Part shown: positions 1-64,000 of the stretch, one piece after another
Layout: each line of letters begins with the position of its first letter
Numbering within the stretch: the first letter of the stretch is position 1
IMG/VR virus record: IMGVR_UViG_3300021379_000005
Span: 32,001-96,000 of that record
Length of the DNA stretch: 64,000 bases
Reading direction: 5' to 3' (one strand)
From: a virus
Taxonomy: Duplodnaviria; Caudoviricetes
Program-made: the position numbers and the translations under genes
The notes under the pieces: model-generated
Seen by the model: only the letters and a program-made list of their open reading frames with translations
What the model was told of the DNA's origin: nothing
The model's database searches: none

Positions 1-1798
1 CATAAGATTCAAAGGATACAAATCCAGTATAACCTCTAAAATTTTGAGTAGAAACTATTTTATTATCGACAATATCATATACATATGCAGTTTCCAATTC
101 ATCTTGTGGATCAAATGGATACACCGCATCATCACCCAAATGAGAAAATCTATACCAAGAATTAAATATTTGATCTGCTCGCAAACCATCAGTAAATGGG
201 TTATCAAATAATCTAGGAATTCTTTCAATCTCAAACCAAACAATACCATCGTAGGATGGAAAATTGAGAGAAAGTAAATCAATACTTAAATGTACCCATT
301 CTTTATCTACTTGGCCACTTAAATCAAAATCAATTTCATCAATTAAAGAAGATGTATTTTTAGAATAAAAATTAGTTAAGTCTTCCAATACATCTTCGTG
401 TTTTTCTTTTGAGTGATAAACAGATACTCTTAAATGTTCATTAAATAAACTAAAATCTATATCTTTAACACTTACTGAAAAATGAAATACATCTTCAAGG
501 GTATTCATTCTCTGCGAAGGATGTCTTGGATGCCAGTATTTAAATGGGACGGTTGCAGTTTTTCTATTATAACCATCTAATACAACATATACCCCATCCT
601 GTTGTTCATCTAAGGTAGAACTAATTTGTGGAATATATCTTTTGTTTACATTATATTTGTTTTTAAATGCACCTTGATTAAACTCATCGTAAGTTGATGT
701 ATATGTTGTTGCTGTAACATTACCAAATAACAACTCAGAGTTTATCGTAGTGTATAATTTTGCATTCGTGTCTTCGGCATATTGTTCGTCTATTCTTTCG
801 CCATTTTTTATACCAATATATAAATATGCACTTCTATAATCCCATGCAGAATTTGCAAAATTTGTAATAAAATTATTACTTAATTCGCCTGTCCACAAAG
901 TTTTATTCGCACTAGGTTCATCAAAAGTGTTTATGATAATCATATCACCATCAGAAAAAGTAGAAATAAAATTTCTTAGATTTATTGCATTGAAATATCC
1001 TACAGTTCTAACTTCTCTAAAAGTAACTGTAAAATTTTCTGGTGGTAAATTTTGTAATGTGGCTCTGGTGGAAATTGTTGGAGACTCAACTGATCCTGCG
1101 ATAAATCCCATAGAATCTAATGCAGCAAAAGTATCAGAGTCATTTATATCGTATGTCCCTACAAGTTCATATACCTCACCAACAACTGCGTCTTGTCCTG
1201 TCACCAAAAATGTACTAAGAGACTCTGTAATATCAAAAGTGTCATATTGAATACTATCAACAAATGTCCAAAAACTACCATTCTTGGTTAATTTTGTAAC
1301 TCTAACTCCTCGACTTGTATGATAGAGTTTTTTATCAATTTGTTTTGTGATTGGATTGTAATAATCAATCCTTTGAGATCGATATTCACTGGAATTTGCG
1401 GTGACATTGGCAGCGTCCAATCCAATACTTTCTACTTCAATATAAAAGTTTGGATTATATTCCCCAATACCACCTCTATGAACACTTGTTTGAACTAAGT
1501 TGTCATAATATCTTTGTGCTAAATTTATTCCATTTGTATAGAAATAGTTTGCATAACCAATCTCATCGAGTTCTAGTCCATAGTTCCATACTAAATCAGA
1601 ACGTCTAACCTCATATGTTTGTCCTTGATAAGTTTTTATTCTTTCTAGATCAATCGCATTATTTCTAGGATCAATATCTGGAGTAAAGTAATTTACATAT
1701 TCGACTTGTGGCGGATCAATAGTTTCAACTATAATATTTGAAACTAGTTTAGTTGCAACCTGTATCTTTTGTCCATTAGCGGTTTGAAACTGTGGCAT
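1..1798 (-). CDS. Partial (runs off window) virion/tail-fibre-associated protein with GG/ILEI-like domain
   Basis: Not in the ORF track because it has no stop inside the window. Manual translation from ATG at 1798 (MPQFQTANGQKIQVATKLVSN...) stays open to the window edge. Contains SRGVRV...YDTFD and DGDMIIINTFDEPS...YRSAYLYIGIKNG (GG/ILEI-like) and a WYRFSH module shared with gp7. Confidence 0.8.
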   Translation of the reverse strand, partial: MPQFQTANGQKIQVATKLVSNIIVETIDPPQVEYVNYFTPDIDPRNNAIDLERIKTYQGQTYEVRRSDLVWNYGLELDEIGYANYFYTNGINLAQRYYDNLVQTSVHRGGIGEYNPNFYIEVESIGLDAANVTANSSEYRSQRIDYYNPITKQIDKKLYHTSRGVRVTKLTKNGSFWTFVDSIQYDTFDITESLSTFLVTGQDAVVGEVYELVGTYDINDSDTFAALDSMGFIAGSVESPTISTRATLQNLPPENFTVTFREVRTVGYFNAINLRNFISTFSDGDMIIINTFDEPSANKTLWTGELSNNFITNFANSAWDYRSAYLYIGIKNGERIDEQYAEDTNAKLYTTINSELLFGNVTATTYTSTYDEFNQGAFKNKYNVNKRYIPQISSTLDEQQDGVYVVLDGYNRKTATVPFKYWHPRHPSQRMNTLEDVFHFSVSVKDIDFSLFNEHLRVSVYHSKEKHEDVLEDLTNFYSKNTSSLIDEIDFDLSGQVDKEWVHLSIDLLSLNFPSYDGIVWFEIERIPRLFDNPFTDGLRADQIFNSWYRFSHLGDDAVYPFDPQDELETAYVYDIVDNKIVSTQNFRGYTGFVSFESY

Positions 1799-1811
1799 TC
1801 TTAACTATCCA

Positions 1812-4800
1812 TCAACTAAAAAATCTGTTGCCCAATTCTCTATCAACAAATGGGCCAATATATTTATTTGCTGATAAGACAGGCGTTAAGACATATAATT
1901 TTATCTCACCATCTCTCATTACGATTGTACCAAGTTCCCTTGTTCCATCATCCTGACTGGGTGGATTGCTTGGTGCGTCTTCATCAATTTCTTCATCGTT
2001 TGTGGGCGGAACTGGTGGATCATCGTCAGGCTCTTCACTTGGAATGACTGGTGGTTGTGAATCATCGTCAGGCTCTTCACTTGGAATTACTGGCGGTTGT
2101 GAATCATCATCAGTTTCTTCATCTTGAATAACTGGTGGTTGACCATCATCATCAGTTTCTTCGTCTGGAATAACTGGAGGCTCAGAAACATCTGGAGTAT
2201 CATCTTCGTCACTGACAGGCGGTTGTGAAACGTCTTCTGTATCATCAGTATCTGTTACTGGTGGTTGTGAAACGTCTTCTGTATCATCAGTATCTGTTAC
2301 TGGTGGTTCCGAAACATCTTCTGCAACGTCTTCATCAGTAACAGGTGGGTCAGAAACGTCTTCCGTATCATCAGTGTCTGTTATGGATGGCTCAGAAACA
2401 TCTTCAGTAGTATCTTCATCATCTACCGCCGGTGTTGTATCATCCTCTTGTGTATCATCTAATGTTTCATCGGCACCATCTTGGTCAGTTTGTCCTTCTC
2501 CATCGGAAACTCTTACTGATGGGTCTGTTTCAAAATCATCTTCTTCGCCAGGCGGCACCCCAGGCTGGTCTTCTGGGACTTCATCATCCGAACCAGTAGG
2601 AACTTCTTCGTTATCTGTATCATTTCCATCTGTAACTGGTGGAGTTGTGTCATCCTCTCCATCCTCATCAGTAGAGGGAACTGAATCGGTATCATCAACA
2701 CCGTCTTCATCAGTAGAGGGAACTGAATCGGTATCATCAACACCGTCTTCATCAGTAGAGGGAACTGAATCGGTATCATCTACAGTGTCATCCCCAGATG
2801 ATTCTGTTGTGTCCGTATCGTCACCAACGGTTTCATCATCTGATGTAGATGTATCTGTTGCATCATCTACTACATCCTGTTCTCCGCCAACTCCAGCATC
2901 AGTATCTTCTACAGCATCATCTTCACTTGTCGAGTCTCCAGATTCATCTGTAGTTACATCTGTACCATCTTCGGTAGTATCCGTTTCGTCACTAACCGTA
3001 TCATCTTCACTTGTCGAGTCTCCAGATTCATCTGTAGTTACATCTGTACCATCTTCGGTAGTATCCGTTTCGTCACTAACCGTATCATCTTCGCCTTTAG
3101 TGTCACTTGGTTGATCTGTAGTTACATCTGTACCATCTTCGGTGGTATCCGTTTGATCGTCAACCGTATCATCTTCTGAGGTTGGTTGTCCAGACTCATC
3201 TGTGGTTTCATCTGCGCCGTCTTCGGTGGTATCAGTTTCGTCCTCTGTTTCATCTACAGACGGTTCTACTGAAGTAGTATCATCTTCTGTTTCATCTACA
3301 GATGGTTCTACTGAAGTAGTATCATCTTCTGTTTCATCTATAGATGGTTCTACTGAAGTAGTATCATCTTCTGTTGCATCTGTTTCTGTTTCTACTGAAG
3401 TGGTATCATCTGTAGTTTCATCTATATCTGATACGGGCGGTTGGTTTTCATCATCACGATCATCGACATCAACCTCTATACCATCATTTTCATCATTCGG
3501 TTCTTCCGAATCAATGACTGGTTCATTTAGCTCATCAGTAGTTTGATTATCATCGGTAACAGAAGTTGTTGAGTCATCTTCAGATGCAGTATCATCGGTA
3601 ACAGAAGTTGTTGGGTCATCTTCTACATCGGTGTCATCAGTAACAGAAGTTGTTGAGTCATCATCTGAAGTTTCAGTATCTACTACCGTTGTTGTTCCAT
3701 CATCTTCTGTCTCGGCATCATCAGTAACAGAAGTTGTTGAGTCATCTTCAGATGCAGTATCATCGGTAACAGAAAGGGTAGAATCATCATCAGAGGTTTC
3801 ATCTGCACTAGAAGTTGCATCACTATCATCATCCAAACCATCATCACCAACATTAGTGGTTTCTTGTTGATCTGCTGATGTATCAGAATCAGATTCAGTA
3901 TCACCAGATTCATCTACTGATGTATCTGTGTCCGTAATAGTTTCTATTTGTTGATCTGCTGATGTATCAGAATCAGATTCAGTATCACCAGATTCATCAA
4001 CCGGCGTGTCTGATTCCGTTTCTGTTACAGTTTGTTCATCTGTAACATCACTTGCATCATCTGAAACTGGTTGTACTTCATCTTCAACCTCAGAGTCTGG
4101 TGTCTCAGTCGTAATTGGGTCTTCTTCTGGTACTTCACTAGGGGTTGTAGTTTCGTCTGACGCATCTTCTGGTGTTTCGGTATCAGTAACACCTTCAAGT
4201 TCAGAATCAGAAACCACATTTCCATCAGATACAGTCTCTGAAGATTCGTCTTCCTCATCTAAAGAGGGCGAAAGTGTAGCATCCGTATCATCATCAACGC
4301 CAGCATCTGAAGACTCTGTGGTGTCTGTGGCATCGTCTATTGTTGCATCTGGAGACTCAGTAGTGTCTGTGGCATCGTCTACAGTTGCATCTGGAGACTC
4401 AGTAGTGTCTGTGGCATCGTCTATTGTTGCATCTGGAGACTCAGTAGTGTCTGTGGCATCATCTACAGTTGCGTCTGGCGACTCAGTAGTGTCTGTGGCA
4501 TCGTCTACAGTTGCATCATCTACTGAAGTTTCTGTGACCTCATCATCGACACTTGTATCAGAAGTTGTTGAATCTGCACTATCTTCTTCGACAACTTCTC
4601 CATCACTTCCAACTGAAATTTGTTCGTCTGAAGTGGTGTCCTGCGAATCTGCTGTTTCACTGGCAGCATCCAACTTTTCTTCCAGTTGCTGTTCTTCTGG
4701 AGACTCTTCTGTTCTTTCTTGTTCAACACCTTCTGTTGTTTCTACTGTGGTATCAATATCTGCAGTAACTTCTTCTACTACATCTTGTTCTTCTGAACTA

Positions 4801-6803
4801 TCTAATGTAGAAGTTTCTATTACATCAACGGTTTCATCTTTTGCCTGATCTAGTGTTGATAGCGTTTCAATTGTTTCATCAGTTTCTGGTAAAATAAATG
4901 TTTCAGTTAAAGTTTCTTCCAAAAATTCTTGTATTACTGTTGAAAGACTTTCTCTGACCAATTCTTGGGTTATATTTTCTAATTGAATATTTTCTAAATC
5001 TAATAAAATATCTGGAGTTAAAAGACTTTGAATATCTTCTAAGTTTTGAATTTCTGCAGTTTTTAATTCTTCGGAATCACTTAATTCCGATAATACTTGA
5101 ATTAGAAAATCTGGAGTTATTTCTTCGGAAAAAGATTCTAATTGATTTGTTAAAATATTTTCTAGGTCAGAAAAGAGGTCTGATAGTTTTAATTCTTCGT
5201 TATCTGTTAATTCTTCTCTAACCTGTTCTAAAAGAGCCTGTTGAATAGTATCTGAAAATGTATCTGGTGTAGATGTTTCTGGAGAATCAGTAACGGTAAG
5301 TAATTCTTGTTCAGAAGTTTCTACAACCTCATCTTCCGCAAATGTGTCTGGTGTAGATGTTTCTACAACTTCATCTTCTGTAAATGTATCTGATGTGAAT
5401 GTTTCTGGAGAGTCTGTTACTGCCAACAACTCTTGTTCAGAAGTTTCTACAACCTCATCTTCTGCAAATGTATCTGGTGTAGATGTTTCTGGAGAATCAG
5501 TAACGGCAAGTAGTTCTTGTTCAGAAGTTTCAACCACATCTCCATCTACAAATGTTTGTTGTTCAGAAGTTTCTACAACCTCATCTTCTACAAATGTTTG
5601 TTGTTCAGAAGTTTCTACAACCTCATCTTCTACAAATGTTTCTTGTTCTGAAGTTTCTGGAGAATCAGTAACGGCAAGTAGTTCTTGGTCTGAAGTTTCT
5701 ACAACCTCATCTTCCGCAAATGTATCTGGTGTAGATGTTTCTGGAGAATCAGTAACAGCAAGTAGTTCTTGTTCAGAAATCTCTAAAACTTCATCTTCTA
5801 CAAATGTTTCTTGTTCTGAAGTTTCTGGAGAATCAGTAACGGCAAGTAGTTCTTGGTCTGAAGTTTCAACCACATCTCCATCTACAAATGTTTCTTGTTC
5901 TGAAGTTTCTGGAGAATCAGTAACGGCAAGTAGTTCTTGTTCAGAAGTCTCTAAAACCTCATCTTCTACAAATGTTTCTTGTATAGAAGTCTCTAAAGTT
6001 TCTTGAACCAATTCTTGCGTATAATCTTGAGATTCTTGTGTTTCTAAAACGCTATCAATCTCCGCATCCTTTGCGGTAATAACCTCTGTAATCTCCGCAC
6101 GCTCTTGGACTGTTGTTTCTACAATCTCAGTTTCAGAAGTTAAAATTGTATCTCTAAATTCTTCGAATTCTTGGGCAAGTAGAACCTCTAAATCGCCAAG
6201 GGCCTCTTGATATACTTCAGAAAAATTTTCTTGAATGAGTGTAGATAGTTGTTCTTTTACACTTTCAAAATCTACATCTCCAACATTTAATTGGTTTATG
6301 ATACTTTGGAATACAGTCGTATCAGAATCGGTTAATGTGGGAGATGTCGTATCAATCTTTTCAAGATCGTCATTAGTCGATGAAGTTGATCTATCTGTAT
6401 CAAAGTTTGCAACCTCTGGATCATTCAATTCAACAATATAATCTATTGTTGTACCATCTGCAATAATACTATATGTATTGGATTGATTTAGAGTTGGATT
6501 TTCTAATGATAATTGTAATACATCATTATTAGATATTGTTGTGCTTGTGCCTTGACTAGTGCCATTAACAAGAATCTCTCCAGCAGAAAATGACAATGTT
6601 ATAGAAGATGTAAGTCCAGAAACAAATACTATATTTGATAATACAGTAATATCCCAAGAAGTTGTTGTTGCATTATAAGTGTATGTAAGTCCATTTTGTT
6701 CAACAACTTGGCCATCAGATGGGGTATTGATTCCAACTGGAGAATCAATTCCAACCTTGACTTTTATTACATCGTTAAATAAAAATATATTTTCTACAGA
6801 CAT
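1812..6803 (-). CDS. Giant acidic D/E/T/S-rich repeat protein (1663 aa), probable virion-associated protein
   Basis: Long ORF in the late region; short globular N- and C-termini flank about 1400 aa of low-complexity acidic 14/28-aa repeats with very few K/R. Confidence 0.85.
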   Translation of the reverse strand: MSVENIFLFNDVIKVKVGIDSPVGINTPSDGQVVEQNGLTYTYNATTTSWDITVLSNIVFVSGLTSSITLSFSAGEILVNGTSQGTSTTISNNDVLQLSLENPTLNQSNTYSIIADGTTIDYIVELNDPEVANFDTDRSTSSTNDDLEKIDTTSPTLTDSDTTVFQSIINQLNVGDVDFESVKEQLSTLIQENFSEVYQEALGDLEVLLAQEFEEFRDTILTSETEIVETTVQERAEITEVITAKDAEIDSVLETQESQDYTQELVQETLETSIQETFVEDEVLETSEQELLAVTDSPETSEQETFVDGDVVETSDQELLAVTDSPETSEQETFVEDEVLEISEQELLAVTDSPETSTPDTFAEDEVVETSDQELLAVTDSPETSEQETFVEDEVVETSEQQTFVEDEVVETSEQQTFVDGDVVETSEQELLAVTDSPETSTPDTFAEDEVVETSEQELLAVTDSPETFTSDTFTEDEVVETSTPDTFAEDEVVETSEQELLTVTDSPETSTPDTFSDTIQQALLEQVREELTDNEELKLSDLFSDLENILTNQLESFSEEITPDFLIQVLSELSDSEELKTAEIQNLEDIQSLLTPDILLDLENIQLENITQELVRESLSTVIQEFLEETLTETFILPETDETIETLSTLDQAKDETVDVIETSTLDSSEEQDVVEEVTADIDTTVETTEGVEQERTEESPEEQQLEEKLDAASETADSQDTTSDEQISVGSDGEVVEEDSADSTTSDTSVDDEVTETSVDDATVDDATDTTESPDATVDDATDTTESPDATIDDATDTTESPDATVDDATDTTESPDATIDDATDTTESSDAGVDDDTDATLSPSLDEEDESSETVSDGNVVSDSELEGVTDTETPEDASDETTTPSEVPEEDPITTETPDSEVEDEVQPVSDDASDVTDEQTVTETESDTPVDESGDTESDSDTSADQQIETITDTDTSVDESGDTESDSDTSADQQETTNVGDDGLDDDSDATSSADETSDDDSTLSVTDDTASEDDSTTSVTDDAETEDDGTTTVVDTETSDDDSTTSVTDDTDVEDDPTTSVTDDTASEDDSTTSVTDDNQTTDELNEPVIDSEEPNDENDGIEVDVDDRDDENQPPVSDIDETTDDTTSVETETDATEDDTTSVEPSIDETEDDTTSVEPSVDETEDDTTSVEPSVDETEDETDTTEDGADETTDESGQPTSEDDTVDDQTDTTEDGTDVTTDQPSDTKGEDDTVSDETDTTEDGTDVTTDESGDSTSEDDTVSDETDTTEDGTDVTTDESGDSTSEDDAVEDTDAGVGGEQDVVDDATDTSTSDDETVGDDTDTTESSGDDTVDDTDSVPSTDEDGVDDTDSVPSTDEDGVDDTDSVPSTDEDGEDDTTPPVTDGNDTDNEEVPTGSDDEVPEDQPGVPPGEEDDFETDPSVRVSDGEGQTDQDGADETLDDTQEDDTTPAVDDEDTTEDVSEPSITDTDDTEDVSDPPVTDEDVAEDVSEPPVTDTDDTEDVSQPPVTDTDDTEDVSQPPVSDEDDTPDVSEPPVIPDEETDDDGQPPVIQDEETDDDSQPPVIPSEEPDDDSQPPVIPSEEPDDDPPVPPTNDEEIDEDAPSNPPSQDDGTRELGTIVMRDGEIKLYVLTPVLSANKYIGPFVDRELGNRFFS
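2010..6000 (-). repeat. Arrays of 42-bp/84-bp in-frame tandem repeats within the acidic protein gene
   Basis: Units such as PPVIPSEEPDDDSQ, DTDSVPSTDEDGVD, EDDTTSVEPSVDET and DATDTTESPDATVD (14 aa) and EDEVVETSEQELLAVTDSPETSEQETFV (28 aa); near-identical copies are visible at DNA level. Confidence 0.9.
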
Positions 6804-6816
6804 TTTTCTTTGGTAT

Positions 6817-6845
6817 AAAAAAAGGGGAGACTTTATGTCTCCCCT
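6817..6845 (-). terminator. Rho-independent terminator
   Basis: Minus strand AGGGGAGAC-ATAAA-GTCTCCCCT followed by a T-run, just after the 1569-aa gene. Confidence 0.85.
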
Positions 6846-6877
6846 ATATTTATGATAATTTTATCAATCTTTAGAAA

Positions 6878-9800
6878 TTATGAACCAAAGTTTACATAAT
6901 TCCCTTTCCAAGAAGAACCAACATTCTTAGTGAATGTGACTGCTCCTGCAGCAAGCGTTCCTACAGTAGAACCACTACTTCTGACAGTAATGGAACCGGC
7001 ACTAGAAGAAACTTCAGTCACTGTGAGTGTAATCGTATCACCTTCTACTGTAGTTACTGATGCAGTAGCACCTACTAAAATCTCAGAAGAGATACTAGTG
7101 ACAGTCACACCAGAAATTGTGGTTGTACCGACATTAATTGATGTATCATCGGCAGTAACTAAATCACCTGAGCGTTCACCATCATCGAATGTATAGTCTA
7201 CTCCTCCAAGAGTTTCAATAGCACCGTTAACAGCACCTGTTGGGAAGTTATCAGAAATTCCCCTTACATCTCTTGGTGTGTAGTCACTATATGATGGTCT
7301 GATTGGGCCACCTCTTGTTAAGAGGAAGATTCTCATACCGTTACCAAATGGTTTAGTAGACATCATACCCACATAAGTTCTATGTGTTGAGTTTTCTGTT
7401 GTGTCAAATGCATCAGTTGTTCCATCCGACTGTTTCACATTGTGCCAGAAATACTCTCTTCTGAAGTTGAGTGGATCAGCATTAGAAGATGTAGATGCAG
7501 TACCACCTTGTGGACTTAATGTACTAACATGTTGTCCGTCAAGGTCATATTTAGTTGCAGATGTCTTAATAATACCACCTTGAGTAGAACTATCCGCACC
7601 AGCGATACAGATCAAGTCTGCTTCTGCGTCACTATAGATAAATCTTTGTGATGCAAGTGGTGTTGGGAAGTTAAAGATAACAGTTTTATCCTGTGTAATC
7701 GATAACTGTTCAACAGGGTTAATACATGCAGGACTGTCAACCTGTGGTGTAACAGCAGAGACATGATAATCCCATGGTTTGAACACATCGTTTTCACGAA
7801 CAATAAATCTGTAGATACCTTTTGCAACTTTGTGAATATCGTTCCAGATTGCAGGAATATCTCTGTCTTCTGGAAGTTTAATCAAGTAAGTTGATCTACC
7901 AGTATCTCTTTCTTCCACATCATTATAGTTTTCATATGAAATCTTAACAACTGTGGCAAACTCTAGAGGTTCGTTAAACTTAACTTTATCTGTTGTCAAT
8001 GAATATGCATACATTGGTTTTTGAACACCAAAGTATTCTGTAGAACCACCAGTCGTACCAAATTCAATATTACCATTCGCATCGAATTGATAATTTTGTC
8101 CTTGAACCGCAGCATCTGCCTCTTGTCCATCAACAAATACTTTAAGTCTGTTAACTTCAAAGAGTGGGTTAGATGCAGTACCGTATCTACCAAAGAAGTT
8201 GGTATACTCGTTATTAAATCCAGCACCTTCCCATGCATACTCGTAGATGAATTGGTCATCTTCTGGCATAGTATCGATTACAGAAAGAACTCTAAATCCA
8301 AATCCTGCAGTTTGTGCAGTTGCGGTTGTAAGTTCATCTCCAACCTTTACATCACCAGTAGAACCAGTTCCATCTAGTACAATAAAGTCTTGTCCAATAC
8401 CACCAGTTGCACCAGTTTGGATTGCAGTACCAGCAGCATCAAGTGCAAGTTTGTGTCCAACGGCATTTCCACCAAATGATGAACCACTAACAGGAACTAG
8501 TGTTAAGTCTGAAATACCACCTACTGCACCAGCAAACTGTCCTGCAGTTCCAAGAAGAGGATTCGCACCTGTACCAGTTGTTGCACCAATATCTAGGTTA
8601 TCAATGAAAAGAACTCTACGTCTTCTCTTTGCAACAAGTTGTTTTGCAGCAACAGATGTTGGTGTAAAGATTGCAACTGTTGAACTGATTGGAAGTTCTC
8701 TTGCTTGTCCGTTTGCATCAGTCGCAGGCGCAACTTCAGTTTTACTTACAAACTGGAAGTCATCATTGTAGTCCAAGAAAGTATCAACACCATCAGAACT
8801 TCTGTGACGAACTCTATATGTACGCAAACCTAACTGAGCAGGGCCCTGCATTTGTGTTCTTGCAACAGAGAAGTTTTTCAAACCTTCACCAGTTGCATCA
8901 TTAATTAATGTCCAAGAAGACGGAGCACCATTAGTATCTGCGATATCATATCTTGAACCTGCACCAGTACCATTTTCAAAACCAGTAATATAGTCACCTA
9001 CTGGAACAAATGAACTACCATATGCAGAACCAAAATTCAGTGCAAACGCATCTCTGTCTGCGGAAGTAATATTACTTTGGACAACTGCAAGTTCTGCAGT
9101 ACCCAATCCACGGTCGGTGGGGCCCGCCTGGAAGTTTGCGGCATTAATCTCTGGGAATTTATAGTAGTCGTTAACAACTGTAAATCCAGTTGCGGAATCT
9201 GTTCCTAACGCACCATGATCGGCAAGTGGAACGTTTGCAGTAGAAGAAGTGTTCAGATATGAAAGTCCTCTACCGTATGCTTCTGGGATAAATGCAACAG
9301 GTCTTGAGTCAGTAGGAATTGTTACATTCACTGGAAGTCCCGGCTTCAGTTTTCTACCGTTTACATCAAAGATTTCCAATTCATCCAATGACTTAGATGT
9401 GACTGTCGTTGCACCAGTAGTTGTATCCAACTCTTCACTAACCTCTGCAAAGAAACCGATATTAAAATCTGATGTTTCTTCTGGTCTAGAAGATGGAGAA
9501 TACAAGCAGTGAACTGGAGACTTACCATCTTCGAATTCAATTTTACCAGAAATGTTATTAACATGTCTTTGAACAACAAACCATGCATAATCGTCATCTT
9601 GGTCAACAGAGGCCTGATCGAATACAAAAAGTCCAGTACCGTGGTCAGTACAAGTCAAACGGAATGCGATTGGATATGTTGGTTCTGTATCATCTGTAGT
9701 CTTACCTTGTCTACGGAAGAATCCAGATTTTGCTTTGTTACTATCATTTGAGAAGTTATAGTAAATTTCACTAAGTTCTCCAGGCTGTCTGTAAACTGCC

Positions 9801-11587
9801 TGTTTGATACCGTCACGACCTTGTCCTTTTGAAAGGTCTCCATTATCTTTAATTTGCAATGCAGTAGCAACATTTACATAAAGATACTCGTCTCTAGTGT
9901 CATAGAAGAAACGCATTCTCCACTTCTGTGGTTTACGAGCATCTTTAACTGGCTGAGTCAATGAAACTGAAGTTGGAATCGCATCTGTAGCACTATTAAT
10001 TTCTTTCTTGGATGAAAGTAAGTCTGTACCTTTTTCCGATTCAACAACAAACATATCACCAATTCTTTTAATCGATGACATCACATTTCTGTGGTTCTGT
10101 TGTCCGTTATTTCCAACAGGGATTGCTGTATTACTATCAGAGTCTACAAAAGGATAAACGATATTATATGGTTGTGCTTCGAAATCGGATACAGGAATTG
10201 CGAGTCTCCATTTTCCTGTTGCATATGATTTATCTCCTGCAACCATACCAGTAATTGGTTCACCATCGGTTGCATCTTCATATGTAAATGGATTACTTTC
10301 TTCATTATTTGTACTTGTCATTTCAAGAGTTGCAACATATGGATTTAATGTATGTCCATCACCAGAAACTCTAAGAATTGCAGTACCAGAACCATTTACT
10401 TCGATAATTCTCTTACCATCATCTGCAGCAGTAAAACCGTCCTGATCGGTTACACCAAATTGCACACCAGCATCGTCATAAAGTTCTACAATTGCACCAT
10501 CAACTGCACCACCCTTAATTACAAGAGATGCAGACCTTTGAGGAACACTAGAAAACGCAGAACTATAGTAGTTGCCATATGGGTGTAAACATAAATCTTT
10601 TGCAAGAGTTCTTAAGAAACCGTCACTTGCAGAAGGATCTTTGTCAGTATCGATGAAGTATTCTAAAAGAACTGTATCACCAACTTGAAAAGACTCACTT
10701 CTCCATGTTACTGTCCCATAATCAAATGCAAGTTGGGTTGATGTTGTCACTGCTTCTACAGTGATTACCAAATCACTCCCACCATCGTTTCCAAGTTCTG
10801 TGTTTGGAATAGTAATAGTATCGCCAATTGTATAAGTTTCACCGAACTCCAAAGGAACAACTTTTGTTACTGTACCGCCGGCATCAACATATACTTGGAA
10901 TTTTGCACCACTCCCAGCAACAGAATCTGTAGTTGTTGTTGCAACATAATAGACGCCTGGTCTATGTCCTGTTTGTCCACTAGTGATGTTTACGGAAGTA
11001 AGTGCGCCAATACCTTCAAAGAACGAAACATAAAACTGTCCTTCATCTGGACTTTCATCAATTTTTGCACTTAAAGTTTGTGCAGCAGCTGCATCGTAAT
11101 TGTTACCAGAAGAAACAATATCAACCGAAACAATTCTACCAGAATTATCAGAAGTTGCAGTTACAACTGCAGGAGTTAATGTTCCACTTGTTGGTTCGCC
11201 ACCTCTAATATTTACATTAAAAGTTGTATTTGGTGCATAACCAAAACCACCATCAAGAACGTTGATAGATTGAATTGCACCGTTTGCATCTAATTGAATT
11301 GAACCAAGAACAGAAGGAAGATTTCCGTTTCTATATGTTTGTTTTAATGGGCGGGTAACAGTCGTAACAGTACCACCAACAAACACTCTTCTCTGTGAAG
11401 ATAATGCGTATGGTGCGATTCTGTCAAATTCGTGTTGCGCCGGTTTTGAAAGCCTTGTATATGTCTGATTGAAACTATTCAAAAATTCGAACTTCTGTGC
11501 GTATTTCTGCTGTTGCATAGATACCATTTCGTTTCTTTGAATAGAAAATCCACCAGAAAGGAACTCTGTCGATAATGCAGTAGTCAT
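6878..11587 (-). CDS. Large virion structural protein, paralog A (1569 aa)
   Basis: RBS AAGGAG; two TATAAATA boxes upstream; shares core blocks (KPQKWRMRF, DQDDDYAWFVVQR, INPxEQLSIT, GNGMR) with the next two genes. Confidence 0.8.
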   Translation of the reverse strand: MTTALSTEFLSGGFSIQRNEMVSMQQQKYAQKFEFLNSFNQTYTRLSKPAQHEFDRIAPYALSSQRRVFVGGTVTTVTRPLKQTYRNGNLPSVLGSIQLDANGAIQSINVLDGGFGYAPNTTFNVNIRGGEPTSGTLTPAVVTATSDNSGRIVSVDIVSSGNNYDAAAAQTLSAKIDESPDEGQFYVSFFEGIGALTSVNITSGQTGHRPGVYYVATTTTDSVAGSGAKFQVYVDAGGTVTKVVPLEFGETYTIGDTITIPNTELGNDGGSDLVITVEAVTTSTQLAFDYGTVTWRSESFQVGDTVLLEYFIDTDKDPSASDGFLRTLAKDLCLHPYGNYYSSAFSSVPQRSASLVIKGGAVDGAIVELYDDAGVQFGVTDQDGFTAADDGKRIIEVNGSGTAILRVSGDGHTLNPYVATLEMTSTNNEESNPFTYEDATDGEPITGMVAGDKSYATGKWRLAIPVSDFEAQPYNIVYPFVDSDSNTAIPVGNNGQQNHRNVMSSIKRIGDMFVVESEKGTDLLSSKKEINSATDAIPTSVSLTQPVKDARKPQKWRMRFFYDTRDEYLYVNVATALQIKDNGDLSKGQGRDGIKQAVYRQPGELSEIYYNFSNDSNKAKSGFFRRQGKTTDDTEPTYPIAFRLTCTDHGTGLFVFDQASVDQDDDYAWFVVQRHVNNISGKIEFEDGKSPVHCLYSPSSRPEETSDFNIGFFAEVSEELDTTTGATTVTSKSLDELEIFDVNGRKLKPGLPVNVTIPTDSRPVAFIPEAYGRGLSYLNTSSTANVPLADHGALGTDSATGFTVVNDYYKFPEINAANFQAGPTDRGLGTAELAVVQSNITSADRDAFALNFGSAYGSSFVPVGDYITGFENGTGAGSRYDIADTNGAPSSWTLINDATGEGLKNFSVARTQMQGPAQLGLRTYRVRHRSSDGVDTFLDYNDDFQFVSKTEVAPATDANGQARELPISSTVAIFTPTSVAAKQLVAKRRRRVLFIDNLDIGATTGTGANPLLGTAGQFAGAVGGISDLTLVPVSGSSFGGNAVGHKLALDAAGTAIQTGATGGIGQDFIVLDGTGSTGDVKVGDELTTATAQTAGFGFRVLSVIDTMPEDDQFIYEYAWEGAGFNNEYTNFFGRYGTASNPLFEVNRLKVFVDGQEADAAVQGQNYQFDANGNIEFGTTGGSTEYFGVQKPMYAYSLTTDKVKFNEPLEFATVVKISYENYNDVEERDTGRSTYLIKLPEDRDIPAIWNDIHKVAKGIYRFIVRENDVFKPWDYHVSAVTPQVDSPACINPVEQLSITQDKTVIFNFPTPLASQRFIYSDAEADLICIAGADSSTQGGIIKTSATKYDLDGQHVSTLSPQGGTASTSSNADPLNFRREYFWHNVKQSDGTTDAFDTTENSTHRTYVGMMSTKPFGNGMRIFLLTRGGPIRPSYSDYTPRDVRGISDNFPTGAVNGAIETLGGVDYTFDDGERSGDLVTADDTSINVGTTTISGVTVTSISSEILVGATASVTTVEGDTITLTVTEVSSSAGSITVRSSGSTVGTLAAGAVTFTKNVGSSWKGNYVNFGS

Positions 11588-11618
11588 CTAATAATTCTCC
11601 TTTGAATGTTTTTTCTTA

Positions 11619-11652
11619 TATTTATAACTTTAAAGTGTTTCAAGTATTTATA
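11619..11652 (-). promoter_or_regulatory. Two tandem T4-type late promoters
   Basis: TATAAATA on the minus strand at 11619-11626 and 11645-11652. Confidence 0.8.
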
Positions 11653-11681
11653 CCCAGTTTATGTAATTATTTTATTTTATT

Positions 11682-14600
11682 TTAACTTCCTAGTGTCGAC
11701 CCAGGCGCTGTTCCAGGCGTTACATCACTGTATCTAATACTAGAACCAGTAACTTGCATAAACACTCTCATACCATTTCCATTCGGTAATGTTGCAGACA
11801 TTCCTTCATACTTTCTGGCATTTTTTCTCCAAATATACTTAACCCCATCGGGGCCTTCATGTCCTGCATATCTTGTAACTTCATTAGGAGAAGTTGAAGA
11901 AATTGAGGCAGGAACAAAAGAACCACCTCTAAATTCTTCGTTTACTCCATCCGAATCATCATATTTGTTTATTTCTACATGTCCTGACTGAGTTGAGAAA
12001 TCTGCAGAAGAAATACAAATAATATCAAGTTCACTTTGTGGATAATAGAATCTTTGAGTTGTTATCTGAGTTGGGAACGAGAAAACAAAATTTCTATCTT
12101 GTGTGATAGAAAGTTGTTCCATCGGATTGATAACAGCATGAGAATCAATTTCGTGCATTGTTGCAGAAACGTGGAAATCCCATGGTTTTAATACATCTTG
12201 TTCTCTAACAACAAATCTATTGATTGTTTTTACTTCATTCATGTTTCTTTCTGGGAAATCTCTATCCTCTGGAATAGTTATGATGTATGCACCCTGAGCA
12301 GGATTTGAAGTAACATAATTTATCAAAGAAATTGTCAATTCTGAACCCGATCTTGGAGCAACTTTGAAATAAAATGTATGATTGAAGAAATCGTACATAT
12401 ATTCATTTCTCAAAGTATTTGGTGAGGAGAATACAGGGTCACCAGGCAACTTATTTTGCAATAGATAATTACCTGTTGTCGTAACTGCTTGTGCAGTAGT
12501 CAAACTAAAAGTTGGCGATGATGGATTTGATGCATGTTGCGAGAAAAAGTTTCTTCCAGTTGAATTATTTGAAGTTCCCGAATCAATTGTATATGGAGTT
12601 GTAAGCGTAATTTGACTATTATTCCACTCAACAGAGTTACCATCTACAGATGGGAATTTAAAGTCTGTACCAAGCGTGTCAACCCCTGCGGCGTCTAGAG
12701 ATTCAATAAATCTTTGAACTGTACTTGGGTCGCCATTGTTAACCCAATCTTCATACGTTAAAATATATGCATTACTATCTCTAATTACCTCAACATCATC
12801 CAATGCAACAACCAAAGATTCAAAAACTTTGTCCATATTCCCGACAGGAGAGCCAAATAGAATATCAAGTAATGCAGAATCCGCTTCTTTATAATCAACC
12901 AAACCAACAGATTCTGTTGCAGCAGGAACACCTGTTCCACTTTGAGATGCATCTTTAAATGTAGACATTCTTTCAATAATGTTTTGTGGAAACGCAATAT
13001 TTTCGGAGAATGAAATTCCTGCAGTGTTTCCAAGAACATAATTAGCCGAAATAGGAGTAGTTGCAGTTAACAAAGAACCACTTCTGTCATAATGTTCTAA
13101 TACTGGAGATCCTCCACCAACCGTGACTTGTTCAAGAGCAGCGGGAGATGCGGAAGCCCCAGCAGCAAGTGAGACATCTTTTCTTCTTGGTAATGAGTTA
13201 AAACCTTGAATTTGAAGGTCAAATACTGGGTCAAGTATCTGTTCTGCCCATGTTGAACCAGAAAGTCCATCGGTTGGTACAATAATCCACTGTGGTGATC
13301 CTGATGGATTTACTGTAAAGTCTACCATAACATCACCAGAACTAGATGTTCCTTCTTCAATGGTTCCCTGTGCAGGGACAATTGGAGGGCCAGCAGCATA
13401 TGTCTGTGTTGTTCCAACAATATTTGCAGCAGACCAACCACTAACAAGTAGTTCGCCATTTGAAGAATTGTATGAAACAATACGTCCACCACCTGTTTGT
13501 GCATCAGATTCCAGAATATATTTACCAGGCGTCAAAGTTTCCCCTGCGATTGCGCCAGGCGAGTTTGTAACATCCACTTGCAGTCTGTATAGTGTTTGTC
13601 CCCAAAGATTTTGATTTTCTGACATCGCATTACTAGAAAAACCTCTAGTTAAATCTACTCTTATATCGGTGTGATATAATTGTCCAAGTGAGTTTTGTGT
13701 ATTACCACCAGTTGCGTATCCAAGTGCAGTAAAGTCAATAGCATTGACAATGCCATTGAATAGTCCACCATCTCTGTTAACATAGATAGTTGGTGCTTCT
13801 GATCTGAAAACTTGTCCAAGTGAGTTTTGAATTGGGGCAGGTTTACTCAAATCATCCAAATCTTGTGATGCAAAATATGGTGTCAAACTAGAAACATCTA
13901 CAGGACGTTTGCATGGTGAATATACACAATGCACTGGAGATTTTTCTGTAAACTCTGGTTGGCCAGTTGTTTGGTCAACATGTCTCTGTACTACTAACCA
14001 TGCATAATCATCATCTTGATCTACTGATGCATGGTCAAATAAGAAAAGTCCCAAACCATGGTTTGTAACCGTAAGTCTATAAGACATTGGATATGTTGTT
14101 GAGATTGAGTCTTCTACTTGAGTTTTTCTAAACCACTGTGATTTTGCCTTACTCATTTGTAAGATTGCACCTCTACCGACCATTGGAGAGGTATATACAT
14201 CGCACAATTCGCCGGGCTCTCTATAGACAGGATTTTTAATACCATCACGGCCTTGTGGTTGTGAAATCGTAAAGTCATCTTGCAATTGATAAGCAGTTGC
14301 AACATTTACTTTTAAGTATTTTTCATCATCATTCCACTCAAATCTCATTCTCCACTTCTGTGGTTTTCTGACTGCAGAAGGAGAGAGACTTGATGCAAAA
14401 CTTAAGTTTGTATCTGATAATAAATCGACACCTTTGTTAGACTCAACTAAGAATCCATTTGTAATTCTTCTCAATGCATCTTTAACATCTTCTTTATCGT
14501 TACTAACTGGAGTAGGATATATCAAATCGAATGGTCTTTGGAAGTTATCATTTTCTTGGAATGTAAGCATCCAAGATGTGCCTTCTTCTGTACTTGCCAA

Positions 14601-15887
14601 TTCATCTTTCTGTCCAGATGCCGTAATCGCAGATGTAATATTTGGAGTATTATTTGCTTGATCGTAGAAAATTGCAACAAAACCATTTACTGCAGTACCT
14701 GTTGGTTCTCCATCTGATGTTGTTGCTTTTGAATACGCCCAGTAATCGGTGTCGGAACCATTGTTTTTCGGCCACGAATAATCATTTGCACCACCAGAAA
14801 GTGTCTCTTGTTGTGGGCCAAGTCCGTTAGGCCCCACCAATGCACCGTATGGAACATCAATTGTCTTACCCCAATGGTAAGATATAGTAAACACACATTG
14901 ACTTAGGTCTGCGACCCAAGGCATTACCTCTGTTCTTTTAAATTTAAATAAAGTTGACCTTGAAACATTATTAGAAGTCGCAACCCAATCTTCTTCTGGC
15001 AAAACTCTTCCATTCAAAGAAACTCTAAATTCACCAGAACCAAGGTCAGAAATTGTAAGTGGGAAATCACCAATAATTGATGGCCATGTGTTTGAGTCAG
15101 TAGGGTCAATATTTGCAAAAGGCGTTGAACCACCCGAACCTAAGTTTAATTCTGTAACTACTTTATGTTCTCTTACAACTTTCCAAAGTTTACCAGCAAC
15201 TAATTGGTCTGCTGGTGTACCATCTTCGGAATAATCTCTATTATACTGGACTGGTAATACTTGTTGATACGCAGTAAGATTTCCAGTTCCTGCGTCAATT
15301 TCATTAAGAATTTCACTTGTTGTAAAATCACTGGTAATTTCATTGCCGGGAGTACCATCTGCAGCAGTATCAAAAGTTACATCTCTACTTAAATTTAAAT
15401 TAAATATTTCTGGGAATTCAAATGGATGAACTGTTAAATCGTGTGCCAGTTGGAATAAAAGTCCACCATCATTTCCTGTGAAATGTGTAACATGTTCGAT
15501 ATACTTGATTTCAATTACTTCTCCAGAAATAGGACTAACGTTGTCGGCAAAAATAATTGCACCGAACTCTCCTAATGCAGAATCGTATTTAATTGAACCT
15601 TGTCCTGCAGAAGTACTACCTTCCACATAAACTTTATCTCTGTATAATTCTGCATCAGTTGCAGTTACTCCAGACACCAAGGAGTTATTACCAAAACGTC
15701 TGTTAAGGTAAAAACGTGTTTCTCCAATTCTGATGTCCCACTCCCAATCCTTATCAGAAATATCAACTTTTGATCTTAAAAAATAAGTATTAGACCCACT
15801 CAGTGCATTGTGTGTTTCAACTTGACTGCGGTGAGGGACATCGATAATGTCATTTCTTTGTATGCTATATCCACTGGCAATAGACAT
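11682..15887 (-). CDS. Large virion structural protein, paralog B (1401 aa)
   Basis: RBS AAGGAG; late promoter upstream; same conserved core blocks as paralogs A and C. Confidence 0.8.
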   Translation of the reverse strand: MSIASGYSIQRNDIIDVPHRSQVETHNALSGSNTYFLRSKVDISDKDWEWDIRIGETRFYLNRRFGNNSLVSGVTATDAELYRDKVYVEGSTSAGQGSIKYDSALGEFGAIIFADNVSPISGEVIEIKYIEHVTHFTGNDGGLLFQLAHDLTVHPFEFPEIFNLNLSRDVTFDTAADGTPGNEITSDFTTSEILNEIDAGTGNLTAYQQVLPVQYNRDYSEDGTPADQLVAGKLWKVVREHKVVTELNLGSGGSTPFANIDPTDSNTWPSIIGDFPLTISDLGSGEFRVSLNGRVLPEEDWVATSNNVSRSTLFKFKRTEVMPWVADLSQCVFTISYHWGKTIDVPYGALVGPNGLGPQQETLSGGANDYSWPKNNGSDTDYWAYSKATTSDGEPTGTAVNGFVAIFYDQANNTPNITSAITASGQKDELASTEEGTSWMLTFQENDNFQRPFDLIYPTPVSNDKEDVKDALRRITNGFLVESNKGVDLLSDTNLSFASSLSPSAVRKPQKWRMRFEWNDDEKYLKVNVATAYQLQDDFTISQPQGRDGIKNPVYREPGELCDVYTSPMVGRGAILQMSKAKSQWFRKTQVEDSISTTYPMSYRLTVTNHGLGLFLFDHASVDQDDDYAWLVVQRHVDQTTGQPEFTEKSPVHCVYSPCKRPVDVSSLTPYFASQDLDDLSKPAPIQNSLGQVFRSEAPTIYVNRDGGLFNGIVNAIDFTALGYATGGNTQNSLGQLYHTDIRVDLTRGFSSNAMSENQNLWGQTLYRLQVDVTNSPGAIAGETLTPGKYILESDAQTGGGRIVSYNSSNGELLVSGWSAANIVGTTQTYAAGPPIVPAQGTIEEGTSSSGDVMVDFTVNPSGSPQWIIVPTDGLSGSTWAEQILDPVFDLQIQGFNSLPRRKDVSLAAGASASPAALEQVTVGGGSPVLEHYDRSGSLLTATTPISANYVLGNTAGISFSENIAFPQNIIERMSTFKDASQSGTGVPAATESVGLVDYKEADSALLDILFGSPVGNMDKVFESLVVALDDVEVIRDSNAYILTYEDWVNNGDPSTVQRFIESLDAAGVDTLGTDFKFPSVDGNSVEWNNSQITLTTPYTIDSGTSNNSTGRNFFSQHASNPSSPTFSLTTAQAVTTTGNYLLQNKLPGDPVFSSPNTLRNEYMYDFFNHTFYFKVAPRSGSELTISLINYVTSNPAQGAYIITIPEDRDFPERNMNEVKTINRFVVREQDVLKPWDFHVSATMHEIDSHAVINPMEQLSITQDRNFVFSFPTQITTQRFYYPQSELDIICISSADFSTQSGHVEINKYDDSDGVNEEFRGGSFVPASISSTSPNEVTRYAGHEGPDGVKYIWRKNARKYEGMSATLPNGNGMRVFMQVTGSSIRYSDVTPGTAPGSTLGS

Positions 15888-15913
15888 TCATATCTCCTTT
15901 GTATTTTTCTTTA

Positions 15914-15921
15914 TATTTATA
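15914..15921 (-). promoter_or_regulatory. T4-type late promoter
   Basis: TATAAATA about 27 nt upstream of the paralog B start. Confidence 0.8.
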
Positions 15922-15960
15922 AAAATTTTTTTGTTGTTTTACTAAATTCTCAAACTATCT

Positions 15961-18012
15961 TCATACTGCTGGTGTTCCTACAGGGTCATATGTGTCAAGA
16001 TTGATATCACTATTAAAGATATATTGTCCATTTACTAAGACTAGTAATCTCATTCCATTTCCAAACGCCATGGTTGAACGCATTCCTTGGTATCTTCTTT
16101 TATCTACATTAGTACCATTGTATAGATATGTTGTCATTGGCACATTACTGGATTCTGCTACTACTTCTGCAGAAGAAAAACAAATCATATCCATCTCTTC
16201 TTTAGGATACATATATCTTTGTGTCGTAAGTCCAGTTGGGAAAGTGATAATAAATCTATTTTCATCTGTGATGGCTAATTGTTCTAATGGATTGATAACT
16301 GCATTACTATCTGTCTGATGTTTTGTTGCAAATTTATGCACATCAGTTGGTTTTAATACATCAAATTCTCTTACAACAAATCTCCAAATATTTTTTGCTT
16401 GCCATTCATCCGCAAGATAGTCTTCTCTATCGTATGGACTCAATATATAGAATGTTTTTGAATTGTCCATGTTTGATAAATTGTATATATTTCCCGCTTC
16501 GTCAAATACTGTGTCTACCAAATCTTCTGCAGTCTGTAGGTTTGCTGCTTGATTGGAAAAGTAAATTCCAGCATCAGAAGAATAAAAACTTTCTCTAGAA
16601 CAAGAGTACATGCAGTGAACAGGGAATTTAGACGCTTCGTCAGTTCTTGGAAGTCCTGATTCATTACTTGATGTTCTTTGAATACAGAACCATGCATAAT
16701 CATCTGCCTGATCTGCTGCAGCATCATCATACATATAAAGAACAATACCTTTTTCTGTCATAGTGAGTCTATACGAAAATGGGTATGTTCCTTGCAGTTC
16801 TGCATTCATTTTTGGAAATCTTTTGAACCAACCATAACCCTTTCTTTTGTTTCTAAATCTAATTGATCTGTTATTGATATATTTCTTATAATCTGTTCCA
16901 GAAGGGGCAGCTGCCTGATTAAAAGAAGAACCTGTATCTGGCATATAGAAGGTTGCAAGTGGGTACTCCGAAAAAGTATGAACTGTAGAAGAACCTGTTC
17001 CACCAGCACTAATATCTGCCTGATCTGCCGCAGCCTTGTCCAAGTATACTGGATAGTAATAACCTTGAGTTACACCATAAGTACCAGTATCTGTGTTTTG
17101 TCCAAAGACAAAATACGGCCCTGTATTTGCAACATCTGCAGTAATAGTTACATCATCAAAATGCAAGTCTGCTAGTTCTCCCGGCATTCTTATAATAGAA
17201 GTATCAACAGTTGAACCATTCTCTAATGTAATTAATCCATCGGTCGTAAGTTGTGGATTTGAAATAGTTCCATCTGTACTAATCTGATTAGATGTGCCTA
17301 CATTTACCTTAAACCATCCATACATGGGATTTGGAATACCGACTGTACTTTCCCAACCACTATTTAAAATCCCATTATAACTGTAGCCTGGATGGTATTC
17401 TGGTTGATACTCTGCTTCTAATACAGTATTTCCTTCTTGGTATTGTGGTCTTCCTTGTGATGCCATTCTAAGATTCAATTGATATAATTCATTATTAAAT
17501 TCTCTATCACCAGTTGTACCAACACCAGCACCCATTAAACGTGGTCTAAGGTCGAATTCAAATCTTATTCTATAATTTTGATCAATACCTCTCGCAACTG
17601 CACCAGACTTAGGCAGAATTTGATTTGTAGTCTGAAAAATCATAACATGTTGCTCTGGATTGGTTCCATCACCAACCTCACTGAAGTTTGCAACACCAGC
17701 GTATACACCACTACCACCACCATTTGCAGAAGATGGGCGGTTTAATGATATCTGACTAAAAAACTGTTTTGTTACCTGAGTTGTAACTAGAGTTTGAGTC
17801 TCATCAATTAATTCATTTCCAGCGATTGGTTCACCAGCAAATAATGGCCATTCTCTTGCCAAATCTTCAGCAAGAACGCCCATAAATCCACCACTAATAC
17901 TACCATCATTACTATTTACGCCGCCGTTGCCGATTACAGAAGTAAACGAATTTCTTTGACGAGATATTCCAAAATTAGGAAAGTAGTTTGGGTCTATATT
18001 TCTCTGTGCCAT
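15961..18012 (-). CDS. Virion structural protein, paralog C (683 aa)
   Basis: Shortest family member: YPFSYRLTMT, ADQADDYAWFCIQR, FPVHCMYS, RFVVREFDVLKP, INPLEQLAIT, GNGMR. Confidence 0.8.
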   Translation of the reverse strand: MAQRNIDPNYFPNFGISRQRNSFTSVIGNGGVNSNDGSISGGFMGVLAEDLAREWPLFAGEPIAGNELIDETQTLVTTQVTKQFFSQISLNRPSSANGGGSGVYAGVANFSEVGDGTNPEQHVMIFQTTNQILPKSGAVARGIDQNYRIRFEFDLRPRLMGAGVGTTGDREFNNELYQLNLRMASQGRPQYQEGNTVLEAEYQPEYHPGYSYNGILNSGWESTVGIPNPMYGWFKVNVGTSNQISTDGTISNPQLTTDGLITLENGSTVDTSIIRMPGELADLHFDDVTITADVANTGPYFVFGQNTDTGTYGVTQGYYYPVYLDKAAADQADISAGGTGSSTVHTFSEYPLATFYMPDTGSSFNQAAAPSGTDYKKYINNRSIRFRNKRKGYGWFKRFPKMNAELQGTYPFSYRLTMTEKGIVLYMYDDAAADQADDYAWFCIQRTSSNESGLPRTDEASKFPVHCMYSCSRESFYSSDAGIYFSNQAANLQTAEDLVDTVFDEAGNIYNLSNMDNSKTFYILSPYDREDYLADEWQAKNIWRFVVREFDVLKPTDVHKFATKHQTDSNAVINPLEQLAITDENRFIITFPTGLTTQRYMYPKEEMDMICFSSAEVVAESSNVPMTTYLYNGTNVDKRRYQGMRSTMAFGNGMRLLVLVNGQYIFNSDINLDTYDPVGTPAV

Positions 18013-18040
18013 TAATTTTTTTCTCTCATTACTTTATCAA

Positions 18041-21000
18041 CTATTTATCTCTAAATATTGAAAGAATTTTTCCTGTTACAAAAGTAATTGGATGCCACAC
18101 AGTACACCAAATTCTTCCTACAATATCGTCTTTCTCTTTTTCACCAATACCTAAGTGTCCTGCATAACCATCTCTACTTAAAATATACTTTAAGTGTTGC
18201 GTTCTTCTTTGCGCCAACCATCCACCAGACTTAGTTAAGGTGGTACTCTTTCTCATTCCTTTAACCCAAGGCATGAATAAGAAATGATAACCTCTTTGAT
18301 GATACTGAGTCAAATGAGTCTTTGTATGCAATCCCCAAATCTTCATTGCAATTTTCCAATCATCTAGTTGTGTTTGTCTATACATTTCTGTACAAACAAT
18401 TTTATCAGACTGACCAGAAGTACCACTACCTCCAGAATCACTAATATTGTCATCTCTAGTTGGGCCAATCATTGTCCCTGTCTGTCCTGTTCCAGTAGAG
18501 AACACACCATCTGGTTGATCCGCTCTTAGGGATTGAATTTCATCATGTGTCATAGGACTATCAAAATATGTTACAGTGCCAGTTGATGGTTCATAGTGAG
18601 ATGAAAATGTCGGTTCATTATTATTATCATCATTTCCACCACCACCAGAATATACTGGATTTCCGTTTCCATCTGTAACAGGATTGCCATTTCCATCCGT
18701 AACTACTGTTATAGGTGCAGTGCTAGTGGTTGTAGTGGTATTAGAACCACCACCGCCACCGCCACCTGTGTCTGCAGGCGGTGGGCGAGTCCAAGTTGTT
18801 CCAGTACCAGTTCCCCCCAAAGAGAAACACGAGAAACGTGTTAGTCCACCCTCTACATAGAAGTTACCCATTGACGAAGGTGTAACTCTTAAGTCAGTAT
18901 AGTCATTATCAGTTTTGTCTTCAAGTTCAAGAGTAGTCCAACTGTTATTATTATCTTCAGTTATCGGTTCACCACCCAACTTTCTTCTGAAGACCTTATA
19001 TAATGTATATTTCATTTCGAATTGGCCGCCGCCACCAAATGTAAAATCATCATTGACATTCTTGGTACATACACCAAGAGCATCTTCTTCACGATCATTT
19101 CTATAATAACGATACCCATTATAATCTATAGTTTGATGCCTTTGATCATCATAATTGAATGACCATGCAGTTCCTAAAGGATTAAACCCAGTACTATCTC
19201 CAAATCCATACCAACTACCACTACCATCTGCATTGGCAACAGTTCCAAATATACCATTTTGATCGCCCTTAATCACCTCAGTTCCGTATTTGATGAATAC
19301 CCTAGTATTTCCGTCTTGATCTCTACCTTGAGCCCAAACTGATGCACCACCTGTAGCGGGTTCATCACAATTACCAGAATGGAAATACTCTGGATATTCT
19401 CTCACACCTAAACTAGAACTTGTAGTTCCAGTAGTTGTTTGATGAGGCCTTCCGTCATCAATTACTCTTGTTGTCATTTTTGAGGATGCATTACTTCTTA
19501 ATCCAGAAGGATTTAAGACATAGATATCGTCTTCACTCATTTTAATGGTTTGTGTACTTGCATTCGGACCAAATACAATTGATGCTGGGCCAATCCCACC
19601 AGAACCAATATTAGTAAATGTCATTGTATTCTCATACGCCGCTGACCTAGTAGTATCAAATGTAACTGTACATTTTCTAATCGGCCATGGGTCTGGACTT
19701 TGAATATCATTATCGATGTCACTTCTCTTTGCACCTGTGACAACATATTCATCTGGTGCATTCACGGGATCTGTGGATATACTAACAGATGGTAGATACC
19801 CAGCCGGTGGCGCTGGACTAAAGAACGGGCCTGGCGCATTTAAACTGTTTTCTACCTTTGCGTAATGTTCTCCATTTTGACAAAAATACACACGATATTT
19901 TTGTGAACCATTTTTTTGTAATTGGAAAGTATGAACCAAGTAATACTGTTTCCCCTTTCCAAATAAAAGAATTTCTTTTGAGGAAATCGAACCAGTTAAC
20001 TCTTGATTTCCTTCACATGACACGTTAGCAACAGAGTACATAACAACCGCACCCCTATCATCAATCAGTGCAATGCCAGGTTTTGAAATTTTTGTATAGT
20101 CGTTTCCTTTAGAACCAAATACAACAACTACACCATCTCCACCATCTCCTGAGTTAGATTCGTAAGTGCCTTCTTGAGTTTGACTGCCAGGCACCAAATC
20201 TAAGTATGAAGTCTGATTTGATTGTCCACCTCTACCAACTTTAATATCAACAATATCGCCGGGCGATACCATGAAGTCTCCAAAGAATCCACTGGCAGCG
20301 GCCTGGCCACCAATAGTAGCGCTTTTCGATGTACTATTGTAATATCTTCCACCGTGTTGTCCAGCTGCACCACCCGACCCATATACTGGATTTGGTTCTG
20401 ATGGACTTCCATTGGTTGGGAATTCACTAGCAACACTTGTACCAGAACCATGCCATGAAGAACCACCATCTCCACCATCATTATTAAAGAAATGTAATTC
20501 CCCCAATCCTGAACGTTCAAACCAGTAAGTATTAATTGGGAATTTTTCAACCAATGCACTTACAATATTTGCACCACTTGATGGAAGGTCTGCATGATAT
20601 GATAATGGAGTACTTTGTAAGTTATCTCTTGTATATTTCAAAGAGTTTGTTGGTAAAGTAGATAATGCGTAAGTTCTATTGGTTGCAACTCCACCAGTAA
20701 CACTAACCAATTGATTCTTTGTTGGTATAGTTCCCTGGCCAGGTATGATAACAGGTTCCTCTGTAATTGTAGAACCAAACTGTGCTGCATATTCGGCAGT
20801 ACCCACAACATAATTGATACCTTGGAATACTGTATAATTTTGTTGACGGAAAAGGTCTCTGTCAATTACATTAGAGTTTCTTCCAACATATTTTTGATAA
20901 ATTTTATCAATGGTTTCTGTATCTAGTGAAGTTTCTAATGTGAAACTATTCATTGAAACTCCACCAACACCTGTTGGTTGAGACACAGTACCACCATCCG

Positions 21001-23659
21001 TAACACACCAGTACCATTCTTCTTCATGATCTCCCAAGGAAGTATGATAAAATTCAACCTTACCCTCAGAATCAAAAACAAGATGTCTTGGAGCGGGGTT
21101 CGTTGAGGTTGCCGTGGCACTGCCATTAATTACCCATCTGTTATGACTCCAAATTAAAAGTTCCATTCCTGCATAATCAGAGCCAAGGTTTAATGTATAT
21201 GTTCCAGATCCAGCTGGAGTTGTAAAATTAGCACCCCTTTTACCAACTGCATAATACCATTGTTCCTCATCACTTGACGACCCATGTGGCATAACAAAAC
21301 GCCCATCAGACTCAACAATAGATGTGTATGATCGGAAAAAGTTTTTTCCCCAAATAAATACAGGTTTCCCAGCATCTGTAGTACCTACAGGTTCTCTGTG
21401 CGGGTTACCACCTGTGCCTGCTGGAGTTTTAAACTGGCCAGCCTTTTCTTCTGTTGTCATAAAGAACCAAGTTTCTGGGTCAGAACTACTTGGATGTACA
21501 ACACTGACATTTCCATTGGTGTCGGTGTATAGTTTCTGAGATCTATAAAAATTATGACCCCAAATAAAGATGCCCTTCCCAGCTGGTTGGCCAGTTGCAC
21601 CAAGTGGTAAATCGTGTGTTCCACTCCTTGAAAGGGTACTAAACGCACCTCCATCAATTTCTGGTAAAATTGTAGATGTTGTTATCGTTTTTAAATCAGT
21701 AATAACTCTAACTGTGGAGTCTGGATTCGTAATATTCAATCTACCAGATGCGAGTCTAATTTCTCCTTGATTTCCTGTTAGAGTAGGAGCACTTGAACCA
21801 GTAAAATTAACTTGACGAACACCGTCCACATAAATTTCTAATTCTGGACGAACACTCTGTGTAGTATTTTGTAAGTATGCATTATATTCATAATAGAAAT
21901 TTCCACTACTTGAAACAACAAATTCGGAATCTGTTGTGGCAGAATTTGCAGGAATAGGAGTATTTGCAGTAGTAGATGTTACTTCAGTAGTTGCTGTCGA
22001 TGCAGTCCAAAGTTGATATATTTCATTGCCGTCCCTGCCGGCAAATTGATTACCTCTGTAATACCTCACATTATTAGTACCAGTAAATATATATTCTCCT
22101 GTCGCAGGCAGTCCAGCGGCAACTGTACCTCGGATGTTTGTAATCGGATTCGTGAAAGTTGCACTATATACATAAGTAGTGTCACCAACGTGTTCAAACG
22201 AAACGAATGCATCTTCCACTATATTTGATGTAGTTATAGTTGTTGTTTGATTGTTATTGTCGGTTGATCCGTTTTCTGCATAAACTCTGTGTTGATAGAG
22301 ATTTCCATTAGTATTGATAGTACCAGTATCGGTTCCAGTATAGTTTGGAATATTTGTTGTTGTACTTGTAGATAAATTGCTTGCCTGAGCAAGTAAATAT
22401 CTAAATCCGTCTGGCGTTCCAAATGTATTTGGGCCAAAGTCTGTATTTGCATTGATGATATCAACAAAGCCAGGCTTTCCCTGTATGTAACGAATTACAT
22501 CTACTACAGTGTCTGCGTTTACATGTCTAGACTTCTCTGTAGTAGAAGCATTTCTTTCCAACATACTATTGTATATTCTATCCGTAACTTCTGCAGAGAC
22601 CTCTAAACTTTTAACTCTGGATATCTTATACCACTTTAATGTACCTTCAGAATTTTCGTCAATTATTTCAGAAGTCGAAGTATACACCCAACCAGAACTA
22701 TCTCTAACATCTTCTGCAATATCGGTTGATGTTGCAAGAAGTTGGTTTTGCCAATAAAATTTATAACTTGAGTTATCAATTTCTAAAATATATGAACCAT
22801 TGTACTTACCTTCTGCATAATCAGTCTCTGAAAACCCACCTGCAAGTGTTACTGTTCCAGTTTCCGTCTGAAGTGTATCAGTGGTTTCGCCAGGAATTGT
22901 TGTAGATTCTCCTGTTGCATTTGAAAGTTTACCACCAACGCCACCAAAGATTTTAATCTTCTGATTATTTGGCATTGTAATGGTTGTATCTTCACCATCA
23001 AATCCTTGATCTTCTGTACCTACCAATCCTTCACGAACATAATCTTCTACAGTAGGTTGGCCAGGGATATATTGTGAAGAACCAGACCCACCAGCACCAG
23101 TTGCTAAAATTCTAAGTCTTCTGTATCCCTTTGGAATTCTAATTTTCCAATCACCCGCCTCAAAGACTTGTTGATTATCTACTTTGTTAGACCAGTGTTG
23201 TTCATACCCAACTTGTTCAAATCCTTCTTCAGTTCCCATCTTGAAACTCATTGCAGGAATAGTTAACTTAACATATTCCCAATCCTGCGGAGTATCAATT
23301 CTTACAGAACCAAGTTCTTCATTTCTTGTGAAATAGGCAGTATTATTATCATTAATCTGATCCCACCTAGTCATGAATGTTCCATTTTTAAGACGCATAA
23401 ATTTCCATGCGTCTTCAACACAAATAGTAGGAATTAAAATATTATAAGGAAGTGTTGCATCTGATGTTCCACGAAAATCAGAATATTTTATTGTGCGCCC
23501 TCTTGGCCCAACAGGAATATTTCTATTATTAAATCGATCTGGAACATTACCACCACCTCTATAATATTCAGACAGAGAATGGGGTGCGGAGTTATTTACT
23601 GGTTTAAACTCCGCAACAATGTGCGTCATTTTCAGTCTGCCGTCTGCTGGTATTGCCAT
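18041..23659 (-). CDS. Tail-fibre tip/adhesin-like protein (1872 aa)
   Basis: N-terminal MAIP.DG.LKMTHI..EF...PHSLSEYYRGG...IKYSDFRG module typical of fibre-tip adhesins; glycine-rich GAGGSG/GGDGVVVV motifs; C-terminal KIVCT...GYH...MRKS domain. Confidence 0.65.
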   Translation of the reverse strand: MAIPADGRLKMTHIVAEFKPVNNSAPHSLSEYYRGGGNVPDRFNNRNIPVGPRGRTIKYSDFRGTSDATLPYNILIPTICVEDAWKFMRLKNGTFMTRWDQINDNNTAYFTRNEELGSVRIDTPQDWEYVKLTIPAMSFKMGTEEGFEQVGYEQHWSNKVDNQQVFEAGDWKIRIPKGYRRLRILATGAGGSGSSQYIPGQPTVEDYVREGLVGTEDQGFDGEDTTITMPNNQKIKIFGGVGGKLSNATGESTTIPGETTDTLQTETGTVTLAGGFSETDYAEGKYNGSYILEIDNSSYKFYWQNQLLATSTDIAEDVRDSSGWVYTSTSEIIDENSEGTLKWYKISRVKSLEVSAEVTDRIYNSMLERNASTTEKSRHVNADTVVDVIRYIQGKPGFVDIINANTDFGPNTFGTPDGFRYLLAQASNLSTSTTTNIPNYTGTDTGTINTNGNLYQHRVYAENGSTDNNNQTTTITTSNIVEDAFVSFEHVGDTTYVYSATFTNPITNIRGTVAAGLPATGEYIFTGTNNVRYYRGNQFAGRDGNEIYQLWTASTATTEVTSTTANTPIPANSATTDSEFVVSSSGNFYYEYNAYLQNTTQSVRPELEIYVDGVRQVNFTGSSAPTLTGNQGEIRLASGRLNITNPDSTVRVITDLKTITTSTILPEIDGGAFSTLSRSGTHDLPLGATGQPAGKGIFIWGHNFYRSQKLYTDTNGNVSVVHPSSSDPETWFFMTTEEKAGQFKTPAGTGGNPHREPVGTTDAGKPVFIWGKNFFRSYTSIVESDGRFVMPHGSSSDEEQWYYAVGKRGANFTTPAGSGTYTLNLGSDYAGMELLIWSHNRWVINGSATATSTNPAPRHLVFDSEGKVEFYHTSLGDHEEEWYWCVTDGGTVSQPTGVGGVSMNSFTLETSLDTETIDKIYQKYVGRNSNVIDRDLFRQQNYTVFQGINYVVGTAEYAAQFGSTITEEPVIIPGQGTIPTKNQLVSVTGGVATNRTYALSTLPTNSLKYTRDNLQSTPLSYHADLPSSGANIVSALVEKFPINTYWFERSGLGELHFFNNDGGDGGSSWHGSGTSVASEFPTNGSPSEPNPVYGSGGAAGQHGGRYYNSTSKSATIGGQAAASGFFGDFMVSPGDIVDIKVGRGGQSNQTSYLDLVPGSQTQEGTYESNSGDGGDGVVVVFGSKGNDYTKISKPGIALIDDRGAVVMYSVANVSCEGNQELTGSISSKEILLFGKGKQYYLVHTFQLQKNGSQKYRVYFCQNGEHYAKVENSLNAPGPFFSPAPPAGYLPSVSISTDPVNAPDEYVVTGAKRSDIDNDIQSPDPWPIRKCTVTFDTTRSAAYENTMTFTNIGSGGIGPASIVFGPNASTQTIKMSEDDIYVLNPSGLRSNASSKMTTRVIDDGRPHQTTTGTTSSSLGVREYPEYFHSGNCDEPATGGASVWAQGRDQDGNTRVFIKYGTEVIKGDQNGIFGTVANADGSGSWYGFGDSTGFNPLGTAWSFNYDDQRHQTIDYNGYRYYRNDREEDALGVCTKNVNDDFTFGGGGQFEMKYTLYKVFRRKLGGEPITEDNNNSWTTLELEDKTDNDYTDLRVTPSSMGNFYVEGGLTRFSCFSLGGTGTGTTWTRPPPADTGGGGGGGSNTTTTTSTAPITVVTDGNGNPVTDGNGNPVYSGGGGNDDNNNEPTFSSHYEPSTGTVTYFDSPMTHDEIQSLRADQPDGVFSTGTGQTGTMIGPTRDDNISDSGGSGTSGQSDKIVCTEMYRQTQLDDWKIAMKIWGLHTKTHLTQYHQRGYHFLFMPWVKGMRKSTTLTKSGGWLAQRRTQHLKYILSRDGYAGHLGIGEKEKDDIVGRIWCTVWHPITFVTGKILSIFRDK

Positions 23660-23687
23660 GTTAGAATTCTCTTCTCTTACTAATTAA

Positions 23688-24887
23688 TTAAACTTGGAAT
23701 GCAATAATATCACCACTACATTCAATTTTCAGTGACTGATTTCCAGTAACTTTGAGGTCTGCACCTTCGATTGTCAATGTTCCAGACATGGTGTCGCCAG
23801 TTTTCTTGACATATCCCCCAGCATTATGATCTTGGATTAGTGGAAGAACTTGTTGATACAGTGCATTAATAGCGGCAACAATCGAAGTAGTATCACCAAC
23901 ACCACTGTTCAAATTGCCAAGTGGGTCTACATCAGTTGCGCCGGGCCCTCTTACAATTAACTTATCTTCTTTAGTATCTAAATCCGTTTCTATATTGTCA
24001 ACTCTATCTTTAAGACTGCCATAAACTTCATCACTTAAAAGTTTTAATGTAGAATCAAGAGTGTTTATATTCTCTTTTACGGTATTATGAATAGCAAACT
24101 CATTTGCCGGCACTGACACATATACACCATCATTATTTGTGCCTACTGAGTTTTTCAAAAAGTTTTGTACATTTTCTAATCTAGTTGCTCTAGATTCTAA
24201 TGCGGTAATATCGTCTTCATTGATTTTTACTGCACTATCCAATTCAACAAGATTTGTTTTTACTACTGCATTATTATCACTATCTGTAGTAAGATAATTA
24301 ACACCTAAACCTTCATAGTTAAACTGTCCTGTAAGAGCTCCACCACCAACTGTAAGATTTAATCTGTCTAATAAATCAGATTTAGTTTTCAAAGTGGTAT
24401 CTAAAAGACTAATTCCCTGTCTAAGACTAGTCGCAGCGGGAACATATGTTGCCGTAGAAAGTAATGAATATGTTCCGTCAGCGTTTAATCCAGCAGCATT
24501 TTGGGTTACATCTAATTCTGCCTGTAGGGCATTGTCTGCTGCAATTCGTGCATTTCTTTCTTTTTCTACTTCATCATCTGTATATTCTACAGACCATTGA
24601 TTTTCTGCATTAATTGTGTCTACAAGATTATCTCTTCTCCACCCACGATTTTCTGGGTCAAGAGTAGACATGTTACCAATATTTCTAGTATTGATATCTG
24701 TATGAGTGTTTACTTCGTTGATTGCATCAACGATTGTAGACTGTGCATCAGTTTCTAAGAATGCAAGATTACCAATATTTGCAGCAGCTGCTTCCGCATA
24801 TGCTTTCAAGTTATTGGTTTTGACTCTCCACTCTTCGAAAGTATCTGTTGTCAACACATCTACAATAGATGGATATTCTACGGCCAT
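23688..24887 (-). CDS. Fibritin-like/short fibre coiled-coil protein (399 aa)
   Basis: N-terminal TDTFEEWRVKTN anchor motif, coiled-coil segments, IVxAINE repeats and C-terminal YVKKTGDTMSGTL...GDIIAF fibre motif. Confidence 0.65.
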   Translation of the reverse strand: MAVEYPSIVDVLTTDTFEEWRVKTNNLKAYAEAAAANIGNLAFLETDAQSTIVDAINEVNTHTDINTRNIGNMSTLDPENRGWRRDNLVDTINAENQWSVEYTDDEVEKERNARIAADNALQAELDVTQNAAGLNADGTYSLLSTATYVPAATSLRQGISLLDTTLKTKSDLLDRLNLTVGGGALTGQFNYEGLGVNYLTTDSDNNAVVKTNLVELDSAVKINEDDITALESRATRLENVQNFLKNSVGTNNDGVYVSVPANEFAIHNTVKENINTLDSTLKLLSDEVYGSLKDRVDNIETDLDTKEDKLIVRGPGATDVDPLGNLNSGVGDTTSIVAAINALYQQVLPLIQDHNAGGYVKKTGDTMSGTLTIEGADLKVTGNQSLKIECSGDIIAFQV

Positions 24888-25100
24888 TTAAAGTTTCTCC
24901 AATATTAAGTTTAGTGTGTTTTTAATTTCATTCATTTCTTGTTGTAAATCTCTTATTTCTTCGTCACGCCTTCTAAGTGCATTAGACCTTCTAATAAAAT
25001 TATTATAACCATTGTTATCAGTATTTATTATCGCTTGCGTGTTCGTATCTCTGACAAGGTCTTTATTACCTTTAACTTTTAGTCTCATTATATTCTCCAA
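24888..25100 (-). CDS. Conserved small T4-like phage protein (70 aa)
   Basis: KVKGNKDLVRDTNTQAIIN plus a C-terminal coiled coil; this type of gene usually follows the VrlC-like gene. Confidence 0.7.
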   Translation of the reverse strand: MENIMRLKVKGNKDLVRDTNTQAIINTDNNGYNNFIRRSNALRRRDEEIRDLQQEMNEIKNTLNLILEKL

Positions 25101-28100
25101 TTAAGTTGCCAACGCAATAACTCTAAAATCTCTGACTTTTGGTACAACACTGGAGTTTTTACTCTTAAGAACAATTTTGATTGATACAGAATTAAATTCT
25201 GGTAAATTTCTTACTTCATAATCAAATTCTTTATAGTCAGAAACATCTTTAGATGCCTTACCGTAAACGGTAGGACGGTCAAGTAATACATAATCAAGTT
25301 TTTCAAAATTTTGGTCTGGTGATGTTTTAATCTTATAATAAAAATCTACATCTGTCATATCTGGACGATAAACTGAACCTAAAACCTTTAGAGATGTCGA
25401 TGATTGATCTAATTTAATTTCTCTAGTTATATACTTGGTTGCTGCTGAACCACCGTGTGGATTCGTTTCATCAATAAATCCAGTATTGACATGTCCTCGT
25501 ACTCCAGCAGGAACACTTTCTGCACTATTTGTTACATTGGATACCAAGACAGCTGCAATTCTTTCTAAGTCGATAATAGGACTTAAATTATCTTTATTAG
25601 AAACTAAATCTACTTTCCAAATCAATGACTTTTTATCAAGAGAATTCGAAGATGTGTCGAAAAGAGTCTCATTGTAATTATCTGCAACCATCATTGGTCT
25701 ATTAAATGTGTAGTTTTGGTTTGGAGTAATTCCTCTAAAACTTAAATCTTTGACTCCTGGCGCCTCAGTCGAATCTTGCGATGTACCTGTTAGGGCCTTA
25801 AATTTCATCGAAATACCAGTACCAGCAAGTTCAACAGATGTAATATTGGGTTTCATTAAATCATATTTAACATTAGTACACCAACTGGCGGGTTTCTTTT
25901 GTCTAAACTGCGTAAATGTATTTGATGCAGGAGTAAACACAGAATCAACTGATGGAATAGTTCCACCATGAGCGATTCTTGGTGTTTGTACCCCTTCTGG
26001 ATAGAAAAATCCTCTCATATCAATGGTAAACGAATTATATGTTGTTGCAACAACCAAATGCGAACCATTTAAATCTGCTGCACTGTATTGGTCGTAAGTT
26101 CCATGGAAATTTTTAAGAGTGACATAATTATATCCGTTTGGTTGCCAGAAACTTGTAGGAACACACCCAGAACTATCATTTACTTTAAATGTAATGAGAG
26201 AACTATCTTTATGGACAAACATCGAATTATCATCGAATATTCTCTCCATAACATTAATGTCTGACATTCCAACATCAATTTCGGAATTTGTAAAGTATAG
26301 ACTACTATCTCTATTAATATCAAATTTCGCCCTAGAAATTGTGAATTTCAAATCTTCCATTTGTTCTGCAGTCCATGTAGAAGCATTTTGCGATTTGAAG
26401 AAAACACCAGCGTAAGGTTGTTCCGAAATAATTCCAGATCCATCAAGTGCCTCTTGTCCTAGTGTTGCAACATGAACTCTGTATCCTTGCGTATTTGCAA
26501 TCAATACGAGACAATACTCTTTTGCTTCTTCCAAATATACTGGTTCGTCAAAGGTAAATATTGTTTCTAAAGAACCATCATCTGAAATTTGAATTAAGTC
26601 CTGTCTTGGATCCAACATCTTTTCACCAAGTACATATTGGCCAGGATAACCATTCACCATATTTCTTATTTGTAAAGTTACTGGAACAACCTCATCTTTT
26701 GTAGAGAAGAAAATTTCTGCACTTGTGATAAAGGCACCTCCCTCTACATCAACTAGGAATGATTGTGCGAGTGGGTCACCCCAACCACGAACTTGTCTCC
26801 AATTTCCAAAAGTAGTAGTTGGGTCGGAACGTAATTCTGAAACAACATCTTCTGATTGAGTGGTTGTAGTATCAACAATTTCAACTGTTCTTGTATTTAC
26901 GGTTGTTTTTTGTCTAGTTTCAATAATACCTCTTGCAGTATATGTTGCACTCGTATCTGTATCAGAATCATCTAGATTACCATTTTGCTGATCGCACAAC
27001 TTAAATGTTCTTTCTCCAGTTCTGAATTTTAAATCATCATCATTTGGAGTTTGGTTATCGTTTGGAATTGAAAAGTTACCGTAAACCGTACCAGCTGAAT
27101 CTGATCTTAAAGTCGAACCACCAACAATACCTTCATTTGGGAAGCTTCCCATGTTATGAGATTTCCCATCTCGTTCAACTAAGAATAAAACCTCACCTAA
27201 ACTAAAAGAAGTATTCTTTTTGCCAGGCACATTTTCTAATACATAAACTTTTAGAGAGGTTGCATCCAAATAATCAATATCCGCAACAAAAACTTCATGT
27301 GCGGTGGATTGTCCTCGCAATTTCAACTCACCGTATTGATCTGCAAATATATTTCTGTTGTTTTTAATATATTGTGCGGTTGCCGGTGGAACATTTGTAA
27401 TATCTAATGTTTTTATTGGAGTAACATAATCACTAACTGGTGTGTTATCGAAGAATGCAAATAATTTTGTATTTGGTTTCATTCCAGTAGCTTTAAAGTA
27501 TACATCTCTGGTACGAATGAATGGAACTTGTTCAGAACTAACTAGTTTGTCTGTTGTAACTGGAGTCCAACTTTCACTAAGGGAAGTTGTAACACCAGCT
27601 CTGGATCTGGTTCCTGTATCATTCCAAGTTCTGGTTGTAGTTGTTACGGTACGGTCAAAATTACCACTAGATTCGGTAGTATTGACTGGGCCGCTTGTTG
27701 TCTCGTTAGATACCCCAGTCCATGTGGTTTCCCAAGACCCCCATACGGTTCCAAGAATTCCCGACCTTTGGGCAAGTTCTTCAAAATTATCTGTGTTTCC
27801 TCGTTCATTAATTGTAATTGTATCCAAATACTTTGGATCATCGTGCCAGTTGTCCGTTGAAGGTACAAGCACCATTGAACCCTTAAAACTAAAAATTGCA
27901 AAGGGGTTTACATTAACAGTTTTTGAAGATTTTCTCTGTTCGATTAATAATTCACTCGTATATGGAAGTGTTGCCCATCTACCCGACACTTCAAAACCCT
28001 CAGAGTTTATGACATCCAAATGCATTGGAATGTTCTTAGTAGTAAAAAATGGACGCAGTTCTCCTTTTCCAGTATCCATAGAGGCATTGAAATCAGAATC

Positions 28101-31100
28101 GTAAACGTTTGCAGTTCCAAAACCAGTAAAGTTTTCAACTACAAATCCATTCTTAAATCTATCAAGTCCGTTTTCATCTGTAACCAACAAATCTTTAGTT
28201 TCTTTTTCTAAAAGATTTAAAGAAGTATAATATTCTAAATTACTAATCCTCTTATCAAGTTTACCAATATCTCTCATGGTATATCTTCTGTTGTCGATCA
28301 TTTTGGCACGTACATCTTTAGGAACGCCAGTATATGGTAGCGTTTCAAGTGTATATAATACCATGCCGTCTTCTGGGTCTGTTGGAAAAACTGGCGTTTC
28401 GGAAGGAGCACCATATTTTACATTAATATTTCCAAACTTATCCATATAAAGTTTGTCTGCTCTACCAAAGTAAATACGCATATCTGCACTAATTGCACTT
28501 GCATCGATTGGATAATCAGAAATTCCAGAAACAACACCTTTACCATACGGATATCCAGACAGCTGTTGGTAAACCGCAGCGGGTCTAAAGTCTAATGCGC
28601 TGTGCAATCTAACACCCTCAAAACTTGGGATTTTATGATATGGTATATTAACATATGAATCTACGGATGCATAATCCCCTGCACCATGTTCAAAATATGA
28701 GTAAATAATAATAGGGCGGCCGCCACATGGTAATGTACCAGCCTTTAGTTCTAATTCGCCCAATTGAATAATAGAATGTCTTTGTCCAGAAAATAAAGTA
28801 TATCTGTCAGTAATATCATTAATTTTAACAGGAACTTCTGCAGGAGTTTCGATACCAACATTACTCAACCACAATTCTTCGATTTCTTCCTTGAATGGGT
28901 TTACGGTTCCGTCAACAGTAAGTTGCGATTGGATACTCGCAAGTGTTGGATATACGGTATGGTCTAAATCAACAGAAAATGGAGAGGCACCAGTCGCCTC
29001 ATAAAAAGTATAGGCTTTCAGTGCAAATTCAAAATCTGCCTCTGTCATTTCATGTAGGAATTTTCTGTCATTTGATTCAATTGAAATTCTATAAGAAGTA
29101 TTGTTTACATTACAAGTGTCATATATTTTTTTGATTTCATATACATCTGAATGTGGTAATTGAAAATTAGACACACTAAGAATAAGATCATTATTTGCGC
29201 CAGTGGGAATTGAAGAATTCACAACTCCTGTTGCAACACTAGAATTTGATCCTAATAAATCTACATCATAACTTAGAGATGTATCGTTATTTGCATCGTT
29301 TACATTATCATAGTCAGTTTGTCCAATTGTTTGTCCAATTGCATCCACTAAGGTGTAAGGCAAATGTAACTGATTTTCTCTCAAAGTTTTAATTTTTTCT
29401 CTGGAAGAAGTCTTTTTGATTGGTGCGTATACAGTGACACCAGTTGTTCCTGCGGGCAAATTTGTGACATTAAGAGTGGCAGTTCTTCTATCAGAAGAAA
29501 ATGAAATACTTGTAATTCTACCAATTTCACCCACAGAAGAATTTAAATCTGCTCTATCGAATGCCAAATATAAACTTTGAGTCGAAATGAAGAATGAGTT
29601 ATCATCTGTTGCAGTTAAAACAATCTGTCCGTTGGCGGTAACTACTTGGTCTTCATAAACTTTTAAAACATCGTATTGAGTATCTACTGTTTCTCTTCCA
29701 CTTTCATCATCAACAAATCTAACAGTTTGTAAAAATCTTTTACCAGTATCAACAATACTTGCACCACCATCTGATAAAAGTACAAATTTACCAGTAATCC
29801 TTGCCTGAGTTCCTGTCATATCAGCAGATGCATTACCATCAAAAGATGTAGTGTCCGTCCCAGCGGAACCACTAGCAATCGCCTCGTTGATTAGTTCGTT
29901 TGTAACAAAGGTTGCACTAGGCAATACTCCCGACTCTGTAGACAATCCGTTTCCAGTATTGAGATTTTTTACCAATAAGAATTGGTCTGCAGAGTTATAA
30001 TAATAGTTAATAGCTCTCACATCTCTATCGTATCTGTCATAAATTAGAGATTTTAACGTAAATTGTCCTTGTACATCTGACAACGACATCACCGTTAATA
30101 CATTTGCGCCAAATCTATAAATTGAACTACCTAATGTTGTTGGAACTACTTTCTCAGTCGAAACAATAGACCTTGCATCCAACATGGTATAGGGAACATT
30201 TGTTCTTGGGTTAACTTCATATTCGATATCATATAGAAAGATTTTCCATATACCAGTTTCAACGGAAGTATTTGAAGGTCTAAAAGTAGAAGTTCCATAA
30301 TTATCATCTATCGCATCATCATCAGAATCTGAGAAATATTCTACTGCCTTAACTTTTGCCGTTGCGATTACATCAATACCGTATGCGTTTGCGCCCAAGT
30401 TGGTTCCACCACCAGCAAAAAATGTCAAGTCTTCATCATATGTTACTGGTTGGAAATATGCAGTATCAGCATCGTCTAAATTTGATGTTACAACTGTATA
30501 GTCTTCATTAATCACTGGAGAAATGTTCATATTGACAAGTTTAACTTCTTCGTCTATCAGTGGAAGTCCCTTTGCATCTGAAATGTAGATGTATGGGCCC
30601 AGATCGACAGGAATGTAATGGTTGTTTACTTGATAATTTTCTCTTGATCTTTTATAAGGAATATATGTGGTAGCCGTCTTAGTGATTTCATAACCTCTTA
30701 CATACGCCTTTCCACTCTCGACTCCTAGTGCAAGATAATTTCTTACTGCGTCAACCAAGAACTGATGACTAGAGCCTGGGTAATATTTTAATCCAGTCGA
30801 ATCCAAATTTTGATCGGAAAACTGTATAAGTTCCAATGCACTTACTGTATGTGCAAGGCCGTTTCCGTTCTGATCTACCATTCCATCTTCATCTGCAAAA
30901 TTCTTTAGTGCGAAATCTTTCGCAGCGACTTCGGTATCAAATTCAAAGTTTTTCATGGTGTATACACCACCATTTCCATTTTCTTTGAAATATTCTCTAA
31001 TGTCTAAATTAAATGGACGAACTGTGTAATCACCAGACTCATCGTATGTTCGTCTTGCAAGCACATCTGTAATTACTGAATATTCTGTATTTCTAACATG

Positions 31101-32039
31101 TGTTTTAATAATACCGTCTTGAACGGTAATAATTTCTATAAAGTTATCTGTTGTTGGAGTATCTAATGTTCTTTTAGACCATACGAGATTGATTCTATAT
31201 CTATCGGCGCCAGGAGCGTTATAGTTTGTTGTTCCCTGTGCGTTATCAAAAAGAGATGGATCTTCATTTGCACTTACAACGGTTTCTTGTATTTCAAAAC
31301 CAATTTTATAACTAGGAGTGTCATCATACTTGTCTAGAATTACACTTTGCGATTGGTTCTTGACCATAAACCCCTGAGTATAATAAATTCCCTCTTCGAC
31401 AAATGCAATAGAACCCTTACCCAAAGGATTTGCGTGATCAGCACTAAGAGCAACAGTTGCGATTAAATTTAAACCATCATCATTTGTTGAAGTCAGAACC
31501 TCTCCTTCCACAAAGGAAGAAGTATCACCCTCTTTTAAATTTATAGTGTTACCGTTAACAACAAAATCAATTCCATTTTCATCGTCAATTTCAAGTGTAA
31601 CGCCGTCTACCACTCTTTGTCCACCAGCAACACCATCAAGATATTTTACAAATAAGGTTGTTGGTTCATCATCACTGTCAATCTGTGCATCTTGATTCAG
31701 ATCAACTGCATCAGCATAAGAAATGACAATAGCACGAATCCCTGTCTTATCCCCTTGAATTACTTTACCAACAAATTCTGCAGCGGTAGTAAGGCCTTCT
31801 GCAAGAGTCACTTTAATATAAGGAACAGCAACATCAACAGCAGAACTGCCAGGGATAACCATGGAACCTTCTTTAAAGAAGTGGTCTCCCATATTTGCAA
31901 TTTGTTGTTGTAAAATTGTTTGTTGTTGTGTTAATTCTCTCGCCTGCACAGAATTTCCAGGCTTATATAATACCCTCAAATACCCTTTGTCGATATCATA
32001 ATCATCATGATAGGGAGTGACGTTTAAATTTATTGCCAT
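25101..32039 (-). CDS. VrlC-like/DUF4815 large baseplate-associated structural protein (2312 aa)
   Basis: N-terminal NLNVTPYHDDYD...VLYKPGNSVQARELTQQQ, APGADRY, LARRTYDESGDY, DPLAQSF and C-terminal VPKVRDFRVIALA. Confidence 0.85.
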   Translation of the reverse strand: MAINLNVTPYHDDYDIDKGYLRVLYKPGNSVQARELTQQQTILQQQIANMGDHFFKEGSMVIPGSSAVDVAVPYIKVTLAEGLTTAAEFVGKVIQGDKTGIRAIVISYADAVDLNQDAQIDSDDEPTTLFVKYLDGVAGGQRVVDGVTLEIDDENGIDFVVNGNTINLKEGDTSSFVEGEVLTSTNDDGLNLIATVALSADHANPLGKGSIAFVEEGIYYTQGFMVKNQSQSVILDKYDDTPSYKIGFEIQETVVSANEDPSLFDNAQGTTNYNAPGADRYRINLVWSKRTLDTPTTDNFIEIITVQDGIIKTHVRNTEYSVITDVLARRTYDESGDYTVRPFNLDIREYFKENGNGGVYTMKNFEFDTEVAAKDFALKNFADEDGMVDQNGNGLAHTVSALELIQFSDQNLDSTGLKYYPGSSHQFLVDAVRNYLALGVESGKAYVRGYEITKTATTYIPYKRSRENYQVNNHYIPVDLGPYIYISDAKGLPLIDEEVKLVNMNISPVINEDYTVVTSNLDDADTAYFQPVTYDEDLTFFAGGGTNLGANAYGIDVIATAKVKAVEYFSDSDDDAIDDNYGTSTFRPSNTSVETGIWKIFLYDIEYEVNPRTNVPYTMLDARSIVSTEKVVPTTLGSSIYRFGANVLTVMSLSDVQGQFTLKSLIYDRYDRDVRAINYYYNSADQFLLVKNLNTGNGLSTESGVLPSATFVTNELINEAIASGSAGTDTTSFDGNASADMTGTQARITGKFVLLSDGGASIVDTGKRFLQTVRFVDDESGRETVDTQYDVLKVYEDQVVTANGQIVLTATDDNSFFISTQSLYLAFDRADLNSSVGEIGRITSISFSSDRRTATLNVTNLPAGTTGVTVYAPIKKTSSREKIKTLRENQLHLPYTLVDAIGQTIGQTDYDNVNDANNDTSLSYDVDLLGSNSSVATGVVNSSIPTGANNDLILSVSNFQLPHSDVYEIKKIYDTCNVNNTSYRISIESNDRKFLHEMTEADFEFALKAYTFYEATGASPFSVDLDHTVYPTLASIQSQLTVDGTVNPFKEEIEELWLSNVGIETPAEVPVKINDITDRYTLFSGQRHSIIQLGELELKAGTLPCGGRPIIIYSYFEHGAGDYASVDSYVNIPYHKIPSFEGVRLHSALDFRPAAVYQQLSGYPYGKGVVSGISDYPIDASAISADMRIYFGRADKLYMDKFGNINVKYGAPSETPVFPTDPEDGMVLYTLETLPYTGVPKDVRAKMIDNRRYTMRDIGKLDKRISNLEYYTSLNLLEKETKDLLVTDENGLDRFKNGFVVENFTGFGTANVYDSDFNASMDTGKGELRPFFTTKNIPMHLDVINSEGFEVSGRWATLPYTSELLIEQRKSSKTVNVNPFAIFSFKGSMVLVPSTDNWHDDPKYLDTITINERGNTDNFEELAQRSGILGTVWGSWETTWTGVSNETTSGPVNTTESSGNFDRTVTTTTRTWNDTGTRSRAGVTTSLSESWTPVTTDKLVSSEQVPFIRTRDVYFKATGMKPNTKLFAFFDNTPVSDYVTPIKTLDITNVPPATAQYIKNNRNIFADQYGELKLRGQSTAHEVFVADIDYLDATSLKVYVLENVPGKKNTSFSLGEVLFLVERDGKSHNMGSFPNEGIVGGSTLRSDSAGTVYGNFSIPNDNQTPNDDDLKFRTGERTFKLCDQQNGNLDDSDTDTSATYTARGIIETRQKTTVNTRTVEIVDTTTTQSEDVVSELRSDPTTTFGNWRQVRGWGDPLAQSFLVDVEGGAFITSAEIFFSTKDEVVPVTLQIRNMVNGYPGQYVLGEKMLDPRQDLIQISDDGSLETIFTFDEPVYLEEAKEYCLVLIANTQGYRVHVATLGQEALDGSGIISEQPYAGVFFKSQNASTWTAEQMEDLKFTISRAKFDINRDSSLYFTNSEIDVGMSDINVMERIFDDNSMFVHKDSSLITFKVNDSSGCVPTSFWQPNGYNYVTLKNFHGTYDQYSAADLNGSHLVVATTYNSFTIDMRGFFYPEGVQTPRIAHGGTIPSVDSVFTPASNTFTQFRQKKPASWCTNVKYDLMKPNITSVELAGTGISMKFKALTGTSQDSTEAPGVKDLSFRGITPNQNYTFNRPMMVADNYNETLFDTSSNSLDKKSLIWKVDLVSNKDNLSPIIDLERIAAVLVSNVTNSAESVPAGVRGHVNTGFIDETNPHGGSAATKYITREIKLDQSSTSLKVLGSVYRPDMTDVDFYYKIKTSPDQNFEKLDYVLLDRPTVYGKASKDVSDYKEFDYEVRNLPEFNSVSIKIVLKSKNSSVVPKVRDFRVIALAT

Positions 32040-32073
32040 GTGTCTTTTTCTCTCAACTGGTTTTTTATTTTAA

Positions 32074-33768
32074 TTAGAATTCAAATACTACTTTAATATC
32101 TTCAATTTGATCAATGGCCCTTGAAACGGGCTGGCGGTTTTCGATGTAAAGAACTTTACCTGTACCAGTTACAATATCAAATGTTTCTTCATCAGCAGAA
32201 CCAAAATCTGGGTGTTGTGGGCCTCTATATGACTCTTCATTTGCAGGAGTCGAACCACTCTGAGTCTGTGCATCAGGGTCAGCAACAATAGCAATCTGTC
32301 TAAACTGCGCCTCTGAGTTTTCGACAGGGAACATAATTTTAGTTTCTAAATTCCCTAAAGAATTTTCTCTTGTAGACTGTTCGTCATATTCAAGTTTAAT
32401 TGCAGTCATTACATAATAACCACCCAACTCTTCTACAGGATTAAATCCATGTCCATTTTCTGGAGAAACAATTGGTTTTACTTTACATGCATTAACATTC
32501 AACGTCCCATCGAAATTGTATGCTGGAACATTATCAACATCTACAGTTGCGTTGTCTACAGCAGACCAATTTGCACCAGTATTTGTGATGACAATTTTTT
32601 CAATTCGTTGATCTACAACAAGCCCATACGCACTGAAAGAAGAACCATTACCAGAAATACTAATACCAGGCGCAATAAGAATATCTCTGCCCGCACCACC
32701 AGTAAATGAACCATTTACGGTTGCAGTTGCAGTGTTACCATTAAGACTCCAGTTTGTAATTCTAAACTGTTCTTGGTTGCCAAGGTCAACTAAATCATAA
32801 CCAGTATAATCTGTCGCACCATCGACACCAGAAATTGTGACAACATTACCAGTTAGTGTAACAGAAGCAGTTTGTTGGATGTTTGGGTGATAACCCAATC
32901 CTCCACCAATTACACCACCCTCTTCGTTTGGCATAATTTTTACATGTTCAATCTGGCCAGGATTTGGTTGTGATGCAGCTTGTTTAATATCCCACTGTAC
33001 CTGAGCAGCGGTACCAGGCGCAACTGGATCTTCTAGAAGATTTTTAACTGGAATGTAATCTTTTGTCAAGAACTTAAGAGAATCTTGAAGGTCGATTGCA
33101 TACATAAACTTCCACTTATAACCATCTGCAGTCTCTTCAATTTCAGTTCCAGTAGTTGATGGTTGAATTGTTGAAGCAACTGTAGTCACTGTTTGGGCAG
33201 CAGCATCATATTTCTGGTTATTAATACACTTATAAACGTTAAATTGATTTCCAGATGCAACGATCACATATCCATTTGGGATAATTTCTTCTGGGTTGTC
33301 GTGTTCGTACATAGTGTACACTCTTCCAGAAGTCCAGTTAATTCTTGGAATTGCAAGAGTCATGTCACTGTAGTTGACTTTCTTAAGTGCAATTGTATCG
33401 TATTTAAATCTATACGAATAACCAATAGAATCTTCTGGTGTTGGTGGGTTTGAATCATTTAACCAAGGAGTTTGTTTACCGATTGCCATATAAAGCATAT
33501 TGTAAACCGATTGTCCTTGATGGGCCCACTGTACAGTGCCATCTTGGAGAGTATCTGGTGTTGGGCCATCCCCATCACCAGCAGAAACACCACTTGTGGA
33601 AGCGCCACTAATATTTCCTAGTGCAATAAATGAGTTCTGGTTGTTAACCACAACATCGCCTTCTGCATAGGTATAGTTAGGTTTCCAATTAGGTGCGGAT
33701 CTGTTAATTGATTGTAAGAATTCCATTGCATTGAAAATTCTTAATTTGTTTGTAATAATCGCTGCCAT
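32074..33768 (-). CDS. gp8: Baseplate wedge subunit gp8
   Basis: MAAIITNKLRIFNA, PRINWTSG..Y..Y, VYKCINN, DGYKWKFMY, GHGFNPVEELGG and ENRQPVSRAIDQIEDIKVVFEF. Confidence 0.9.
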   Translation of the reverse strand: MAAIITNKLRIFNAMEFLQSINRSAPNWKPNYTYAEGDVVVNNQNSFIALGNISGASTSGVSAGDGDGPTPDTLQDGTVQWAHQGQSVYNMLYMAIGKQTPWLNDSNPPTPEDSIGYSYRFKYDTIALKKVNYSDMTLAIPRINWTSGRVYTMYEHDNPEEIIPNGYVIVASGNQFNVYKCINNQKYDAAAQTVTTVASTIQPSTTGTEIEETADGYKWKFMYAIDLQDSLKFLTKDYIPVKNLLEDPVAPGTAAQVQWDIKQAASQPNPGQIEHVKIMPNEEGGVIGGGLGYHPNIQQTASVTLTGNVVTISGVDGATDYTGYDLVDLGNQEQFRITNWSLNGNTATATVNGSFTGGAGRDILIAPGISISGNGSSFSAYGLVVDQRIEKIVITNTGANWSAVDNATVDVDNVPAYNFDGTLNVNACKVKPIVSPENGHGFNPVEELGGYYVMTAIKLEYDEQSTRENSLGNLETKIMFPVENSEAQFRQIAIVADPDAQTQSGSTPANEESYRGPQHPDFGSADEETFDIVTGTGKVLYIENRQPVSRAIDQIEDIKVVFEF

Positions 33769-33801
33769 TTTTTTACCTTTTTAGTGTCATGAATTTTATA
33801 C

Positions 33802-33809
33802 TATTTATA
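33802..33809 (-). promoter_or_regulatory. T4-type late promoter
   Basis: TATAAATA upstream of gp8. Confidence 0.75.
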
Positions 33810-33818
33810 ATTTATTTT

Positions 33819-36800
33819 TTAGTCTTTCAGAACAATCTGTTCATTTAATTCTTCAATTGTTGTTGGATTCGTATTATACAGTACAATAGACGATTCTGGT
33901 GCGACATTTGACTTATCGTGAATATGTTCTGCCTGATACTTTATAAAAGTATTCAAGTCTAATAAATTTTCGTCATAGTCAATTCTATCTACGTTATAAT
34001 CAAGTCCTGATTGTAATCTATCATTAAATTTTATTCTCTCAATTGTTAAATTTGTAGGGCCCAGTCTTTTTCTAGTTGGGATATCTGGTTCTTCCTCACT
34101 CATTATCAAGAATACAGGTGTAATATTAATAAACGAATCTAAAACTGCACGATATTTGTTATCTGCAAGTCTTACAATGTCTTCAATTACAGTATTTCTC
34201 CAATTATGATCTGTTCCGTCTGTATTTGCAATCCAATCATTATCTGTTGCATCCACTGGTAAGTGATACCAAATTCCAAGACCTTCTGCCTTTGCAGGAA
34301 TATGAGTCAATCCATTTCCATTTACAATTGGTCGTTTTATCAGATATGGAGAATTATCCATTTCTCTCTGAGGACTAAACAGTAATGGTCTCAACCTTTC
34401 CCAAGGGAATCTGGAAGTAAAGTAAAACTTAAACCTTTCTAGTGACCTATATGTAGTGTGCAATGTAGGTAGGTCGCCAGTATAGTTTTTATAGAACATA
34501 TACTTACCTGTTATATTTATCACCATTTTTTCATCTCTTGGATTTGCACCATCTGCAATAGCACCAACCCAATAGTTTGGTTGTCTGTTTACATTTCCAC
34601 GCCAAATGTTGTCCCACCTAAACTCAACTCTATTCTGAGGAGCGGTAGAAGGAAGTTCTCTATACGACTGAATAATCTTCACATCAAAAACTGCAATTCT
34701 GTCAAGATAGTCAGGATCCAATTCCACACTCTCTACAACATACTTTGCCCAAGGCCTTACATTTATCCATTCATCATTGGTCATACTCTCATCAGATGTA
34801 TCGTATATTGTAAATGTGTTACCAAGGATTTTAGATGACCAATAATGTCCATAATCTTTTCCGTATGCGTCTTTGTAGTTGATTGCGATTTTCTTTACAT
34901 CTGACCAACGCAACGCATTGTTTCCATTTTCATCCAATAATGCGTATCTACCAGACCCACTGTCTACTGTTGCTGCACCGGCCGTATCATCAGATATCTC
35001 TCCAGTTCCTACACCCTGATAAAGACCATCAATTTCACTGTCAATACTAAGTTGACGATTATCATACACAAAATAATAACCATGAGAATTCAAATCGTTG
35101 ATATCAGTTTGTTGGGCAGTAGCATATGTCCAACTTCCACTACCATCCATATTACGCATTCTCAAATTAACATTTTTAATGATCTCATACATGAGTTCAC
35201 GATATACAACTCCAAGTCCTTTTCTTACAGAGGCCTTGGTTAGAGTAGTAAATTCTCCAAACATCATCAAACCAGCGGGGTGAATAATCTTCTTAACTAT
35301 TCTTCTCCACTCATCAATATATCTGTTTACTTTTACAACATAAGAATAATCCTGCCATAGATATCCATCATGAATACGATTATCATCTGAAATAAATCCT
35401 TGTTGATTGACATAAACACCTTCACGAACACATAGAGGCCCAGTTAATACTTTAATAGATGCCTGACCGTTACCATAACCACTCAAGTCAACTTCAGGTG
35501 GTGTATCATATCCAACCCCGAAACCGTCAAAATCTTCTCTAAATGGGTTTGAGTATATTTCCAATCTATTAATCTTGCCAATATCTTTTCCAAGTCCTCG
35601 TAAAACTCCATTTCTACCTGTAGAAGTGTATGACAATGTTTCTCTCGCCACATTTCCATATGGATATCTAACATAACCTTCGCCACCTGTAATAAGTCTA
35701 GTAGTCTCAATACCAGATTTTGGAATTTCTTCCCACTCAACAGTCAGTGTGTGGGCATCAGGCAATTGATATTGAGCCATAGTGTCATCAAGAGTTTGAG
35801 GATTATCTACCCACCTTCTCAATCTGATTTTATTTGGTTCTACTAAAGATTCACTATTGAATATCACATATTCAAGTTTGTCTGATAAGGCACCATAATA
35901 TCTAATCATTATAATATCACCAGCGGCCAACGGATTAGTAAAGGTTATCGCAGTACCAGTTGTCGCATTATAATCAGCTGGGTCAAGTTCAATATAATTT
36001 TTCCACGAACCATCAATCCAGATATAATAATTATCAGCCCATTCCCATATCAACTGATCTATAGGATTTGTTGGGAATGCATCTGGAATGTTTTCTGGAG
36101 TGATAATACTATCTGTAACTTTGAATATTCTCAATGCGGAATCAACGTCATAGAATAACTCAATTTCCGTTTCTCCGCCAACGGCATTCACTCTTTCTAC
36201 ATATCTAGATGACTGTCTAATATTTTGTTTAAAAGGAATAGGATTGACATGTTCAGGACTTATTCCATTACCAGAAACAGGATTCTGGGTTCCTTTGTCT
36301 TCAATTGTAACACCAGTAGATGACCCCGATGCATCTAACAATGAAAAGTTTGCAGCATCTTGACTATGTGCGCCAAATCCCCACTGGATTGCACCTTCAA
36401 ATTTATTTAAGACTGGATTTGTACTTAAATCGACATAAAGTGTAGTTGATGAATCTAAAGAAGTTGATCCATTCTGTGAAGTAGTTGCATATATATTTGC
36501 ACCATTTTTGATTACTTTTACTTTTGTGGCGCCATTTGCACTCCAACCACCAGAAATAAATGGTACATTAGATGTTTGAAGAACAATCTGATCATCTTGT
36601 AGATAATTATATACTATTCCCCAACCAACATTAGGAGTAGTTCCGCCCATATTTCTGACCGCACTTAAAGTATATTCTTTATATCCAGCGTCTGTAGGTT
36701 GTAATCCATTAGTCACAAATCCAATTATAAGCGCAAGTGTATCATCATCTGATGAAGTACTTGACATGACGGATTCAAATTCTAAGTTTGTTGCAGGAGT

Positions 36801-39800
36801 TGGGCCAATAAAACCAGTAAAACTACCTGTGTTTGCGGTACATTCAATACTATTTGTACTAGAGTTATAAATCCATGCAGACAAGTCGCTGGGGATTGCT
36901 TGGTATGATGATGCACCAGAATGTGAAAATCTATACCAAGCATCAAATGCCGCCTCAATTGCTGCAGGATCTCCTTGCAAATTGATATTAGATTCATAAC
37001 TGGCAACGTATCTCTCTCCTTTAGTCATTCTGAATGCACCAAAGAAACCAAGAGTATAATCATTCATAATTACTAAAGAATTTCCATCTACAATCTGTCT
37101 TGCGCCAATATAGAAATTTGAATTTGTACTATAATTCAACATGTTGACGCCGGGGATAGTGTTTTCTAATAGGCCATTCATATAGATAGAAGTTCCACCA
37201 TTAGAGAAATAAATTGCAATATGGTTCCATTCTCCAAATGGAACTGATCTTGCACCAAGGGTATTACCAGAAGAATCGATTAAATCAATTGTACCATCAT
37301 AATTTTGCCAAAGAGTTAAATGCTGAGTTCCACCATCTTCACTATTGATTGCAAAGATAACACCGCCAGGCGAATCTATATCTGTAATAGAGATAGATTT
37401 TCTGAAATACCAAAAGTCTATTGTTAGTTCTTTATTAGTTAACTCATTATCAAATTTTAGATCGATGTTATCACTTCTTAACCATCCATAATCTGTGTAT
37501 AGTGCGTGTTCTCCAACTTTCGAAAGTCCCGCCTTAAATCCTTCTTTTAAGTATTGATGTGCTAATTTATAACCTTTAATCTTAAAATTTTGTCCTTCAA
37601 GATAATTAGCGCCTGGTTGATTTGGTGTAACACTATATACACCGTTATTAATATTGATATCAAAGGTTGCACCATAACCATTGGTCATAACACTAACTAG
37701 ATTTTCATTTTTGTCTAGATTTTCTGGTGATGAATTAATCGCCGTACCAGTAATATTTCCAATCTGTAATATACCACCATTATCATCAATCTTAATTACA
37801 TCAAAAACTAGATCGTTAATTCCATCAACACCTCCCAATTCACTACCAAGTATTGTGATTGAATCTCCAACAGAATAGTTAATTCCATTAAATCTTGATG
37901 CAGGATTTGTCACATAATATGTTGTTCCATCTCTTCTAATGAAATTAAATATTGCACCTGTTCCAGAAGTTCCACCATTTTGAGTAGAGGCGGTATATTG
38001 TGGTGCGTAGTAATATGAGTAACCATCCGGCATTGGAGTATTTGGGTTTAAAACTTCAAATGTTTCTATATGTCCACCTATTGGATCGGCAAAAACTTCA
38101 AAATCTTCAATTCGTCCTTCATCATTGACTTGTGTGACGGTAATTGTTATATCGTTCTCTCCATCAGTACCACCCACAACAGAACCTAAAATTGTAAATT
38201 TATCACCGACAATATAATTCGTGGTTGGTGATAAAATTCCTTGTGCATTTGCATCACTCAAAAGAACAGAAAGATTTTGAGGATATGTTGGTTCGTCTGT
38301 ATCAATATCCCATACAGCACCCGAACCAATTCTAGAGGTTGTAGTATATGAAGATGAATCTAGATTTAAGTATGCTGCGCCACCTGTAACTGTTAATACT
38401 TTTATAAAGATATCGTGAACACCAGACACACCATTATAAAATTGTTCACCATCAATTTTAATAAAATCGCCAGGAACATAGTGTTTAGAATTATCTTGAC
38501 TTCCTAAAGTAACAGAAGTTATTGCATTATCAAGATATGCAACATCAAACAACGCACCCACACCTCTACCCTGATGATAAGTTGCGGTTTGATTTCTCAC
38601 ATCTGCGACTTGTGGGAAAACATTGGTTGGACTTGCTAAGTTATTTGTAATTGAAACTCCAGTAATACCACCAAATTCATTTACAGATGTAACTTGAAAT
38701 TCTAAGTCTGTTCTTAATCTATATTCTGTAGGGTCACCTTCATTTAAATTTGTAATTATGAATGGTGGTTCTTCGACTGGAGTTATAGAACTTCTATAAG
38801 TCGAACTCAACTCCCCAGTTTTATAATCTTTGACAGCGGCAAAAAATGTTTGGGCCTGGTGTGTGATTTTTCTATTATAAATGTCCTCATAGTCATATAG
38901 ATAAAAAACATCATCATAGAGATAATCTATATTCTCAATCGTAACAGATGGGTTTTGGGCTCTAGGGCCAAAATCATAACCAGACAGTCCAATATCAAAT
39001 GACATGACTGGATATTCCAAACTTTCTGGGTTTTGAAAAAATGAAACACTAAAATTATTTTTAACAGATTGAATCGAACTAATTTGTCCAATAGCATATG
39101 AACCTAATGTATTACCATTTTGAAACTCAATTGTTTCCCCAGTAATATACTGATCTCCATTATTGACAATTTTGATATTTTCAACTGGGCCATAAGAAGT
39201 ATGTGCAATTTTTGCAGCAAACCCATAACCACTTCCATTCGAAGACAAGTTATTTTGCAGTGTTAAATTTCTTGGCATATCTTCGCCAGGATTTTCTATT
39301 TCAAATCCTACGACACATTCATATAAACTTTCTTCATAAATGGAGGCATCGTTTTGTTTTATTCTTACGGTTTCTTTACTAGAAAACTCACCATTGATTG
39401 AACTAATTACATATTCACGAACTTTATAGTCACTTAAAGTATAGTCATTAAAATATTCGATGTTCGCTGAGGCCCCACTAGATACACCTTCAATAAATAG
39501 TGGTTGATTAATTTTAATTGGGCCTTCATACGGAACAGTTCTAAGACTTGTTAGTGTTTGCCAAGTATTAGAACTTGGTTTTAACAAGTTTTCTTTTGGA
39601 TAATATATTTCTATATCTTCATTAAACAACGCCCTAAACAAAAACTTATAGGAAGCTTCGCTGCCCTTTTGTTTGTAGAACTTGTTAATTAATTTTAAAA
39701 AGTTTCTTTCATTAGTATATCTGGTTTTTTCTTTTCCACTTTCTTCAACTAATTTTTGGATTGTATCTTCAGTATCTGCGTCTGCAACAGGATTTATAAA

Positions 39801-40484
39801 AGTTCTTAAATAAAATCTGATTTTTATAATATCACGATTATCGTGAACAATCGGATCGTTATTTTCATCTTGAAAAATAATAGAATTTTCTAAAAGTCTA
39901 TAATCAATTCCCTCAATTAACTCGACCCAATCACCAGTGCTTGCTGTTGGGTCATCATTTGGGGGTGTTAAATTATCCACAACCTCACTTAATGATTCAC
40001 CGACCCTTCCAGCAAAATTAACATCATTTATAAAGACTCGTATCTTAGTAACTTTTGTATCTACATTTTGATCTGAAAAATAATAAAACGGATTGAAATA
40101 ATCCATTACATATTTTGCAGAAACTCCATCGGTAAAAAATTCTTGGTCAGCAGTAGTATCTATAGACGTTTCTGCATCCTCACCATTGTTTTCTTCTTGC
40201 AAGATTTCAGTTGCAATTTGATTATTTGTTTTAATCTTAGTAATTGTGGGCCATGCACCAGCAAGTTCAGACTTAAACTCTTGGACAAATATATCAAAAG
40301 TTTCGTCTAAATCTGTTAGAGAAGTAAGTTTTCCAGTTACATTACTAACATTGTCATCTAACGCCAACCATTCGTAATATAATTCTAAAAAACGAACAAA
40401 GTTATCATACTCACTACTGTTCAAGTAAGTAGGGAGTTGTTCTCTTATTCTAGATGCAATGTTTTGTAAATTAGTTTTATCCAT
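33819..40484 (-). CDS. gp7: Baseplate wedge initiator gp7-like, enlarged with repeats and lectin-like domains (2221 aa)
   Basis: FVRFLELYYEWL, FYKQKGSEASYKFLFRALFNE, IHDGYLWQDYSYVVK...IIHPAGLMMFGE; lies between gp6 and gp8. Confidence 0.8.
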   Translation of the reverse strand: MDKTNLQNIASRIREQLPTYLNSSEYDNFVRFLELYYEWLALDDNVSNVTGKLTSLTDLDETFDIFVQEFKSELAGAWPTITKIKTNNQIATEILQEENNGEDAETSIDTTADQEFFTDGVSAKYVMDYFNPFYYFSDQNVDTKVTKIRVFINDVNFAGRVGESLSEVVDNLTPPNDDPTASTGDWVELIEGIDYRLLENSIIFQDENNDPIVHDNRDIIKIRFYLRTFINPVADADTEDTIQKLVEESGKEKTRYTNERNFLKLINKFYKQKGSEASYKFLFRALFNEDIEIYYPKENLLKPSSNTWQTLTSLRTVPYEGPIKINQPLFIEGVSSGASANIEYFNDYTLSDYKVREYVISSINGEFSSKETVRIKQNDASIYEESLYECVVGFEIENPGEDMPRNLTLQNNLSSNGSGYGFAAKIAHTSYGPVENIKIVNNGDQYITGETIEFQNGNTLGSYAIGQISSIQSVKNNFSVSFFQNPESLEYPVMSFDIGLSGYDFGPRAQNPSVTIENIDYLYDDVFYLYDYEDIYNRKITHQAQTFFAAVKDYKTGELSSTYRSSITPVEEPPFIITNLNEGDPTEYRLRTDLEFQVTSVNEFGGITGVSITNNLASPTNVFPQVADVRNQTATYHQGRGVGALFDVAYLDNAITSVTLGSQDNSKHYVPGDFIKIDGEQFYNGVSGVHDIFIKVLTVTGGAAYLNLDSSSYTTTSRIGSGAVWDIDTDEPTYPQNLSVLLSDANAQGILSPTTNYIVGDKFTILGSVVGGTDGENDITITVTQVNDEGRIEDFEVFADPIGGHIETFEVLNPNTPMPDGYSYYYAPQYTASTQNGGTSGTGAIFNFIRRDGTTYYVTNPASRFNGINYSVGDSITILGSELGGVDGINDLVFDVIKIDDNGGILQIGNITGTAINSSPENLDKNENLVSVMTNGYGATFDININNGVYSVTPNQPGANYLEGQNFKIKGYKLAHQYLKEGFKAGLSKVGEHALYTDYGWLRSDNIDLKFDNELTNKELTIDFWYFRKSISITDIDSPGGVIFAINSEDGGTQHLTLWQNYDGTIDLIDSSGNTLGARSVPFGEWNHIAIYFSNGGTSIYMNGLLENTIPGVNMLNYSTNSNFYIGARQIVDGNSLVIMNDYTLGFFGAFRMTKGERYVASYESNINLQGDPAAIEAAFDAWYRFSHSGASSYQAIPSDLSAWIYNSSTNSIECTANTGSFTGFIGPTPATNLEFESVMSSTSSDDDTLALIIGFVTNGLQPTDAGYKEYTLSAVRNMGGTTPNVGWGIVYNYLQDDQIVLQTSNVPFISGGWSANGATKVKVIKNGANIYATTSQNGSTSLDSSTTLYVDLSTNPVLNKFEGAIQWGFGAHSQDAANFSLLDASGSSTGVTIEDKGTQNPVSGNGISPEHVNPIPFKQNIRQSSRYVERVNAVGGETEIELFYDVDSALRIFKVTDSIITPENIPDAFPTNPIDQLIWEWADNYYIWIDGSWKNYIELDPADYNATTGTAITFTNPLAAGDIIMIRYYGALSDKLEYVIFNSESLVEPNKIRLRRWVDNPQTLDDTMAQYQLPDAHTLTVEWEEIPKSGIETTRLITGGEGYVRYPYGNVARETLSYTSTGRNGVLRGLGKDIGKINRLEIYSNPFREDFDGFGVGYDTPPEVDLSGYGNGQASIKVLTGPLCVREGVYVNQQGFISDDNRIHDGYLWQDYSYVVKVNRYIDEWRRIVKKIIHPAGLMMFGEFTTLTKASVRKGLGVVYRELMYEIIKNVNLRMRNMDGSGSWTYATAQQTDINDLNSHGYYFVYDNRQLSIDSEIDGLYQGVGTGEISDDTAGAATVDSGSGRYALLDENGNNALRWSDVKKIAINYKDAYGKDYGHYWSSKILGNTFTIYDTSDESMTNDEWINVRPWAKYVVESVELDPDYLDRIAVFDVKIIQSYRELPSTAPQNRVEFRWDNIWRGNVNRQPNYWVGAIADGANPRDEKMVINITGKYMFYKNYTGDLPTLHTTYRSLERFKFYFTSRFPWERLRPLLFSPQREMDNSPYLIKRPIVNGNGLTHIPAKAEGLGIWYHLPVDATDNDWIANTDGTDHNWRNTVIEDIVRLADNKYRAVLDSFINITPVFLIMSEEEPDIPTRKRLGPTNLTIERIKFNDRLQSGLDYNVDRIDYDENLLDLNTFIKYQAEHIHDKSNVAPESSIVLYNTNPTTIEELNEQIVLKD

Positions 40485-40502
40485 TTAATTTAACTTCTGC
40501 TG

Positions 40503-42443
40503 TTATGTTGTAGTATCAGATATTACATTTGTAATACTTGCCTGTGATGTATTATATGTTGTTCTAAGAGATCTAGTAACAACCACTCTTTGAGAAGAGA
40601 TATCATAGTTTTCATTAAACTCATCTGTATCAGGCATCATTACAATATCAAGTTCGTCATAATCAATAAAGATAATTTGATTACGAACAGGAAATATATC
40701 ATTAGATTCTGGTTCTGCAACCAAACCTAAAACGGTTGAGCCAACAATGCCTGTAATCTGAATATCATTTAAAACAACTTTACCAGTTCCATAGTTAATA
40801 GTTCCGCCCAAAACATTATTATATTTTCTAGCGAATAATGGAGTTAATGTGTATATTCTCAATCCACCCAATCCGTCATCTTCAATATAATGAGGGTCAC
40901 TTGATCCAGCAATAGTAAATGCATTAGAATACAAACTATTAGGACGTATTGCATTATTAAAATTGAATGTATATGATGCAACACCATTATATACTGGAGT
41001 TTTTTCATTAATCATCAAAATTTCTGTTATATTGTTTGTAACAGAATCATCGGTTTTATCAATGGCAGACAAGAACTGCGAATATCTAAAATAACTATTA
41101 AATTCATTTAGAAACTCGTTATTGTAAGAAATGATATTTTGTCTTACAGATTCTTTTAGTGCCGATTCGTCTAATAAAGTCGCCTCATCATTATACTTTA
41201 CATTTGTGGTTATCTTCAATTTTAAATAATCAGGGTCGACAATTTGAGGCGAAAGAGTAAGAACCGAATAATTACTTTTTAACTGATTTAAAATATATTG
41301 TTTTTCTTGAGTGGAAAGAATTAATCCAGTATTTGGTTTAATAGACATAAACACAGAACCATATGCAGGAGGGTCATTATCTTCTCCACCCCAAACATTC
41401 ATCGTGTCTACCTCTGGATAAATTTGTGGAACAATCGCTTTATAGTCTCTGGCAGTAACTGCTCTATTTTGACTTTCGAATGTTCTTGGTGCAAAAAATT
41501 TAATAGACTCAATATCTTCCCTGTCAGCACCACCATAACTTTCACCAATAATCTGAACATTTTCAGTATCAACGATCACACCTTTAGGTAATGCAACTGC
41601 AGTAAGTCTTCCAGTTATACCATTTCCATCAGCGCCCTTTGTTGTAATATAACGAACCGTAATGATATTACCATTTTCTACTTCGTCACCAAGAACACCA
41701 TCTCCAAAAAATATTTCATACTTCATATCTTTCGATTCTTGAAGAAAATATGTTTTAGAAATATCTGAAAGTTGTGTAGTATCAGTTGCCAATTTAAATT
41801 CAGTGACAACATCATCTTCTGCACTTGCCTGTACTAGAACTTGAATAGTGTCAGTATCTACAGTTTCGTTAGATAAAATAAATTTTTGGTTTGGATTATT
41901 AATATCAACAACAAACTTTTCTTCTACCTGTTGACCTTGAAACAATTCTAAATCGTTTATAGTATAGTAGTGCGCTCTTGCCCCGCCTTCTGCTTCAGAG
42001 CGTGACCTTGTAATCGATCTAGAAACCTTCGGAACAAAAATATAAGATTCGTTATCAATCGAACTAGAAAATGCAAGTTGTCTATCGATTCTTAATGTGT
42101 TGTATTGATAATCTCTTTCGGGCCTATTCTTTCTAATAATCTTAAATGTTACTGCAACCAATGCAGTCGCAGACTTATTAGAACGTGGGGTATAACCCAA
42201 TAACTTTGCTTTGGATACAACGTTCTCACGAATTCTTGCGGTATCTAAAAAACTTTCATTTGCAATCATATTCATATAATATGAGTTATAATATGTATTG
42301 TATGATAGTATGTCGAGTATACTAGACAGTGCAGAGCCATCAAAGTTATAGTCTTTGAAAACTTTATCATTCTCCATGTATTTTTTGATATTGTCTTTTA
42401 TTCCATCAAAACTTAAATCTGATATGTTTATGTTTTTAGCCAT
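40503..42443 (-). CDS. gp6: Baseplate wedge subunit gp6
   Basis: LSFDGIKDN...FKDYNFDGSALS.ILDILSYNTYYNS, ESFLDTARIRENVVSKAKLLGYTPRS and QNRAVTARDY. Confidence 0.95.
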   Translation of the reverse strand: MAKNINISDLSFDGIKDNIKKYMENDKVFKDYNFDGSALSSILDILSYNTYYNSYYMNMIANESFLDTARIRENVVSKAKLLGYTPRSNKSATALVAVTFKIIRKNRPERDYQYNTLRIDRQLAFSSSIDNESYIFVPKVSRSITRSRSEAEGGARAHYYTINDLELFQGQQVEEKFVVDINNPNQKFILSNETVDTDTIQVLVQASAEDDVVTEFKLATDTTQLSDISKTYFLQESKDMKYEIFFGDGVLGDEVENGNIITVRYITTKGADGNGITGRLTAVALPKGVIVDTENVQIIGESYGGADREDIESIKFFAPRTFESQNRAVTARDYKAIVPQIYPEVDTMNVWGGEDNDPPAYGSVFMSIKPNTGLILSTQEKQYILNQLKSNYSVLTLSPQIVDPDYLKLKITTNVKYNDEATLLDESALKESVRQNIISYNNEFLNEFNSYFRYSQFLSAIDKTDDSVTNNITEILMINEKTPVYNGVASYTFNFNNAIRPNSLYSNAFTIAGSSDPHYIEDDGLGGLRIYTLTPLFARKYNNVLGGTINYGTGKVVLNDIQITGIVGSTVLGLVAEPESNDIFPVRNQIIFIDYDELDIVMMPDTDEFNENYDISSQRVVVTRSLRTTYNTSQASITNVISDTTT

Positions 42444-42959
42444 TTATCGTACTCTTTTTATACTAAATTGAAATGATATATCTTCTTCAGATGCAGGGAC
42501 ATTGTATACTATACTAACTTCCAAGGTATTATTATCTACTAACTGTGCCTGTCTGGTTCTTTCGTCTTCTGTCTTTATTCCTTTCAACGATGACATAACT
42601 CTTTCTCTAGAGAAAAAATTAACATCAGAAACTATTATTCTTGGTTCATGTATTTTTAACGCAAGTTTTATCTCTTCTTGCATATTTATGTCATGCGGCG
42701 AACCCTTATAATCCCAATTCGTCATTAAATCAAATAAAGTGTTGTAAATATTTCCACCGAACCTTGGTTTAAATGGTTTTTCGAGTTTATTAGTCAATAA
42801 AATATTTTTAATACTTTGATTTATTGAACTAATATCTTTTTTGATTAAAACATCTCCACTGACTGGATTTCGTCTAAACGTTAGATCAAAATCAATATAT
42901 TGATCTCTCTTAGATGGTAATATCCCAAGTTTTTCTTCTGCACTACTTAAATTTGACAT
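42444..42959 (-). CDS. gp25: Baseplate wedge subunit gp25
   Basis: DFDLTF.RNPVSGD...SINQSIKNILLT...EKPFKPRFG...EPRI. Confidence 0.9.
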   Translation of the reverse strand: MSNLSSAEEKLGILPSKRDQYIDFDLTFRRNPVSGDVLIKKDISSINQSIKNILLTNKLEKPFKPRFGGNIYNTLFDLMTNWDYKGSPHDINMQEEIKLALKIHEPRIIVSDVNFFSRERVMSSLKGIKTEDERTRQAQLVDNNTLEVSIVYNVPASEEDISFQFSIKRVR

Positions 42960-42968
42960 GACTTCCTC

Positions 42969-45269
42969 TTATGGATTTAAATGAATGTTTGGTGCTTTTA
43001 TTGTGGTATTCCCACCAGATTCGGTATCAATTGTTCCACCGACTTTCGCATCGACATTGCCACCCACTCTAATATTTACATCTGCATCTACAACAACGTT
43101 AATCGTTCCCTTAACGTAAATATTATTATTACCAAAGATAATTTCATAATTATCCTTAACAACTTTTGTGACCACAGAACCATCTGGATGTATTTCTTCA
43201 AATGTTCCAGACCTATGATATGTATGTATTCTTTCTGCGCCGGGCGTGTCATCAAACTCTTGATGGTGTCCAGACTCAGTAGATAACACTTTGTTGTGTG
43301 GATACTCTGCAGCGTATGGAGTTGGTGGTTCATCAAATAGTTCTGTACTTTCAGTGCTTTCCTTTTTCATTTCGACAATAGAACGTGGATTATATGTGTC
43401 CTGTCCATATGAAGAGTTGCCAGAGTTTGCATTAAATGTTGATGGAGACTGATCCACATCTACCACACTACCTTCTTCCACTGCATCATCAATCACTGGT
43501 AATGGATCTTCATATACTTCCCAAAGAATGTCACCATCTTTTAAACTTGATGATGTTGGGCCGTTACCTTCCACATCAGATGTTCCAGAGTTTTTTGCAA
43601 TAAAGGTTTTTTGTTGGACAAATGTACTGTCATTAGAACCCGCTAGAAGACGCTTGGCGTTTCTTTCATGTCCTTCCATCTGATTGTTTACTTTGTCTCT
43701 TACAGTCCCTGCTGCCCCGCCAGCTGCGGTATCTGAGCGACTATAATACTTTTCTCCGATACCACCAGCATTGATTGCAGAATAAACTTCTAGTCTACCC
43801 ATGCCAGGCCTGACACCCTTATCTCGTAAATACTTAACCACCGCACCACTTGGGCCAAGTTGAGTGTCTATTGCTGTTTGTGGGGTACTGAAGTCTACGC
43901 CGTATTGTTTTGCCTGTGGCTCTCCGAATTGAATAAGTCCCCTGTGTTGACCCCATTTAGTGGTGGGCCCTCTTTTCTGAGGATCGAGTGTGCCACCAGT
44001 TTCATATGACATCACTGTTGCAAGATCAATCGCACTGATTCCAAGTGCTTCGGCAGCTGCCAAAGTTCCAGAACGCATTGTATATGGAGGCCCACTAGAC
44101 TCTTCTCCCTCTTCTAGTGGCGGCGATTTCACCAAATCACCTTCATTATAAGATTTTCCAGCAGACCATTGCGTTGCACTTGCAGAAGGCGCCTGACTTT
44201 GTTGTTGTGCAGCAGTGTCTGCGGATCTACTAGAAGTTGCTCCAGATTCACTAGTCGTTACAGTATCACACTCCTGACTCTCTCCAGGCTTCTCAGTACC
44301 ACCACCAGACGTACTTTCAGCCTGACTACCTGATGCTGGGTCAGGAACAATACCATTTCTTTTTAAGGGAGTAGAACCCCTTTCCCCAGACGCAGCACTA
44401 AAATGCATTGCATCCTTAACACTATTCCAATCGCCACCCCAACCTAGACCATACTTTCTGGCAATAGATGATACGCCATCTGGCATATCTGTTATTAGTG
44501 TATTACCATTAGGATTCTCGGCAGGATTAATATCAATAGCAGCACCACTGGCATGGTAACTAAATCTACTTGGATTATTTACATTTTTTCTATATGCATA
44601 TCCACCAATACTTTTAATAACATATCCTGTACCCTCAAGTTCATTCACAAATCCTTGGAACTGATCTTTAAATACTGTAGCAACCCAAGCACTCTTTCCA
44701 GACTTTGTAGTAATCTTACTAAGTCTTTTTCTATTTTCTTTATCACTTGAAACGCCATCTTGGTTAACTTCTTTTCCGCATTCGGTTGTATTTCCAGAAG
44801 AAGATGTGTTTTCATCACCACCGTTTGTATTGGATGTACTATCCTTTACACCTCTTGCAAGTCTATTAACATCAGATTCGTCTTTAGTAGAACCACCAAA
44901 TACTGATCCACTATCTGAAGGATATGTTCCATCTGCGTTTGTTTCGGAACCCTCTGTTGGACGGCCATAAACTGTTCCAAAAATTATAGGGTCTTGACCT
45001 TGCTCACCATCTCTAAAAAATCCCATAACCCATGCACCAGGCAATGCACCTGTTGGAGATTGTCCGATGCCACCAGTAGATGAACTAGTAATAGGCATGA
45101 TTGGGGACGCCCATGGAAGTTTTTCTGTGGGCAGAATTGCCTTATCTGCAGTATGCCATCCGATAATTCTAACCTTTACTCGGCCGAGAGCTTCTGGATC
45201 TTTTACGTCTTCGATGACACCTTGCCACCAAACCATTCCTTCTCTACCCGAAAACATATTCATATCCAT
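42969..45269 (-). CDS. gp5: Baseplate hub/tail spike gp5 with M15 peptidase and lysozyme-like domains
   Basis: OB-fold WWQGVIEDVKDPEALGRVKVRIIGWH; YPHNKVLSTESGHHQEFDDTPGAERI; C-terminal beta-helix repeats; internal SYHASGAAIDINP...WGGDW...DAMHF and MSYETGG...RGLIQFG domains. Confidence 0.9.
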   Translation of the reverse strand: MDMNMFSGREGMVWWQGVIEDVKDPEALGRVKVRIIGWHTADKAILPTEKLPWASPIMPITSSSTGGIGQSPTGALPGAWVMGFFRDGEQGQDPIIFGTVYGRPTEGSETNADGTYPSDSGSVFGGSTKDESDVNRLARGVKDSTSNTNGGDENTSSSGNTTECGKEVNQDGVSSDKENRKRLSKITTKSGKSAWVATVFKDQFQGFVNELEGTGYVIKSIGGYAYRKNVNNPSRFSYHASGAAIDINPAENPNGNTLITDMPDGVSSIARKYGLGWGGDWNSVKDAMHFSAASGERGSTPLKRNGIVPDPASGSQAESTSGGGTEKPGESQECDTVTTSESGATSSRSADTAAQQQSQAPSASATQWSAGKSYNEGDLVKSPPLEEGEESSGPPYTMRSGTLAAAEALGISAIDLATVMSYETGGTLDPQKRGPTTKWGQHRGLIQFGEPQAKQYGVDFSTPQTAIDTQLGPSGAVVKYLRDKGVRPGMGRLEVYSAINAGGIGEKYYSRSDTAAGGAAGTVRDKVNNQMEGHERNAKRLLAGSNDSTFVQQKTFIAKNSGTSDVEGNGPTSSSLKDGDILWEVYEDPLPVIDDAVEEGSVVDVDQSPSTFNANSGNSSYGQDTYNPRSIVEMKKESTESTELFDEPPTPYAAEYPHNKVLSTESGHHQEFDDTPGAERIHTYHRSGTFEEIHPDGSVVTKVVKDNYEIIFGNNNIYVKGTINVVVDADVNIRVGGNVDAKVGGTIDTESGGNTTIKAPNIHLNP

Positions 45270-46549
45270 TATTGTATACTCCCACCAGATGGAGGTGTCG
45301 GCGATTCCGCTGGTAACGGAAGTCCAATACTATCTCTAACTAACTCAATGTCGGTTTGATATCTCCCACCCTCAATTCTATGTCTAATTGCAAACACTAA
45401 ATACTTTCCACTATAATATTTGTTTGTTCCTGTATTATCTCTTTGGTATATTGGCATTTCAAGTTCTAAGACATCCCCAGCACAAACATCAGTATCTCCA
45501 AAAACAGTAATAGTTACTTTTATATTTTTCATCAACTGCATATAAAATAATCTTGGAAGAAAAAGTTTTTCCTGATTGAATGTGGGGTTTCCGCCCTGTA
45601 AGTCTCTTTCTGGAACAACATATAAGTTTTTTGGTTTATATTGCATTCCTTGGCCAGTAGTATCTTGAAAAGTGTTACTGTCCAAGTACTTATAGTCTCC
45701 ATAATTTTCCCAATATGAGTGTGTATAATTCTTAACCTGTCGTGTTAGTAAATCCACAGCATAAACTTCTGAATTATAAAACCCCTTTGTCATATTTCCA
45801 AGAACATCGAAGTTTGAATCAAAATTAAAACTAATTACTTTCTTATTTTCAACATTTGTTGAGATATCATCAAGTTCTTTTGCACCAGCACTTTTGTATG
45901 CACCAACGATGAATTTATTCTTTGGTTCTGCCTGTGTCAACATTTCTAACGGTTTCATAACATATTCTTTTGTTGTTTCAAAAAACATGTAGGAAGAACT
46001 TTTATATGTCTCACTAAACGCTTTATTACATAAAAATGAAATACTTTTCATTGGAGTATAATTTGGAATTACTAATCCATTATCACCACTATACTGGTCA
46101 CTACTCGATTCTACAGAAAGACTCTTTGAACTACCAAGTCTCGAAAAAATAGTTTGTGCAATGTCTGTAGAACTTCCTTGAAAATATTCCGACACCTTTT
46201 CTTCAAAATTTTTTGCAAAATCTTTTGAAATCAATTCTAAATTATAAGTCTGAGTTCCATCCTCATCTGTCAGTTCAGAGATTTTATGAACAAGAAAATC
46301 CAAATTAATATTTTTCCACTCTGGAACTTCAAAATCTAATGAAACTTCTTCTTGTCCCACGATTGGCATAAAAGTTAGCATATCTTCTACATCCATAAAA
46401 CTAACTGTCGCAGTAATACTAGACGATAGTATATCTTCGAAAATACGAATTGATGTAAAATATCTTTTAAGATCTAATTCAAATCCGTTGTGTGAACGAA
46501 TAGTGAATTTACGAATATTGTAATCACCTAACTTAAATGTATCTGACAT
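45269..46549 (-). CDS. Baseplate hub protein, gp27-like
   Basis: Synteny between gp53 and gp5; IFEDILSSSITA, YMFFET, VFGDTDVCAGDVLEL...YSGKYLVFAIRH. Confidence 0.7.
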   Translation of the reverse strand: MSDTFKLGDYNIRKFTIRSHNGFELDLKRYFTSIRIFEDILSSSITATVSFMDVEDMLTFMPIVGQEEVSLDFEVPEWKNINLDFLVHKISELTDEDGTQTYNLELISKDFAKNFEEKVSEYFQGSSTDIAQTIFSRLGSSKSLSVESSSDQYSGDNGLVIPNYTPMKSISFLCNKAFSETYKSSSYMFFETTKEYVMKPLEMLTQAEPKNKFIVGAYKSAGAKELDDISTNVENKKVISFNFDSNFDVLGNMTKGFYNSEVYAVDLLTRQVKNYTHSYWENYGDYKYLDSNTFQDTTGQGMQYKPKNLYVVPERDLQGGNPTFNQEKLFLPRLFYMQLMKNIKVTITVFGDTDVCAGDVLELEMPIYQRDNTGTNKYYSGKYLVFAIRHRIEGGRYQTDIELVRDSIGLPLPAESPTPPSGGSIQ

Positions 46550-47217
46550 TAAATAACCTCTTCAAAATTCAAAAGAAAATCATTCAGTAAATTTGCTCTT
46601 AATAATTTAATTACTCTGTTTTTTTCGTTCTTTTCGTGTTCATAATCATATGCACTATAGATTGTATATTTTTTCTTATCTTGTGGAGTAAGAAGATTAT
46701 ATGTGTCTGGAGAGATTTTATGTCCTAATACATTGTGAGTATAATGGATAGGAATATTCCTTGCAATTGATAATCCGTTTAAATTGCTTGCGGAATAATC
46801 ATTCAACACAACTTCCCATCTGTCATTTCTTCTAACAAAAACCTTTTGTTCCAATGTGTCATAGATATAGTCACCAGTTTTAAATATTCTTGGATAGAAA
46901 TTTGACCCTTCATATGCAGGAGCCCCATAAACGGTTTCGATGTGAGTTTGTAGTGTTCTACTTGTCATTGGCCAATCATCATAAACATTTGCAATATCGT
47001 TCATCCATAAAACAACCCAGCCATATGTATGACTGCCATAGTATAAATGGGCAATTGTTTCTGGTGTATCTTCATCTCTTATGGTATACTCATAATGCGA
47101 AAGAGGATTTTCTCTGTATTGTTCTATAATGTATGCATTTTGAAAGATATTAGTTACCTTTTTTGGTTTTCCGTCCAGCATTAAATCATATTTCTTTTTC
47201 TCTAGATAATTAAACAT
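46549..47217 (-). CDS. gp53: Baseplate wedge subunit gp53
   Basis: YTIRDEDTPETIAHLYYG...WVVLWMNDI...DWP and YEHEKNEKNRVIKLL. Confidence 0.9.
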   Translation of the reverse strand: MFNYLEKKKYDLMLDGKPKKVTNIFQNAYIIEQYRENPLSHYEYTIRDEDTPETIAHLYYGSHTYGWVVLWMNDIANVYDDWPMTSRTLQTHIETVYGAPAYEGSNFYPRIFKTGDYIYDTLEQKVFVRRNDRWEVVLNDYSASNLNGLSIARNIPIHYTHNVLGHKISPDTYNLLTPQDKKKYTIYSAYDYEHEKNEKNRVIKLLRANLLNDFLLNFEEVI

Positions 47218-48062
47218 TAGTAACCCTCCGCTGCATCCGAAGATGTTACTAACTGAACCTCTTGGAAAGTCAGAGATAACTCAATAACTGCAGGAGCATC
47301 TGTTTCATTGAAAGTTGCAAACGCACCGTTGCCACCATATTTAACAGTACAGTCAGTTAATACACATGGTTTGATTTTGTGAAGAAACTCGGCAGGTCTA
47401 CCACCTAAGTAGTATTCAACAGTAAATGTATTAGGAACTTGGAAAAAATTTAATCCTGCCATTTCAGGAAGCATATTCTTTCTTAAAAATTTTATCATGT
47501 TATTAATTTCAATAGATTCTTTATCTGACCTTGGAAGAATACTATATTGATAATTGAACGCCCTAAAATCAATTCCTCTGAATAACATATGTTTATTCGC
47601 ACCAGAAACTCTACCACCAATAACTTGAGATTGCAAATTGCCATCACCACCAAATGCAAGACCTCCTGCAAATTTAGTTGCTGATAATGAAAGTTCTCCA
47701 CCAAGATTAAGTACTTTGTCGAGAAATCCATTATCTTCGCCTGCGACTGCACCAGTCTTGCCCAGCATACCCAATGCACCACTGTCAGCGCCTTCAAATT
47801 GGGACTTTGTTGAATTTTCAATATTTTCTGGAAGATGAAGAGTGACACTCCCGATCTTTTCAAGTTCGACTGCACTTCCTCTTGTCTGCATAGTCGTGTA
47901 ACCAGGCTGCTCACCTTTATATGCGGTGAATCTAACAAAATCTCGCATTGGAATTACATCAGCATGTTCATGCAATGACATTGGATAGATATAAGTTTCT
48001 CCGCCCGCTGCAACTGTTTGTCTCTGTTGCGTTAGTGTGGATGGTAAGTCTGTTGCGGCCAT
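47217..48062 (-). CDS. gp48: Baseplate tail-tube cap gp48
   Basis: LFRGIDFRAFNYQY..LPRS..ES, CVLTDCTVKY and LSLTFQEV. Confidence 0.85.
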   Translation of the reverse strand: MAATDLPSTLTQQRQTVAAGGETYIYPMSLHEHADVIPMRDFVRFTAYKGEQPGYTTMQTRGSAVELEKIGSVTLHLPENIENSTKSQFEGADSGALGMLGKTGAVAGEDNGFLDKVLNLGGELSLSATKFAGGLAFGGDGNLQSQVIGGRVSGANKHMLFRGIDFRAFNYQYSILPRSDKESIEINNMIKFLRKNMLPEMAGLNFFQVPNTFTVEYYLGGRPAEFLHKIKPCVLTDCTVKYGGNGAFATFNETDAPAVIELSLTFQEVQLVTSSDAAEGY

Positions 48063-48091
48063 TAAATACTTGCTCCTAAATATTTTGATAC

Positions 48092-48099
48092 TATTTATA
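48092..48099 (-). promoter_or_regulatory. T4-type late promoter for the baseplate operon
   Basis: TATAAATA on the minus strand in the divergent gp48/gp4 intergenic region. Confidence 0.8.
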
Positions 48100-48113
48100 A
48101 AGGTTTTTATGAA

Positions 48114-48557
48114 GTGAGAAAAAGATTTACTTATAAAGGAAAATACAAACCAGCAAATCCAGAAAAATATGCAGGCAATGTGAATAACATTGTATATCGT
48201 TCTTCGTGGGAAAGAAGGTTTATGGTGTATTGCGACAACAACGAAGCAATCACTTTCTGGTCGAGCGAAGAATTAGTAATACCTTACATTTCACCAATAG
48301 ACAGAAGACAACACAAATACTATCCAGACTTTGTAATAAAGATCCAAGAAGAAAATAAAACCCGAACTATTGTTATCGAAGTAAAACCAAAAAAAGAAAC
48401 CAAACCCCCAAGAAAGCGTACCAAGATTACACCAAGATATCTGAGTGAAATGAAGACTTGGAGTATCAATGAGGCCAAGTGGAAATATGCAAAAGAATTC
48501 TGCGAAGATAGGAAATGGGAATTTAAAATTTTAACAGAAGATCAACTCGCTCAATAA
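48114..48557 (+). CDS. gp4: Head completion nuclease gp4
   Basis: YKGKYKPANPEKYAG..NIVYRSSWE, WSSEE, YYPDF, EVKP, NEAKW and FKILTE; GTG start. Confidence 0.92.
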   Translation: MRKRFTYKGKYKPANPEKYAGNVNNIVYRSSWERRFMVYCDNNEAITFWSSEELVIPYISPIDRRQHKYYPDFVIKIQEENKTRTIVIEVKPKKETKPPRKRTKITPRYLSEMKTWSINEAKWKYAKEFCEDRKWEFKILTEDQLAQ

Positions 48558-48562
48558 AACGA

Positions 48563-48570
48563 TATAAATA
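48563..48570 (+). promoter_or_regulatory. T4-type late promoter
   Basis: TATAAATA 20 nt upstream of gp2. Confidence 0.8.
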
Positions 48571-48590
48571 GTAAAAAACGGCATAAATTA

Positions 48591-49166
48591 ATGACAGACT
48601 TTACACCACTATTAAATAGACTCGCTACCCGAAATATTAGACCAAACACCGACAAGGCAAGGGAATGGTTTAGAAAAAAGGCAAGAGAAACAAGAATCAC
48701 AAGAGCATCTCTATTGGGAGATGGAGATCGCTCTGCGGCAACACCCAATGTTGGAAGTATGTATTGTTACCAATATGACCCTAAGTATGCAAAAAAATTA
48801 CCATACTATGATGAATTTCCACTTATTTTTATGGTGGAAAGAATTTCTGGGGGATTTGTTGGAATCAACTTGCACTATGTTTCTCCAAGAAATAGAATTG
48901 TTGTGATGAATGCGTTATCCGAAATTGCATCAAACAAAAGATATGATTCAACTACAAGACTCAGATTATCTTATAATGTTCTAAAAGGCCTGTCTAAATA
49001 TAATGTCATAAAACCTTGTCTCAAAAAATACCTGTTTGCTCATGTTAGATCAAAGTTTGTAAAAATTGAGGCAAATGAATGGGATATCGCATTGTTTTTA
49101 CCAGTACAAAAATTCAAAAAGGCCGCTGCTTCAAAAGTTTGGTCAGATTCTGCTAGGAGATCATAA
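48591..49166 (+). CDS. gp2: DNA end protector gp2
   Basis: YDPKYAKKLPYYDEFPLI, GINLHY, KPCLKKYL..HVRS and W..ALFLP. Confidence 0.92.
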   Translation: MTDFTPLLNRLATRNIRPNTDKAREWFRKKARETRITRASLLGDGDRSAATPNVGSMYCYQYDPKYAKKLPYYDEFPLIFMVERISGGFVGINLHYVSPRNRIVVMNALSEIASNKRYDSTTRLRLSYNVLKGLSKYNVIKPCLKKYLFAHVRSKFVKIEANEWDIALFLPVQKFKKAAASKVWSDSARRS

Positions 49167-49751
49167 ATGGCGTCAATAGATGATTTCATTGGAAATATTT
49201 CAAAATCTGGCCTTACTCAGGTAAATCGGTATGAACTTAGAATTCAACCGCCGCCGAAGTCGTTTCTAACAAATCCAGACAATTTCTTAAAATTTCGTGT
49301 TCCGTCAATTACTTTGCCAGGCAAAACTATTGCAACAACAGAAACCAAGATTTATGGGCCGGTAAGAATGGCACCATACACAACTACATACGATCAATTG
49401 ACGTTTAATATATATTTGAGTGATAACTTAAAAGAAAGAGATTGGTTTGAAGATTGGTTTCACCAAGTTATAGATTTTACTACACATAAAATTTCATATT
49501 ATAACGACTATGTGGCGCCACAGGCAGAACTCATTACATATGATAAAAACGATGTAAAACGACATTCCGTAACGTTTGAGAATCTATATCCATTATCTAT
49601 AGGACCAGTTGAATATGCATATGCAAACGAAGAACCAGCGCAATGTCAGATTACGATGTTCTATAGAAAATATCGTTCTGAAACAGCCAAATCTGAAGCG
49701 GAGTTTCGTGATTTTCTAAATGAACTTAGCAATCTAGATATAGACATTTAG
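49167..49751 (+). CDS. gp54: Baseplate-tail tube initiator gp54-like (tail tube fold)
   Basis: NRYEL.I..P, SITLPGK.IAT, FEDW and LYPLSIG.VEY; synteny between gp2 and gp26. Confidence 0.7.
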   Translation: MASIDDFIGNISKSGLTQVNRYELRIQPPPKSFLTNPDNFLKFRVPSITLPGKTIATTETKIYGPVRMAPYTTTYDQLTFNIYLSDNLKERDWFEDWFHQVIDFTTHKISYYNDYVAPQAELITYDKNDVKRHSVTFENLYPLSIGPVEYAYANEEPAQCQITMFYRKYRSETAKSEAEFRDFLNELSNLDIDI

Positions 49752-49789
49752 AATATAATAATTTAAATTATACTTGAAGAGGATAAAAT

Positions 49790-50512
49790 ATGTTACCTAC
49801 AATTAATGCACCAACATATGATTTGACTATACCATCAACAAATGAAAGTGTGAAATTTCGTCCGTTTTTGGTCAAGGAAGAAAAAATTCTTCTGATGGCA
49901 CAAGAGGGAGAAGAGTTACAAGAAAAAATTGATGCGATAAAACAAATTATTGGAAACTGTTTAGTATCTGATGTAGATGTTGATAAACTTTCTACATTTG
50001 ATATTGAACACATTTTCATCAAACTTAGAAGTAAGTCTATTGGAAACGTAATTGGTTTGAGTTACAATCGGGAAGATTGTACAGAAGAAGGAGCGGGGCA
50101 GGGGGGCTGTCAAATTCCTTTCACATTAGACTTAGAAAAGGCAGAGATTGAAAATCAAGAAGGACACACCAATGAATTGAATCTAACGTCAGATATTAAA
50201 ATTATTATGAAGTATCCAGATTTTAATATCTTAAATTCTGTATTAACTGCAGATAGTGTAGATGATGTAATTGATGTTGTTGCTACTTGTATTGACATGA
50301 TCGTTGATGGAAGTGAAGTATATAATGCGTCTGATTATTCAGAAAGTGAATTAAAAACTTTTGTTGAGAATTTAACACAGCAACAGTTTGAATCTATTAA
50401 CAATTTTTTTAATACAATGCCAGAAACTGCATGTGATGTAAATATTGTTTGTAGAAAATGTGGATGGAAAAAATCGATGAAAGTAAAAGGAATTACCGAT
50501 TTTTTTTCCTAA
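49790..50512 (+). CDS. gp26: Baseplate hub assembly protein gp26-like
   Basis: LP.INAPTY.LTIPST...KFRPFLVKEEKILLMA, FDIEHIFIKLRSKSIG, MKYP, FFNTMP, CxxC and terminal GITDFF. Confidence 0.85.
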   Translation: MLPTINAPTYDLTIPSTNESVKFRPFLVKEEKILLMAQEGEELQEKIDAIKQIIGNCLVSDVDVDKLSTFDIEHIFIKLRSKSIGNVIGLSYNREDCTEEGAGQGGCQIPFTLDLEKAEIENQEGHTNELNLTSDIKIIMKYPDFNILNSVLTADSVDDVIDVVATCIDMIVDGSEVYNASDYSESELKTFVENLTQQQFESINNFFNTMPETACDVNIVCRKCGWKKSMKVKGITDFFS

Positions 50513-50538
50513 GTTTAAATCATGAGTCCCTTGCATCG

Positions 50539-50694
50539 ATGTATCGAAATAATTTTGCGTTGATGCAGCACCATAAATATAGTTTGAGTGAATTAGAAGA
50601 TATGATACCGTGGGAAAGAGAAATATATTTAAATCTTTTGATAAACTATATTAAAGAAGAAGAAAAGCGTAGAAAAGACGCAATGAGGAGTTAA
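50539..50694 (+). CDS. gp51: Baseplate hub assembly catalyst gp51-like (possibly made as a -1 frameshift extension of gp26)
   Basis: NFALMQHHKYSLSELEDMIPWEREIY; first ATG after the gp26 stop is at 50539 and lacks a clear RBS; the frame is open back through the gp26 T8 run. Confidence 0.8.
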   Translation: MYRNNFALMQHHKYSLSELEDMIPWEREIYLNLLINYIKEEEKRRKDAMRS

Positions 50695-50695
50695 T

Positions 50696-51025
50696 ATGGA
50701 AGAAGAAATTAAAGCATCTGGACATCACCCCGCCGATACTAATGGAGATGGAAAGGTTTCAAAAGAAGAAGAAAAGATGTATCTTGAGTTTAAAAGAAAA
50801 GAACTAGAAGATGCTGACGCTCGCAGAGATGCAATGCGTCAAATGGCCTGGTTCTCTTTATTCGGTATGTTACTCTATCCATTCGCAGTAGTGATTGCAG
50901 TAGTTGCAGGATTGGATCAAGCATCAAAGATTCTGGGTGACATGGCGGCAACATACTTCGTTTCTGTCGCTGCAATTGTTGCCGCATTCTTTGCGGGCAA
51001 CGCATATTCAGATAAGAAGAAGTAA
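50696..51025 (+). CDS. Small two-TM membrane protein with EF-hand-like loop
   Basis: RBS GAGGAG; DTNGDGKVSKEE; two hydrophobic helices. Confidence 0.75.
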   Translation: MEEEIKASGHHPADTNGDGKVSKEEEKMYLEFKRKELEDADARRDAMRQMAWFSLFGMLLYPFAVVIAVVAGLDQASKILGDMAATYFVSVAAIVAAFFAGNAYSDKKK

Positions 51026-51028
51026 TAA

Positions 51029-53584
51029 ATGGCAAGTCCTGATCTAAAAGCGGTAACAGAAAAACTTATCAGACAAAACCAAGAGGAATTGTCTGCGTCA
51101 TTTAGCGCTGCAACCGATCAGTTGCAATCTGCCGCCGCTAGACAGGCCCTTACAGAAGTTGCTGATATTCTTGGACAGCAAGAAGGTGTGTCTGTAAAAG
51201 AATTCAAAGAAACCAAAAAGAAGATTGACCTTCTTGATGCTGATTTGGCACAACTAGAAGGTGCTACTGACCAAGAAAAGAAAGCACTTCAAGAGATATT
51301 AAGAGCGTCCCAAGAAAGTATCAAACAAAACACTACATTTAAAAAATCTATTGGTGATCTTGCAACAAAGACAGTAGAAAGTTCAATTAGTGGAATTGGT
51401 GGAGTTATTACAGGTGCATTGAGTGGTAGTCCACTATTAGCATTTGGTGCATCATTTGTTGGTGACAGAATTAAACAATTCAGAGAAACAAGAAAAGCAA
51501 ATAAGGCAGAGGAAGAAGAAAGACAAAGAAGAATTATAGAACAGAGAAAAATTGAAGAAGAAGAATTTTCTGTTTTAAGAACACAAATATCAAATGAAGA
51601 AGCCATCTCAAGAGCAAATATAACATCGGAAGAAGTAGCGAACCAAGCACTTGCAAGAGGTATTACTGAACAAGAGGTTATTGACGAACAAAAGAATGCT
51701 ATAATTCGTCAGGCAAAGATTGCAAAAGAGACAGAAGATGCAAACAAGGCAAGAGAAGATGAAATTGAGTCCATTAGAAAAAGTTATGGACTTGATATGT
51801 CAGAGTCTCCAGTATCTGTTCCACAACCAGAAACCTCAGTATCAGACGATAGAGAAAATATTACAATACCATCTCCATCTGAAAATGTTCAAAGTTTATC
51901 TACAGAAGAGACATCCGCTCCAAGTGAAATTTCTCAAATCACAGCAACAAAATTAGATGAAGTAAAAGAACAACTTGGAGAAAACAGTCCATATCTAGAA
52001 GAAGTAGTAAATCTTCTAAAATTCTTGCAGGATACTTCTGACAATCCATCTCCATTAGATTTAGAAAATCAAAGAGAAAATAATAGAGAAAGAAAAATTG
52101 AACAAGATTTAGAAAAAACTCAAATCAAACTTCTCGAACAGATTGTAGAAAACACTGGAAACTTAGATGAAATCTCTGGTGATGGGGGTGGATTTTTGGA
52201 CGGATTGTTAGGTGGAATCGGAGGTGGCCTATTAGACGGCGTTGGAGATGGACGAAGAGGTAGAAGAGGCCGAGGTAACGTTAGAGGAAGAGGCGGTATT
52301 AGAGGTGCATTCTCAAGGGTTGGAGGAGCGGTAAGAAGTGGTGTCGGCCGAGTCGGTTCAGTAGTGAATAGGGCAAGCGGCGGAAGATTTGGCAGACTTG
52401 GAAATTTTGTAAGAAATGTAGGAACTGGGGTTACAGGAAGAGCAAGAAGTTTTATTGGTGGTGGATTGAATGCTGCAAGGGGTGTATTAGGGGGAATTAA
52501 AAACGTTGGATTGAATGCACTAAAACTTGGCGGCGGGGCAGTAGCAGGACTTGCTGCAACTGGAGCGGTAAAAACAGCAAACGCTGCAAGTAATGTTGCG
52601 AGTAATGTAAAAAATACAATGACTTCGATGCCTGATAGAATAAAAGGTGTTGGTAGTGCAATACCCGACAAACTTCCAAAAACGCCAAGTATTTCAGTGC
52701 CCCCAAAAATGCCATCAGTAATGGATAAAATAACAGCACCAGCAAAAGGAGTTGGTGCAAAAATAAGTGGACTTGCATCTAAAGTAACTGGAAAGGGCGC
52801 CGCAAGTGTCGCTACAAAGGGGGCTGCAACTGCTGGTAAAACTGCTAGTAAGGGACTTGGGAAATCTTTATTGAAAAAAATCCCCGGCGTTGGTTTAATT
52901 GCAGGATTGGGATTTGGTGCTCAAAGAGCATTTAGTGGAGACTTCTCTGGTGCAGGCCTAGAGGTACTTTCTGGACTTACTAGTATAATACCAGGCCTTG
53001 GTACTGCTGCGTCAACGGCGATTGATGCTGGACTCATGGCGAAGGATATGGGTGCATTTGATGGAGAAGAAGGTGCATCAGTTCCAGAGATATCTCCAGA
53101 AGATCAAAAAGCAGAACTTCAGTCAAAAATTGCAGAGGCAAAAGATAGAATTACCAGAAGTGAAGGTGGTGAAAATGTTTATTGGGGCAGAGATTCTAAA
53201 GGCAGAGAAGAAGATGCAGCAGAAATAGAAAAACTACAAGCTGAATTAGACAAATTGAACATCACTCCAAAAATGATGGATTTTGATTCTGGTGTTTCTG
53301 CACAAGAAATGATGGATGCTGATTCTGGTGTTTCTGCACAAGAATCATTCTCAAGTGATGTTCCTAACAAAAAATTAGAAGCGTCTAATATGATGGACAG
53401 TGTTGCTATGGATAAATCTACATCAGAAGCGAAACAGGCTGCGAACATTATAAATGCGCCGCAACAAAATACTGTGAATAATGTAACCAACAATTCAACA
53501 ATTATGCCTAAACAAAAACCAGAAGTAAGACATACTGATGGTGCTGTGAGGGATGCTAAGTTATCTTTAGTGGGAGCATGGTAG
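51029..53584 (+). CDS. Tape-measure/gp29-like baseplate hub protein (851 aa)
   Basis: Follows gp26/gp51; helical N-terminus, Gly/Ala-rich middle (KKIPGVGLIAGLGFG...IPGLGTAAS) and a C-terminal NAPQQNTVNN motif. Confidence 0.65.
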   Translation: MASPDLKAVTEKLIRQNQEELSASFSAATDQLQSAAARQALTEVADILGQQEGVSVKEFKETKKKIDLLDADLAQLEGATDQEKKALQEILRASQESIKQNTTFKKSIGDLATKTVESSISGIGGVITGALSGSPLLAFGASFVGDRIKQFRETRKANKAEEEERQRRIIEQRKIEEEEFSVLRTQISNEEAISRANITSEEVANQALARGITEQEVIDEQKNAIIRQAKIAKETEDANKAREDEIESIRKSYGLDMSESPVSVPQPETSVSDDRENITIPSPSENVQSLSTEETSAPSEISQITATKLDEVKEQLGENSPYLEEVVNLLKFLQDTSDNPSPLDLENQRENNRERKIEQDLEKTQIKLLEQIVENTGNLDEISGDGGGFLDGLLGGIGGGLLDGVGDGRRGRRGRGNVRGRGGIRGAFSRVGGAVRSGVGRVGSVVNRASGGRFGRLGNFVRNVGTGVTGRARSFIGGGLNAARGVLGGIKNVGLNALKLGGGAVAGLAATGAVKTANAASNVASNVKNTMTSMPDRIKGVGSAIPDKLPKTPSISVPPKMPSVMDKITAPAKGVGAKISGLASKVTGKGAASVATKGAATAGKTASKGLGKSLLKKIPGVGLIAGLGFGAQRAFSGDFSGAGLEVLSGLTSIIPGLGTAASTAIDAGLMAKDMGAFDGEEGASVPEISPEDQKAELQSKIAEAKDRITRSEGGENVYWGRDSKGREEDAAEIEKLQAELDKLNITPKMMDFDSGVSAQEMMDADSGVSAQESFSSDVPNKKLEASNMMDSVAMDKSTSEAKQAANIINAPQQNTVNNVTNNSTIMPKQKPEVRHTDGAVRDAKLSLVGAW

Positions 53585-53591
53585 GAACCTT

Positions 53592-53705
53592 TCAGTTCCC
53601 ACACATAACTCTTTTTGCTTCTTCGTATAAACCCTGTTGTGCAAGAACATGTGCGGCTCTTGCTCTTCCAATACGTTCAAAAGTTTCTAAAATTCTTTTA
53701 AACAT
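53592..53705 (-). CDS. Small protein, 37 aa (MFKRILETFERIGRARAAHVLAQQGLYEEAKRVMCGN)
   Basis: Manual translation; start overlaps the end of the DUF1127 gene. Confidence 0.6.
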   Translation of the reverse strand: MFKRILETFERIGRARAAHVLAQQGLYEEAKRVMCGN

Positions 53706-53913
53706 CTTTTAAATCCAATTCCATTGCAATAGATTTTATCTGTGATCTAGCAATACCAATATCATGTAAATCTCTATCGGATAGTGAATTTAATTCTTTT
53801 ATAGTTTCTTTTTGAAGTTTTCTCAATTTCATTCTTCTTTTTAAATCATCAATTAGATCTAAAAATGAAGAAATGTTTAACCATTCTGATGCTGTTAATA
53901 CTAATTGTGTCAT
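53698..53913 (-). CDS. DUF1127 (YjiS-like) small protein
   Basis: ETIKELNSLSDRDLHDIGIARSQI matches the DUF1127 L..LSD..L.DIG..R..I signature; RBS GGAG. Confidence 0.85.
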   Translation of the reverse strand: MTQLVLTASEWLNISSFLDLIDDLKRRMKLRKLQKETIKELNSLSDRDLHDIGIARSQIKSIAMELDLKDV

Positions 53914-53924
53914 CTAATTCTCCG

Positions 53925-54026
53925 TTAATTAACATACGGTAAAATAGACATAAACATAACTGCAGCCACAATAGTAAGTGATACAGTAAGAACACTCAAA
54001 CTTTTAATAATTTCTTCGACACTCAT
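53925..54026 (-). CDS. Small single-TM protein, 33 aa (MSVEEIIKSLSVLTVSLTIVAAVMFMSILPYVN)
   Basis: Manual translation; strong RBS CAGGAG upstream. Confidence 0.6.
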   Translation of the reverse strand: MSVEEIIKSLSVLTVSLTIVAAVMFMSILPYVN

Positions 54027-54127
54027 TCTATTCTCCTGTGTATGATATGTGTGAAATGTCAGCGATTCTGACAAAAATATTTATTTCGCAAGTGCAGAAA
54101 ATTGTCATGTAATTATTGCAAGTTCGT

Positions 54128-54144
54128 TATGCAATCTAAACATA
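54128..54144. promoter_or_regulatory. Candidate LysR-type (T-N11-A) box upstream of the DUF1127 cassette
   Basis: TATG-CAATCTAAA-CATA dyad. Confidence 0.4.
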
Positions 54145-54152
54145 TCTAAGAC

Positions 54153-54184
54153 AAAAAAAGGGCAAGGATTTCTCCCTGCCCTTT
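54153..54184 (-). terminator. Rho-independent terminator downstream of gp32
   Basis: AAAGGGCAGGGA-GAAA-TCCTTGCCCTTT followed by a T-run. Confidence 0.85.
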
Positions 54185-54302
54185 CCCACACTCAGTTCTT
54201 TGTATGCGATAATAGATGGCGGTCGAGTGTGTTGTATACCCTCTATTACCTGTATGGACTCTGTGTCGTGTCTTACACTAACACTTCAGTGCCACCAACT
54301 GT

Positions 54303-55211
54303 CTAACTTTCATCTGCAAGACGTTCAAAGTATGAGATTGAATCGTCTTCTTCATCTTCATCATAAGATACAGACTTTGGTTCTGGCGCAGGCGCAGATT
54401 TAGTCTGAGTAGGTTCAGTATAGTATGAAGAATCATCAGAAACAAAATCTGTTTCTACTGAAACTGCAGACTGTTGAAGTCCAAGAACACGGTCAAGGCG
54501 TTCCTTGAGTTGTTCATAAGACTTGAACTTCTCTTCACTTACAAACTCTTGCAATGAATATAGTTGGTTATAGATTGTTTCCAATTCTGAATCATCATCT
54601 GCAAGTGGTGCTTGAGAGTCGAATTCAGACTTATCATAGTTACCATAACCATCAACAGTACGATACTTCAGTTTAAAGTTTGCACCGTCCCAAAAATCAA
54701 ATGGGTTGTAACGAGCTTCATCTTCAAAATGAGGATTCATTGCCTCGTTCAACTTGTCAAAGATTTTCTTACCGTATGAGTAAAGAAAAACTTTTCCTTC
54801 ATTATCTGGGTTTGCAGGATCTTTTACAACATAAATGTTCGAAAGAAACTTGAGTTTACGTTTACGATCACGAGCAAGGTTTTGATTGTCTTGTGAACCA
54901 GTATTCCATAGTTCAGTGTTAGACTCACAAACAGGACACTGTTTGTTGATTGTAGTAAGGCAGTTATCAATCAACCAACCGCCTGGGCCTTTAAATCCAT
55001 GATTAAACACACGAACCCAAGGAATATCTTCACCATCTGCAGGGGGAAGGAAACGAATTACAGCATAACTGTTACCATCCTTACCAATAGTTGGTTTCCA
55101 AAATCGATCATCGATATTTGATGTGGTTTGTTGTGGGGATTGGGTTTTTTCCAACTCTTCCGCAAGACGGGCAAAGTTAGAGCGACCTTTTTTAAGGTTT
55201 GCAAAAGACAT
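54303..55211 (-). CDS. gp32: Single-stranded DNA-binding protein gp32
   Basis: DDRFWKP, AVIRFLP, CLTT...CPVCE, YGKKIFDK, NPFDFWDGANFKLK, NYDKSEF and an acidic tail. Confidence 0.97.
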   Translation of the reverse strand: MSFANLKKGRSNFARLAEELEKTQSPQQTTSNIDDRFWKPTIGKDGNSYAVIRFLPPADGEDIPWVRVFNHGFKGPGGWLIDNCLTTINKQCPVCESNTELWNTGSQDNQNLARDRKRKLKFLSNIYVVKDPANPDNEGKVFLYSYGKKIFDKLNEAMNPHFEDEARYNPFDFWDGANFKLKYRTVDGYGNYDKSEFDSQAPLADDDSELETIYNQLYSLQEFVSEEKFKSYEQLKERLDRVLGLQQSAVSVETDFVSDDSSYYTEPTQTKSAPAPEPKSVSYDEDEEDDSISYFERLADES

Positions 55212-55254
55212 AAATTTTCTCCTTTATACGTTATATGCGTTTTGTATTTTTACT

Positions 55255-55283
55255 AATATACTATATTATCCAAGAGCTGTCAA
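55255..55283 (-). promoter_or_regulatory. Sigma70-type promoter for gp32
   Basis: TTGACA-17 nt-TATATT. Confidence 0.7.
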
Positions 55284-55975
55284 CTAGTTTTTTTAATTAA
55301 TTGACCATAATCTTCATAATAATCATCAATCAATATGTCCCTAAGAACATTAACATAATAATTAACATCTATGTCCAAGAAAGACATATAGTCTTTTACT
55401 TTCTTAGTATATATAGGCCAATAAGTTGTATCATTTATTTTGACCTTATCTATGAAAGCAAAAATCTTTTCAAAGATAATTAACGTTTCTAATGAAAGTT
55501 CTCCACGTTTTTCTAAGAATACAATAAATGGGTAGTCATTGTCAATAGATTTAAATATAGAATTGAATTCCATATTTTCTTCAGACGCCCTTGTAAACAA
55601 CACATGACAATCATTAGTAAAAGTATACTTTATACTTTGAATTCTTTTCTTCCAATTTTTATATGTATCATAGGATTCTTTATCTAAAAGATTTCCTGTC
55701 CACATAAACTCATTGCGAGAAATTGCAAGATTACCATTTTCTGTTACATTCAAGAACAAGGCAAGTAAAAACTCTTCCAAACTCTTTTTATCAAATCTTC
55801 TGGAAAGTTCTTCAAAAGTTCTTCTGTCTCTCCTGTTATAATAAGTTTCTTTCTTTGGGGAAACCTTCCCCTTATACTTTATAAAATCATACTCACTATT
55901 AAAATGACTTTTCATTGCAAGATAAATTTTAAACGCTTCAAAGTCATCTATCTTTTTTCCAGACATGGTAATCAT
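55280..55975 (-). CDS. gp59: Helicase loader gp59
   Basis: FKIYLAMKSHF..YDFIKYKGK, WKKRIQS..Y.F..D and SLETLII; lies between gp33 and gp32. Confidence 0.88.
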   Translation of the reverse strand: MITMSGKKIDDFEAFKIYLAMKSHFNSEYDFIKYKGKVSPKKETYYNRRDRRTFEELSRRFDKKSLEEFLLALFLNVTENGNLAISRNEFMWTGNLLDKESYDTYKNWKKRIQSIKYTFTNDCHVLFTRASEENMEFNSIFKSIDNDYPFIVFLEKRGELSLETLIIFEKIFAFIDKVKINDTTYWPIYTKKVKDYMSFLDIDVNYYVNVLRDILIDDYYEDYGQLIKKTS

Positions 55976-56196
55976 AGAGGCAATTTTTCTGTAGACTTCT
56001 GAACCATGTTCAGTCCTTCTGCCTCGTATTTAATTTTTTCTTTAATGAAAGGACTCAACAGAGAAACTACATTTTCTATTTCTAAATTATTCTTTTCACA
56101 GTAGTATGTGATTGTGTCGATATACGAACTGTTTAATTTAGAAACCTGTTTTTCTATCTCATCACTAAATTCTTTCGAACTCTTAAGTTTCAACAT
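55972..56196 (-). CDS. gp33: Late promoter transcription coactivator gp33
   Basis: FS.EIE..V....SYID.I..YCEKN.LEIE.V..L....KEKIKYEA..LN. Confidence 0.88.
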   Translation of the reverse strand: MLKLKSSKEFSDEIEKQVSKLNSSYIDTITYYCEKNNLEIENVVSLLSPFIKEKIKYEAEGLNMVQKSTEKLPL

Positions 56197-56231
56197 TATA
56201 ATAAATTCTCCTTAGATATGTGTTACAGCGT

Positions 56232-56260
56232 ATAATACGCTATAACACACGTTTTGTCAA
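56232..56260 (-). promoter_or_regulatory. Sigma70-type promoter for gp33-gp59, with the -10 box inside an inverted repeat
   Basis: TTGACA-17 nt-TATTAT; palindrome GTGTTACAGCGTA-TAA-TACGCTATAACAC at about 56220-56248. Confidence 0.7.
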
Positions 56261-56264
56261 TAGA

Positions 56265-56426
56265 TTATTCTGATTTCCAGATAGTCCAAAGACCATAAAC
56301 AATCGCTGCATATGCAGCCCATGTAATTAAACCATCAAAGAGAAGTGCAACAACACCCATCGCAATAAGTGCGCCGCCATCCCATGATGTTCTTTCTGCC
56401 AATCTGGCTTTGATCCAATTTACCAT
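56265..56426 (-). CDS. Small two-TM membrane protein, 53 aa (holin-like)
   Basis: Manual translation MVNWIKARLAERTSWDGGALIAMGVVALLFDGLITWAAYAAIVYGLWTIWKSE; RBS GGGAG. Confidence 0.7.
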   Translation of the reverse strand: MVNWIKARLAERTSWDGGALIAMGVVALLFDGLITWAAYAAIVYGLWTIWKSE

Positions 56427-56427
56427 A

Positions 56428-57219
56428 TTACATTCTCCCTATAATGCTTGTGATTTCAACTTGTGCCACTGGGTCTAAATTCATAGCACTTACATCTTCT
56501 GTTTCGAAGGTGATATCTGCCCTGCAGTCTACCTTAGACCCCTGCTTTGAAAAATAATTGGGCAGAACTTTAAAATAACTATTCTGCGAATTTATAAAAT
56601 CTCTAAAAATAAACTCATTCTCGCCAAGTTCCTTGCCCACAGACAAAGAAAATCCTACGGTTGGAATCTTATCTATATCCCATCTTAAAATTCTTTGCCA
56701 TCCAAGTGGAGCGCCTGGACATAAATCTCCTTTAGTATAAAGTTCCGTACTACGAACAGGAGTATTATCAGAGATTACTTCTGTAATTCTGAATCTCAAC
56801 TTAGAATCTACTGATGCTTTATAATTACAATATATTTTTATAGATTGTTCTTGTGCTGTATTGTTTTGATAAATGTGGGTAGAATTGTTTGCGGTGCTAA
56901 TACTTTCACCAATCTCTGGTTCATCAAGTGGAATGATACCACATTGAACTCGATCTAAAGTATTTGTTTTTTCATATTCAAATTTAATAGTAGTAGCGGG
57001 GTTTACTCGAAAGATTTTTTCTCTGTAATTGTTAGTAGCAGGCAAAAGAATGTTTCCATCAAATAGTACAATATCACTAGATCGAATGCCAGGCTTTCTT
57101 TTAAAACCACCGACAAACAAATGTCCCGCTCTTGTTCTTGTGTTGTAATCATACATCACTCCCAAATAGTCTGGGACTCCTACATATCTTCTTGCACTAC
57201 TTTTTAGATATTGAACCAT
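56428..57219 (-). CDS. Hypothetical protein (263 aa)
   Basis: ORF in operon context; no recognised motif. Confidence 0.7.
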   Translation of the reverse strand: MVQYLKSSARRYVGVPDYLGVMYDYNTRTRAGHLFVGGFKRKPGIRSSDIVLFDGNILLPATNNYREKIFRVNPATTIKFEYEKTNTLDRVQCGIIPLDEPEIGESISTANNSTHIYQNNTAQEQSIKIYCNYKASVDSKLRFRITEVISDNTPVRSTELYTKGDLCPGAPLGWQRILRWDIDKIPTVGFSLSVGKELGENEFIFRDFINSQNSYFKVLPNYFSKQGSKVDCRADITFETEDVSAMNLDPVAQVEITSIIGRM

Positions 57220-57231
57220 GTTTTTTATTTC

Positions 57232-57900
57232 CTACAATTGTGCTTTATATTCTGTTATCATTTCTATCAATCCATTGATATGACTATCACGTTTAGAAGT
57301 ATAAACTTCCGCATCTTTTTGGTCATCAATGGCCGCAATGATTACTAGATTATTTATAGGAATTTTTGTCCTCTCTTCAAACATAACAGCATAACCAGAT
57401 GCTTGTCTGAAGTAGTTTTCCAGTTTATTTGGATGCATTGACTTTCTTGATGTTTTAAAATCAATAATAGAAAGTTTACCATCAAAATATGCAATACAAT
57501 CACATTTTCCTGCAATTCCTAGATGTTCAGAATACATTGGCCACTCTTGAACATACACATCATCTAATCTAGTATCAAGAGTTTCTTTCAATGTAAGAAA
57601 CATCTCTGTATCATTCGGCATGAGTTTACTATAATCTATTTCTATGTTATTTATATAATCTTCGCACAACTGATGAACAGAAGTTCCTCTTCTCGCAGCT
57701 TGGGTGGTAATTCTATTAGCTTCCTTTTCGCCTACACGCTTTCTCCATTCCATAATGGACTTCTTAGAAAAATGTGATATGACAGTTGTTATCGAAGGAT
57801 ATTTGTTGCCATTTTCATCATAGTAATATCTAGTACCAGACTTAAGGGTTTCACTTCTAAGTGAAATTTCAGGCAGATCCAATTCAACATGATTAAACAT
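57232..57900 (-). CDS. PD-(D/E)XK exonuclease of T4-like phages
   Basis: YPSITTV, EWRKRVGE.EA, RGT.VH...E.Y, AGKCDCIA...IIDFKTS and Q..GYA.MFEE. Confidence 0.85.
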   Translation of the reverse strand: MFNHVELDLPEISLRSETLKSGTRYYYDENGNKYPSITTVISHFSKKSIMEWRKRVGEKEANRITTQAARRGTSVHQLCEDYINNIEIDYSKLMPNDTEMFLTLKETLDTRLDDVYVQEWPMYSEHLGIAGKCDCIAYFDGKLSIIDFKTSRKSMHPNKLENYFRQASGYAVMFEERTKIPINNLVIIAAIDDQKDAEVYTSKRDSHINGLIEMITEYKAQL

Positions 57901-57921
57901 AAATTACTCCAAATTTATTAA

Positions 57922-57950
57922 AGTATATCAAATATCCTTCGATATGTCAA
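57922..57950 (-). promoter_or_regulatory. Sigma70-type promoter
   Basis: TTGACA-17 nt-TATACT upstream of the exonuclease. Confidence 0.75.
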
Positions 57951-57956
57951 GCAGTT

Positions 57957-58304
57957 TTATGAAATTTCTTCCTTTTCGTGTCTCGACTTAAGTTCTTCTA
58001 TCGCCTCATCAATATTCTGTATCATTGCATTTTCAATACCATAATGTCTATCCATTATGGCCTGCAGTATAATCCCAAGGAAACTTAAATCATCGACAAG
58101 AACTTTATTACTTAAATCAAATCCATACTCGTCTGACATAATATAAACAAATTCATCAAGGAGTTCATTTGTCATTCCAATAGACACATCATAATCTTCA
58201 TCCATACCACCTAAGTTAATAAACGACTTTATATCTTCCAAGTTATTACTTTTAGATTTTGTTTTAGCAGAAAAAATATCTTTTGCTTCGATTATGTTTT
58301 TCAT
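57957..58304 (-). CDS. Hypothetical protein (115 aa)
   Basis: RBS AGGAGG; acidic, helical. Confidence 0.7.
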   Translation of the reverse strand: MKNIIEAKDIFSAKTKSKSNNLEDIKSFINLGGMDEDYDVSIGMTNELLDEFVYIMSDEYGFDLSNKVLVDDLSFLGIILQAIMDRHYGIENAMIQNIDEAIEELKSRHEKEEIS

Positions 58305-58316
58305 TTTGAGCCTCCT

Positions 58317-59033
58317 TTAGGCAAAACCCAATTCTAATTTATTAATTATGTAGGATTTTACCAAAGGACTTCTGACAATATCTTGTTGCATAAACTCAAT
58401 GAAAGAAAAACGATCCATACTTTTTATGATTTTCATAAAGTCAAGTATTCCATCTTTTTCATCTTTCCATTTAAAGTCTGACTGTCTAAAGTCTCCACAG
58501 AAAATTATTTTACAGTTGTCTCCTATTCTAGTTATGACAGAATCCAGTTCATGAAAATTCATGTTCTGGCATTCATCCACAATAATAATACTATCATAAA
58601 AGGTCATACCTCTTATGTAAGATGTTGAATTAAAATTTATGAGGGAAGTTTTTCGTAAACTTTCGTATGCACTACCGCATTCGAATAATTCGTTTATTAT
58701 GGTTCTATATGGGGTTTCGTATGATTGAAGTTTTTGTTTTTCCGAGCCGGGCAGAAAACCCATATCCCTTGTCGGAACAACACTTCTGATAATTTGTATA
58801 TCTCTATAACTAGAAGATTTGTTCATTAATTCATCTAGTGCAAGGTATAGAGAAATATATGTTTTTCCTGTCCCTGCAACTCCATGAAGAAACAAATGAT
58901 CTTCATAAAAGGCATCGAATACTTCTTCTTGTGCCGGTGTTATTGGTGTAATTTTTTTTAGTTGTGTTCGTGCGTCAATCCCTATTAATCTACTATTATT
59001 GTTTGATTTTGTCTTTCTAGCTTTTCTACTCAC
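58317..59033 (-). CDS. phoH: PhoH-like ATPase
   Basis: GVAGTGKT Walker A, RSVVPTRDMGFLPG, YIRGMTF, IIVDECQN, GDFRQSD and DIVRS. Confidence 0.95.
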   Translation of the reverse strand: MSRKARKTKSNNNSRLIGIDARTQLKKITPITPAQEEVFDAFYEDHLFLHGVAGTGKTYISLYLALDELMNKSSSYRDIQIIRSVVPTRDMGFLPGSEKQKLQSYETPYRTIINELFECGSAYESLRKTSLINFNSTSYIRGMTFYDSIIIVDECQNMNFHELDSVITRIGDNCKIIFCGDFRQSDFKWKDEKDGILDFMKIIKSMDRFSFIEFMQQDIVRSPLVKSYIINKLELGFA

Positions 59034-59073
59034 TAATGAGACTCCTCTGAAAGCTGGAATCTACGGCGAAAAA

Positions 59074-59343
59074 TTACATATTAAATTTAGACTCTGTTTT
59101 AGCTGCTCCAGGCACCTTTGCCACTTTATCTAATACATTCTCCTTAAATGATTGTGGAACCTTTTGTCTGCCCATACGAATAGGATCTCCAATAGAAGGA
59201 GCACCAGTAAGAAATTGTTGGATTTTTCCTGTAACGTTACAGTTGGGACAAGAGCCATTTAAATGTTCTTCTCTTTCAGCAATACGACACCAAATTTCAT
59301 ATTCATGTTCACAATCAGTACATTTAAAATCATATCTTGGCAT
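59074..59343 (-). CDS. FmdB-family zinc-ribbon protein
   Basis: MPRYDFKCTDC...CPNC. Confidence 0.8.
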   Translation of the reverse strand: MPRYDFKCTDCEHEYEIWCRIAEREEHLNGSCPNCNVTGKIQQFLTGAPSIGDPIRMGRQKVPQSFKENVLDKVAKVPGAAKTESKFNM

Positions 59344-59486
59344 AATTTATTGTTTCTCCATAATAAGTTCTTGCGTGAATTTATTTTTCACAATAGTATT
59401 CCATTGGTTAAGGTTTTAGAGGTTTAATTACCTCTATCATTATATATCACTAACAATGTCTACAACCTTGCGTTTCACGCATTTTT

Positions 59487-59513
59487 AAAAATGGGGGGCA
59501 TTGCACCCCCCAT
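59487..59513 (-). terminator. Rho-independent terminator
   Basis: ATGGGGGG-TGCAATG-CCCCCCAT followed by TTTT. Confidence 0.75.
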
Positions 59514-59518
59514 CAAAT

Positions 59519-59770
59519 TTACTCTTTAGTTGAAATAAAAGTATACAACTCTTGAGCCTTTTTCATAATGTCTTGAGGGGCGGGCATTTCTGGTTTCAAG
59601 TGTTGTGTATGTTGAACCAATTCCTCAACACTTTTATTCCATGTCTCTGCAGTCGCATTCAAAGTTTGCCAATATGTATCCATTGCCATATGGTAACTTT
59701 GTTCAGACATATCTTTTGCCATTTTTAAAACTTCTAATCTAATTTCAAATGGATTTTTATTACTCATCAT
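59519..59770 (-). CDS. Conserved hypothetical phage protein (probable start MMSNKNPFEIRLEVLKMAKD)
   Basis: RBS AAGGAG precedes the ATG near 59770, so the track's longer start at 59806 is less likely. Confidence 0.7.
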   Translation of the reverse strand: MMSNKNPFEIRLEVLKMAKDMSEQSYHMAMDTYWQTLNATAETWNKSVEELVQHTQHLKPEMPAPQDIMKKAQELYTFISTKE

Positions 59771-59846
59771 ATTTCTCCTTTTCTGTGTGATGTGTGTAAT
59801 TAGCAACTTTATAGGAAGTTGCCACCTTTATTATATAGTATGAAAC

Positions 59847-60194
59847 TCAGAATGTAAAGCGAACACCAACTGATGTATCTTCATATTCAAAGTCATGATC
59901 TGCACTAATATCACTGTAAAGAGAAAGTGCAGGAGATACTGCATATGAAACTCCCAAATTAACACCGTCAAAATTAATTGTATCAGATGCTAAGTTACGG
60001 TCATATGAAAAATCTGCCCATGGGCGCAGCACCAATCCTTGTGGAAGTGCCATTGTGTATCCTAATTCAGATGTAAATTTTTCATTTTCCAAACTATATT
60101 CAACTTCACCATCTACATGGCCTCTAATGCCTTCTGCCATTGCAGATGTGCATAAAAAAACCGCCGAAGCGGCTCCAACTAAAAACTTTGTCAT
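59847..60194 (-). CDS. Small outer-membrane beta-barrel-like protein
   Basis: Signal peptide (MTKFLVGAASAVFLCTSAMA), amphipathic beta strands and a C-terminal VGVRFTF BAM-type motif. Confidence 0.7.
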   Translation of the reverse strand: MTKFLVGAASAVFLCTSAMAEGIRGHVDGEVEYSLENEKFTSELGYTMALPQGLVLRPWADFSYDRNLASDTINFDGVNLGVSYAVSPALSLYSDISADHDFEYEDTSVGVRFTF

Positions 60195-60214
60195 TTATTA
60201 AATCCTTTTACTAT

Positions 60215-60600
60215 GACTGCGGGCCCGTTTGGTAACAAGGTGGAGCCCATACCCCGCTGATTATGCTGCTAGAGCAAATTCAGGTGCAAAGTTATCGTTT
60301 GCGTTTAGTTTTGTTCGACCGAATATCGTAGGTCAACACGGTAATCTACTCTCATCTCTACACACCTGTCGATCCTAGTTCGCCCCCATCATAAACACAC
60401 GAATAAGTAATGGCCCAAATCTATAACTTTTATAAGGATTCCCACTGTTAAATCTAAATTCGCCCCATTGAAAAGGTGTTCCTTTAAACCAACTAATCCA
60501 GTGCCAATCCCAATTCATTATATCCTCATGTGTTTATGGTGGAGGCGTTGGGTACTGCCCCCAAGTCCAGTATGCATGTTGAATCGTATCAACAATTACA
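60215..60600 (-). ncRNA. ssrA: Circularly permuted two-piece tmRNA (alphaproteobacterial type)
   Basis: Acceptor piece comes first (T-arm TTGGG-GGCAGTA-CCCAA, CGCCTCC-A-CCA ending 60537). Coding piece starts GGGGGCG at 60387, giving a G3:U alanine pair. Tag frame 60302-60261 reads ANDNFAPEFALAA*. Outer ends are approximate. Confidence 0.9.
60375..60518 (-). CDS. 47-aa Trp/Phe-rich ORF inside the tmRNA intervening segment
   Basis: GAGGA-TATA-ATG; MNWDWHWISWFKGTPFQWGEFRFNSGNPYKSYRFGPLLIRVFMMGAN*. Confidence 0.5.
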   Translation of the reverse strand: MNWDWHWISWFKGTPFQWGEFRFNSGNPYKSYRFGPLLIRVFMMGAN

Positions 60601-60604
60601 AGTT

Positions 60605-60635
60605 TATTTATACACTATTCTTTTATTTTTGTCAA
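60605..60635 (-). promoter_or_regulatory. Overlapping sigma70-type and T4 late promoter for the tmRNA
   Basis: TTGACA (60635-60630)-17 nt-TATAAA; the -10 box is part of TATAAATA (60612-60605). Confidence 0.75.
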
Positions 60636-60812
60636 GCAAAAAATAATATAAAAAATATAGTGTAATAATACAACACCAAGAAATTCATACAATACGATAT
60701 TTTCTTCTGGTGTAAATACCATTAAACTTTTTCCAAATAAACCTAAAAGGAATAAAAGGATAAAGTAAGAAACTATGGGGATACACACAAAGTACCCCCA
60801 ACTTATTTTCAT
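60615..60812 (-). CDS. Small two-TM membrane protein (65 aa)
   Basis: Hydrophobic; ATGA overlap with the endolysin stop. Confidence 0.55.
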   Translation of the reverse strand: MKISWGYFVCIPIVSYFILLFLLGLFGKSLMVFTPEENIVLYEFLGVVLLHYIFYIIFCLTKIKE

Positions 60813-61264
60813 ACCATCAGCTCAAAGTGTGGAGCGTCAATAAATGGGCGTCTTCCTTGAGAGCGCCTCAAATCAACATAGGCGTTCATGGCGTCTTCCA
60901 TGGAACCATCCCACTCTCTAATGTCATCAATGTGCCAGGCTGCGCCCCAGCGGACTGCTACACCTTCTTCTATTGCAGCGGCCTTCATTGCGTCTGCAAC
61001 TTCATCATACACATTGAGTTCCCAGACTCCACGGCCTCCAACATAAGCCATTAAGTCTACTGCAAGTCCGTCAAGATGCTTACTCTTCATTGTTTGACTT
61101 GCACCCTTAGCAACTAAAGCCTCTTGTTCTTCAAGAGTTCTTAAACCTTGGATCACTCCAAAGTCGACCTCAGTCAATTCGATAGCACGGCTGACAACTC
61201 TAACCATGTCATCATGAACACCTTCCAGTTTAGAAAGTGATCTGTTTGATAATTTAAAAGTCAT
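60809..61264 (-). CDS. M15-family peptidase endolysin (L-Ala-D-Glu peptidase type)
   Basis: LSNRSLSKLEGVH, GLRT.EEQ..LV.KGASQTM.SKHL.G.AVD, RWG..W and FIDAPHFEL. Confidence 0.9.
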   Translation of the reverse strand: MTFKLSNRSLSKLEGVHDDMVRVVSRAIELTEVDFGVIQGLRTLEEQEALVAKGASQTMKSKHLDGLAVDLMAYVGGRGVWELNVYDEVADAMKAAAIEEGVAVRWGAAWHIDDIREWDGSMEDAMNAYVDLRRSQGRRPFIDAPHFELMV

Positions 61265-61266
61265 TT

Positions 61267-61794
61267 TTAATCCTTTTCTTTGTCTTTGTCAAAATTAATT
61301 GTAATATCACTTGGAGTAAGTGACACATTATATGAGTCTGTAAAAGTGATATCAGAAGTATCTAGTGTGACATCCATATTATCGAAGGTGACAGAACCGA
61401 TGTCATAATCTCCAGTAAAAAGCAAATCATCCAACCCATTACCAGTTAATGTTATGGTATCTTCTGAATCTTCTTTTTTAGGAAATTCAACAATTTTGGC
61501 AGTGGTATCTAAACCATTAAGTCTATTATACATTTCTTCTGCACTTACAGAATATTCATCAAATAATTCTTTTCCTGCAGCAAGGTCATAGTCTTCATCG
61601 GAAACACTTTCGATATGTTGAATTTCACCTTTCTTAATCCAATCAAAACCTGCAGCGATCAAAAAGATTTCGATTTTCTCCAACACTTCACCAAGTGTTG
61701 CATCTGTCCCATCAAATGAATAAGTAACAACATCTTCTTTGCCCCCGTCATCGTGTACACTACTAAAAGTGTATTTTGTACTATAGTCTTCCAT
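61267..61794 (-). CDS. Hypothetical acidic protein (175 aa)
   Basis: RBS AGGAG; TLGEVLEKIEIFL.AAGF N-terminal motif. Confidence 0.7.
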   Translation of the reverse strand: MEDYSTKYTFSSVHDDGGKEDVVTYSFDGTDATLGEVLEKIEIFLIAAGFDWIKKGEIQHIESVSDEDYDLAAGKELFDEYSVSAEEMYNRLNGLDTTAKIVEFPKKEDSEDTITLTGNGLDDLLFTGDYDIGSVTFDNMDVTLDTSDITFTDSYNVSLTPSDITINFDKDKEKD

Positions 61795-61918
61795 TATTAA
61801 TCTCCTGAGATATTTTCATCTGTCTGTTTATATACGCCTGTCGTTGTAAATATTGCCTCATCCTTGACCTTGCGTCTCGCAATCTAATCCTTAATTGATT
61901 TATATTTGATCTTTTCAT
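61781..61918 (-). CDS. Small basic protein, 45 aa (MKRSNINQLRIRLRDARSRMRQYLQRQAYINRQMKISQEINNGRL)
   Basis: Manual translation; RBS GGAG; fills the intergenic gap. Confidence 0.5.
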   Translation of the reverse strand: MKRSNINQLRIRLRDARSRMRQYLQRQAYINRQMKISQEINNGRL

Positions 61919-61944
61919 TATATACTCCACAATTATATAGGTTA

Positions 61945-62742
61945 TCAAAAAAAACTATCAATCGTAATATCTGCCTTGTATCTTGCGATATTACTCTTAT
62001 TATGTTTTATGTCATTACTGTGAATGAATGGCATATCATCACACCATTCGTATTCTGTTTCGCCAGGCCGTTTAATTTTCCACTGCAAATCATCATCTTT
62101 TGGATACTGATTTGTCCAACAACAAGTTGAATATCTATTCATATACTTTCTATCTGTTTTTGTCAATGGATAGATATATCTGAACTGTTTACCCCATACT
62201 CTTGAAAACCCCATATCACCCATTTTGGCGTCATTTGGTCGAGGGCCATACTTCGTATCATGTCTACCCATCTCTTTCTTCATCTTCCTCTGTATAGTCC
62301 TAAAATGCACCTTCTCGCCTGTCTCAGAGACATATACATCAGACCATATAAAACCGCCGTAAAGAAAGTTTGCAGATTGGTAAACATATCCTGGCTTTCC
62401 AACTATTCCATCTGCCCAAGTATACAGATATTTTGCATCTGTATTTTCACGCATCCACTTTACCGTTTGAGATAACATTTGGGATTCGGAGTTTCTGGGC
62501 ATAGAATCATCCATGCACATCTTTCCGATCTCAAAGTAATCGGATGTAGTCAAATCTGGAAACATCTTTTTAATAGTTCCCATCGGATTAGTTCCCCATC
62601 CTAATGTTAAAACCCCAACCAACTTATCATCTAAGTGAAAACCTAGATAATGTTTAGTTAATCGAGGCATAACTGCAGAATAATGGCGTTCTGCAACAAA
62701 TACAGAAGCATTATTCTTGTGAAGGGGCCTTATATCATACAT
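61945..62742 (-). CDS. Mom-like (GNAT-fold) DNA modification protein
   Basis: FV.ERHYS, LVGVLTLG, EIGKMC.DD..PRNSES..LS and TWAD...GYVYQSANFLY.G, as in phage Mu Mom-family proteins. Confidence 0.7.
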   Translation of the reverse strand: MYDIRPLHKNNASVFVAERHYSAVMPRLTKHYLGFHLDDKLVGVLTLGWGTNPMGTIKKMFPDLTTSDYFEIGKMCMDDSMPRNSESQMLSQTVKWMRENTDAKYLYTWADGIVGKPGYVYQSANFLYGGFIWSDVYVSETGEKVHFRTIQRKMKKEMGRHDTKYGPRPNDAKMGDMGFSRVWGKQFRYIYPLTKTDRKYMNRYSTCCWTNQYPKDDDLQWKIKRPGETEYEWCDDMPFIHSNDIKHNKSNIARYKADITIDSFF

Positions 62743-63329
62743 TAAACAACCTTATAATCGCCCATAGTGGTTCGTTGTTCAACTTCATTCCACATACTTT
62801 TCTGATCTAGATAACTAATCATATTTTCTGGAGTTGTTTGAACATATGGGTCATCATCACTACCATCGTTATTGATGCCTGGCTCTTGCCACCAATGTTC
62901 AACAACCCCATCATTAATTACACACATGTATCTCCAACTACGCATACCAAAACCTAAGTGGTTTTTACCAATCAACATTCCCATGAAACGAGTAAAGTTT
63001 CCAGAACCATCTGGAATCACTTTTACATTTTGAATGTTCTGTGCCTTGGCCCATGCATTCATAACAAATGCATCGTTAACTGAAATGCAGTATACTTCGT
63101 CAATACCATAATCTTTAATCTTTGAATAATTACTCTCAAAGCCTGGCAATTGGTATGTAGAACAAGTGGGCGTAAATGCGCCGGGCAAACTGAATAAAAC
63201 TACTCTCTTACCTTTAAACAATTCATCACTTGTTACATCTTCCCATCTAAATGGGTTTGGGCCTTCGATTGATTCATCTCTAACCCTAGTTCTGAATACC
63301 ACACAAGGTGGTCTAAATCCTTCTATCAT
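62742..63329 (-). CDS. Peroxiredoxin (Prx5/Redoxin family)
   Basis: VVLFSLPGAFTPTCS..QLPG, SVNDAFVMNAW, DGSGNFT and GMRSWRY. Confidence 0.93.
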   Translation of the reverse strand: MIEGFRPPCVVFRTRVRDESIEGPNPFRWEDVTSDELFKGKRVVLFSLPGAFTPTCSTYQLPGFESNYSKIKDYGIDEVYCISVNDAFVMNAWAKAQNIQNVKVIPDGSGNFTRFMGMLIGKNHLGFGMRSWRYMCVINDGVVEHWWQEPGINNDGSDDDPYVQTTPENMISYLDQKSMWNEVEQRTTMGDYKVV

Positions 63330-63598
63330 ACAGCCGGTTCTCCTCTCATCATAAACTTTTTCTGTTTTCTAAAATCGCCCCAAACCTCACTTGCCTTAAC
63401 TCTTATAAAAGGTTTATTTGTTTCTGAGGTATTTGGGTTTGGAATTGTAAGAACTACATTCTTTCCTTGCTGCCATGCCTCTCGTTGACGAATTGCATGT
63501 GCAAGAGTTCCTTTTGGGTTTTTAGTTCTATTCTTCCGTGATACACTAGGGCGTTCGCCCTTAGATGTGTAATTCTTTCCCTTTGATTTTCCACCCAT
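63326..63598 (-). CDS. Conserved basic hypothetical phage protein (90 aa)
   Basis: YTSKGER.SV, AW..GKNVVLTIPNPN..ETNKPFIRV. Confidence 0.7.
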   Translation of the reverse strand: MGGKSKGKNYTSKGERPSVSRKNRTKNPKGTLAHAIRQREAWQQGKNVVLTIPNPNTSETNKPFIRVKASEVWGDFRKQKKFMMRGEPAV

Positions 63599-63894
63599 TA
63601 ATCTAAATCTCCATACTCTTTAAGCCTTTCAAATCGAAACGATCTCCATCCCTCTTTTTCCAAATCCCAAACAACAATAAGGTTTGGGTCTTTTTCTTTT
63701 TGAACTGATCCTTCCACCTCTACTGGGTTATCAGGCCACGGCACGATCTTCGGATTTGTCGTGCAATGCATTACTCTTAGAGTTCCGTCTGCCTTTTCGA
63801 ACACTACTCGTTGTGCCTTTTCCTGTAGTATTGCCCTTAGTGTTGGTGCGTCCAGATTTGATATTGGACTTTGTTGTTGCATTTGTTCTACCAT
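63598..63894 (-). CDS. WYL-like SH3-fold protein (DUF2693-like)
   Basis: V.FEKADGTLRVM.CT...VWDLEKEGWRSFR. Confidence 0.75.
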   Translation of the reverse strand: MVEQMQQQSPISNLDAPTLRAILQEKAQRVVFEKADGTLRVMHCTTNPKIVPWPDNPVEVEGSVQKEKDPNLIVVWDLEKEGWRSFRFERLKEYGDLD

Positions 63895-63928
63895 TATTTC
63901 TCACCTTTTTTGCATTTACATTTTTATC

Positions 63929-63957
63929 AGTATCGCATGTTTTTTTGTATAAGTCAA
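63929..63957 (-). promoter_or_regulatory. Candidate sigma70-type promoter
   Basis: TTGACT-17 nt-GATACT. Confidence 0.5.
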
Positions 63958-64000
63958 GATAAAAATTCCAATGTTTTTCAGTATCATTATATTTTGCATC

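What the first reader, a model, noticed from the sequence alone, without database searches (positions are those of the whole stretch)
60375..60536. Protein-coding ORF hidden in the excised intervening segment of a permuted tmRNA
Seen: the segment between the acceptor-piece CCA (60537) and the coding-piece 5' G (60387) is about 149 nt. It is closed by an extended helix (CCATAAACACA pairing with TGTGTTTATGATGG). It holds an RBS (GAGGA) and a 47-codon aromatic-rich ORF (MNWDWHWISWFKGTPFQWGEFRFNSG...) whose last codons and stop lie inside the tmRNA 5' acceptor strand. Known: in two-piece tmRNAs such as Caulobacter's, this segment is short and discarded during maturation. Inference: the precursor is also an mRNA. 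RNase P cleavage at 60387 would remove the stop codon, leaving a non-stop message that is itself a tmRNA substrate, so translation and tmRNA maturation could be coupled or mutually exclusive. The ORF is below the track's size cutoff.
Basis: partly seen in the sequence, partly recalled or inferred. Interest (0 to 1): 0.85.

Follow-up and report, generated by a model that had tools for sequence, protein, structure and literature searches.

The report
Protein gene nested in phage tmRNA
In a marine phage, the stretch of a two-piece tmRNA gene that is cut out and discarded during maturation carries a strongly conserved gene for a tiny all-beta protein, so one transcript appears to be both a messenger RNA and the precursor of a ribosome-rescue RNA.

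Summary
The window is part of a 128,880-bp virus record. On its minus strand lies an alpha-type permuted tmRNA: acceptor CCA ends at 60537, the coding piece starts at G60387, and a 149-nt intervening segment (IVS) lies between. The IVS has a closing helix, GAGGA and a 47-codon ORF (60518-60375) whose stop lies 13 nt inside the mature coding piece.

The ORF is a real gene. 38 copies were found in viral contigs. All 37 complete ones are intact, pN/pS is 0.16, and third-codon changes dominate. The ORF is far more conserved than the tmRNA around it. Intact copies persist beside decayed tmRNA remnants. A profile search places it in a wider family of about 45-residue proteins, and AlphaFold2 models a confident four-stranded beta sheet with no known relative.

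The "non-stop after RNase P" coupling follows logically for this locus, but the stop position is not conserved, so it is not a conserved design.

Other phage tmRNA IVSs, including that of cultured phage Melnitz, hold unrelated unannotated small ORFs, a tRNA, or lie next to an HNH endonuclease gene. Bacterial IVSs sampled the same way are short (median 40 nt). I found no published description.

The parts
60607..60635 (-). sigma-70-like promoter candidate: TTGACA (60635-60630), 17-nt spacer, TATAAA (60612-60607)
   Evidence: Read. A TTGAC..TATA(A/T)AT arrangement recurs at the same place upstream of the acceptor piece in the aligned homologous loci. The tool's own scan did not list it because its rule needs T at position 6 of the second hexamer. 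Function is inferred.
60537..60599 (-). tmRNA acceptor piece (T arm, 3' strand of the acceptor stem, discriminator A, CCA ending at 60537)
   Evidence: Rfam RF04321 alignment, model positions 1-63; ARAGORN.
60388..60536 (-). intervening segment (IVS), 149 nt, removed from mature two-piece tmRNA
   Evidence: It is the unaligned insert between the acceptor 3' end and GGGGGCG in both Rfam alignments.
60527..60536 (-). 5' strand of the IVS closing helix (TAAACACATG)
   Evidence: Pairs with 60401-60392 in the MFE and centroid folds. Covariation across loci is shown.
60392..60401 (-). 3' strand of the closing helix (CGTGTGTTTA). It also encodes the invariant R-V-F of the protein.
   Evidence: R40, V41 and F42 are invariant in alignment A1.
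60523..60527 (-). Shine-Dalgarno-like GAGGA, 4 nt before the ATG
   Evidence: It is kept in most homologous IVS copies (upstream strings). It is partly paired in the predicted precursor fold.
60375..60518 (-). 47-codon ORF plus stop. The conserved core is codons 1-43. The last 4 codons and the TAG lie in the 5' acceptor strand of the coding piece.
   Evidence: The family profile is and the fold.
60218..60387 (-). tmRNA coding piece (5' acceptor strand GGGGGCG with G3-U, pseudoknot region, tag frame, 3' tail)
   Evidence: Rfam RF01849 alignment to 60218; ARAGORN.
60261..60302 (-). tag reading frame ANDNFAPEFALAA plus TAA
   Evidence: ARAGORN tag; coordinates read; Rfam RF04321 ends at 60261.

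Best explanation
The IVS of this phage's two-piece tmRNA gene houses a bona fide gene for a small protein. The conserved core is 42-43 residues and is predicted to form a four-stranded antiparallel beta sheet. It belongs to a wider, unnamed family of about 45-residue proteins, the members seen here lying on viral contigs. The gene has no promoter of its own. It is transcribed from the tmRNA promoter as part of the pre-tmRNA and has its own GAGGA and ATG just inside the closing helix. In this window its stop codon lies 13 nt past the RNase P site. Normal termination therefore needs the unprocessed precursor, most likely translated while or soon after it is transcribed, before the 3' helix strand and acceptor stem form. 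Translation and RNase P cleavage then compete for the same molecules. The protein is selected for its own sake and works independently of the tmRNA it rides in. The IVS serves as a permissive, well-expressed and recombination-prone slot. Shown: the anatomy, the coding selection, the family, the confident fold model, and persistence of the gene without a working tmRNA. Inferred: the promoter, translation from the precursor, and competition with processing. Unknown: what the protein does.
For: Homologues: 26 of 26 candidate protein clusters pass, at 69-100% identity, and 36 viral contigs match a back-translated pattern. There are 38 copies including the window's. 37 are complete over the core, all without frameshift or stop, and one is cut by a contig end. 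Among 18 unique core sequences the variable columns by codon position are 8/6/25, or 8/5/22 outside the 29 nt fixed by the search pattern. One Gly codon shows all four third bases. For codons 13-42, pS is 0.252 and pN 0.041, a ratio of 0.16. On a minimum spanning tree there are 40.5 synonymous and 18.5 non-synonymous changes over 18.3 and 71.7 sites, with binomial p = 5e-15. The ORF sits in the IVS of tmRNAs with 9 different tags. Mean nucleotide distance is 0.081 for the ORF outside the pattern against 0.363 for the tmRNA, and the two are correlated (Mantel r = 0.45, P = 0.0002, n = 15), so the two parts are largely co-inherited. ORF identity exceeds both flanks in 114 of 120 pairs. Intact copies survive without a working tmRNA around them. 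L124 and two copies in L155 flanking thyX have their own SD and start. L127/L131, L133 and L152 have degenerate or orphaned acceptor pieces. The profile search finds 40 clusters at E <= 1e-3, mostly 42-50 residues with unrelated C-termini. AlphaFold2 with that alignment gives pLDDT 88.9 and pTM 0.64, with strands at 2-7, 16-24, 27-34 and 37-42. RNA-library contigs from two studies span the IVS together with tmRNA parts: X3 record 10 covers 60368-60555 and X8 record 27 covers 60391-62, i.e. 60391-60562.
Against: There is no direct evidence of translation. The RNA data are contigs from libraries that may contain DNA. The ORF length alone is reached by 4% of shuffles. In the predicted precursor fold GAGG is paired with the 3' helix strand, which would hinder initiation on a folded precursor. 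The loci used for the statistics were found through a pattern inside the ORF, which inflates its apparent conservation and cannot detect copies broken in the first 12 codons. In the tmRNA-anchored set only 2 loci, the window's own and L101, carry this ORF. The protein has no Pfam or PHROG family and no fold match at E <= 1e-3. AlphaFold2 with close homologues only gave pLDDT 49.5. No cultured phage carries it.
Confidence: 0.82

Rival explanations
1. First reader's model. Synthesis of the peptide is coupled to tmRNA maturation by design. RNase P cleavage at G60387 removes the stop. The leftover acceptor-piece-plus-IVS RNA becomes a non-stop message, and its product is tagged by tmRNA and destroyed. 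Peptide level and tmRNA level would then regulate each other, as with arfA.
For: In the window the cut falls in codon 44 and the TAG lies 13 nt downstream. Most tmRNA-borne copies of this ORF end at the same tmRNA-encoded stop (..GAN*..GAK*). About half of the other IVS ORF candidates also stop beyond G1 (stop_rel_G1 column). The arfA precedent, a non-stop mRNA repressed by trans-translation, was seen as the abstract of PMC10107115 in the listing.
Against: The stop position is not conserved. 6 tmRNA-borne copies stop inside the IVS, five as ..RVFM* and L153 as ..RVFI*. 4 protein clusters read through into the tag frame. Relic, free-standing and 5'-leader copies have ordinary stops. The tail after R-V-F is simply whatever sequence follows. 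Strong purifying selection on the protein argues that it is made and kept, not made to be destroyed.
Confidence: 0.12
2. The small protein is a functional partner or modulator of the phage tmRNA or of trans-translation. It is kept on the same transcript so that the two are made together.
For: The family is linked to two-piece tmRNA genes in three different ways. It lies inside the IVS in the window and at least 25 other loci. It lies in the 5' leader directly before the acceptor piece in L311 and L285. It lies 620 nt upstream of the tmRNA in L295. ARAGORN finds a tmRNA in the held DNA of 8 of 44 further family loci.
Against: Most family members are free-standing with no tmRNA in the DNA held: 36 of 44 loci, though each locus holds only a few kb. 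Copies persist where the tmRNA has decayed. Many unrelated ORFs occupy the same slot in other phages, which fits a permissive site better than a specific partnership. Regional synteny of early genes could explain the loose linkage.
Confidence: 0.15
3. The act of translating the IVS matters, not the product. On this view the ORF is a leader-peptide-like device that controls folding or processing of the pre-tmRNA.
For: The ORF runs through the 3' strand of the closing helix and the 5' acceptor strand, so a ribosome would melt both.
Against: The amino-acid sequence is conserved with pN/pS of 0.16. There are homologues outside any tmRNA, and a confident fold model. A purely cis-acting ORF need not keep its residues.
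Confidence: 0.05
4. The ORF is a chance open frame in a structured, non-coding spacer.
For: 4% of shuffles reach this ORF length. Antisense frames of some AT-rich IVSs are also long.
Against: Third-position bias, pN/pS, absence of indels in 37 copies, distant homologues and a confident fold model all speak against it.
Confidence: 0.02

Closest known systems
Two-piece (circularly permuted) alphaproteobacterial-type tmRNA, as in Caulobacter and in phage Melnitz and pelagimyophages
   Same: The gene order is the same: acceptor piece, IVS, coding piece. The T arm, the acceptor stem with G3-U, the CCA and a tag ending in ALAA are all present. Phage-borne two-piece ssrA genes are described for Melnitz-like and SAR11 myophages (PMC9004378, passages read).
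   Different: Bacterial IVSs sampled here are short and non-coding, with a median of 40 nt. Here the IVS is 149 nt and encodes a conserved protein. The Melnitz paper and GenBank records annotate no CDS inside ssrA. Yet Melnitz too has an IVS ORF, with relatives in 16 viral contigs.
Genes nested in removable parts of tmRNA genes: LAGLIDADG homing endonuclease genes in group I introns of tmRNA, and a tRNA-Ala in the IVS of one permuted tmRNA (PMC11915505, passages read)
   Same: A separate gene lies inside a segment that is absent from mature tmRNA.
   Different: Those are mobile-element enzymes or another RNA. That paper calls the nested tRNA unique and mentions no protein-coding ORF in an IVS. 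Here the passenger is a small non-enzyme protein with no sign of self-mobility. I also saw a second nested tRNA (L082) and an HNH endonuclease gene next to a relic copy (L152).
arfA: non-stop mRNA whose product is repressed by trans-translation (abstract of PMC10107115 seen in the listing)
   Same: After RNase P cleavage the window's ORF would lack a stop codon, like processed arfA mRNA.
   Different: In arfA the loss of the stop is the conserved regulatory design. Here the stop position varies among homologues, and the processing event is tRNA-type maturation of the host RNA itself.
Dual-function RNAs that are both riboregulator and mRNA (SgrS/SgrT, RNAIII/hld; recalled, no call)
   Same: One transcript carries both a functional RNA and a small protein gene.
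   Different: In those the same mature molecule does both jobs. Here the coding part is excised from the functional RNA, so the two functions belong to different processing states.

Membership tests
Permuted (two-piece) tmRNA, Rfam RF04321 / alpha_tmRNA RF01849 | Covariance-model score above the curated gathering threshold | tested here: met
   123.2 bits against a threshold of 47, and 114.6 bits against 50. The whole virus record has this single match.
Permuted (two-piece) tmRNA, Rfam RF04321 / alpha_tmRNA RF01849 | Acceptor piece (T arm, 3' acceptor strand, CCA) lies upstream of the coding piece (5' acceptor strand GGGGGCG with G3-U), separated by an IVS | tested here: met
   Rfam alignment and sequence reading. 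ARAGORN flags the gene as permuted.
Permuted (two-piece) tmRNA, Rfam RF04321 / alpha_tmRNA RF01849 | Tag reading frame ending in a hydrophobic ..ALAA-type degron and a stop | tested here: met
   ANDNFAPEFALAA*.
Permuted (two-piece) tmRNA, Rfam RF04321 / alpha_tmRNA RF01849 | Processed into two base-paired RNAs, charged with alanine, and active in trans-translation | not testable with these tools
   Only contigs of RNA libraries were available.
Unnamed family of about 45-residue proteins (this report, alignments A1/A2) | Profile match over the core (aromatic-rich first strand, F-N-x-G-x-P-Y-x-x-Y-R-x-G-P, hydrophobic last strand) | tested here: met
   40 clusters at E <= 1e-3 and 12 at E <= 1e-10. 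N24 and G26 are invariant, and Y29, Y32 and R33 nearly so.
Unnamed family of about 45-residue proteins (this report, alignments A1/A2) | Membership of any curated family (Pfam, PHROGs) or known fold | tested here: not met
   0 Pfam families at E <= 1. 0 PHROGs at E <= 0.01 for 8 members. Foldseek found 0 of 304 PDB and 0 of 469 BFVD matches at E <= 1e-3. The ESM Atlas best hit scored 0.80, below its own lead threshold.
arfA-like non-stop mRNA controlled by tmRNA | The mature message lacks an in-frame stop | tested here: inconclusive
   This follows for the window if RNase P cuts at G60387, but RNA ends could not be observed.
arfA-like non-stop mRNA controlled by tmRNA | Loss of the stop is conserved among homologues | tested here: not met
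   Stops occur inside the IVS in 6 tmRNA-borne copies. Relic and free copies have their own stops, and 4 clusters read through into the tag frame.

The most novel reading that the evidence does not exclude
The IVS of phage two-piece tmRNA genes is a general gene slot, which makes pre-tmRNA a true mRNA. In this lineage the passenger is a dedicated small beta protein that acts on the trans-translation machinery. Its output is set by a race between ribosomes and RNase P on the same precursor. Translation through the acceptor stem delays maturation. Cleavage turns the message into a non-stop substrate that the phage tmRNA itself clears. In some relatives the frame even reads on into the tag and self-labels the protein.
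Probability: 0.1. Interest if true: 0.9.

Novelty: new variant of a known kind. Interest (0 to 1): 0.72.

Why it matters
The IVS of permuted tmRNA genes has been treated as disposable spacer. Here it is the best-conserved part of the gene and encodes a protein, and annotation pipelines that call the tmRNA mask it. The same slot in other marine and freshwater phage tmRNAs holds candidate small ORFs in 11-12 unrelated IVS families, including an unannotated one in the cultured phage Melnitz, so the idea can be tested at the bench. It adds a new arrangement to the short list of RNAs that are both messenger and functional RNA. It raises a concrete question about competition between ribosomes and RNase P on one precursor. 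It also gives a foothold on a widespread family of tiny proteins of unknown function carried on viral contigs. If the protein turns out to act on ribosome rescue, it would be the first phage-encoded protein factor tied to a phage tmRNA.

Tried and rejected
Function by homology gave nothing. Pfam, PHROGs, the ESM Atlas and Foldseek against PDB and BFVD all returned no usable match.

AlphaFold2 with the 26 close homologues gave an unusable model, pLDDT 49.5. Only the diverse alignment A2 gave a confident one.

Complex prediction of the protein with Swiss-Prot SSRP_PELUB, a stand-in SmpB because the host is unknown, returned 'no answer' with score 0.00. This is no evidence either way.

A lysis-related role was considered. 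A Peptidase_M15_4 gene and a two-TM ORF lie upstream in the window, and a phage lysozyme precedes one L155 copy. Neighbours differ among 12 other loci, so I dropped the idea.

Pure cassette swapping as the reason for the ORF's high conservation was considered. The ORF and tmRNA distances correlate and pS is 0.25, so vertical co-inheritance with strong selection explains most of it. Some exchange still occurs: a close relative in run X4 has the same flanks but 51 other letters in place of 127 nt of the IVS. There are also tandem or relic arrangements.

ORF coverage of long IVSs as a statistic is weak, because antisense frames of 5 of about 20 families are as long. I rely on codon-level and homology evidence instead.

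In the Melnitz-type family the first 23 codons show no third-position bias, 9/7/10.

A tblastn of the protein against 50,697 phage records found nothing.

Literature searches found no description of a protein-coding ORF in a permuted-tmRNA IVS. Mao et al. 2009 (RNA Biol), Keiler et al. 2000 and Sharkady and Williams 2004 are not held and could bear on this claim. Supplementary tables of the tmRNA database paper and of the Melnitz paper were not seen.

Parts of the window without cover in the RNA contigs are not used as evidence.
Full report
WHAT IS THERE. The window is bases 32001-96000 of a 128,880-bp linear virus record, estimated 79% complete. GC content is about 0.32-0.43. Neighbouring genes include PhoH, a PD-(D/E)XK nuclease, a Peptidase_M15_4 and a Mom-family protein. 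The closest cultured tmRNA match is Methylophilales phage Melnitz, a T4-like marine myophage. On the minus strand ARAGORN calls a permuted tmRNA at 60170-60630 with tag ANDNFAPEFALAA. Rfam scores it at 123.2 bits (tmRNA_permuted) and 114.6 bits (alpha_tmRNA).

Reading the sequence gives the following layout. The acceptor piece ends with ACCA at 60540-60537. The coding piece begins with GGGGGCG at 60387. The 149 nt between them (60536-60388) are the intervening segment (IVS). The IVS opens with TAAACACATG and closes with CGTGTGTTTA followed by TGAT, and these two strands pair in the predicted fold. GAGGA lies at 60527-60523 and the ATG at 60518. The frame runs 47 codons to a TAG at 60377-60375. 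The RNase P site falls within codon 44. The one exception is the extra CCA/TGG pairing, which would compete with the acceptor stem.

IS IT MORE THAN CHANCE. Length alone is weak evidence: 4% of 2000 dinucleotide-preserving shuffles of the IVS interior give an ORF of at least 47 codons. Comparative evidence is decisive.

The 47-residue translation has 26 related clusters at 69-100% identity among 5.8 billion proteins. All are unnamed or 'hypothetical'. A pattern back-translated from residues 3-12 hits 36 viral contigs. Together with the window that makes 38 copies. One is cut by a contig end. The other 37 are open over the whole 43-codon core, with no indel.

Among the 18 distinct core sequences, variable columns fall 8/6/25 on codon positions 1/2/3. 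Outside the 29 nt fixed by the pattern the split is 8/5/22, and a Gly codon shows all four third bases. For codons 13-42, which the search left free, pS is 0.252 and pN 0.041, a ratio of 0.16. Along a minimum spanning tree there are 40.5 synonymous and 18.5 non-synonymous changes on 18.3 and 71.7 sites, giving omega of about 0.12 and binomial p = 5e-15. This is a protein-coding gene under purifying selection.

THE PASSENGER IS BETTER CONSERVED THAN THE VEHICLE. ARAGORN finds a permuted tmRNA in 25 of the 36 loci. The ORF lies in the IVS of tmRNAs with 9 different tag peptides, counting the window's. Across 15 distinct loci the mean nucleotide distance is 0.363 for the T arm, acceptor strand and first 190 nt of the coding piece. 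It is 0.081 for the ORF outside the search pattern. The two distance matrices correlate (Mantel r = 0.45, P = 0.0002), which points to long co-inheritance and not to a recently spreading cassette. One search gives the same picture: ORF identity is higher than both flanks in 114 of 120 pairs.

There is a caveat. The loci were found through the ORF, so its conservation is overstated, and copies broken in the first 12 codons would be missed.

THE GENE OUTLIVES ITS tmRNA.
- L124 has the ORF behind its own GGGGAG and ATG, with a C-terminal extension and no acceptor piece. This form accounts for many of the protein clusters.
- L155 has two copies 814 bp apart, on either side of a thyX-like gene, behind a phage lysozyme gene and before a purM-like gene. 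Each has its own start. After R-V-F both keep a decayed version of the tmRNA 5' strand.
- L127 and L131 keep an intact ORF behind a degenerate acceptor end (TCCTACCA). It is followed by a promoter and a complete tmRNA whose own IVS holds a different 41-codon ORF.
- L152 keeps acceptor piece plus ORF as an orphan. It is followed by an HNH endonuclease gene on the other strand (PF01844, 22.6 bits), then a new promoter, an acceptor piece, a 32-nt IVS and a coding piece.
- L153 has the ORF with its own stop plus a second, non-coding IVS unit in tandem.

A metatranscriptome contig of run X4 (1723 nt) matches the window's flanks. It has 3 differences in 60231-60400 and 27 in 60528-60900, but 51 other letters in place of 60401-60527. 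The slot is thus recombinationally active, while the ORF is retained wherever it lands.

WHAT THE PROTEIN IS. There is no Pfam family, no PHROG and no useful Atlas hit. A profile of the 26 homologues, searched against 1.84 billion representatives, finds 40 clusters at E <= 1e-3 and 12 at E <= 1e-10. Most are 42-50 residues long with unrelated C-termini. The alignment keeps an aromatic first strand, F-N-x-G-x-P-Y-x-x-Y-R-x-G-P and a hydrophobic last strand.

With close homologues only, AlphaFold2 gave pLDDT 49.5. With the diverse alignment it gave pLDDT 88.9 and pTM 0.64, showing four beta strands at 2-7, 16-24, 27-34 and 37-42. Foldseek finds nothing at E <= 1e-3 in PDB or BFVD.

A DNA motif for the family core hits 59 viral contigs, 44 of them new. 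Most carry free-standing genes of 42-55 codons. In L311 and L285 the family ORF sits in the 5' leader directly before the acceptor piece of a two-piece tmRNA. In L295 it lies 620 nt upstream of one. The family is therefore repeatedly, but not always, linked to tmRNA genes. I treat a functional tie to trans-translation as a minority possibility.

HOW IT MOST LIKELY WORKS. A TTGACA-17-TATAAA motif lies upstream of the acceptor piece, and a similar motif is conserved in homologous loci. No other promoter-like site lies between it and the ORF. The ORF must therefore be transcribed as part of the pre-tmRNA (inferred).

Its stop lies beyond the RNase P site, so in this window only an uncleaved precursor allows normal termination. 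In the predicted fold of the complete precursor, GAGG pairs with the 3' helix strand. That strand is made about 125 nt later, so initiation is most plausible during transcription (inferred). A ribosome finishing the ORF would melt the closing helix and the 5' acceptor strand, so translation and maturation should compete (inferred).

This is logically sound for this locus but is not a conserved feature. Six tmRNA-borne copies stop inside the IVS, five as ..RVFM* and one as ..RVFI*. Four clusters (P0006, P0027-P0029) stay open through the tmRNA 5' region and end in frame with the tag (..ALAA). Leader, relic and free copies have ordinary stops. What selection keeps is the 42-43-residue core. The tail is whatever follows.

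A WIDER PATTERN. The 119 viral loci found with the tmRNA 5' 20-mer alone give 86 unique IVSs of 14-264 nt. Of these, 29 are at least 100 nt long and fall into about 20 families. Of the 20 families, 11-12 have an ORF that starts just inside the 5' helix strand and fills at least 74% of the IVS, usually behind a GGAG-like motif. One holds a tRNA-Arg(TCT) (L082).

Independent support exists for four of these ORF families:
- this one;
- the 76-77-codon membrane-like ORF of L108/L046, with differences of 10/4/30 by codon position and one in-frame codon indel;
- the 68-codon ORF of L036/L114, which matches DUF2061 end to end at E = 1.2e-3, below the Pfam cut-off;
- the Melnitz type.

The Melnitz ssrA IVS has an ORF behind GGAG that is not annotated in the GenBank records. 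It is 68% identical over 38 residues to that of L019, with differences of 10/8/21 by codon position. It recurs in all 17 copies examined, always in an IVS, with a 24-nt in-frame indel between subtypes.

The ORF-coverage statistic alone is weak, since antisense frames are long in 5 families. In the bacterial control, 120 loci found with the same 20-mer gave 103 unique IVSs with a median of 40 nt, and 9 were 100 nt or longer. Only one of these carries a clear ORF. It is the same 76-residue ORF in a 260-nt IVS of GC 0.31, as in phage-type locus L108, so it is probably a phage contig in a bacterial bin. One more, L197, is doubtful.

WHAT IS KNOWN. Phage-borne two-piece tmRNAs are described for Melnitz-like and SAR11 myophages (PMC9004378, passages read). 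That paper discusses a glutamine riboswitch at the 3' end, which Rfam confirms in L121, but not the IVS. The 2025 tmRNA database paper (PMC11915505, passages read) reports homing endonuclease genes in tmRNA group I introns. It also reports one 'unique' tRNA-Ala inside an IVS and one IVS with a repetitive element, but no protein-coding IVS. Six full-text searches found no such report. Three older tmRNA papers were not held and supplements were closed, so prior mention cannot be excluded.

VERDICT. The ORF is a real, strongly selected small-protein gene nested in the excised segment of a phage tmRNA gene. The maturation-coupled non-stop idea is possible for this locus but is not a conserved design. 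I rate it a new variant of a known kind, namely genes nested in removable parts of RNA genes and dual-function transcripts. It has good experimental access through phage Melnitz. Interest is 0.72.

Noticed in passing
L082:3299-3720 (-), tRNA at 3532-3608: A tRNA-Arg(TCT) gene is nested in the 111-nt IVS of a permuted tmRNA (tag ANFMFASAPLRLAA) on a viral contig. The 2025 tmRNA database paper calls a nested tRNA-Ala 'unique', so this would be a second case.
   Followed up: partly
L152:1049-2110: An orphaned acceptor piece plus the intact Trp-rich ORF is followed by an HNH endonuclease gene on the opposite strand (L152:1251-1757, PF01844). After that comes a new promoter and a complete tmRNA with a 32-nt IVS. 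It looks like the footprint of endonuclease-driven replacement at the tmRNA locus.
   Followed up: partly
P0006, P0027, P0028, P0029 (protein clusters; DNA not fetched): In these relatives the IVS ORF has no stop in the tmRNA 5' region. It stays open for about 38 more codons and ends in frame with the tmRNA tag (for example ..ANDNFEPEMALAA). Translating the precursor would give a protein carrying the degradation tag in cis.
   Followed up: no
L121:2554-2715 (Methylophilales phage Melnitz MZ577097, inside ssrA): This is an unannotated 54-codon ORF behind GGAG in the IVS of the cultured phage's two-piece tmRNA. Relatives occur in 16 viral contigs, always in an IVS.
   Followed up: yes
L127 (minus strand, between the relic ORF and the coding piece) and L131: A complete tmRNA downstream of the relic copy has its own IVS of about 150 nt with a different 41-codon ORF. 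P0031 likewise suggests two ORF cassettes in tandem.
   Followed up: no
L311 and L285 (5' leader of tmRNA); L295:190-318: Members of the same small-protein family lie directly between the promoter and the acceptor piece of two-piece tmRNAs, or 620 nt upstream of one. This is a second and third kind of linkage to tmRNA genes.
   Followed up: partly
L155:5041-6001: Two copies of the small gene flank a thyX-like gene, between a phage lysozyme gene and a purM-like gene. The same SD-plus-start string precedes both thyX and the second copy, like a duplicated cassette boundary.
   Followed up: partly
L277:306-714 (Sinorhizobium phage Phosso PV764938): The permuted tmRNA of this 469-kb phage has an IVS of about 409 nt with no obvious ORF and no Rfam family inside. 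Neither the tmRNA nor anything else is annotated there in the record.
   Followed up: no
window 59847-60194 (-): A 115-codon ORF directly after the tmRNA has a signal-peptide-like start and ends in ..RFTF, like a small outer-membrane protein. It has no Pfam family. A terminator-like hairpin (60179-60163) lies inside its first codons.
   Followed up: no
window 60615-60812 (-) and 60809-61264 (-): A Peptidase_M15_4 (endolysin-like) gene is followed by a 65-codon hydrophobic ORF whose end overlaps the tmRNA promoter region. This may be a lysis pair. A Mom-family gene lies at 61945-62742 (-).
   Followed up: partly
L237 (genome contigs): A contig filed under a bacterial genome carries a 260-nt IVS of GC 0.31 encoding the same 76-residue ORF as viral locus L108. 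It is probably a phage contig binned with a bacterium.
   Followed up: no
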